DNA of 63,184 bases, counting the filler, from Reclinomonas americana ATCC 50394 (Eukaryota), in assembly GCA_048213135.1 (NCBI GenBank). It is 14 parts of 14 records of this genome, joined end to end, with 100 filler letters (N's around TTAATTAATTAA, not from the genome) between each part and the next. Parts side by side here need not be neighbours in the genome. Positions count along the whole stretch, not along the records: positions 25,283 to 32,779 come from AFZH01021433.1; 13 more parts are not named here. The stretch is one strand, 5' to 3'. A program made the translations under genes and the position numbers. How positions within the stretch are numbered: position 1 is the first letter of the stretch; each line of letters starts with the position of its first letter. The notes under the pieces were generated by a model. It did not search any database and was not told the DNA's origin. It saw only the letters and a program-made list of their open reading frames with translations. Below are positions 1 through 63,184 of this stretch, piece by piece.

Positions 1-1800
1 GACGGTGCGCGGTCCCGTGCCGAGGTTTGCCGCGGCCGCCGCCACTGCCGCCAACATCGCGTCGTCGGGACCAGGCACGGGCGCTTCACCGGCCGCCGCT
101 CTGCGCCGCTCGCTGACACCGCTGGGCACGTGCATGGCGCTCAACACGCTGGTCCTCTGCAACGTGGCCGGCATCGATCTCGACGCACTGGCACTTCTGC
201 CGCGACTCAACACGCTGCACATGATGCACTGCTTCAGCCTGTACAACACTGCGGCGGAGTCGCTGGCGAGTTTGGCTCACTTTAGTGAGGTGTGCGAGGC
301 ACCGGCGATTCTCTGCCTGCCTCCGGCACTGGAACACTTGCGTCTGTCGCATATGGAGGGATTGGTGTCGATCGACCTCGGTCCGCTGTCGATGGATGCC
401 GCCAAGCAGGAGCTGCATGCGTTGCCGACGTTGCGCACGTTTGCGGCGTGGCATTGTCCGCAGCTTGTGGATTTGTCGCTGTTGGCCTTCCTCGGCAATC
501 CGTCGTCGGGCAACCAGGTCGGCTGGCTCGGCAGTGGCGTGCGCTCGCACGATGCTGGCGGCGGACTGAATAATGTGATTCTGGAGCGTCTGGAATTGGG
601 CGAGTGTCCGCAGTTGGTCGAGTTGGGATTCATGCGTGCGCTGCGGTGTTTGCGGGTGATTCGTCTTGGCAGGGTGGTGTATGCGGATCGCAAGACGGTG
701 AGCAAAGGAGGGGAAGGGTGGGGGAAAGGGGGAAGGGAGGGAGGGAAGGAAAGGTGAACAGAACAATGAGCAGCTGCGGTGAGGAAGCTTGCAAGAAAAG
801 TCGGACAAGGCAGTCAACGATCGTGAGAGAGAAAGATCGAGTGAGTGAGAGAGATAGAGAGATAAAGAACAATAGCAGTTGGTGGATAGGATGAAGAAGC
901 AGTGCACCACTCTCAGCCGTTGTTGTGATCACTCTTGGCATTTACAGAAATTCTGAGAGAAAGTGAGAAAGTGCGCACTGCTGAGGACACCGACAGACAA
1001 AGAAAGTGATTGAGAATTAGAAAGAAAAGAAGTAAGCGGAGAAAGGGAAAGGAAGAAGAAGAACTAGTAGAGTCGGAATATGGCTGCACTTATCCTTCCT
1101 ATGCATCTGCCTTAACATTCCGGTTTGTACAAGACATGAGTGCTTCTCACTTGTGGTCTCCTGTAATCTTCTTCCCTGTGCCTTGTTCACCTCCCACATT
1201 TGCCTCCCCTACTCACCGCTTCCCTATCGCTTCCGTCTCCATTCCTTTCACATCCCTTCCCCTTCATATCCCTTCCCCTACTCTCAACGCCTTCCCGCCT
1301 CACTTTCCCTTTTCCATTTCTTTCCCCCTCCACAGGACGCCCTCACCAGCGCCTCCACCATCATGGCCATGACCCTGGCCTCCTCCGAGCGCTTCGCCTT
1401 TGCCGACGTGGTGAAAAAGCACGGCCAGCGCGGCAACTCGAGTGGTGGAGCTGCGGCCGACGACTCGGGCTCCCTGCTCGACATGGATCCGCGCACCATG
1501 CGACTGCGCTCCTCGGACGACTTGTCGATGCTCGGCGACAATGTTGCGATTGCGTCCGTCTCTATTCTTTCGTTTTCCTATTCCGACACGGTGGCGCAGG
1601 GTGGAGGCGTGCAGAGGCAACGCACAATCGTGAAGCGCATTCCCGGGCAAGCCGAGTCGGTGAGCACCGGCAGTCCTGCACAGGAGCGGCGTGGAATGGC
1701 CGAGCGTCGCGGTCGCGGAACGCCGTCGGAGTCGCCGTCGCGGTCGCCATCGCCAGCGAGGAAACAACTGAATGAGAAACTGAGTTGCGTGGCGCTGTGA
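1..1800 (+). CDS. Leucine-rich-repeat protein, 3' part (exons 1-697 and 1336-1800)
   Basis: LxxLxL/C repeats (LPRLNTLHMMHC, LEHLRLSHM, LERLELGECPQL, LRCLRVIRL). GT..AG intron 698-1335 keeps frame; TGA at 1798-1800. Confidence 0.75.
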
Positions 1801-1863
1801 CGGAAAGTGCTCACTCACTCAATCTCTCTCTCTCTCTCTCTCTGTTGTATTCGTCATTGACTC

Positions 1864-1963
1864 NNNNNNNNNNNNNNNNNNNNNNNNNNNNNNNNNNNNN
1901 NNNNNNNTTAATTAATTAANNNNNNNNNNNNNNNNNNNNNNNNNNNNNNNNNNNNNNNNNNNN
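1864..1963. other. Artificial contig linker N44-TTAATTAATTAA-N44; also at 5105, 8569, 10271, 19940, 25183, 32780, 36227, 48177, 52411, 56481, 60397, 61887
   Basis: Identical 100-nt spacer with six-frame stop cassette, 13 copies; genes are truncated at it. Confidence 0.98.
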
Positions 1964-2324
1964 TCTGCTGTACCGTACATCCGCCTTGGCCGTACAGCAG
2001 TATCCGTCGTTTCCTTCTTGTTTTTTTCGTTCATACCGCCTTCACTTCTTCCGTCCACTCCCTTCCTCTCTCACCTCTCCTCGCCTCACCTCTCCTCTCC
2101 TCTCTCCTTCTCCTCTCTCTCTCTCTCTTTCTTTCTCTTCCCCCTTCCTCTTCCCTCTTCCACTTCCCTCTTCCACTTCCCTCTCCCTCTTCCACTTCCC
2201 TCTCCCTCTTCTCCCTTCCCCCTTCCTCTTCCCTCTCCCTCTTCCCCTTTCCTCTTCCCCCTTCCTCTTCCCCTTCCCCTTCCCCTTCCCCCTTTCCTCT
2301 CTGCTCACTTTGCCCTTCCCGCAG

Positions 2325-5104
2325 ACTTCCACAAACCACAAGCCCGTGCCGTGCGCGACTTGATCGCCAACTGCGCACGCAGCTTGCTGCACGTGGAGCT
2401 GCTGGATGGCTTCGACCTGCCCTTTGACAACGAGTGGATCCAGTCGAGTGTGTTTGAGCAGGCGCGCGGCTTGCGTCGTTTCGTGTCCTCTGACTTCCGA
2501 CACGCGCACTCGGTCGTATCGCTGGCGTATGGAAGCACGCAATTGGCAGAGGTTTGTACACAGCTTTGGTACTCACCCTTCCTTCTCCAATCTCACTCCA
2601 CCACCGCCGACAGGTCGCCCTCCGCAGCTTCCACAATGTCGGCTCGCTGCAGCCGATTGTCGTCACTCATCGCCAATCCCTGCGCATCTTGGTGCTCGAG
2701 GATTCGACCACACTGACCGATCTGTCGTTCCTGCGCACACAGTTCCGTGACAGACAGTCCATCCTGCTTCTCAACACTCTCCCTCTACTCACTCTTTCCT
2801 TGTGCGTGTGCCACAGAGATCGACCTCCCAGCGTACCCGACTCGCCAGCCTCCTCCTCGTTCATGTTCTCACCCAAGTCCTCGCTGTCGGCTGCCATGTC
2901 ACGCAGTCGAAGTGGCATCACCACTCCCGATCTCAATGCCAAGTCGCACGCTCTCGATATCAGCGGCTCGGCCTATTCTCCATTCTCGCTTCGCCGTTGC
3001 GTTCTCTTGTCTCCTCTCCGCTCTCCTTTACATCGTCTCATTTGCCGAGAGCAGTTGAATCGGGAGCCAATGCCAACGAGCCCGTGTCGCTCGAACGCCT
3101 CAATCTAGTCAATTTGCCCAATCTGTCGGGTTTCTCCGACATTAATCTCTGCGGTTTCTCGCTGACATCGCTGCACCTGGAGCGCATCCCCATGTTGTGT
3201 TCCCTTAAATTTATGGAGGTGAGTTGGAGGGAAGAGAAACGTGCTCGTTCTTATCTCTTCTCTCTTATTGTTGCTCTCTTTCCTTCTTCATCTCATCTCT
3301 TCTCATCCCTTCCCTTTCTGTCCGTTGTCGTCCCGTTTTACCTCTTCTCTTCTTTTCGTCTCATTTTTCCTCTTCTTCTTCTCTCTCTCTCCTCTTCTCT
3401 TGTCTTCTCCTTTTCCTCTTCCCGTCTCCTGTCAATTTTCATCGCTTCTCTTCTCTTGTATTCCATGCTCTCATCTTCTGTTCATTTCTCTCTTCTCTTC
3501 TCATCTCTTCTCTTCCCATCTCTTCTCTCTTCTCCTCTCTCCTCTCATGTCCTCTCACTGTCCTCCCCTCTTTTCCTCCCTCCTTCTCATCTCTTCTCTT
3601 CCCATCTCTTCTCTCTTCTCCTCTCTCCTCTCATGTCCTCTCACTTTCCTCCCCTCTTTTCCTCCCTCCTTCTCCTCTCCTCTTTCTCTTCCTCTTCCTC
3701 TTCCTCTTCCTCTTGCCTCTCCTTCACCCTCTCCTCTCCTCTCCTCTCCTCTCCTCTCCTCTCCTCTCCCTCCCCTTCTCATCCGTTCCCCTTCCCCTCT
3801 CCTCCTCCGCCCTCCCCTTCTCATCCCCTTCCTCCCCCTCGATCCCCACAGTCGCTCCGCCTGTGCTTGAAACATCTGTCGGTGATCAACTGCGTCAATC
3901 TGGAGGACCTGTCAGAGCTGCGACAAATGGCCACACTGGAGACTGTTGTGCTGCGCGGCATGCACTCGGCGGTGGAGATCGAGGCCATTGAAGAGTGCCA
4001 GAGGTTACAGAGTGTGACGGTGCAGGACTGCCGCATGCTGGCCTCCATTTCGGGCATCCAGGTGCAGTGTCATCACCACATCCCTTCTTCTTGTCCGTCG
4101 ACTCACACCACCCTCCTTTCCTTCTGCACAGCACTGCTCACAACTCTCCTCCGTCAACATTGGCTTTTGCCCGAAGCTCGGCTCAATCAGCGGCTTCCTC
4201 AACACCCCTGCTCTCACTAAGGTCGAACTGCGCCGCCTGCCCTCGCTGCGCGACATTGGTTTCCTCGCGCGGTGTCCATCGGTGCGCAATCTGCACTTGG
4301 TGCAGTGCGTGCTCGTCGACGATCTCAAAGTTGCGCCGCACACATTTTTTCTGTGCTCCCGTCCTCCTTTATGTGACACTCACCTCTCCGCAGGTACTGG
4401 TGGCTCACAAGGGCCTCCTTACGGTGCACACGGACGCACCGGTGGTGTGGTGGCGCGAGATGCTGGAGGATGCGATTTACGAATACGAGCGTGAGCAACG
4501 GCAGGCCACCATTCTCTCCAACATGCAGCAACAGCAGCAATCGCAGCCGTACTCGGCGCGAGGTGGCACTCCTCGGCACCAAAACCCACTGCCAATGATT
4601 GGCGGCGAGCGTCCGCACACGCCCATCATGGCTGGCGAGTTGCCACATGCACGCGCCGCCGCCGACTTGGGCGACGGATTGGGCATTGCGCCGAGCAGTC
4701 CGTCCGCCTCCCACCGCCTCGGCCGGCGCATGTCTGTCGGACCCGGTCGCATGTCACCGCTGCAGGCGCACGTGGTGGCCACACTGGAGAATAGTGCCAG
4801 TGGAGCGTCGTCGCCGCGCGGCCTGATTGGTTAGCTTTGTGTGCTGCATTGCATCATCTCCTTTTGTCATCTCTGACTCTCTCTTGCACGATTCCCACAG
4901 CTGGATCACCGCCACGCCGCCTACCGCCACTCTTCACTGGGCCCGATTCACCGGTGGCAGGGGGCGACAATGCCGTCAGCACTGGCATACCACCGCGTCG
5001 ACCGTTTGGGAGCGCAGGATCGGCGGCGAATCGTTCGATGCCAGCCGGCACCAATTACGCCAACATGACGGCACCGGCGAGCCCGGCGACGCCCTATGGC
5101 GACA
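2325..5104 (+). CDS. Leucine-rich-repeat protein, internal multi-exon fragment with Ser/Pro-rich tail
   Basis: Spliced translation gives LRILVLEDSTTLTDLSFL, LERLNLVNLPNL, LTSLHLERIPML, LKHLSVINCVNLEDL, LQSVTVQDCRML. Confidence 0.75.
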
Positions 5105-5204
5105 NNNNNNNNNNNNNNNNNNNNNNNNNNNNNNNNNNNNNNNNNNNNTTAATTAATTAANNNNNNNNNNNNNNNNNNNNNNNNNNNNNNNNNNNNNNNN
5201 NNNN

Positions 5205-5253
<49 letters not shown>

Positions 5254-5374
5254 CGTCCGTCGTCCTCCTCTCTCGTCGTCCTCTCTCTCTTCTCTCTCTC
5301 TCTCTCTCTTGTCTCTCTCTCTCTCTTGCCTCCTCTCTCTCTCTCCCTCCCTATCTGTTTCTGTGGCGCCACAG

Positions 5375-7640
5375 AGCTCGTACGATGGCGCAAGGTGGTC
5401 ACCAGTCGTGACCACTTGCCTTCCGGTCGCTCGTTCCACTCGTGCATCGCGCATGAGCATCGCATGTATGTTATTGGAGGATTCGACGGCTCCCTCCCGC
5501 TGCAGGATGTGCACTGGTGCGTTTGCTCTTCTGTCACTGCCGACGCGAGTAGGAGAAGGAGAGTGTTGACCGCGTTTGTGCACAGTCTCGACACGCGCAC
5601 TGGGCAGTGGACCGTGTGCGATTCGGAGCATGAGATGGTGGAGACGCCGACGTCGGTGACCATGACGCAGTCGATGGATGGCGTCTCGGAGGATGAGGCG
5701 TCGAGCAGTGGGGCGGGGCCTGCTGCCGGCAACGGGAGTCGGTTGCCGGCGCGGCGGGCGCTCCGCTCGAAGAGTGTGGCTGGCGTGTCTGGTCGCAAAT
5801 CAGGTGCGGACTTCCCCGTGACAGTTGTTGCTGCCGTCTTACTCATGTCACACACGCGCAGTCATGTGGGGCAGTGCGGCGAGAATGCTCGGCAATTCAC
5901 TCGTGTCGGCTGTCAACTTCCAGCGCGCACAGCAGCAGCAGGACGCCACCCGACCACGCAGTCACGAGGGCTACTTGATGAGCGGTCACGTGTCTGACGA
6001 CGACGAAGAACCGACACACACGGAGACGGCACAGATCGATGGCGCAGGAAGACCGGAGATCTCGGTGGTGCGTCTCATTTCTCTGCGATACAGCGTGTCT
6101 TCCCTTGATGATCCTCACCCTGCCATCAGTCGGCCGCCGGCGACGGCTCCGACCCGTCACTAGAGATGGGACCGCGCATTGCGCAGTCGTGTGTCAAGGC
6201 CGTGGTTGGTGGCGAGCCGTCGGCAGTGGTGTTTGGAGGCTGGTGGCTCAATCACCGCTTCAACGATGTGTGGGCCTTTTCGTTTGGTGCGTGTGTGTGG
6301 CACCGACACTGCGACATTCGAAAGAACACGAGTCGCTCACTCTCTCCTGTTTCTCCCCTTCGACAGTGACCCACCGATGGAGGCTGTTGCACCCGGGTAC
6401 ACATTCGAACTGGCAGCGTCACGGCGCGCAGCCGGAAGTGCAGCAGACTCCCGATTCACCGTCGTCGCTGCAGCCACCACCACGAGGCGGGCACTCGGCG
6501 GCGTGCGTGCAGGATCATCTGATGTTTGTGTTTGGCGGCGACAGCGGCACGCAGTTTTTCGACGACCTGTGGGCATTCGACGTCAATGTTGGCGTGTGGC
6601 AGCAGTTGACCATCAACACGGTGCCACCACAGTTCCAGACCACACGGCGTGTGCCCGACGGTGTGGTCCTCCCACCCACGACAACAGTGTCTCGCGTGTC
6701 TGCTGTGCTCATTGTTGGTGCGTGCAGGTCTGTATCGACCGGCACCGCGCAACGGCCACACTCTGACCGCAGTGTGCTGGTACCCACCACCGCCGTCGCC
6801 ACCAGAGTTGGACGAGGCGGAGGGTGGTGGTGAGCCACCAGCAGCCAAGTGGGATCTCATTCTTTTTGGCGGCGACGACGGTCACTCGGCACTCGCCGAC
6901 CTGTACGTGGTGACCGCCGACTTTAACGAGTACGGCGTGCTCATCGAGGACGAGCCACCGACCGAGTCGTATGTGGAGGTGGACGGTGAGGAGATTTGTG
7001 GCGGAGCGGGGACGAGGAGAGAGAGAGAGAGAATGCTGAGATTATTGTGGTTGTGCAGTTGACGAGGAGCCCACACCACCCGTGAGTGACGATGGACACG
7101 AGAGCCCCGAAGGCGATTTCCCGGAGGTGCCAGACGACGATTTGGATGGTTTGGTCGCCAAGTTGGCCTTCCACATGGCGGAGCGCGAGCGCGCCGAGGC
7201 GGAAGCCGAACGGTTGCAGGTGTGTCCACTGTCACTACCTACACTCTCTCATTCATAGCTGACTGCCGCTGCCGCACGTAGCGTGAGCTGGACGAACGCG
7301 TACAGCGCCGCCTCCACGAGGAACAGCTGGCCGAGTCGGCCCGGCGAGCGGCGATAGAGTTGGAGCGCGTCCGCAGCGAGTACGCCGAGCAAATGGACAA
7401 GTGGGAGTCGGTGTTGCAGCAGGTGCAGAGTGAGCGCGACGACATTAATTTCCAGGTGCGTGAGGAGAGCGAGAGAGAAGGAAGGCGTGTCGTTGTGCCA
7501 CTGACACACACGCACGTACACGACAGGCGGCCACCTGGGAAACCACATTTGCCCGACTGCACGAGGAAAAGGCCCAGCTGGTGATGGTGGCTCGTGCCAG
7601 ACGCAGCAGTGCCACGACCGGTCACAGTGGCGGCAGGTAG
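5375..7640 (+). CDS. Kelch-repeat protein with C-terminal coiled coil (5'-partial)
   Basis: Kelch motifs PSGRSFHS..MYVIGGFDG, VVFGGWW..NDVWAF, PPPRGGHSA..MFVFGGDSG..DDLWAFD, PRNGHTL..LILFGGDDG; Glu/Arg-rich heptads after ~7170. Confidence 0.85.
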
Positions 7641-7949
7641 CGAGAAAGAGAGAGACACGAATGAGTTGACAATTGTGTACACATGTATTTGCTTTACAAG
7701 AGGCGCCAGGCGAAGGTGTAGGTTCTAGAAGTGACGCGGGCCGAGGATCATGGCCTCGGTGTATTGTGTAATGGGCGTGGTCTTGCGCGGCTTGCGATAT
7801 GCTGCGCACACGATGATGAGCAACAATCAATGGAGAGAGCGAGCGAGAAAAGAGAGAGGTGGGGCGCAACTTTCTGGGGTGAACGTGCGACTCTGCCAGC
7901 CAACCTCCTGCGACTCGGTCAGTGGCTTCTCTGCTCGTTCCACGGGGTC

Positions 7950-8483
7950 CGCTCGTGCGCGTTCTTGCTGCGAATGGAGAGAACGGTGAGTAACAGCCAG
8001 AAGAGAGCGAAGAAGGAGAGAAACACAAGAACGGCATCTCATACAGGAGCAGAGAGAGAGAGAGAGCATCACGAAGGCGCAGAACACAGGAGGAGTTGCG
8101 TGTGTGTGTGTGAGAGAGGAAAGAGCAACCGGAAGGCAGAGTACTCAGGAACTGTGGGTGCGTATCTGCGTGAGAGAGAGCGTCGAACACAGGGGCTGAG
8201 TTAGAGAGAGCGAGGAGAGCACCAACAAGGCATATAACGCAGGAGCAGAGTATGAGAGAGAGCTACAAGAAGGTACAGAGCTGAGTGGGAGAGAGTGAGA
8301 GCAACAAGAAGGGCATCGAATACAGAAGCAGGGGGAGAGACACACACGCATACATACACAGAGAGAACAACAAACAGGCACAGAACACAAGAGCTGAGAG
8401 TGAGAGAGCAACCACAAGGCAGAGTACTCAGGAGCTGTGTGTGTGTGAGAGAGAGAGAGAGACAGCGGCGAACACAGGAGCTG

Positions 8484-8544
<61 letters not shown>

Positions 8545-8568
8545 TAGAGAGAGAGAGAGAGAGAGAGA
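7950..8568. repeat. Degenerate purine-rich minisatellite ending in (GA)n
   Basis: Recurring variable units like AGAGAGC..AAGGCACAGAACACAGGAGCTG; AAGGCAGAGTACTCAGGA occurs twice. Confidence 0.7.
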
Positions 8569-8668
8569 NNNNNNNNNNNNNNNNNNNNNNNNNNNNNNNN
8601 NNNNNNNNNNNNTTAATTAATTAANNNNNNNNNNNNNNNNNNNNNNNNNNNNNNNNNNNNNNNNNNNN

Positions 8669-8883
8669 ACCTTAATCATCGATCTCTTGAGATCGGCATG
8701 CGACACAAACTCCCTCTTCTCCGTCTTGGCATGCTCCAGCAGCGGCTTATCCTCTCCACGTGAGAACACGGTCGCAAACGTGTTGCGCAAGTTCGGGTTG
8801 CGCGAGCGACGCGCACGCAGTGCCTCTGCAGACAAACTCTCCGCATACGGAGACTGACTACCAGTCGCACTCTTGTTGCTCAT
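8669..8883 (-). CDS. Hypothetical protein, first exon (3'-truncated)
   Basis: ORF MSNKSATGSQSPYAESL...RSMIK ends at AG|GT at the contig edge; no family recognised. Confidence 0.45.
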
Positions 8884-8926
8884 CTTTCTCGCGTGCTTGA
8901 TTGATAAACCGACAAGGACAGTTTAC

Positions 8927-10196
8927 TCACTCGTCCTGTTCGTGTTCCGTCGACGTCGCTTGTGGTGCATGCTGCTCTTCCTCCCCTCCTCTTCCTTCGT
9001 GCTCTCCTCCTTCTTCTTCTTCTTCGCCATCGGCACCATCTTCGTTGGTGTACACCTCCTCATCGTCAACGTCGAACTCCTCTTCTCCGCGACTTGACGG
9101 CTCATCGGCCTCGTCCACATCGCCACCGTCGCCACTGTATTCCTCCTCGAGCGGACGCAGCAGCGGAGGCGGTCCAAGTCGTGGCAGGTCGTACTGATCG
9201 CCCCACGTAAGCTCCAGCGTGGTGATGGACTCCATGAGATCGCTAAGTTCCCGCTGGATGAAATCAATATCCTCGTGCACCGCGTCGACTGCACACAGCC
9301 CTATAAGTCAACGTGCGCGCGCGAGAGAGAGACAATATGCAACGACGACGTAACTGCACTTGAGCAAGTCGGCAGCGTGCGTCAGCTCCTGTGCCGTGCG
9401 CTGGAACTTTGGCACCGTGCGCACCAGCTGCTGCTCCGACCGCGCAATGTGCCTGGCCACCTCCACCTGTCGCGTGGCCAGCTGCTGTGCGGCGGCGACC
9501 ACGTACTGCTGGTAGTCGGCACACAGCCGGGCCAGAGCGACAAAGTCCAGTCGCGGAATGGTCGGGTCCGAGGGTGACGGAGCGCGCGGGGTGAAGAACA
9601 GGTCCTTCCAGCTGCGCTGCAGAGTCTGTGGAAGCACCGGTTGACCCTGTCACATACAAACGAGAAGGTTATCAGTGACAAGAAGGCCATGTGCGCAACA
9701 CGGCAAGCAAACAAGCAGCGCGCACCTGCTGCAGGCGAGCAAGATGCTGCAGATCGGCGTCATCCTGCTCCACACAATCAACATCTCCCCCACATGCGCA
9801 CGCGTGCGTGTGTCTCTCTCACATAGACACACAGACCTGCAACAGCGACTCATCGCGCACAGTCAAGTTCCACGCCTCATTGAGCTTGTGTGTCTGCTGC
9901 GGCACCCCGCCCACTGATGAGCTGGCAAGATGCGCAGCTGCTGTTGCCGCTGTGCGCACTCCGCCCGCTGATCGATGCGTGCCCACTCCACTCCCCACAG
10001 AGGAGGAGGAAGAGGAGAGCAGCAGCGAGTCAGTGAAGGGCGACGAGCCTCCTCGCCCTCCATCGTCACTCTGTGCGCTCACTGGCGCGGAGGGTGACTC
10101 ACGCCCAGGCTTGGCTCCTGCCGAGCAACAGTAGTGAGCGTCTCCACTGCAGCAAAAAAGAGGTCACAGAGAGAGAGAGAAGGCGACGTTACCCAT
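8927..10196 (-). CDS. BORCS5/myrlysin-like protein (BORC subunit 5) with MG N-terminus and acidic tail
   Basis: Spliced start MGAKPGRESP (first coding exon ATG-G). Core RLDFVALARLCADYQQYV..QQLATRQVEVARHI resembles the BORCS5 LD..L.LC.RYQ segment as I recall it. Confidence 0.5.
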
Positions 10197-10370
10197 GCGC
10201 GCAAAGACGAACGAGTGTAAAGACGAGATGATGCTCGCCCTTCTCCGTCCGTCTCTGTCCTTCTTCCCATNNNNNNNNNNNNNNNNNNNNNNNNNNNNNN
10301 NNNNNNNNNNNNNNTTAATTAATTAANNNNNNNNNNNNNNNNNNNNNNNNNNNNNNNNNNNNNNNNNNNN

Positions 10371-10903
10371 CCTTCCTCGTCATCATCATCGTCGTCCTTG
10401 CCACGATGCCGTCTGTGCGCATGATGGTGGTGGCGGTGACCACTGTGACCGTGCAACTGACGATCTATCAAGCCAAGTGGTGAGGAAACAATCTGCTCCC
10501 ACCCTCCTCGCGCACACACCACCAACGAACCAATCACAAAGCACAGTGCAAAGCCGACCAGCGTGACCAGCACAGTCCACAGACGCGCACTCACTGGCGG
10601 CAACGACGCCGAGTCCACCAGCGAATCAACCGAGTCCACTGCCATGTGCAGTCCAGCCGCCAGCAGCATGCCACCCGACAAGCACGTGGCCAGAGGCTGC
10701 AACAGAAGCGCACCACGCCACCAACTCGATGCCTTTTGCATGCAGTCAGTCGTGAGCGCGCGCGCGAAAAAGCAACAACAAGACAAGACAAGACAGGAGG
10801 AGCACACCGATGACTGCAGCTTGTATGCCAGTGTGCAGGAGGCAAACGACACGGCAAAGGTGACAGCGGCAGTGCCGAGCTTCCCGCCCAACAACACCGA
10901 CAT
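10371..10903 (-). CDS. ZIP-family metal transporter, N-terminal part
   Basis: Three hydrophobic helices, CLSGGMLLAAGLHM motif, then His-rich loop HGHSGHRHHHHAH. Confidence 0.7.
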
Positions 10904-10959
10904 GATTGACTTGTGAAGGACACACAAAGGACACGGACAAGTGTCAAAGTAAAGAGAGG

Positions 10960-13900
10960 ATGAGTGGGCGACCAGGCAAGCTGCTAGTGTGGGTCTCTGC
11001 GCAGTTGCCGCCGAGCTGCCAGCGCGTGCTTGCTGATCTGCAGGAGATGGGCATGGAGGTGTGCTGTGTAATATACATAGGCAGCAGCAACAACTCACTC
11101 TTCTCACTGCCACTCACACAGGCACTGCATCTGGGCGAGCCAGCTGCTGGTAAGCCTCCCTCTCTCTCCCTCTCTCTCTTGTGTGTGTCAGTGAGCTCAT
11201 GGCAGTGTGTGCAAGAATGGGGTGTTCCCGATCGCACGAGTGTGATTGTGGTGACGTCCGGAAGAACGCCGACTGCACGCGCTGTGCGAATGGCGATGGT
11301 GGCGCGCTGGCGGGAGAGCTTCCCGCTGGCGGGCATTGTGGTGTTGAGCAAAGAGGTGGCGGCAGATCGCGACGATTTCATGTTGCGTGTCCACACACTC
11401 CTGTTTTGGTGTTTGTTGAGCAATGTGTGGACTGCTAATCCTTGAGATGCAGTGCGGCGGGTGCCACCGTCGTCGTGGAGACGCTGGGCGAGCTGCAGGA
11501 ACAGGTCCTCGACTTCCTGTGCGATCGTTGCGTCGTTGGGTGTTGTCCCGTCATCTTGTTTCACGTGTGGCTCATTGGTTGTCGTCTGTGGGGCGGGCGG
11601 GCGACAGAGGTGGAACCAGACGAGGGCGAGCCTTCTCCGCTACCGGTGGTGACACCGCCCAGATACGAGGACCATCTGTTCCCACCGATCAGTCCAATGG
11701 CGGTGGACCGGAGTGGCGATGGTGTGTATTTTTTGGGGTTTGCGAGGATTTGTCGTTCTGCCAGTAACACGGTTCTGTTTTGGCACAGGTGGCATGCACA
11801 GGTCGCCGTCACCGTCGCCCGTTCCGCTCGCGCCGCCATGTTGTGTATTCTACTGTCGTGCTGGTTCTTGCAATCCTCATCCTCATGCATGGACATTGTA
11901 TTGTGGGTAGTCCTGGCCAGTGGCAGTGGTCGGCAGCCATCGAGCATGTCGCTGTTGCTGAGTCGGCCAGCTTCGGCGGCGACGCCGAAAGTGCAACATG
12001 TGCTCGACAAGCATCAAGTGGAGCCCGGCATCTACCTCATCAAGGTGTGGCTTGCATACACTCACCACATGATGTGAGGTCTTTGCTCTGACTGGTGGTG
12101 CGCCAGAACTTCGTGCAAGACGCAGACCCACGCTTCATCTGGACGGCCGACAATGGTACCTACAAGATCGTGCATGTCACAATGGACTTCAGCAACACCA
12201 CGAACTTGGAGGTGGAAGGGTACTGCAAGACCAGGCAGTGAGCGCGCCAGAGTGGTGACTTGACGACTCACTCTCTCCTTCTCCTTTTCTCTCTCGCATT
12301 GCATTCAAGGGGCCCCGAGGCTCGAGTCACTGTACAGCCAGGGTCTCGCGCGCAAGTGGCGGTGATGCGCATGGTCAACATGTTTGAGGAAGTTGGCGAG
12401 AACATCAGATGGACGTGCGTCTCTCACCGCGGGTGTTGAGGGCCTCAAGCGCTGGCTGACTCACGGTGTCGCGCAGCATTGTGGCCGAGGCTCCACCGCC
12501 ACTCATCAACGCATTTGCGCACGACGACGAAGAGCTGAATGCAGTGATGCATGTGAGTCTCATGGGACTCCTCATTTCCACGACCTGTGCACCGTATCTC
12601 ACTCGCGTCACGTGCCAGGTATCCGCGGGTGAGCTCAAGTTTGCCACATTCCCCAGCGACACCGCCGACATGACTGCCATCCGTTCGACCTGTCTTTTGG
12701 CACCACAGTGCAGCTTTGTGTGCGTCTCCAATGACTGTATGAGTGTCTCCTTTCGGTAATCAACTGACGCTGCTGTGGCAGTGATCTCGATTTTCCGCCG
12801 CTCCGCTCGTCGCTTCTCGGCAACCTCAGCGAGACAGTTGCGCTGACGTGCACTAACATTGCAATGCATTGCTGATTGGTGCTGACTGAATCGCGGAATT
12901 GTGCGTGCAGCCCACTGTGAGCGGTCAGCGGATTGTGTGGCGAAGGTGCGTGTCTCTGTTGTCTATGTGCTTCAGGCGTCACCGTCACACTCTATTCTCT
13001 CGCAATGCTCCACGGCAGACCGATCGACTTTATGGCCGGCATGCATCCGGAGGTGTTTTGTGGAGAGATCGAGGCCGACGACATTTTGCAGGGCAGTCTT
13101 GGCGACTGCTGGTTTTTGGTGCGTTGCTGTCTTGCGTTCGCCGCGGCCATTGATTGTTGACAGCACTCGTGTGACACAGAGTGCTGTCGCCGCCCTCACC
13201 GAGCAACCGGCTCTGGTCCGTGCTCTCTTTCCCAGTGCCGAGTCGTCCTCCGAGGGCATTTACAGAGTGCGTGTCCTTGTTACGCTCCATTCGTCCCTTC
13301 CGCATGCACCTCACACGCCAAGCGACAGGTGCGATTGTGCAAAAACGGAGCCTGGCGCACCGTTACTCTCGACGACTACTTTCCCTGCTTTCCTGGCGCG
13401 GGACCCGTGTACACTCGCAATCACGAGTCGGAGCTGTGGCCCATGCTGCTCGAGAAGGCCGCTGCGAAACTCGCCGGCACCTACGACAATGTGAGCCCGT
13501 CATTTCATCATCCGCGTCTTCGTGTTTGCCAGCTGACGTGGGGTGTTTGTGCGTGCAGCTCCGTGGTGGCATGACACGCGAAGCGTTGATCGACTTGACC
13601 GGTGCTCCCTTTGCGAGGTACGACATGCACCGAGAGAGTGGCCAGGCCATGATTGCGTCGGGCGAGTTGTGGGAGAAGTTGGTGGATGCACTAGCGCGCA
13701 ACCACCTCATGTGCACGGCGACAAGAGGTGAGTGTTCACTGCGTGTCTGCACCATTGCTTTGCGGCGCCATGCTTAAGTTTCTGTGTGTTGCGCCAGATC
13801 AACACGAATTCTCCACGCAACTCGGCATTGATGATCTGCGAGCGGCAACGGGCCTCGTGCCCGGCCACGTGCGTCTCTCGTGCTTGGTCTTCGTGTTGAT

Positions 13901-15989
13901 GTACATTCTCATCTTTAAGGTCGCAGGCGTACACACTACTGCGTGTTGTCGAGGCACATGGGCATCAACTTGTGCTGCTGCGCAACCCCTGGGGCAATGG
14001 AGTGTGCGTTGATCTGCGATTGTTCCTCATTGTATGACGACCTCACTGTATGTGCACGCAGATGGTTTGTTTTCGTCTCCACTGATGCCTGGCGGGCGTA
14101 CATCTGACTCGTGTGTGTAGGAATGGCGAGTGGTCCGACGAGTCTGAGCGGTGGACACCGGAAATGGTGCACGCTGTCAACCCGCGCCTTCGTCGCAGTG
14201 GCGGCTCCTTCTGGATGTCGTTTGATTCGTTTGTCAACTATTTTTGCGACATTACCGTGTGCATGTTTCGTCCTTGTTGCGTTGCACCGCTCCTTCTCCC
14301 ACCGTGCCTCACCGTAACATGCTGCGAGAAGGACGCAAAAGTGGGACGAGTCGCGCGCACGCGGCTCATTCCACCGACGTGCAGATGGCGCTGTGGATTC
14401 CACCGCGTTTGAGTTGCATGTGCTACAATCTGGAACATTCTACATTGGCGTGCACCAAGAGGACGAGCGCTCTCTGGGCGTGGAAGATCGACGACACAAT
14501 GTGGATGTTGGTACGCCGACGATGTGTTTTCAGTTTGTTGCCTTGAATGCGCAAGTGCTGAAGCATGCATGCAATGACAGACGTGGCCGTCCGACGGCGG
14601 GTCGGCTCATCGTGGCAGCTCGTCTCCGGGCACGTGACTGGTCAGGCACGCGACGTGCAAGTCACAGTCGATCTGGAACCGGGAGAGTATCAGATTGTGC
14701 CACTGTTTCGTGTGCTCGACTGTTACTTCTCAACGTTTGCGCCCACTTTGTCTTACCTGCTGCGCACGCAGCACCACTGGCGTGAACCTGCGATGTCGCT
14801 ACCACGGCGACGTCCCAGATCATGCCATGGCTTTGCGGGGGATTGACGGCTCGCTCGTATCCGAGATGCGGTCGACCATTGCCGTTGCGTTTACTTTGTG
14901 AGGGTTCTCGAACAGTTGAACTTGCTCACCGTCACATCTTCTCATGCAGCACATTTTCGAGCGTTTCGATCTCGACATGGACGAGATCTTGTCATATGGA
15001 GGTACTGCGTGTCGGTGAACGTCAACAAACTGCGTTCTCTTTGCACACACACGCACACGCTCGCCTACAGAGTTCAATCACTTCCACGAGACCATCACCG
15101 GCCACAGGATCGACGAGGACGAGTTCCGTACACGCATCCTGGTGGAGCACTGCAGTACGCATGTGGTATGCACGCCTGTCGCCAAGGCACGCATGCAGCA
15201 GCGACGCTGAAACTTATACCACGCTCTTTTTGAATAGGGTCTATCTCGCCGCGGCCTCGTCCAGTTCTTCCAACGCCGCATGGAAGCAAATGGAGAGGCA
15301 CCTGTGTGGAGTTGGCTGTCGCGACTTGGCTTCGATCACGCACTGAATGCTCTCGACGACCGAGTGTACGTTGTCAGCGTTCACGGCCCGCCCGGCCATG
15401 CGGGAAGTGTTCACGCTGCCGCGATTGACTCACCGTCGGTGTGTGACTGTGTGTCTCGCGCTCACACGCCTCAGTTTCTGCTGACCATTGCATCTGCTCG
15501 CAACGCAGTTGATCCATGAGTTGTACGCACAAATCATCCAAGAACGCGGCTCTGCCAAGGACAGCGGCGCTTTGCGAGTGTTTTCTTACGACGCCGGCCA
15601 GGCCTACACGTTCTCATACGGCGTGCTGAATCTGTCGGATGTGCCCATCGAGTACACCATGGATTTCACCGGCAGCGACAATGTGGTCGCCGGCGACGGC
15701 ACTCCGCTGCTTGTATACGGTTCTCTTGTTCTTGTCCTCTTGCCACGTCTCGTGCAGTCGTGCACTGTTTGCCTCACCACTGCTCTTTTTTTTTTTTTTT
15801 TGAACGCTCACAGAGCGGCTTCTGGTGCCTTACGAGTTCACCTTTGTGTGCCACCTTGGCGCACAGATCCCCGTTGCGCATTTCTGTTGCCGGCTTCCTC
15901 TACTCTGGTGATAGTCTCTGAACATTGGAAATCTCCTGCAGGGTGCCTTCCAGATCCACTACTCGGCCTCGTTCCGACAGTGGTCGTGA
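10960..15989 (+). CDS. Multidomain calpain (CysPc, domain III, EF-hand region, N- and C-terminal extra domains); many introns
   Basis: FVDLDFPP; QGSLGDCWFLSAVAAL (Cys), GHAYTLL (His), LRNPWG (Asn); ELWPMLLEKAAAKL, GSFWMSF; EF-hand FERFDLDMDEILSYGEF. Confidence 0.9.
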
Positions 15990-16294
15990 CGTTTGTTCTT
16001 GGGAAACATGATCGATAATGCACCGCTTCTGCTGCTGTTATTCCGATATTCCGTCGACCTGCTGCTGTGGTATTGAAGCGAGGCACATGTCCACAACATG
16101 CGATTCTTTTTGGTGTGAGAGACTCGGAGGAGCATTGTGATTCATCCGTAACGACGGGCGAGTTCCTCTGCTGTTTTTCCTCACTCCTCCGCTCCGCGAT
16201 CCTCGATTCAGGTCGCATAGGGGGCTTCTTTGTGCATCTCTCGTGTTCTTGTGTCGTTTGGAGAGCACAGACAGTCACCTGGTAGATTTTGTAG

Positions 16295-18627
16295 ATGACG
16301 AGAATCGGAACGCGTGCGGCGCTCGTCGCGCTTGCTGTCGCCGTGCTCTTGCTGTGTAGCGGCGGCGCCCTGGCACAAGGTACGGCGCGGTGTGTTCACT
16401 TACATCTTGTCTGTCGACCACTGACCACCGGTGACGCAGGCGGTGGACCGTGTCTCACCAACAACGAGTGCAACTTCCATCCTGGTCAGTCCAGTGGACA
16501 GTGTGTCAATGGGTTCTGTCAGGTGAGCTGGCGCGCGTCTTGTCGCACAAGGACGTGATTTTGACAAACGTGATGCGTGCGCAGTGTTTCGCCGGTATCG
16601 GTGGAACCAACTGCCAGTGCCGGCCGGTGGAGTCGTGCAACGGGCACGGAACATGCTCGGCATTGGGCGAGTGCGTGTGCCATCCGCAGTGGACTGGAAT
16701 CACCTGCGACGTCTGCGTCAATGGGCAGTGTGGCTCGGCCTGCAACACGCCGGTATTGCATTGACATCGACCTGTGTCATGAGTCCACAAGCGTTTCACA
16801 ATTCACGTCTCGTGTCGCCCCTCTGTAGTGCCCGGTTGTGCCACCGTGCCCCACTGTTGTGGTGCGACATGGCGTCAACGATGTATTCGCCACCAGCAAT
16901 GTCGAGCCGGCGTCTGTGTCGCTTGGTTCGTCGATCACCTGTGTATTCGTAACCCGCTGTCGCACTCACGTCGCTGGGCGATCCAGGTGTGGCGGCCTAC
17001 TACAGCAGCCTGTTCCCCGATCTCGCTGCTCTGTATCCGTTCAAGCCGTTCGACAACAACAGCAGCAACAGGTGGTTTGCAGACTCGTACGAGAACGTCA
17101 CGGCATCGGTCCCCTCAACGGCTGACCTCACTGGCGCCCGTCTGCGATTCGCTGCCAAGCCGAGTGCGTCCACCTGCATGATTCTCTGCCTCTCTCTCTC
17201 CCACCTTCCTCCTGACCCTCCGTTGCTTGCACGAAGATGTGGACGCACTGTCCATGAATGATGGCGTGCAGCTCGGCGTGTGGACCTCAACGGGTACGCC
17301 TGTCGGCTACTCGTACAATCGCCTTGGAGGGTCACCGACGGCTTTGGTGCCGTACGCGTGGCGAAGCACATTTGTGGGAGCCGCTGGTGTAGTTCTCGAG
17401 GTGGACTTGGGCAGCACGCGGTTAACGTTTGGCAACACAGCGCTCTCGGTGCTCGATCTTCTCCGCCAGGCCAATCGACTCGACGTCATTGTGCTTGGTC
17501 AGTTTTTGTGTGTACTACGTGTGGAAGAGTGTTGATCTCTGAAACTCAATATGCAATACTCTTCTCCAACCATAAAAAGACGATACTGCCGTGGACTATA
17601 TGGACCTGGTGCTGGAGACGTGTCCGTGCACCGTGCAGGCGTACGCTGTGACACACGGACTCGTTGACAACTTTGGTGGCGTCGGTGAACCCGTGCGCCC
17701 CACCAGTGGTGAGGCAAGCGCCTTGTGCTCACTTGCAAAGTCCACTCGACTGACTTTCGACTATGCAGGCCTCCTCGCCTACGTCAGCTCGTTTGTGCCG
17801 ACTTTCCCGACTCTGACGTCGTTTGACAGCCTGCAGACGAACGCCTTCCTCATTGACGGTTTCCTTGCGGTGCCGAATCGTCTGGCCACCGCCACACTGT
17901 CGTTCGCCGCCCGCGCCCTCAACGGCACCGCCGGCGACGACACCATCCTCATTGGCGTCTTCGATTCGGTGACTGGCGTCATCATCGACGCTGCCAATCT
18001 GCGTTTCACCTCACTGGTCGGCGGTGCGTGGTCCACGGCAACAGGAGCACGCAACTTCACCATTGATCTGGCCGCCACCGCCACCATGGGAGGATCCACG
18101 TTGCTGGCACTGGCCACCTCGCGCGGTCGCCTGGAGATTGTGGTCGAGGGTTTGTTTGCTTGAGGAGAGTCGGGTGTGCAAGTCGTCGTCTCACATCATG
18201 CCACCGCGTGCATGCAGACGACACGGCCGTCGATTACTTCACACTCAGCGGCACGATCCGCACGTGCACCACGTCGGGTGCCACCCTCAGCACTCCGGGT
18301 GGAGGCCAGTGCACCACCAATGCGCAGTGCAATGGACCCAACAATGGCTCGTGTGTGGGCGGCAGCTGCCAGTGCTTCCCCGGCATCGGCGGACCGTTGC
18401 GTCTCGCTGCATGTCCCTACGTGTGGTGTGTAATCTGCTGACACATGTCGCAGCTTCTGCTCGTGTCGGCCGGTGGAGACGTGCAACGGCAGGGGCACTT
18501 GCAACGCCGACGGCACGTGCAACTGCTTTGCGCCATTCAGTTATGTACGACAAGCGCATCGATGGTGTTGTTGCATGTGAACGCTGACATGTGTCAAACA
18601 GGTGGACCGTACTGCGCGCAGTGCTGA
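16295..18627 (+). CDS. Secreted EGF-repeat protein with two internal copies of a ~170-aa non-Cys domain
   Basis: Signal peptide MTRIGTRAALVALAVAVLLLCSGGALA; EGF units at both ends (CNGHGTCSALGECVC, CNGRGTCNADGTCNC); two repeats ending L(D/E)(V/I)xVxDDTAVDY. Confidence 0.8.
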
Positions 18628-18818
18628 GCCACTCACGCACACTCCGGAGGAGAGAAAATGAAACAACCCACTTGTCACCACACGCTTCTTCTTGCGACAT
18701 ACAGATACACCACGCTCACACACACACAAAACAAAACACACACACTACCGAGCACGCATGGAGAACAGAGTGAGAGAGCACGACGACCTGACGGCACACA
18801 CACACACACTCTTTCTTT

Positions 18819-19939
18819 CTACAAGCGGGATGAGGCTGGGGGAGCAGCCGCTGCCACCGGTGTACCTGGCGCTGCGGGTGCCCCTGGTGGTGCTGGGCCA
18901 GCAGGTGCCGACCGGTTGGTGGCGGCCTGCTGTTGCCGTACCATATTTGCGTACATGCCGTTCGCCTGCATCAGCTCCTGATGTGTGCCACTCTCCCGGA
19001 TTTCACCGGCCGAAATCACGGCGACGCGGTCGGCCTTGAGGATGGTGTTGAGTCGGTGAGAGATGACGAGCACGGTTCGTCCAACAACCAGCTGCACAAA
19101 GTGGTGAGTCGAGAACAGACGAAGAATGAATGAAAACATGCGCTTCACCGCACCTCATCAATAGCACGCTGCACTTCCAGTTCGGCATGCGCATCGAGAG
19201 CACTTGTGGCCTACGCGACGCACGGAGATGGTGAGTCACACAAAGAGCACACATGAGTGTCCTAAACGGCGACGCACCTCATCGAGCAGCAGAATTGGCG
19301 CATCCTTGATGAGAGCGCGTGCCACCGCCACACTGCAGACCAGCGAGAGAGAGCGCCACAAAATGAGAAGACAATGCGCGGACGGACGACCGGGGAAAGC
19401 AGAGGAAAACAGACGCACCGCTGCTTCTGTCCACCACTCAGCAGCGTCTCCTTTGGACCGATCTTGGTCTGGTACTTTTGCGGAAGCTCCATGATGAAAT
19501 CGTGGCAATTGGCCTGCACGAAGCAGCACGTGTGAGTAATCCAGGCCGCGGTCCGAGTTGCGCAGCAACACGCATTCACCTTGATGGCCGCCGCCTCCAC
19601 CATCTCCGGGGTGGCGAATAGCGATCCGTAGGAAATGTTGTCAAAAACGGTGCCCGTGAAAATGACCGGCTCCTGGGTGACAATGGCGATATTTCGGCGC
19701 AACCATGCCACATCGACACCTTGCAGCTGCATGTGCAAGCCCGAGCGATGAGCAATGGACACAAATGCAGGCGTCTTGGCTCAACTCAGCGACCACGCAA
19801 CATCCATGCCGTCCAGCGTGATGGTGCCGCGTGTCGGCGCGTAGAAGCGCAGCAGCAGCGAGAAGAGCGACGACTTGCCGCCGCCACTGGGGCCGACAAT
19901 GGCCGTCATCTGGCCGCGGTGGAACTCCAAGTTGACATT
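18819..19939 (-). CDS. ABCB-type transporter, C-terminal nucleotide-binding domain (5'-partial)
   Basis: Walker [10 protein letters not shown]-loop VTQEPVIF, signature LSGGQKQR, Walker B ILLLDEATSALD, H-loop VISHRL. Confidence 0.93.
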
Positions 19940-20348
19940 NNNNNNNNNNNNNNNNNNNNNNNNNNNNNNNNNNNNNNNNNNNNTTAATTAATTAANNNNN
20001 NNNNNNNNNNNNNNNNNNNNNNNNNNNNNNNNNNNNNNNCGAGAGAAGAATGCAAAACCGCACATTCAGCAGAGTGGAGAGCGTGTGAGATGAGAGACGC
20101 GGAGACAAGCAGTGGAGTGCGTGCGTGTCTGTTGTGCGTGCGAGAAGAAAACGCATATGCACGCAACTCGCAGGCTCTGATACGGAGCCGACATTCTCGC
20201 AACAGCTCACAAGCGGGCGGAACGAGAAGACACACACACACACACAGAGACACACACGCACAAGACACTGTGTGTCGGAGAATGAATGAATGAATGATGC
20301 GCGTGACCACACACAGAAGGCGAGCATGATTGTCTATCAACAACATCA

Positions 20349-20798
20349 ATGCTCTTCTGCCCCTTTTGCGCCAACCTGCTCCTGGCCGACGCCAGTGGCG
20401 GTGGTGGCGACGATGGCACGGGAGGTGCAGGCAGCAGTGGAGGAGGAGTGGTGGGCGGTGGAGGCAGCATGCGCTTGTGCTGTCGCACGTGTCCGTACAC
20501 GTGCTACATTGCCGCAAAGATCTCCAAGAAGCTGCTGACGAAGAAGAAGGTCGTCGATGATGTGTTGGGCGGGAAGGATGCATGGGCAAATGTCGATGCC
20601 ACGGAAGGTGTGTGTGTGTGAAAGGGAAGGGAGAGGGGAGGATGCAGTCATTGATTGCTTCTGTGTGCAGCGAAATGCCCCAAATGCAATCACAATCGGG
20701 CCTTCTTCTTCCAAGTGCAAATCCGCTCGGCGGATGAGCCGGCGACGACGTTCTATCGATGTGTTAGCTGCGCGTATCGGTGGAATGATAATGGATGA
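20349..20798 (+). CDS. POLR3K: RNA polymerase III subunit RPC11 (intron 20608-20670)
   Basis: MLFCPFCANLL...CRTCPY...VDDVLGGKDAWANVDATEAKCPKC...QIRSADEPATTFYRC..C..RWND. Confidence 0.95.
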
Positions 20799-20954
20799 AT
20801 GCGGTCGACTCACAATGTGCATGCAGTGAAAGAAGGAACATGTAGAAAAGGGAGGGAGGGAGGAAGGGAGGGGGCGGGTGGATGCAGGGAGACGGGAGAA
20901 AGGAGGCGTGAGTGGAGACAGAAGGGTGGACAGGAGGGGAGATATGCGGCAAGC

Positions 20955-21430
20955 TGTTGACATGCAGCAAGACGGCAGACTCGTCGTGAAGAGAGGAGGG
21001 GTGTTGCACGTTAGCAAGCACCAGTAGAGCGATACAGAGACGAGAAGAAGACAGGAGGGGTGCAGCAAGTTCTTGAGATTGACGGCAGGCTCGTCGTGCC
21101 AGGTGGAGACGAGAAGAAGACATGGAGGGGCGTTGCAGATCAGCGACAGATGGGAGACTCGTTCTGTCTGGCGAAGACAGGAAGAAGGAGGAAGGATGCT
21201 GCAGATCGTAGTACTCGTGTGCAGCTAGGTGGCAGACTCACTGCGTCTGGCGGAGACGAGAGGAACGACAGGAGGGGTGCAGCAAGACGGCAGGCTCGTC
21301 GTGCCTCGTGGAGGTGAGGCTTAGTGTAGATACTTGAGCTTCGGTGCAGCACGACGGAGAACGGGAGGAAGACAGGAGAGAGCCTGAGGATTGTTGCAGA
21401 TACTTGAGCACACAAGCTGCAGCAAGAAGC
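20955..21430. repeat. Intergenic degenerate tandem repeat
   Basis: GAGACGAGAAGAAGACAGGAGGGGTGCAGCAAG and GACGGCAG(G/A)CTCGTCGTG blocks each recur 3-4 times. Confidence 0.65.
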
Positions 21431-21600
21431 GGCCTCCAGCGCGATCAGAGAATTTGCTGCACGGCTGGTGGAGCTTTGCCCTTCTGCGGTCTGCGGATAA
21501 ATCAGGGTTCTGCTGCCCTCGCCTCCTCCGCGGTTGTGGCCTGCTCTCCACGCTCCGCCTAGCCAGCGTCATCGTCCATTGATCGACAGTTGTTGTCCTT

Positions 21601-21628
21601 ACCAATCGCGTCCTCGAAAACCAATCAC
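21601..21628 (+). promoter_or_regulatory. Two CCAAT boxes upstream of 7TM-RGS
   Basis: ACCAATCG and ACCAATCA 30-60 nt before the ATG at 21659; motif match only. Confidence 0.35.
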
Positions 21629-21658
21629 AAAAGCCCACGCAGACACACAGCTGCTCCC

Positions 21659-24356
21659 ATGGGGCTCTCTCCCGCGGAGCAGCAGATGCTGGCGGTGCTA
21701 TGCATCGCCTTCCTCGAGACTGTGCTCAGTACTATCTTTGCGCTGGTGACGTCGTGTTGCTGTTCTCACACACTTCTCACACGCGCATTCACTCACTCTG
21801 CGCTCTCCGATGCAGGCATTGTTGCCGATGTTGAGATGGTCTGCCATCAAGGTGTGTCTCTCCCACTATGTGTGTGAGAGGAAGTCACCAAACTGACCTT
21901 GAGAGCAGCCTCTGTCTCCGCGACTGCTGCTCGGATTTTTCATCTCCGGGTCTCTGTGGGGCGTGTTCTTTGTGTGGATCATCATGCAGGCGCAGCTGGG
22001 GGCCACCTCCGTCTGCGTTGCGTCTCCTCCTCCTTTGCCATTCTTCTCTCGCTCTCACGATATCTCACCAGCTTGTGTAGGTCGTGCATGTCGAGCGGTA
22101 CACTCTCGGTGCCGTCGGCCGCACGCTGTTTGTCATGTTGCGTGTCGCGGTCGTCGATACTCGTGTTGGCCAGTCGCTCATCGTGCCCTCCCCTTTGGCG
22201 CGCACCGGCAGTGCTCGAGCGCTCCAGTTGTTGGTGACGGCGGCGACCACGCTCCGTCGAAGCGAGGACATCAAAGTGGCTGCTCTCCGCGCTCGACATC
22301 AGCTTCAAGCTGGCCTCGAAGACACCAACACGGGCTCCACTCTGTCGTCGGGGATGCAGATGAATAGCTTCTACGATGGCCGCGTCTCGAAGAAGGCCGT
22401 CGTTCGCCTCACCCACAAGCACGACATGTATCGCTGGCAGCGCCGACTGAGCGAGTGGCGCGTACTCCTCTTCTGCCTCTTCTGCATCGTGGCGACCTTG
22501 GTCGTTGGCATTGGTGTTGCGTACTGTATGTGGGTTTGCGTGCGCGTTGTCGCCGTGACTCATTGTGGTTGTGTGCGCAGCTCGGCGTGACCGAGTCGTC
22601 CACGCAGTGCAGCGTGTCGCTGTTTGTGTGCCGATGCGTCATTCTTGCACTCTTTGTGGTGGAAGTCATCCTCTCCGTTGTGGTGCTGGTTCGGCTGTGG
22701 CATTTTGCCGACGTCCGTAACGTGCGTCGCTCGCTCGCTCGCTCGTCACTCTGTCGCTGTCACCTCACTCCGATTGTCGCAGGTTCGCAACGAAATGTTT
22801 GTGTCGCTCAGCTTCTCGCTGCTGGTGCGTCCATGCACACTCTCTCTTCCTCCTCCGAGCGTGAGTTCTCACTCATGCTTGCAGGGGTGTTGTTTGAGTG
22901 TGATCCGCCTCTTCCGTTCGGATCAGTACTCGCTCACGTGCGCCCGTGCTGTGTTGTGTGTCGCCTCCCCGCTCGCCGGTGACTCTTGCTGATTGATTTC
23001 GTGTGCGCAGGCAAGATCCACTCAACTGGGTGATCCTGTGGGTGACCGCCATTGCGCAACTCGGCTCCGTGTGTGCCCCCCTGTTTGCTTGGTACGCCGA
23101 TGGCTGCCGCCCATTACTGTTCATGAAATCATCTCATCCGATTGCGCCACTGCTGCGCCCAGGCCCTGGCGGTTAATGCGGCTTCACAGACCATGGAAGA
23201 CTGTTGATGCAGAGACGAGGGAAAGAACGCAGTCGGTGAGTGTCTCCCCCGGGCGCTCCTCACCGCAGACGTGCGTGGCCGTTCATCACTACGTCTGCGC
23301 CAGATATCTTCATTCGAGAGCGCAGGCCAACGCGCATCGGATGCCAGCGGTAGCGGGAAGAGCTCCCGGAGCGGCAGCTATCGCGATCACGCAGACATGT
23401 TGACATCCGCGCTGGTCAGTCGCACGCACACCTACACGTGCAGTAGAGTGCCTTCTCGCGCTTGTCTCACTCACTTATCGTGGTGGCAGCTGGACTCTGG
23501 GCACTTGATTCGCAATCGAGCGTATTCGTTCAGCACGGCGGCTTTCAACGAGTTGGACTCTGTGCTCGACAACCCCGAAACCATGGAACTGTTTCGAGCG
23601 CACTGCACGTTGGAATACTCGCTGGAGGTGCTGTTGCTCTTGGTGACATGCATACGTTCTGCTTCCGCTCACACTTCCCCCACGCAGAATCTCATGTTTC
23701 TCATCCGCCTGCGTGAGTACAAGTTGGCGGCCGCCCGGCTGCTAATGACCGATCCTCTCGACGTGCTGGCTCTGTCTCGGCGGCAAGCCAACGTGCGCGG
23801 CCTTGGTCTTCTCATCTGCGAAGACTTTTTCTTCTCCACTGTTGCGTCATGACTCCGCGCGACTCTTTTCCATTTCTCAACTCACGTGCGTGGGTGCGGT
23901 ACGTGCAGGGTGCTCACGTGCTGAACGTGTCAGAGTTGCGTGCAAGCAAAGCTTTAAAGGGAGAGTGGTGCAAGTCTATGTGATACTGGATTAACTCCAC
24001 AGTTGTACAGGCGCGAAATGGCTCCGGTGATGGAGAGCTTCACCCGAGCACGGCACCGCAGCAGCGACGGTGGCGAAGACACCCTGCTTTGCCAGGTCTC
24101 CTGGCGTGGCGATATACCCCCATCACGCGACGAACCCCTGCGCAGCACCTCCGTCAACACGATTTTCGACAGCACCGAGCGCGCCGTGCTGCGCATGGTC
24201 ATCACCGACATTCTACCGAGATTCGTGACCAGTGCCTCCTACCGCGACTTTATTCAACGGCAACGAATGTTGTCGTCTTCGTCATCGCCACCACCGCTCG
24301 CCTCCCTCACCTCGCAGTCGTCGTTTGTGGAGCGCACGCAGCTGGAGATACAATAA
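21659..24356 (+). CDS. Multi-pass (7TM-like) receptor fused to a C-terminal RGS domain
   Basis: Several hydrophobic exons, then RGS motifs LDSVLDNPETMELFRAHCTLEYSLENLMF, LNVSERE, IFDSTERAVLRMVITDILPRFVTSASY. Confidence 0.85.
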
Positions 24357-24552
24357 TGAAAGTATAGTAAATAGTACGTAGAATTGCTGCAGCTCGAGCG
24401 GTCCCGGAAAGAGTGCTGCAGATCGACGACGATGGCTGTCTTCTTGTTGTCCAACGACGCAATATTTTGATATCCATGATCCATATTCACGAACACACAT
24501 TGAGAGGTGACAGAGAGTGCGAAGTTCTCGCACACTCACATCACACACTCGT

Positions 24553-25182
24553 ATGGCGTCACCCTATGCGCGTCTTCTTCCAGTGGAGGTTCGTGATCAT
24601 CTCTCACTCTCTCCCTCCACCGTGTGTGTTTGTGTGTGCACACACAGTGTCGTCACTCTCATGCTCACTCACGCACGCACTCACTCATTGGTGTTGCTGT
24701 GCAGGATGACCCCAGAAGACCTGCATCAGCAGCAGCAGGAGGAGCAGCAGCACCCACAGCAGGTGCCGGTGTGGGCTCAGTGATGGTCCCAGTTGCTGTG
24801 AGTGGAGGGCAGCCATCTCCAGCCAACTCCACAGGCACAACAGCAGCAGCAGGAGGAGCAGCAGGAGGCGCAGGAGGCGGAGACGCCAACATGACACTGT
24901 CAGAACGAGTGGCAGCTGATGCAGTCAAGCAGAGTGTGGTGCGTTTTGTGTTTGTCTGTTAAAGTGAGAGAGAGATATGGAGTATTGAGAGACGTGTGTT
25001 TGTGCCTCTTTCTCTCTCTCTGTCTCTCGCTCATGTCTTTGTTTGTTTGTTTGTAGTCTCCGGAGGCCAAGGCGCGCTCTGGTTCCACCTGGCAACACGT
25101 GAAGCGACTGTTCCGCGCGTTGACGCCCGAGATGTGGTGGATCTTTTGGGGCACGGTGTTCTCGGTGGGCTCCACGGGCGTA
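24553..25182 (+). CDS. Probable ABCB transporter N-terminus (3'-truncated); may belong with the NBD at 18819-19939
   Basis: Spliced MASPYARLLPVE, Ala/Gly linker, then KRLFRALTPEMWWIFWGTVFSV, like the ABCB elbow helix plus TM1. Confidence 0.55.
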
Positions 25183-25782
25183 NNNNNNNNNNNNNNNNNN
25201 NNNNNNNNNNNNNNNNNNNNNNNNNNTTAATTAATTAANNNNNNNNNNNNNNNNNNNNNNNNNNNNNNNNNNNNNNNNNNNNGGTGGCTGTGTGTGTGCG
25301 CGTGTGTGGGTGGATGTGAGAAGATGCATGCAATCAGCCCGCTCATTTGCATGAAAAAAGAATGCAACTCCGTGAGCTGAGGTCGACCTCGGCGTCGATG
25401 TTCTCACGCGTGGACATTTGCAAAGGATGTATGGGTGTGTCGCTGCACAGCTCCGAGCAGCCAGCGCGCAAGGATCGAGAAGTCTGTTTGTTCGGTTCGC
25501 GGAAGATCTCCCGGACGATCGCGACGTCGATGGAGACCACAGAAGGTTGACAACTCTTGCGCTGCTGTTGTTCTGCTTGTACTGCAGTACGCCATTGCGG
25601 CCTGCGACGGCGATGATGAAGGATTTTGAAGTGGAAGGCAATATCGATATATATCGTGCATGCGCATGCATCGATTTTCCTGCAGTCATGTGCCTCGCTG
25701 CGCTGTGTGCGGTGCATGTGCATGCGTCACGGAACCTCATTCTCCTTGCCGTCTCTCTGGCAAAAAAAAACAAAAAATATAA

Positions 25783-25880
25783 AGTCCACGGCGGGATTTG
25801 AACCCGCGACCTTCAACTCCGGAGGCTGACGCACTCTAGTCAGGCAAAATCTCGCCAGATTACGACTGTGCTACGTGGAC
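25783..25880 (-). tRNA. tRNA-Arg(CCG) with 26-nt D-loop insertion (putative BHB intron)
   Basis: Acceptor GTCCACG/CGTGGAC, D-stem GCAC/GTGC, anticodon arm TCAGC-CTCCGGA-GTTGA, T-arm GCGGG-TTCAAAT-CCCGC, downstream oligo-T terminator. Confidence 0.88.
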
Positions 25881-26227
25881 CTATCGCATGTGACGGCGAT
25901 TTATTATCATGTCTCGCATGCATTCGAGGGAATGCTTCGGCGACGTTGTGGAAACAATCGTGCGCAGCGTGGGCAGGCGAGAGAGAAGTGCATCACGTGC
26001 TGCGACTGCGGAAAGAGCGTTTTATTTCGTCGTTTCGCTGATTATCTGACATTTTCTGCATTGCACAGTTGCATGCACGGCCATCCGCGGCTGAGGAGGA
26101 GGAGGTTGCTCATCGGCACATAGGCGTGTGCGTGCCAACGAGGCCTCCACCCCTCCCCGACGACGGGAAACGAAGCTGTCCTGCCACCAGCGACGTCACC
26201 TTGATTGTTATCGATTGCGCGTGATCG

Positions 26228-29200
26228 ATGCGCCTCGGTGGGGGCGACACACACGGCGGCGGCGGCGGTGGCGGTTTGGCAGCAGCAAACAGCATTCAAG
26301 ACGACGGCACTGACCAGCTCATCTCTGAGCACCAAACACGTTCTGACACGACATGGGTGAGTGACGTGCAACACGGCAGGGGCGAGTGATGAGAACAGAG
26401 GCAGGAGAGAAAGCAAGGAAAGAGAGAGAAAGAAAGAGAGATGAAGAAGACAAGAGAGACAGTGGTCGCCTTCCCGCGTTCCCTTTCTCTCCTCTCTTTC
26501 TCACTCTCCCCCCAGCTTGAGTCGGATGAAGCACTGGAGAATCGCTATCGACGACGACGATACATTGCGTGCGTGATTGTCGGCTGCCTGCTGCTGGCTG
26601 TGTCGGGCGTTGGATTGGCGCTGTGGATGTTGAATCCAGATCCGCCAAGTCCAGGTAAGGAAGAAAGCTTGAACGCCCACTCTCCCTTGGGCCTCACAAT
26701 CTTCTCTCTCTTTCTCTCGCCAGACGGCATGAACATGAGCTTTTCGCCGGCCACCCGTCTCTTCACGCTGTCCTTCCTCGGCAAGGAGCGACTGCACTTG
26801 GCGCTCGGCGTGCAGTTGCCGATTGATGATGCTAACAACAACAATAGCAAGGGTGATCCGGAGCGCCTCGGTTCCGATCGTGTGTACTCGTGGGGCTCCA
26901 CGCGATTGCAAATCACACCCGTGCTGGATGATGACGATCGGTGTGCACGCATCGAGTGGCAGGTGCGTGCTGCGCTCCCGCTCACCAGCCAGTCTCGTAA
27001 GCAACTGAGACACGAGCAGATGCCGAATGAGAACGACAACTCAATCCTCGAGGACTGTGTGCTGCTGGATGCTGGCGTGTCCTGGTACGGCGGTGGGGAG
27101 ACGTACGAGCAAGTGTGGCCAGCAAACCTGGTGGGTTCCACCCACTTGTCTTGTGTGTCGGTACAAGTCTTGCTGGCACCCAACACTTTCCCCTCTCCCA
27201 GGCCATTCGCGAGACTCCGGTGCCTTTCCGTTCAGTGGGCTCGTTCGACGACCGCTCTGCCTTCAACAGTGTGCTGCAGCCACTCTGGTACTCGACATCG
27301 GGTGCCATGGTCCTGGTGGACCGCGACATTCCGCTCATGTACAGCCTTCGAAGTGACAACCGACTTTGCTTGCGTGCGGATCCGGTGGGATTCTACGCGG
27401 CCTTTGGACTGCGCGATCAGGATCCATCTACAGTGGCCCTGCGAGTTGCGTGCAATTGCGTGCGAAACGCACTTGCTCTACACGTGTTTCTCACGTCTCG
27501 CATGTATGTGCGCGCGCGCAGTACACGGTCTGTGGTGCAGAGAATGTGGAGCGGGCTCGTCGTCACCTGTTCTTCTCGGGAAAGATCCCCACTCCAGCAC
27601 ACATACCGGATCAGCGCATGATTCGTGAGCCTGTGTGGTCCACGTGGGCGCGCTACAAGTTGCTTTGGCGTCTTGCTGTCACCTCTCCACCTCGTCGCCT
27701 TGTTCATGTTTTGTGTGTGTGTCGCTCAGATCGGCCATCAACGAGACTGTGGTGATGGACTTTGCCAAGCAAGTCATTCAACATGGTTTCCCGATATCGC
27801 AAATGGAAATCGACGACAGCGTGCGTGCCCACTGACTCCTACGTGTGCTCCTCGCCTTTTGTTCTCTCATTCTCCCCCTCCTGGTTAGTACTCGGCTCAC
27901 TATGGCGACTTCACGTTTGATCCTGCTCGATTCCCCAACGCGGCGCAAATGGTGTCGTCGTTGCAGGACATGGGAGTTGCGTTTGTGGTTCGAGCCTCCT
28001 TTTTTCACTCCGTATCCTCATGCCGTTTCCTCAATGTACTGGCGGCGGTGTAGATCCGAGTGACTCTGTGGGTACATCCGTTCGCCAACCCCGGATCGTC
28101 TGCCTACGACACCGGCGTACAACAGAACTTCTTCGTCACCGACTCGCGTTCCAAACAGACTGCCCAGGTGCAGTGGTGGCACGGCACCGGCGCGTTGTTG
28201 GATGTCACCGATCCGACTGCTAGACGGGTACGACGAACTGCTCCTTTTCTGTATGCCAGCGAGCAAGCCAGCTAACGACTGGTGCACAGTGGTTTGTGTC
28301 GCGTCTGCAGTCCATTCAGAGTTCGTACGGCGTTGATTCGTTCAAGTTTGACGCTGGTGAAACAGTGAGCACGCATCCTTCTCCCACATATTGATCTTCC
28401 GCTCGCTCTCTCTTTCTTTCTGAATCGCTTGTCACAGAACTACCTACCACCCTACTTCTCGACGTATTCGCCACTGGGCTCGCCGGGCGAGTACACCTCC
28501 GCGTATGTGGCCATGGCGGCACACTTTGCGCCACTGGCAGAGGTCCGCTCGGGGTTCTTTTCGCAACGCGCGCCACTGTTTGTGCGCATGCTGGACAAGG
28601 ACTCGACGTGGGGTCTTGACAATGGACTTGCGAGTGTTGTCACCAGCGCCCTCCTGTTCAGCGCGCTCGGCTACCCATTCATTCTGCCCGACATGATCGG
28701 TGCGCAGTGTGTCTCAATGTGTGGTGTTGACATCTGTGGCACTAAATGCGAATGCGGGCCAGGTGGCAACGCGTACGGCAACAACGGGGCCCTGCCGCCA
28801 AAGGAGCTGTACATTCGGTGGCTGCAGGTGACCGCCTTCATGCCGGCCATGCAGTTCTCGATAGCACCCTGGGACTACGACCAAGAGACTGTGGACATTG
28901 CGCTCAAGTTTGCACTGCTGCACGAGCAGCTGGCCGACGAGGTGGGAGCCGAGCATAGCAGATCAACGGGCATCGTCTCACACGCACACTCTCACTGTGC
29001 TGGGCAATCACAGATCATGATTCCCTATGCTCATCGTGCCACGAAAGACGGAACACAGATCATCAGTCCGCTGTGGTGAGTGTGGCTCGATCTAGTGGAG
29101 CATGGACGCGCGCACGTGCGCATCACACATGGTTTGTGCACACGCAGGGTCATTGCACCGGAGGATCCCGAATCGCAGACATGCAATTCTCAGTTTGTCG

Positions 29201-29521
29201 TCGGCGACAAGATCATGGTGGCTCCGGTGCTGGAGAGCGCCGTAAGACAGCGCGACAGTTGCGTTTTTGAGGATTGTGGCTCTGCGCGCGTAGTATGTAT
29301 GTACATGTGCTTACGTGCTGCTGGCAGTTTGGCTTCCACCGGGCGTGTGGCTGGATCGCAATGTTGCGCGCAAAGTGTTTGCTGTGTCTCGCTCGTCCGA
29401 CTATTGACCGACGTTTCAATTGGCACAGAATATGCAACTACTCGGCGGGAGCCAGTGGCTTCGAGAGTACCCGGTGAATCTCGACCAGATCGCGTACTTT
29501 GAGAGACAAGAAACAAGATAA
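26228..29521 (+). CDS. GH31 glycosidase, MYORG-like, type II membrane protein
   Basis: N-terminal TM after RRRR; SWYGGGE, PVWSTWARYK, EIDD, VTLWVHPF, nucleophile FKFDAGE, acid/base ILPDMIGGN, ELYIRW, PAMQFS. Confidence 0.92.
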
Positions 29522-29592
29522 TGTGAATGAATCATCCATGTAATGACTGTTACGTAAGATCACTCGGTCAAGGCCAGTCAACTGCCGGCGCT

Positions 29593-32021
29593 TCACGAAC
29601 GAGGCGCGTCGTAGGCATTGGCCGCCACCACATCCTCCACCGTCGATGCGATGGTACCGGCAAACACCTCCTCCGGGAAACCAAACGCATCCACCAGTGC
29701 TCTCACGTCGGGAACGATCTCCGCCAGCAGCTGATTCACCTCGGACTTGAGAGCGCGGTACTTGGGTCGCGACAGGTAGCCCTCGCTCACAAACCACGGA
29801 TCCGTCTCCATGCTGCACAACGCGAACAATCAAATGAGAAAAACAACAGCAAGTTGTATGCGACTTTGAGAGATCACGCACGTCCACAGGGCATAGAGGG
29901 AAAAGAGGCGTCGCAATGCCGACGACGCGGCTCCCGGCAAGTCACGCTCGGCCTTTTTCAACGCCTTCTGGAACGCCTCGAGTGCCATGCGGTGCGTGGC
30001 AGAGCGTGCCACCCGACAAATGTCATCCAGCGACGAGTTCCATGCGTCAAACAGGTCCACCTTGTCCTTGATCAGATCGCGCAGACGTTTGGCGAGCTCC
30101 ATCAGCTGTCGCCTCTCTCGGTAGCGGAATGCACTGTACACGAATGAGTGACTGGACATGCGGAGACGTATGCGGTTCCGCGCGCAACTGAAGCTGGAAG
30201 TCGACACTGCGCAGATGCTCCGACGTCCACTGCACGTGTGCAGTCGGGGCTACGCCGCCAAGGAGCGCGTGCGACAACTGCGCATCGACATCATCAGTGA
30301 AAGCACACAAAACGAAAAATGGTGTGCCCTGCACACAGACTACCTCGCCGACAATGTAGTCGAGTGTCATGGTGAGCGGACTCTTGCCACGCATCTCCAG
30401 CTTCACTTGATCCAACAGCAACTTGGTAACCTGCTGCAGCAGGAGCGTGTTGTCACTGGTGGGGCGACGAAAGGTTGAGTGGACTCGGGCACTACGGAGA
30501 GAAAGCACTCATACATGTTCTACCCGACGCACCCGTCAAGAGTCACCAACACGTCGGCATCGAGACGCGCCGGTGCGATAATGTTGCGCATGAGATAGCC
30601 TTGACCTGCGGTTGGCAATATGGTGTCATTCACCAGCTATCCACTCACTCTCTTCATCGCACTCACGCACCACCGCAACACTCGCGGCACTCCTGCAGCG
30701 TGTCGATCGCATGCCACGAGTTCACCGCCTTGACAGCGGCGCACAGCAGATGCACATCCTTCAGCGTGGCATCCGTCCGGTTGGCGTACACCTCGCGAGC
30801 GGTGTTGCACAGGAATGTCAGGGCGTATCTGTGCTCACCACCATGAATTATGCGCCCCTCCTCCTTCTCCGCCTCCCCCCCCCCCCCATTGTCACACGCA
30901 CGTTTTGGCGAGAGGCGGCAGCAGGCGTCGCTGATGGCTCAGGTACGTCATGATCGGCACCTCATCCTTGAGTGAGGGCCCGAACTGGCGGCGCTGGAGG
31001 GCGTACCGAACGGCCACGCACAGACCGATGCGGGCGTACACGCCGCTGGAGACGCCGACCATCAGGCGCGCAATCAACAACTCGCTCAAGTGCTGCGCAG
31101 CGAGTGAGAACAATGACCACGCATCACCCTCGCTCCAGTGAGCGCCTACCATGCCAAAGAGGTGGTCGGCGGACTTGATTTTCGGCGAAATGTGGTACTC
31201 GCCGCGCTCGTTGACGCTGGCGTACCGATTGAGAAGATTCACACGCGGCACGACGACATGATCGAACCAGATTGTGCGCAGCGAACAGTGAAGGAGAACA
31301 GACGACGCAACAGAGTGACAAAAGAGAGAGAAAGTGAGTCAATGATATGCAAGGATATCGACCATTGTCGAGTCCGAGGAGGCCCAGCTTGGCACCGACA
31401 TCCGCGATTCGAACGCCCTGCAGCGCGCGTCAGTGAGCGTGGTGCTCTGCAACCGTCCTTCTGTCAACCGTACCGGGAGCAGCTTCTTCTCATCGTCGCG
31501 CAGCATGACCACAAACGGATGAATGCCGTGGCTGACGCCGTCGACACGCAGCTGCGCAAAGACGACGGCAAAATGCGCATCGCGGTACGAGTTGCCGGCC
31601 CAGTACTTTTGTGCAGTGTCGGTGGGCGTGTGAAGAATGAAGCAGTCGCGCTCCCGATCGTAGTCGGCCACCGTCTCCAGATTGCGCACATCGCTGGCGT
31701 GACCGAGCTCGCTCATCATGAACGCACCGACCCACTCGCCCGTCTCAATCTTCGGCATGAAGTGCTTGTGGTGGTCTGTGCGCGCGCGTGAGGGAGAGGC
31801 CAAGGGGGGAAACCAAGGGAGAAACACACATTCGGTGCCGATGTTGAGGACCGAGGCGCCGGCCAGATTGCAGTGCACCGACAGCTTGACACCGACACTC
31901 GAGTTGTTCACCAGCAGCGATTCCTGCACACAGTCGCACGACAATGAGCAGTGCTGCGGCGAAGTGATTGCAACAAAGGGGGAAACACTCCACCATGGCG
32001 GTGATGAATGCTTGCGGATTG

Positions 32022-32058
<37 letters not shown>

Positions 32059-32652
32059 GTCAGCAATGGCGTGGGAGCATATACATCAGCGCAGCATGCG
32101 CAACGTGCGGAGTTCCCACACAGAGAAGAGGCCGGACTTGGTGAGCAGATCAAACTGCTCGGAAACCAAGTCGCGATGATCGTCCATGCTGCCGGCCTCG
32201 GCTGCGTGCGACACAAAGAGCGCGGAGATACAAAGATTCAGTTGTGTGCAGCTGCAGAGAGAGATAGAGAGAAAAACAACCAAAATGCAAACCATAGTTG
32301 AACATCATCTTTTCGCGATGTTGCAGAACATACTCGCGAACCGCCTGCCGCCGATCGCGTTCGTATGGGTCTGCACAGACGGAGAAGTGAGAATGCATCT
32401 TTTCCGCATTTCTCTCTCTCATTCTTCTCTCCCTCTCTCTCACTCTCTCCTCCACGCACCAAGCAACATGGAAATGGCCTCCACATCGCTGGTGTGCAGC
32501 GTCTTGAGTGCCACACTGGTGGAGAGAGTGCGATTGAGGTGACGGTCAGAGGCACACTCTTCGACAGCGACGGTCGCTCCTTTGTCGTCGTTCACATGTG
32601 CATCCTCGCCTGCATTGAGATGGCGTGCAAGAACCTGCACTCGGCGCTGCAT
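29593..32652 (-). CDS. Peroxisomal acyl-CoA oxidase-family protein with PTS2
   Basis: RVQVLARHL PTS2; GAFMMSELGHASDV, HTPTDTAQKYWAGN, AVRYALQRRQFGP, HQRRLLP, GGQGY, ALVDAFGFP. Confidence 0.92.
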
Positions 32653-32879
32653 GTTGGGAAGAGAAAAGTGTGAGCGTCGTGTGTCCCCGCGTCCCCACAA
32701 TGTCCTACCGCTAGTTATTTGTGCCTTGGGAGAGGTGGCAACGCCCTTGTCGTTGTTAACCCCCCACACTTTTATCCTCNNNNNNNNNNNNNNNNNNNNN
32801 NNNNNNNNNNNNNNNNNNNNNNNTTAATTAATTAANNNNNNNNNNNNNNNNNNNNNNNNNNNNNNNNNNNNNNNNNNNN

Positions 32880-34467
32880 ACCGGTGCCGTGAAGCTGGCG
32901 GACTTCGGTCTCGGCAAAGTGCGCACCGAGTGCATGACTCCGCGTGTTTGTGCGAGGTACCCTACTGTTGGCGAGAGAATGATGAGAGAAGCAGCAGAAG
33001 AAGAAGTGCTCATTTTGCTGTGCCGAAAAAAAGATGGTACCGTCCGCCCGAGTTGTTGTTGCTCGCCGAGTCGTACGGTGCCGCCGTGGATTGCTGGGGT
33101 GCTGGGTTAGTTTGTGCACTCGCGTCTCTCTATTCATTGTGTGTGGGTGTCATGCTGACGGTGATGGTACGACGACAATCAAAAAAAAAAGCTGTGTGAT
33201 TGCGGAAATGTTTCTGGGCACCCCGCTGATGAGTTCGCGGACGGAGATGGCTCAGGTACACGAGCTGTGCTGTTGTTGCATTGCGCGTGGACGTGTGTGA
33301 CACAGTCACTTACTGGTGCTACGGTTTTCTAGCTGGATGAGATCTACACCATGTGCGGAACGCCTGACACGCAGTCGTGGGACTCTGTGGACTGTCTTCC
33401 GGGATACCAGGCAATGCGTCCTCGCGAGTCACGACACCGTCAGTTGTCATCCATTCTTCGCGAACGCATGTGCGTCTGTTCATCACAGCAGTGACGCGCG
33501 TGATTACACTTGTTGATGATTGTCGTTGCATCAACAGGGCCAAGAGTCCCAACGAGGCGCTCTTTGCGCGGGAGCCAGAGCAGCTGGACCTGCTTGTGGA
33601 TTTGTTGGATCGCCTGCTGGCGCTCGACCCCAGTCAGCGACTCAGTGCGTCGGATGCGTTGGACCACGACTTTTTCTGGCAGGGTTCACCACCCGAACCC
33701 CCGCAAGGGTACGTGCCTCCCCCCCTCTGCCATTCATGCATCCGTCTTGTGCACGCTTGCGGCTCACCGTGTGGCTTATTGAGCGCAGACCGCTCGTGGA
33801 CTGGGACTCGCATGCGTACCGTGCCATGCAACAAGAGAAGCAGCGGAGGGCACGTTTGGCCACGTTTTCGCCCACGTACCCGCCGTCGCACTCGACAGTC
33901 GGCTCTAGTGACTGCAGCAGCCATGCCGCGTCGACCGCAGTTGACCGTGGCATGTCTTCATTAGCCGCGGCTGTCGATCGCGGCCTGTCGTCCTTGGCGG
34001 CGGCGGCGGCAGCAGCAGCCGCTGCTGCAGCTGCCTGCAGCGGGGAGACCGTCACTCCCATGCCGCGTGCCAGCTCGTCTGTCATGTCGGCGCTATCACC
34101 AGCCGCGGGCATGGTGGGCGGGTGTGGTGACAGCGCTGGAGCACGAGTGCTCGCAACACCGCTGTCTGCCGTGGCCGCTCCGTCGCAATCACGCTTTGTC
34201 TCGTTGACGGCCTCGATGGGCAGTCGGAAACGTCTGCATTCCCTTGCCGATGCTGACACGGACGAGGGATTGCATTCGTCGTCGAGCGACGATGACACCA
34301 CGCTGCCGTCTTCCTCGGCACGCCTGTACCGCAATGTGGCCTGTCAGGCCGGCAGCTCGAGCGGCGGCAGCAGTGGCGGTGCCGGTGAGCGCAGCTTTGT
34401 GTCGCCGTCGGTCGATGTGGCCGAGCCGCTCTACAAGCGGCCCAAGCTGGAGAAGACCTGCTGCTAA
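32880..34467 (+). CDS. Cyclin-dependent kinase, CDK9/CDK12-like, 5'-partial, long low-complexity tail
   Basis: VKLADFGLG, WYRPPELLL, YGAAVDCWGAGC, CGTP, LLALDPSQRLSASDALDHDFF. Confidence 0.88.
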
Positions 34468-35316
34468 TGCTGCGCACTGGTGGCGGCATGTGGGGTCTTG
34501 TGGTGTGGGGGTTGGTTGGTTGGTTGGTGAGGGTGTTATGGTGGTTGTGGTTGTGGTGGTGGTTGTGTTGTTTTGCGCAGCGAAGACGCATCTCTCTGTT
34601 CCGTGTCGCTTTCGGAGCAGTGGCGTACGGGGTGGTGGCAGTTTATTGGCGGTGATTTGCAAGGAGCGTCTATTCTAGTGTCGCTATCTGCGGGTCCCGT
34701 CGTTCTCCTTCTGTCGCCGCCCTGTGTGTTCCACTCACGAAGAGAGAGCGTTCTTCTGCTGCATATTGTCTTTTCTCAGTTGTCCTCGTGGTCTCTGTGT
34801 GGTCGCCGCTGGTGGTGCGTGCATCATGCCCTCATCTATCTCTCTCATTTTTTGGCAAATCGCCCCCGTGTTGGCTGTTACTCATCTTGGCGATTCGCTC
34901 GTTTGTGCGCCTGCTTGCGCTCGTGCTCTGTAATCCTCGACGCCTGGGTGGATACCCAGTGCGTTCTGCGGGCACGGCGTGTCGAGCGGTGCATGTTGCG
35001 GCCGTTTCGTCTGTGGGAGTTTTTTTCCTGGTAGTTGGGTGTGAGAGAGGGAGAGATGTGTGTGTGTGTGTGTTGTTTACTGCTGGTGTGAGTGTCGGCA
35101 GGGCTTTGCGAGGTCTGGTAGAGGAGAAAAATCCGTTTTTTAAGGAAGAAGCGAAAAACCCTAATCTGAAAAAAAGTGAAATCCGAAATCTGTTAAAAAC
35201 ACACTCTCGTGATGCATGTGCGGCGCGTACTCGATACATTGTTGTTCTCCCTACACACGCGCGGACAGCCGGCGGTGGCCACGGTGTGCTGTGCACTTGC
35301 CGTGTGTGCACCGTGT

Positions 35317-36150
35317 CTACTTGCGACTCCTGCCTGACGACGAAGCGCTGCCTCGCGACGACGACGACGACGCTGAGCCGGAGCCCTTCTTTGGGATGCC
35401 CAAATCACCCAGTGCATCGTCCAGCAGTCTTCCCACCTCGTCGGACGACATGGCATGTGAGCCCTTGGCTCCTGTCAGACCACACAATAAAAAAAAATCA
35501 GCACTCGCCACTCGTTTCTATCATGCACGACACGCGCAAGACAAAGTAACCTTGCGCGCCCGAATATGTTTGCTCCAAAAACTCGGCCAGCACGTAGTCT
35601 TCGCTGTCGTACATGCGCAAGAACGGGTGCTCTTGCTGCGCGATGTCGAGTAAACAAAAGCACTGTGGGTCAGCAAGACCATCTTCTTTCATCTAGAACA
35701 TGCTAGCCCGTACCAGCAGCTCGTGCGCCGTGGGCCGATCATGTGGCTCCTTTTGAAGACTGTGGCACGTAGAACGGTAGCAGTGAGTGGGCTGAGATAA
35801 TGACACAATGCCCTTGCCCCCAAACCGCCACGCTTGCAGACGCACCACATGGCCACAAAGCTCTGGAATTCCTCGCTGAAGCCGGCGTCCTCGGGCAGCT
35901 TTGGCGACGGGTATCGCTGGATGTTGGACAGCATCTCCCAGAAGCCAAGATTTTGTCTGCAGTGACCACAAGCAGTCAGTATCGCAAAGAAAATAGAAGG
36001 CGCCCCGACGCAGAGTCGCGACTCAACACAGAAGAGGCGGGCACGCTGCCGAGAGCACCCGGCAATCGCGGCATGCCGTCAACCTCGAATGCTGCACTGC
36101 CGTACGACGAGAAGCCGGTGGACGAGGCGAAGCCTGGAATGCGCACAGAG
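35317..36150 (-). CDS. MAP2K (STE7)-like kinase, C-terminal lobe (5'-partial)
   Basis: FWEMLSNIQRYPSPKLP..FSEEFQSFVAMCLQKEPHDRPTAHELL.HPFL. Confidence 0.75.
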
Positions 36151-36326
36151 GGGAGTTGAAAGTGAGCAACGCGATGATAACGTCAAGGTGCTCTCTCTTC
36201 CCGTCTCTCTGTTTCCTTCCTCGCGTNNNNNNNNNNNNNNNNNNNNNNNNNNNNNNNNNNNNNNNNNNNNTTAATTAATTAANNNNNNNNNNNNNNNNNN
36301 NNNNNNNNNNNNNNNNNNNNNNNNNN

Positions 36327-37001
36327 GAAGAGAGAGGGGAGAGAGGGAGGGAGAGGGGACGGGAGTGGTGATCGCCACTCACCAACACCACAGCAGTGGG
36401 AGTGGATGAGATTCGTTTGCAACTCCTCCAATCGGTCCAGCGTGATGCTGGTCTCGGCAAAGTTGCCGAATCTGCACACGGGGCAGGCAGTGAGTGGCTT
36501 GATAGCGACGAGAGTTAATAGGCACACACTATGATAAACACTGACGCACCCCGTGGTGATGCCATACACGACACGACCCTGGCGCACAATCTCATCGACG
36601 ACCGCTCGACCTCGACGCACGCGATCCATGGCCTCCTCCGCGATGCTCACTCGCACGTTGGAGTTGCGGAGACGCATCAGCGACTCGATGGTCAGCGACT
36701 CACCATCGAGCACCAGCTCATCCACGGGCGCATCGTGCACACATGTGGCCACGGTGGTGGCGGTGGCCGAGGACGCAGCCGATCCCGCAGGTGAGGCAGT
36801 TGACTGTGGCGACACTGCGAGACCGCTGCTGCTGCCGTCGCCTGCATGCGCGTGATGATGATGGTGGTCGTGGTGGGGGTGATCTGCGTTCGAAAACATC
36901 ATTGATTGAGATCCCAAGATGCACTCCTCAAACAGCGCAGCAGCGTGCGCGTGGGGGAGTTGTCTCTCTTTCTCTTTCTCTCTGTCTCTCTCCCATTCCA
37001 T
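36327..37001 (-). CDS. HAL: Histidine ammonia-lyase, N-terminal part
   Basis: LVLDGESLT, VVYGITTGFGNFA, LEELQTNLIHSHCCGVG. Confidence 0.92.
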
Positions 37002-37592
37002 TGCGTGGTGTGTGTGTGGGTGTGTGTGCGAAGGAAGAGAGAGATGGAGAGAGGAGGCAGAGAGAGTGTGTGCGTGTGTGTGTGAATGTGAGTACGTCAC
37101 AAGAAACCAACCACACATGATGACTCGATGCTTCGTGTGCGTCCCTGCGATTGCCGGTCGATGAAGTTGACTGTGAGTGTGGTGAGTGGGTGACGCGGGT
37201 GTGTGTGGTGCGTGCGCTCCTTGCTTCGGTTGTGAGTTTTCTCTTCGCGCCTTTTTTTGCGATTTTCAGTTTCAGGCGCAGTGACATCACATTGAAACAG
37301 TTCGTCTCCTCGCCGTCACATGCATTACGGCAGGCTGTCTGCTTACTTGCTGATAGCAGCCAGGCACGTGCATCCGGATCGGAGCCATGCAAGTGATCCA
37401 ACATGAGTTGCACCAGCCTGCAATTGTCTGTGCATGCGTTTCCATCTCTCTCTCGCACAAGGGTGTCTACCGCCTGAGACACCTTACAAAGCCCCCCCAT
37501 ACCGTAGCCAACCAAAGCCGCAGAGCCTTTCGTTGATGGACACTGCATGAATTTCCCTCTCGATCGCAGTGACGTCATTTTTGCCATTTACC

Positions 37593-39811
37593 ATGCAGAC
37601 TCGGAGGCTTGCCGCTCTCCTCCTGGCATTCCTCCTGTGCCACTATGTGGTCTCGCTTGTCACTGTAGTGGAGGCTGCCAAGGCCCCCAAGGCAGTCAGC
37701 AAGCAGGAAGAAGAGGACGACGACGACGACGAAGACAATGACGAGGGTTTGTCGCCACGTGTCAACGCACACACACATGCTTTGCGCTCTTCACGCTCAC
37801 TCGCATGCCATGTGCAGTGTTGATCATTGGCACACCAGAGGAGGACAGCAGCAGCAGCAGCAACAGCGATGGCGCAGAGCAAAAGAAAGAAGCAGCAGCA
37901 GATGAGAAGCAGAAGGAGGACGAGGTGCCACGATGCGACTCTGTGGACTCGTGCACCGAGGTCATCAGCAAGCACCCGAAGGACCCCGAGGCATATCTGG
38001 TGCGTGCCACCAACTTGGACGAGGAAGGCGATCGCGAGAGCTCGGAGGAGAAGCGACAGGTGTGTGTGCGTGCATTCGTGAGAGCATGAGAGAGAGTGAT
38101 GCACTGACCATGTTCCCACCCACAGGCCAAGTACACGCGTGCAGTGGCCGACATGAGCGAGTATTTCAAGCTGCGTGGCTTCCCCGTGGACAACCCCAAG
38201 TTCCCAGAATCAATGTCGGACCCCGCTCTCGGACCCATTCTGCACCGGTTCGGAACCATGGTGGAGCGACAGCACGACAACAAGACCGCCATTCGCTACT
38301 ACAAGCACGTGGTGGAGCTGTTGCCGGAGAGCGCCGCCGCCATGCATTCACTGGGCTTGGTGCTGTTCACGGAGCGACAGTTCGATGAGGCGCTCAAATT
38401 CTTCAACGAGGCGCTGGAGATCGATTCCGGCAACGTGGGCGTGTTGCACAACCGCGGTCTGTTGTACCTGAACGGCCTGAAGAAACCGAAGGAGGCGCTG
38501 AAGGATTTTGAAAAGTGCTTGAAGCTGGCGGTGGGTTGGCATCACACACGCAGACCCAAGCAGGCAATCGCTAAAACTCTCTGCGCAGCGCGATGACACC
38601 TCACTGCACTACCTGAGCCGTGGCATGGCTCTGGCTGCCTTGGAGAAGTTCCCCGAGGCACTCGCTGATTTCAACAAGGCCGTGGCAGAGGGCGGCACAA
38701 CTGAGCGGGGTGCGGTGAACCAGGATGTCTCCACAGGTGAGCGGGTTTCTCTTCGGCATTTCCCGTTTCTAATCTCACAGTACCTTTGTTGCAGCACTCT
38801 ACTATCGTGGTCTGACGCACACCAGCCTCGGAAACGCCGACATGGCGCTGCAAGACTTTTCCCAGACCCTCACCATGTCACCGCGAGACATTGGCAGTCT
38901 GCGTGCTCGTGGCAATGTGCTTGTCACCATGGGCAAGCTCCCGGAGGCTTTGCGCGACTTTAGCCGCATCATCAAGCTGAATCCCAACGACCCTGACGCG
39001 TACTACCGTCGCGGCCAGGTGCACATGCGATCGAATGAGGTCAAGAAGGCCTTCGAGGACTGTTGCGTGCTGTGCGATTGGCATATTCTTCATCTGCTCG
39101 ATCTCACACCATCGGGGAACGGCGGCGTAGACGACAAGGCACTGGAGTTGGCACCCTCCAACGTGCAGCTTATCTACGAAGTGGCCGTGGAGCATCACAA
39201 GCAGCGACACTTGAAGGACGCCAAGCGCCTCTACAATCGCGCGCTGCAGCTGGACCCGAATCGCGCCGATGTGCACTTTTCACGCGCGCAGCTGTACGTC
39301 GACCGCCACAAGCGCAACAAGGCACTGAAGGACTTTAACCGAGCGATTGAGCTCGATCCCGATGGCAAGGTACGTCGGGGTGAGACACTGCGTCGCTGCC
39401 GAAAGGGAGAAACAAACTGATATCTTCTTGCGTGTGCAAAAAAGACTGCCGCCTCGGCCTATCACTCGCGCGCCTCGCTGCTGGAGGAGATGGGCCGTCG
39501 CGAGGAGGCCTTCAAGGGCTACAACGAGGCCGTGTCGCTGGATCCCACCAACACGGTGGCGCTGTACAACCGCGCGCTGATGCATGAGCGCGTCAAGAGC
39601 TATGCCGAGGCCAGAGCCGACTTTTCCCGTGTGATTGAGCTCAGTCCCAAGTGGCCAGTGGCCTACACGAACCGGTGCAAAGTCAACATGGCGAGCGGAC
39701 GCATGGCCGACGCTCTGGTCGACTGCACCAAGGCCATTGACTTGCTCGGCGACCAGGTGAGAGAGTGTCGGCGGGGAGCAAGTGTGTTGCTTTGCTGTTG
39801 TCACACTCACA

Positions 39812-39844
<33 letters not shown>

Positions 39845-40012
39845 AAGGCCGGTTGGGACGTGTATCTGTTCCGTGGCCAGATCAACCAGCAGTTGTTCAA
39901 CGACGAGGCCGCACTGAAGGACTACGAAACATGCCTCACCAAGAATCCACCGAAGCATGCTGTGAAACAGGTCAAGGCGTTCCGCAACCGCGCAAAGAGG
40001 GCCACCTACTGA
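37593..40012 (+). CDS. Signal-peptide-bearing TPR protein
   Basis: Hydrophobic leader, acidic stretch, then many TPRs (DPDAYYRRG, ALKDFNRAIELDP, ARADFSRVIELSP). Confidence 0.88.
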
Positions 40013-40075
40013 GACGGAAGAGCGTCCAGTAACAGCAAAAGCAGTAAAAAAACGTACAATGGCGAGGGGCGACCG

Positions 40076-43000
40076 CTAAACGAAAAATCTCTCAAACAGC
40101 GCATGCGCGTCATTCTCTCTGGCCAGCTCCTCCCGGTTCTCCGAGTTGAGCTGCAGCAATCTCCCCACGTCTCCGTGCAGAGTGCTCAGTACGTCAGCAT
40201 ACGCGGCCACCATGGCCTCGTGATATCTGTCCTCGCGAGGTGTGCTCAGCATGGACGACGTGCCACTGGCCGAGTGACCCGGTGCCACAATCACGCGCGG
40301 TGACGAGGCGGCAGAGAAATCGTCGGCCGACAACACGGAGCTGATGGGTCGCGACGGTAAAGGAAGTGGCGTGGCCACGGAAATGTGTGTTGGCGAACTG
40401 GCCGTCACCGTGATCGTCTTGGCCACACGTGCCACCGGCGCAATGGGTGCCACGGCCGCCGCAGTAGCAGGAGCAAAGGAGGGAGATGGGGAGCGGAAAA
40501 GCGGAGACGATGAGCGGAATCCTCGTGCCGACGAGGTGGCGTGCGTGAGCAGATGCATCGACGGTGATTCCGTGTCGGTGCGCGGCGACGACTGCAGCGA
40601 CGACGACATTCGTGATGACTGCAGACGTGCGTGAGCAGCGGTGCGAAACACACACAAAACACAAGGCGCGACCGACATACCTTGCGCTCTCGGCGTTCGC
40701 GACGAACACGTGACTTGCGAATGTCGCCGGTAAGATTCACCAACTCGTCGACGTCAATCACCGGCGCCGGCGACTCGGCCTGTGAACGGAAGGATTGTCA
40801 GAGGTCGGCTATCACAATGAAGCATGAGGTGCATGACGCAACTCGACGAAGGCGACGCTGCTGCAGGTGCGAGCGAACAGTCTCCTCCACAATGGATCTC
40901 GTCACCAGCGACACGGGCGACTCGTGGGCTGCACCAATGCACACACGCAGAGTGAGATCACCAACATTACAAGCATTTGCATAGAGAGAGTGCATGCACA
41001 CCATCATCGGCATCGTACTGCGCCAACTTGGCCAGTGGTGACGCCCGTACGTCGTCGTCACTGTCGTCGAGCCGTGCATTTCTCTGCGGGCAGAAAGCAA
41101 TGTCAGCCGGCAAACTGGTACGTCTCAAGACACACAAAGGAGGACGCACTGCTGGACCGATCGCCAGTCGTCCTTCGCGGAAGAGTACCGACTGACGCAA
41201 ATGCGACCGCACGTCATCAAACACTGCCGGCACACGCGTGCGTGAATGTCATAGTTTCGACAACCACAGAGGAGAACAAAAAGGCATACGCAACAAGCCG
41301 ATGGTCTCTCGCGTTCTGGTGGTGGCGGCCGTGCGGCAAAAGCACGATCGATACGATTGTAGAAACGCTCGAGTCGCGACAGCACTCGGTCGGCCACTTG
41401 CACCACGGCCTTTTCTGTCACTGACGCTTCGCCAACTGACTGTGAGTCTTGCGCGACCGCATCGCGTCGCTCATCCACCGATCCACTCCCGAGTGACAGC
41501 GTGTCTTCCGGCAATGCAGGCGTCGTCTCCTCTTGCCGCGACACTGCGTCTTGTGCGCGCACCAGCGTGTTGCGCACAGTCTCCTCCAAGCGTCGACGAG
41601 AGGTGGGCGAGAGTGCATCCACCGGCAGCGCCGGCTTGATGCGTTCGCGCCGTGGTGAGGGCGAGCGGACGGCGATCTCCCGGTCGGACTGCACCACCTG
41701 CTGTCGCGTGGGCTCGCCTCCATTGTACAACTTGCGCGCTCGGGCTCGGGCCGCCGCTAATCTGCGCAGCTTGTGCTCGGGCGAGACACCTTGCTGAAAC
41801 TCTTGCAAATCGACGCCCGTCGGAGCGGTGCGAGTCGGTCGCCAGTGCCGATTTGGTGATGGAGAGCGGAGACGGGCTGCAGGGCTGGGAGATCGCATAC
41901 CGGCACCGCGGGCCGATCGATCGCCATGCGATGGCCGAGGAGATGGCATCGAGTTGCTCGACGGTCGTGGAGACGGCAATCCGGAGCTGTGTGGTGAAGG
42001 ACCCGTCGAGCTGCGTGCCGCCGACGGTGGTCTCTGCGGCAACGACAGCGACGACACAAGCGACTGGCCGCCTGGACCGCGCGCCGTCTGCTCCACTGTG
42101 TTTGGTGGGGCTGGTGGGACAACCTGCGGCGGTGGTGAGAACTCTCGACACAAAAAAACGAGCCGGGTCACGCAGAATGCACCTTGGTGGCACTGTCAGT
42201 CGACGCTGGGGGTGGTGGTGCGTTACTCGCCAGTTGCACGGGCGGATTGGCAATCACACTGAACTGGATCTCGCGCAACAAGTCCGCATTCATGTCCACA
42301 TCGCCGAAATCGTCGTCGTCATCCTCTGTTCACCGCAGTCATTTTTCCAGTGCCACACACATCGCAGCGGGTGCGGCAAACAACGCACCAAGATCATCGT
42401 TTCCCGGCATGCCAAAGCTGGCCTCAATGTCCTCCCACAGGAACTGGAACTGCGGATCCACATCGCCGTGCTCGTCGGCCAGGGGCGGAAAGAACTGCGT
42501 CCCGAGTGAATCGATGCACAGCGATCTGGGGGGATAGAAGCCAGAAGTGCATGTTAGAGAGGTGTCATCGGCGGCAGGTCTCCCTCAGCGCAGGCGAGGC
42601 GCAACTGTAGCAGCGAGTCGTGCTCCTCCACCACCGCCGGATGCATCAACAGGAGCGCCATCTGGTTATCCGTGAGGTTGGCCTGTGCGCATTCCACCTC
42701 CAGCTCGCGGATCTGCGACTCGAGTTGCTGCCGCCGGTGCACCAAGTGCTGCTGCACCGCATCGCTACACACCAACGAGATGAGGGACTTGCGTGTATGA
42801 GAACACACGAGCAGGCGCAGCAAACGCAACAGCAGCTTGCGCTCCGCCGTGTCAATCGACTCTCTCTCCTCCGCAAACGCCGCACGCAGCATGTTCAGCA
42901 CATCGCTGACGGCACTATCGGTGGCCAGCTGCACGATGGATCGTCGTCAATACAGACACACTCGTGACAGAACACACACACACTCGCCAAAGACGCACCA

Positions 43001-43380
43001 CTGACATGCCACGGCGCACGATAAAGTCCCGCGTATGCGAGTGCAACACCGCACGCTGCCGTCGCATGCATCGTTCACGATGCCCACTGTTGTTGGGTGT
43101 AACGACTCGCACTTCAGAAAAATGAACACAACTCCTTTGCTTCTCTCACACAAAGACACTGACCGGAAGTACATCTGCAGCGCACGCTGTCGCCCGTAAT
43201 AGTCGATAAAGAGCAGGAACAGCTCGCGGCGACAGACCACCAAGCGCGTCACCAGCGAAGTGCACTCGCGAAGTCGCTGAAGAACTGCGCGTTTGTTTCC
43301 TTCGTGAGTGGCACACACAACAGAGAGGGGTGGAGGAAGGCGGAGAAGAAGGGCATACCGTCATCCGCGGTCGCGTCCAT
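40076..43380 (-). CDS. Hypothetical multi-exon protein with coiled coils and a Ser/Pro/Arg-rich region
   Basis: Long open exons (41125-42171, 40076-40678) bounded by GT/AG; no family recognised. Confidence 0.6.
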
Positions 43381-43474
43381 TCGAGCAGGGAGAGTGACTG
43401 ACGCGAGCAAGTGAAGTGTGGTCCCGCCGTTTTTGTCATCATCACCATCATAGCGATTCGGGAGCGCGCGCAGA

Positions 43475-46354
43475 ATGGCTGCGCCAGCCGACTCGACCTC
43501 CAGTCGACGCGGCATGCATCAGCGCGCCACCTCTGATCGTCTCGTGGGCGACGATGAGGACGGCACCACTCACACGACGACCACCTCATCGTCGACTGCG
43601 ACACGAGTGCTGACAACGCGACGTGCGCGTCTGCGACTCAAGCACCGCACGCCATCGTTCATTGGGCGCGATCCACCGCCGCCGGCGTCGGCGTATGATG
43701 TCGTGGATCATCGTCTGCTGGTCGATGCTTTGCAGCAGCACCAGCGGGAGGCTGCTGATGTGGCGAGTGCAGACGATCATCATCACAGTGAGGCGTCCAT
43801 GGCTGCGGCACGCAAGGCCTCCATCCCGGCCTCGGTGTTCCAGGTTTGTGTGTGTGTCATGGTCATGGCGCGTACGCGCGCGCGCCCTCTTTTCGTGTTG
43901 CTCACTCGTGCGGTGGTGTTTGTGTGTTAGTACTTGTGCTTGGTGTTCCCGACAGAGAGCCCAACATCCGGTCGAAAGCGACGACAGAGCAACGTGTTGG
44001 AGGTGCGTGTCTGTGCATGATGTATTGAGTATTGTGTGTTGTTGGGGTCGGTTGTGTGCGATGCTCAGTTCTTGTGTGCCAGGCGAACCCCGAGGTGCCT
44101 GAGTTTGTCGACTATCTGCTCCAGTACGGCGGCAAGCCGCGGAAAGGAATCGCCGATGAGTTTGTGCATCGCCGTCATCCCGCGGCCGCTGACGATGACG
44201 ATGACGACGAAGATGAGGATGATGATGATGATGACGATGAGGATGGCGAGGGCTTCTTTGATGTGCCCACGTTCTTGCCGATCGAGGCGCGGCTGGAGCA
44301 GACCATTACAGAGTGTGAGTGTGATTTGGATTGGATGGGAGGGCCTTTCTTGGTACCAGCGGTGATTCGATGTGTGTGCTCACACATCGGTGCACGCTCA
44401 CGCAGTGGATACGCTGTTGTTGGCCGACTCGACGTCGGCGGGAGGCAGTCGTGTGGTGTCGCCCACAGCGAGTCGTATCGTGTCGAATCGGGCGTCGCAG
44501 GAACCGTTCTCACCGACCGGAATGGTGATGAGTGCGGCAACAATGACGGCGGCGGGAGCGGCGACGACGGCGACTGGGACTGCCGCGGGGCCGGATGAGG
44601 CCGGTCGTGCGGCGCCGTTGCCGCTCGACTCGGCCACGCCGCCGTCACTCCTCTCCACGTCGATGTTTGCGCCGTTGTTGCCGCCTCCGCCGGCGTTTCA
44701 TCGTCGCGACAGCTCCACCGAGGCACTTGCAGTGCCGTCCTCACCCAACGGGAAGCTGTCGGCCACAAGTGCGCCGCTGGCGCCGTGGGCGACGCAGACG
44801 ACAACCACCACCACCACTACGACAACGACGACCACAACGACGACCACAACCGCCGTTCCGTCGACCGCCGACATGGAGCGCATGGTCCACTTTGAACAGC
44901 AGCAGCAGGCTGAGCTGCTGCGTGAGCTGGTGGGACTCTTTCTGCAGATCGAGACCGAGGTCGGTGGGCGGAGTACCACAGCTGACGCTCTGCTGCGCGA
45001 GGCATGGGATTTGCTCGGTGCTTTGTGTGGACAAGGCATCGAGTCGTTGCTGTCGGCGAAGCAGCCGGCACACAAGCTTGCCGCCTTGCAATCCTCGCCA
45101 CCGCCACCCGCGCCTTCATTACTCGCATCGCCAGCGCCTGCAGTACGAGACACGACAGTTGCTGTCGCACACAACCACAACCACAACCACAACAACTCCT
45201 TGTACAGTAGCGACGCCAGCATGCCGAGACCAGTGCCGTCCATGTCGCTGGATTCGCTCGCCGGTCGCGCGATGCCCATGTTGCCACCACCCGCCCCTCC
45301 GTCGCCCGGGGAGCGGTCACGCCGGCCGCTTTTCGATCCGCTCGAGGCCAAGGTGGTGACGGAGCGTGCGGTGCCGCTGCCGCCGCCACCACGACAGCCC
45401 ACGTGGTCACACGAGCCAACCGCCGCCCCTACCTCGTCTGCGCAGAGTGTGCATGCCGCTTCTTCTTTGTCGGATATGGTGTTTGTTCCGCCACCACGGT
45501 ACAGTGCCAGTCGACCACCGCTGCCGCCGCCGGCGTTTGGCACGCCGCCCAAGGCGCCCATGAGTGGTTCCGATGCGACCAAGTTGGCGCCGTCAGTCTT
45601 GTCGGTGCCGACGCATCCCGTCGTGTACTCGCCACCACTGCGCACACCAGTGCTGTCGATGTTTGCCACGCCACAGCCTGCAATCATGGATGCGACGACG
45701 CTGCGTTCCTCCGCTTCTTCCACCACAGTCACCGGCACCGCTGGCGGCACCATCGGCGCCTCGTTGACGGCTTCTGGCGGCACGCTGCCGTCGCCTCCGC
45801 TGTCGGCTGGCTCGTCGACCTATCTCAGTGCACACTCGACCTCGCCATACACCACCACGCCCATGTCGCCCGTGTCGACATTCGACGTGCACAAGCAGTA
45901 CCAGCGACTGTTGATTTCGACGGCAGATTCACCAGTGTCGGCACCACTGTCGCCTCTGGCGATGCCGTCGCCCTCGACTTTTGTTCCGCCCGACGACAAG
46001 GGCGCCTTTAATCATCTGGAGGCCGCCGTGCACACATCGTTCCACCAGACTCGCTCGTCGCTGCTCAATTTCCGCGATCTGTGGTCATCGGTCGACACCT
46101 CGCTGCACCGGCTGCGAGCGATGCTGGACGACATCAAGCCCGGCAGCGGCAGCAGCGTCGCCAGCTCCACCACTGTGCCTCCGACACCATCGCACGCGCG
46201 TCCGTCACTCGTCAGTCCGCCCACGTTCCGTCGCACGGTTACTCCACTGCCGTCGCCGCTGGCGGCGCCCGGCGTTACTCGTCGCGGATCAGGCTCTGCG
46301 CCGTCGCTGCGTCACTTTACCGACGTCAGCAACACCAATGCGTACGTGCGATAG
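43475..46354 (+). CDS. Hypothetical Pro/Ser/Thr-rich protein
   Basis: Several short exons plus a ~1.95-kb terminal exon (660-aa ORF) with poly-Thr. Confidence 0.65.
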
Positions 46355-46616
46355 GAGCGCGATAGTATTTTCCTTCATGTTGTTGTTGTTGTTGTAGTAG
46401 TTCTTTCTTTGGGCCGCGCGCCACTGCAATGGCCGCGTGCTCACTCTTGTCATTTTTGCTGTAGTGTTGATGTTTTTGCTGTATCATTGTAGATGATCAA
46501 TTCGCCAAGTGTTCCACACCCTGTCACGAAGTGCTGCGCTGGCGTTACACTCGTTTTCTCACTTGTGTGCCTCTCTCTCTCTTCTCGCCCTCTATTGTGG
46601 TGGGTCCACAGTCTGT

Positions 46617-47752
46617 TTAAAAGTGTGTCGAGTCAATCAGGCTTGATGTGCCTACGCTCTCACCCAGATCGTTGCCGTCGTGCAACTCGTGCGTGTCGCG
46701 AGTGGCTTCGGCGAACTTGGAGGCTTTTGACGGTGACAGCAGAGGTGCCGCCAGTCGCTCGCTGAAGCCAGGCAGCTTTGGCCGGCGAGCAGCATATCGC
46801 TGGGCCGCATCCTGCAGGAATCGCCGTGCCTCGGCGGCACCCTGGAACTCACCGACCTTGACTTGGTGTCCCTCGCCGGCCTTGTAATCGCGGAAAAACT
46901 GGCGCAGCTCGGCCAGCGTGTGCGGCTGCAACTCGTCCATCGACGAGTAGCCGTTGTAGCTCGGGTCGTCGAGGTGGACGCAGATGACCTGTTGGCAGGA
47001 GGAGAGAGAGTTTGAGGCACACTGAGACAGAAGAGTGGGACGGCAACGGTACAGACCTTGTGATCGACGACTCCATTGTCGGTGACCTCCAAGAGGCCAA
47101 TCGGTCGCGCACGCAGGATCGAGAGTGGGAACACGCGCTCAGACATCATAATGAGTGCGTCGACAGGCGATCCGTCTCCCGACACTGTGTACGTGGGATT
47201 TGAGTTGTCAACCTCCCATTGCGGCATGCAAGAGCCGGGAAAACACACACAAACGCAACGTGTCTGCGGCACAATGCCATCTGCTCACCAAGACGGGAAA
47301 GCGAGGGTGAGCGAGCTTGCAAGTGGGAGATGATCATCAGCGACTTGCTGGAACGCACAATTGTGGGGATACATCATGGACGAGGAGAGCACGCGGTTCA
47401 CGCGCAGCAGTCCCGTGGGCAAGTCCAGCTCGTACTTGACTGGAAGCACGGGAGAGGGAAAGGGAGGGAAAGGGAGAGAGAGTGAGGGATTAGGAAAGAA
47501 CACTTCTGGCAAGTTGCGAGACAACTCAAACCTTTCGAGCCTTGTGGCGACTCGACGACGGCATTGACTTCAAGCAGCTGTGCAATAGACAAGAGAAGAG
47601 AAGAGGAGGCGAGGATTGGCGGTGAGCGAGTGGGGGAACACAGTTTGCAGCAGTCGATGCAGTTGGATTGCGTTTTTCTTGTGTGTCTTTGGCCAACGTA
47701 CCTCGTCAGTGGCGTCTGAGAGCAGGATGCCGTGCCAGGGGTGAGAGGACAT
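46617..47752 (-). CDS. Family I soluble inorganic pyrophosphatase, prokaryotic/plant-cytosolic type
   Basis: HPWHG, VVESPQGSKVKYELD, YPHNYGIVPQTL, RARPIG, DHKVICV..DDP.Y, FFRDYK. Confidence 0.92.
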
Positions 47753-48276
47753 TGTGTGCGTTGTGAAGGGGTAGAGGGGTGAGTGTGGGGTTGGGGTTGG
47801 CGATCCTCTCTCGCTCGATGAAGAAAAGTAGTGCAATCGTCCCGAATCGGATCAAACCGCGCCGAACTTTTCGGGCAAAAAAACACGGTTACATTTTGCC
47901 GCAAACACAGACACACACAGAGAGAGAAAGGGAGAAATGCAGAAGCGAGAAAAGAGTCACAAGGGAACAAAAGGAAGGACACACCGGGCAAAGTAGTTTG
48001 TAGAAATGAGCAACACACGAGAAACAGGAAAAACGGAAACCACCGCGACCAATTTCTACGTGTCCAAAAGAAGCGGTGCCTTTCTTACACCAGTGGCGCT
48101 CGCCTGTGTTCGCGTATCTGCAACGTCCTTTGGGTCAGCCAGAAGAGGAGGCGTATTAACAAACGAGCACAACAAANNNNNNNNNNNNNNNNNNNNNNNN
48201 NNNNNNNNNNNNNNNNNNNNTTAATTAATTAANNNNNNNNNNNNNNNNNNNNNNNNNNNNNNNNNNNNNNNNNNNN

Positions 48277-60531: not shown

Positions 60532-61790
60532 GAATGTGAGATGCAACGCGACCAATTTAGGCCGGCAATAAAAATATGTCCCAGTGCCGACGTTGTTCCG
60601 TGGAAGTGAGTGAACTCAGGAGAGGTGAGCTTCCACAACGCTAATCCGAAAGGAAATTCCGAAGCTGAATGATCATAAATGCACCGACATCGACGTCGAT
60701 ATCGCGATAAGCCATCAGCAGCGATTCTCGGGGAAGAAGAGCAGGAGGAGGAGCGAGAGAGGGTGAAGAGGAAACGAACAGAGACTCCTGCCTTTCGTGT
60801 AAGATCGCGGCACTTCTCGACGATGAACCATCTCTGGCAAGCACCGAGAGCGCAGCTCTTCCTCCAGTCGCTGCATCTCCTGCACCGGCAACCTTTGCTC
60901 CCCCATGGATGTACATGTGCGTTTCGAGTGGGAGACGCAGGTTCTGCAGCTGGTTCTCACTCACAACGGAGATCATCATGCAGCTGTACTGCTGTACGGT
61001 CATAGATACAGTTATGCCACTGTTGTCGCTGTTGTCATCGGCTGCTGGCACGCACACCAGGTTGTCCTCGTGGTCGGTCAGTCGTCGGAGAGGTCGACGG
61101 TCATGAATGAGGCTTTCAGCGCACAGTCAATCGTGTGCGTAGCGACAATCCACGCATCGACATCTGCAATCGCGAATTATAGCGGTGAGACGTCTACTCA
61201 TGCTCGAAACGGGCACGTGGAAAGTGCAGCATGATTCGTACCGTGCTGATCTTGCAGGAAAGGTTTCCGCTCCTCCAGCTCACGCCTTCGTCGCAGGAGG
61301 AGATCACGTGACGGCACAGAATCATCAAGACTCTTATTCAGCACCTCAACGACATTGTAGCACCAAGACTCAAAGGGCGACATCAGCCCTATGCAGTAAC
61401 AACACGAATTGAGATGGAGAGCGCGCGCTGCTGACAAACCATTGCGCATGATGTAACTGGACTGTTTTGGGCGCTCTTCTGTATGCGCCTCCACACTCTT
61501 CGAATCCATGGAATGCTCTGGGCACCTATCCTTCTCTTCGAGCGGTGTACCAATTTGCTCTTGTTGGTCGAAGACGAGGATTTTTCCAGCGAGATCGGAA
61601 CGTTGGAAAGAACTGCCTTCGAAGAAAAATTGGATTGCTACTCGAGCTCGTACTGGAGAGGGCTGAGGCATTGCCTTAATCAGTCGAGGCGTTAGTTTCA
61701 ACAACTCAGTGTGCGCGACTTACCCTGCAGCTGGCGGTCACAAACCCGGCAGGAAAAGGCAACTCGCAACTTTTGGAGAAGTCGCTCGAA
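60530..61790 (-). pseudogene. Degenerate coding-like segment between (GA)n and (GT)n tracts
   Basis: Protein-like stretches broken by stops and frameshifts; no short-intron pattern; less GC-rich than neighbouring genes. Confidence 0.25.
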
Positions 61791-61814
61791 CTCGCTGCTG
61801 TGTTGGAGGACATG

Positions 61815-61883
<69 letters not shown>

Positions 61884-61986
61884 GTANNNNNNNNNNNNNN
61901 NNNNNNNNNNNNNNNNNNNNNNNNNNNNNNTTAATTAATTAANNNNNNNNNNNNNNNNNNNNNNNNNNNNNNNNNNNNNNNNNNNN

Positions 61987-62036
<50 letters not shown>

Positions 62037-62421
62037 ACAGAAGAGAGAAGAGAGAGAGGAAGAGAGACATAGAGCGACTGCAAGAGGGACACTGAGAAAG
62101 AGTGAGTGAGAGAGCGGGAAAGAGAGACATAGAGAGACTACAAGAACGAGTGACAGTGAGAAGGGTGAGTGAGTGAGAAAGAGCGAGGAAGGGAAGAGAG
62201 TGAGAGAAAAAGGAAGAAAAGAGTGACAACAAGGGATGGGCAGAGACAGCGAGTGACCGCAGGAGTGAGGAAGTGAGAGAGCGAGAGATAGAGGAAAGGA
62301 GAAAAGGAAGACAAGAAGAAGAAATACCAGCAAGACCAAGAGTCTTGCTTGCTCCTCCTCTCCTCTCCTCTCGGTTGCTCACTGTTGCATCTCTTCCTTT
62401 TCCTTCTTCTCCTCTGTTAAG

Positions 62422-62805
62422 GACTTGGTCGGCATTCGTATCCGATACATTCACTGCGGGTACTACACGACTGCTTGCATTGCGCAATCGGGGCAAGTCT
62501 ATGCATGGGGTACGCCAGCTGCGCCTCTTCTTTCTTGTGCTCGTGGATCTTTGTGCTCACAGCATTCGCGATACAGGATGGAACTTGTACAAGCAGGTTG
62601 CTTTCTCACGCTCGGCGAGGATTGTCTGTGACGTGGGAGGGCTTATCCGAAGTGCTTTGTGTGTTGTGCAGGTGTGTCATCTCAACGAGGAATTCATCAC
62701 GTCGCCGGTGCCGCTGTTCTTCCCGTCGGACTCGGACATTGAGGAGTTTGCGTTTGGCTCGCTGCACTCGTGCGCCCGGTTGCGGAATGGCACGCTGTTT
62801 GTGTG
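62422..62805 (+). CDS. RCC1-repeat protein, internal fragment
   Basis: IHCGYYTTACIAQSGQVYAWGWNLYKQ...FAFGSLHSCARLRNGTLFVW after splicing, including a 20-nt exon. Confidence 0.8.
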
Positions 62806-63184
62806 GTATGTGGCGATCGCTTGCATGCCCTCTTCTCCCTCGATCGCTCCGGTCGTTTCTGCTCCACGACCTCTCCGATTTTCACCTCCTCCCCTCGTCC
62901 TCCCACAGATTTCTTTCCTTGTCTCTGTTTTCCTCGCTGTCTTCGCCTCCTCTCTTTCTCTTTTCGTTTATCACTCTTTCTCTTTTCGTTTATCACTCTT
63001 TCTCTTTTCGTTTATCACTCCTTCTCTTATTCTTGCCCTCTCTGCCATACTTCCATATCTTTGCTTTCCCTTTCTGTTCGTTCACTCTCCTTCCCTCCCC
63101 CTTCTCCTTCCCCTTCTCTTCCCCTTCCCTTTCCCCTTCCCCTTCCCCTTCCCCTTCCCCTTCCCCTTCCCCCTGAGTCGGAGA

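Follow-up and report, generated by a model that had tools for sequence, protein, structure and literature searches.

A nuclear tRNA-Arg(CCG) gene, complete in its cloverleaf and interrupted in its D-loop, is the subject of this report, and the interpretation that we favor, with a probability of about one half, is that 26 nt of the enlarged loop constitute a protein-spliced intron at tRNA position 20/21. The gene lies in a window of 63,184 nt, filler included, which is the whole stretch of DNA that was analyzed. This window is composed of 14 contigs of 1.2–12 kb with 13 identical spacers between them (N44-TTAATTAATTAA-N44, with stops in six frames; e.g., at 1864-1963, 25183-25282, and 32780-32879), and features are not readable across the spacers.

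By anatomy, the locus is a genuine tRNA-Arg(CCG) gene, as its tRNA body far exceeds what chance would produce. It is read on the minus strand over 98 nt, with the boundaries that a sequence-only reading of this DNA had assigned to it (Table 1), and all 21 of its 21 stem pairs are intact, one of them being G-U, which bears out the statement in that reading that every arm is canonical. The acceptor stem pairs at 7 of 7 positions (GTCCACG/CGTGGAC) and is followed by T8 and A9, the D-stem at 4 of 4 (GCAC/GTGC) and is followed by G26, the anticodon stem at 5 of 5 including the G-U pair (TCAGC/GTTGA), and the T-stem at 5 of 5 (GCGGG/CCCGC) around the T-loop TTCAAAT. The anticodon loop, CTCCGGA, has 7 nt with U33 in place, the variable region (AGGTC) has 5 nt, and U8, A14, A21, U33, and G53-C61 are all found at the expected sites, such that the gene presents the cloverleaf of an elongator tRNA; it does not encode CCA. 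This cloverleaf is also the best fold of the 98-nt gene (-37.8 kcal/mol, z -2.87). The D-loop is 33 nt long, and its sequence is exactly that given in the sequence-only reading.

Table 1. Features of the tRNA-Arg(CCG) locus and its neighborhood, in window coordinates; cut sites and intron parts are predictions
Feature	Position	Strand	Description	Basis
tRNA-Arg(CCG) gene with insert	25783..25880	minus	98 nt with the discriminator T (25783)	sequence and fold
Anticodon CCG	25820..25822	minus		sequence and ARAGORN on deletion variants
T-rich tract	25761..25782	minus	runs of 6 and 9 T; directly 3' of the gene	
A/T-rich ATGATAATAAAT element	25899..25910	minus	19-30 nt upstream of the tRNA gene	
Central helix, exon strand AGUC	25864..25867	minus	tRNA positions 14-17; pairs with 25838-25841	
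Central helix, intron strand GACU	25838..25841	minus		best fold
3' AGA bulge	25835..25837	minus	between central helix and D-stem	unpaired in best fold
5' side internal loop GUAAUCU	25857..25863	minus	contains the predicted 5' cut; not a closed 3-nt bulge	
Predicted intron hairpin	25843..25856	minus	GGCGA / loop GAUU / UUGCC	pair probabilities 0.76-0.95
Predicted 5' exon	25862..25880	minus	gene positions 1-19: acceptor 5' strand, U8 A9, GCAC, six D-loop nt	
Predicted 26-nt intron	25836..25861	minus	tRNA position 20/21	BHB-rule cut
Predicted 3' exon	25783..25835	minus	A21, GTGC, anticodon arm, variable region, T arm, acceptor 3' strand, discriminator	
GH31 (MYORG-like) gene	26441..29506	plus		tblastn of three homologues, intron sequences, Pfam PF01055 and PF21365

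The insert conceals the gene from models of tRNA. ARAGORN reported no tRNA in the whole window, whether anticodon-loop introns were allowed or not, and Rfam gave no match to the locus at the gathering score; at a permissive threshold, the tmRNA model, which belongs to the tRNA clan, matched the T arm alone, scoring 17.3 bits. Deletions of 14–32 nt were then made in silico inside the D-loop, 120 in all, and each variant was run through ARAGORN, resulting in tRNA-Arg(ccg) for 84 of them, tRNA-Val for 2, and no call for 34. The Arg(ccg) calls come back once at least 20 nt have been deleted, and calls on the deletion variants persist up to 116–118% of the default threshold. Because deletion restores the call, the gene body is a good tRNA-Arg(CCG), hidden by the insert alone.

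The flanks of the gene are consistent with transcription by RNA polymerase III. The T-rich tract that follows it directly is likely a terminator for this polymerase, and the A/T-rich ATGATAATAAAT element before it is possibly a TATA-like upstream element. The gene is present once in the 63-kb window, with neither a further copy nor a fragment, and therefore does not belong to a repeat or SINE family there, and no second tRNA gene was found in the window, given that a T-stem is present at only 1 of 12 B-box-like sites, namely that of tRNA-Arg(CCG) itself. A candidate B-box at 52350 on the minus strand turned out not to belong to a tRNA. Neither metagenome contigs nor contigs of prokaryote genomes contained the exact 40-nt 3' part of the tRNA (0 matches in each); a gapped pattern, made of the D-arm exons and the anticodon loop, hit 5 metagenome loci, none with a tRNA, and these are read as chance. 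Of 109 Arg codons counted in 8 ORF pieces with Pfam support, 12 are CGG, and since these codons are in use, the organism needs a decoder of the CCG type. The intact stems, the call restored by deletion, the T-run and A/T-rich element at either end, the single copy in the window, and the use of CGG are all in line with a gene whose insert would be removed as an intron.

Pol III-type signals and a stable 98-nt form, in which a cloverleaf carries one extra hairpin, would also be expected of an unspliced tRNA-like RNA whose D-arm is extended and which has some other role, as a regulatory transcript or a source of small RNAs. We consider such an RNA quite improbable, for the hairpin in the D-loop would block the elbow formed by the D-loop and T-loop, the window holds no repeat family or second copy and Rfam no match at gathering score, and no precedent for it was found in the literature consulted.

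The tRNA-Arg(CCG) gene is nuclear and eukaryotic, as the sequence-only reading had held, and not an archaeal contaminant, because it shares a contig (25283-32779) with genes that have short GT-AG introns. The GH31 gene, divergent from the tRNA and encoded on the opposite strand, has its start at a distance of about 560 nt and contains at least three introns of 50–75 nt that begin with GT and end with AG. In tblastn, the matches of its homologues shift frame at gaps of about 50–75 nt with protein coordinates remaining continuous, and frame changes in this gene are confined to these intron-like gaps. The GH31 gene is followed on the other strand by a gene for acyl-CoA oxidase, and G+C is 54–60% (55–60% for the tRNA contig).

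Proteins of the window were compared with Pfam, and families were recognized in 20 of its 120 ORF pieces, including Kelch, calpain, GH31, ACOX, TPR, pyrophosphatase, an OCRL-type 5-phosphatase with ASH, a UDP-glucuronate decarboxylase-like epimerase, and arginase; no Sen2/Sen34-type endonuclease or tRNA ligase was found among these 120 pieces of the window. The best matches, at 44–63% identity, are proteins of bacteria, animals, or metagenomes. The UXS piece reaches 60–63% (61% at best in a full HMMER search), the GH31 piece 47% as measured over one exon, mostly with animal MYORG/KIAA1161, and the ACOX piece 44% with 1 match. Of 10 protein clusters consulted, 1 bore a name, which was cyanobacterial, and Atlas searches yielded no taxon. 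In the collections searched, relatives of the window proteins are no closer than 44–61% identity.

To the cloverleaf, the best fold of the gene adds a 4-bp AGUC/GACU helix, a 3-nt AGA bulge, and a 5-bp GGCGA/UUGCC hairpin, where AGUC represents the first four nucleotides of the D-loop and GACU lies near the end of the insert. The central helix has a pair probability of 0.44–0.46. In the motif list, it is placed at gene positions 14 and 40, with an outer helix of 4 bp, which is the D-stem, and an inner helix of 1 bp; the G18:U39 pair has a probability of 0.40. The sequence-only reading had described a complete bulge-helix-bulge, or BHB, geometry, of which the AGA bulge and the AGTC/GACT helix are present in the MFE fold and the 3-nt bulge on the 5' side is not. 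The A:U pair supposed to close the latter has a probability of only 0.001, and the conformer that contains it is 3.9 kcal/mol worse than that with the G-U pair (-32.1 versus -36.0 kcal/mol). Because the 5' bulge is not closed for this reason, the motif is, in these models, of the relaxed hBH/BHL kind, composed of one 3-nt bulge, a 4-bp helix, and an internal loop with the D-stem as outer helix, rather than a strict hBHBh' with two 3-nt bulges, each closed by a further helix.

According to a rule that Marck and Grosjean reportedly laid down in 2003, the cut on each strand lies two nucleotides beyond the 3' end of the 4-bp helix. Under this BHB cut rule, the 5' cut is predicted between 25862 and 25861 and the 3' cut between 25836 and 25835, which reproduces the 26-nt interval put forward in the sequence-only reading. 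The hBH in the best fold would be in the sole register in which all of the D-stem serves as outer helix and A21 is retained, and the model to this extent favors an intron; the predicted 5' cut would fall outside any closed bulge, which counts against one. A spliceosomal intron of the GT...AG type, covering 28 nt of the insert, was considered and rejected, as it would leave a D-loop of 5 nt.

Comparable structures are not rare in shuffled sequence. In 20,000 shuffles each of the whole 33-nt loop or of the 26-nt insert alone, a relaxed motif leaving a D-loop of 7–11 nt arose in 23.8% of the whole-loop shuffles and a strict motif in 2.7%, and an hBH in the same register arose in 2.15% of the insert-only shuffles. 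The D-arm segment by itself is no stabler than its shuffles (z -1.02), 35 of 200 being as good. The BHB-like geometry is therefore mildly beyond chance, and the fold by itself is weak evidence for an intron, as 2–24% of shuffles are comparable, depending on the criterion. The frequency of relaxed motifs and the ordinary stability of the D-arm are points against the intron.

The same frequency speaks for the alternative that the locus is a pseudogene or an inactive extra copy of tRNA-Arg(CCG), in which the D-loop would have received an insertion of 22–26 nt, the hairpin and the 4-bp complementarity would have come about by chance or as a by-product, and the RNA, where transcribed at all, would not be matured. 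This explanation, which we hold to be possible although short of probable, draws on what is recorded of eukaryotic tRNA genes in general. Yoshihisa 2014 (PMC4090602) reports that insertions in the D- and T-arms are sporadic, mostly affect a single copy among many synonymous ones, and are usually deemed pseudogenes; tRNA-Arg(CCG) resembles them in being one gene with a D-arm insertion that standard tools do not call, and differs from them in that its insert stands in a splice-competent register, exactly that which an intron at 20/21 needs and which was reached in 2.15% of the insert shuffles. The 5' site is unstructured, as might be expected of a chance insertion, and the insert is surrounded by a TA...TA direct repeat reminiscent of a target duplication, a repeat of 2 nt being weak evidence. 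Damage to the gene, however, is limited to the insert and to a C at the site of G18, with every stem pair and the other conserved loop positions kept and with the terminator and upstream element intact, which speaks against this explanation.

The missing G18 is a difficulty under every explanation. The rule-based cut would leave a 7-nt D-loop comprising A14, a purine at 15, a pyrimidine at 16, one G, a pyrimidine, and A21, in which the site of the expected G18 is occupied by C and the G18 G19 pair is absent. It would be unusual for a functional cytosolic tRNA to lack G18, and this speaks against the intron and in favor of a pseudogene, the D-loop of which would lack one of two invariant G. Nevertheless, a simple insertion in a normal D-loop does not account for the missing G either: the only adjacent GG of the 33-nt loop sits within the insert, and no single deletion leaves a D-loop of 7–11 nt that keeps two adjacent G. 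The sequence-only reading had suggested that cutting one nucleotide earlier would restore the GG; it does so, but no BHB register was found to match this cut.

If the single G of the 5' loop were followed by another, cutting would yield a normal D-loop, and the missing G may stem from a G-run that was under-called in a fragmented draft. In a wider form, this idea would make the insert itself, a miscalled base, or an under-called G-run an artefact of sequencing or assembly, to which a draft in contigs this short lends some plausibility. We judge such an artefact to be very unlikely as the explanation of the locus, in view of the structured 26-nt insert, which is untypical of assembly errors, and of the neighboring GH31 gene, in which the frame shifts at intron-like gaps alone.

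Under the intron interpretation, RNA polymerase III would transcribe the interrupted gene, and in the precursor the first four nucleotides of the D-loop would pair with the last four nucleotides but two of the intron, giving a 4-bp helix stacked on the D-stem. This helix would be flanked by the 3-nt bulge on its 3' side and by a larger loop on its 5' side, and the rest of the intron would form the 5-bp hairpin. A tRNA splicing endonuclease of the Sen2/Sen34 type would then have to read the bulge-helix geometry, without measuring from the tRNA body, and to cut two nucleotides past the 3' end of each helix strand, whereupon a tRNA ligase would join the halves into a 72-nt tRNA with a D-loop of 7 nt.

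Precedents for such an arrangement exist, as ectopic nuclear tRNA introns are already established in red algae and nucleomorphs, and the 20/21 site has already been seen in a red alga. In Chondrus crispus, introns of nuclear tRNA genes are located in the D-loop at 20/21, and their splicing has been shown by RT-PCR (Cognat et al., PlantRNA 2.0, bioRxiv 10.1101/2021.12.21.473619). The likeness extends to the fact that nuclear tRNA genes were scored as pseudogenes or missed by standard finders and that BHB-like structures were predicted; in the alga, however, the site is common to many tRNA genes, the splicing of which is proven, whereas tRNA-Arg(CCG) is one gene, known from its sequence. For Cyanidioschyzon merolae, Soma et al. 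2013 (PMC3728597) describe 42 introns in 27 tRNA genes, 14 of them in D-loops and with lengths of 11–69 bp, the motifs of which range from strict hBHBh' to relaxed hBH/BHL, hBH being frequent, together with permuted genes, with experimental proof. There, too, the genes are nuclear, and the intron either breaks up the A box or shifts it (PMC3728597). In the nucleomorph of Guillardia theta, insertions of 3–24 nt in the D- and T-arms of tRNAs are removed in vivo (Kawach et al. 2005, via PMC4090602 and PMC3728597), which is again a case of eukaryote-encoded tRNA genes with insertions at non-canonical positions. The sequence-only reading had named archaea and C. merolae as the places where D-loop introns are typical, a list that lacked C. 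crispus and the G. theta nucleomorph. By analogy with these organisms, the predicted position, the same as in C. crispus, and the predicted length of 26 nt, within the range of C. merolae, would argue for an intron.

The host of tRNA-Arg(CCG) does not share the genome features of these three. Its genes are rich in spliceosomal introns of 50–75 nt, in contrast to the genome of C. merolae, which is almost without spliceosomal introns, so that C. merolae is excluded as the source of the window, and such richness does not match the known picture of C. crispus. A trypanosomatid origin, to which ESAG8-like leucine-rich repeats had pointed, is excluded on the same ground, trypanosomatids being poor in introns. 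Nucleomorph genomes are tiny and A+T-rich, unlike the tRNA contig with its G+C content given above.

The motif of tRNA-Arg(CCG) resembles archaeal non-canonical BHB/BHL introns in its 4-bp helix, its 3-nt bulge, its use of a tRNA stem as outer helix, and its location outside the anticodon loop (PMC6379350), but the relaxed motifs of archaea need endonucleases of the (alpha-beta)2 or epsilon2 kind (PMC6379350), and the contig here is eukaryotic. According to Hirata 2019 (PMC6379350), canonical BHB introns of archaeal pre-tRNA can be removed by the ordinary endonuclease of eukaryotes, which for BHL requires the mature domain. A position-independent endonuclease, which the sequence-only reading had considered possible for this organism, is in this light not strictly required. 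In C. merolae, Sen54 or Sen15 is reported to be missing or diverged. Given this dependence on the mature domain, a D-loop motif of the relaxed kind is nonetheless a harder substrate, and the D-loop hairpin would disturb the very mature body on which the enzyme depends. Together with the view of arm insertions as pseudogenes, this requirement is a point from the literature against splicing.

Should the gene be spliced, a further eukaryotic nuclear genome, possibly of a new lineage, would be found to have tRNA genes masked by ectopic introns, and the tRNA set of the organism would be under-called by tools of the tRNAscan type. Splicing would also bear on whether eukaryotic ectopic introns are an archaeal inheritance or of repeated origin, and on the way in which an endonuclease of eukaryotes, which normally measures from the tRNA body, copes with a disrupted D-loop elbow in its substrate. 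An intron would gain added interest from its host, should the latter fall outside the red algae. The broader claim, that a eukaryote outside the red algae and the descendants represented by nucleomorphs splices D-loop tRNA introns by means of an archaeal-style bulge-helix motif, strikes us as rather unlikely. If it were true, position-independent tRNA splicing would be more scattered among eukaryotes than the picture centered on red algae implies, and the genome should contain more hidden tRNA genes, whether ectopic, multiple, or permuted. If the locus is a pseudogene, the finding is an ordinary one.

Several minor observations concern the surroundings of the tRNA. Weak matches to three families of box C/D snoRNA were obtained at 25608-25681 on the plus strand, with E values of 0.48–3.3 and far under the gathering scores; they begin at a GATGATGA motif about 100 nt past the tRNA terminator, on the other strand, no clear D box was seen in them, and they are probably due to chance. 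The window contains 49 copies of the palindrome GCATGC, whereas base composition alone would by a rough estimate give about 18, and several copies lie around the tRNA (25659-25727, 25916-25923, and 26066-26075); this excess may reflect a promoter motif or a dinucleotide effect.

The window is unusual in its splice-site and dinucleotide profile, which might be of use in placing the host. Four inferred introns, at 27663-27712, 27818-27888, 29257-29326, and 39370-39446, start with GTTGCT, GTGCGT, GTTGCG, and GTACGT, respectively. In the 63 kb, GTAAGT is absent from the plus strand and has 3 copies on the minus strand, compared with 38 and 40 copies of GTGAGT, respectively, and TpA is strongly depleted (odds 0.36).

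Among the protein-coding genes, that of the OCRL-type inositol 5-phosphatase with ASH domain, at 48225-50654 on the minus strand, has several exons and crosses a contig break. A C-terminal part of a UDP-glucuronate decarboxylase-like protein is encoded at 52515-53363 on the plus strand and ends in an Ala/Ser-rich tail, the start of which is covered only by one metagenome protein of 167 aa with 61% identity, possibly derived, to judge from this sequence match, from a related organism. Leucine-rich repeat proteins of the cysteine-containing kind, at 2-757 and 2751-4494 on the plus strand, have no Pfam family at E 0.001 and contain long low-complexity inserts of Ser, Leu, and Pro.
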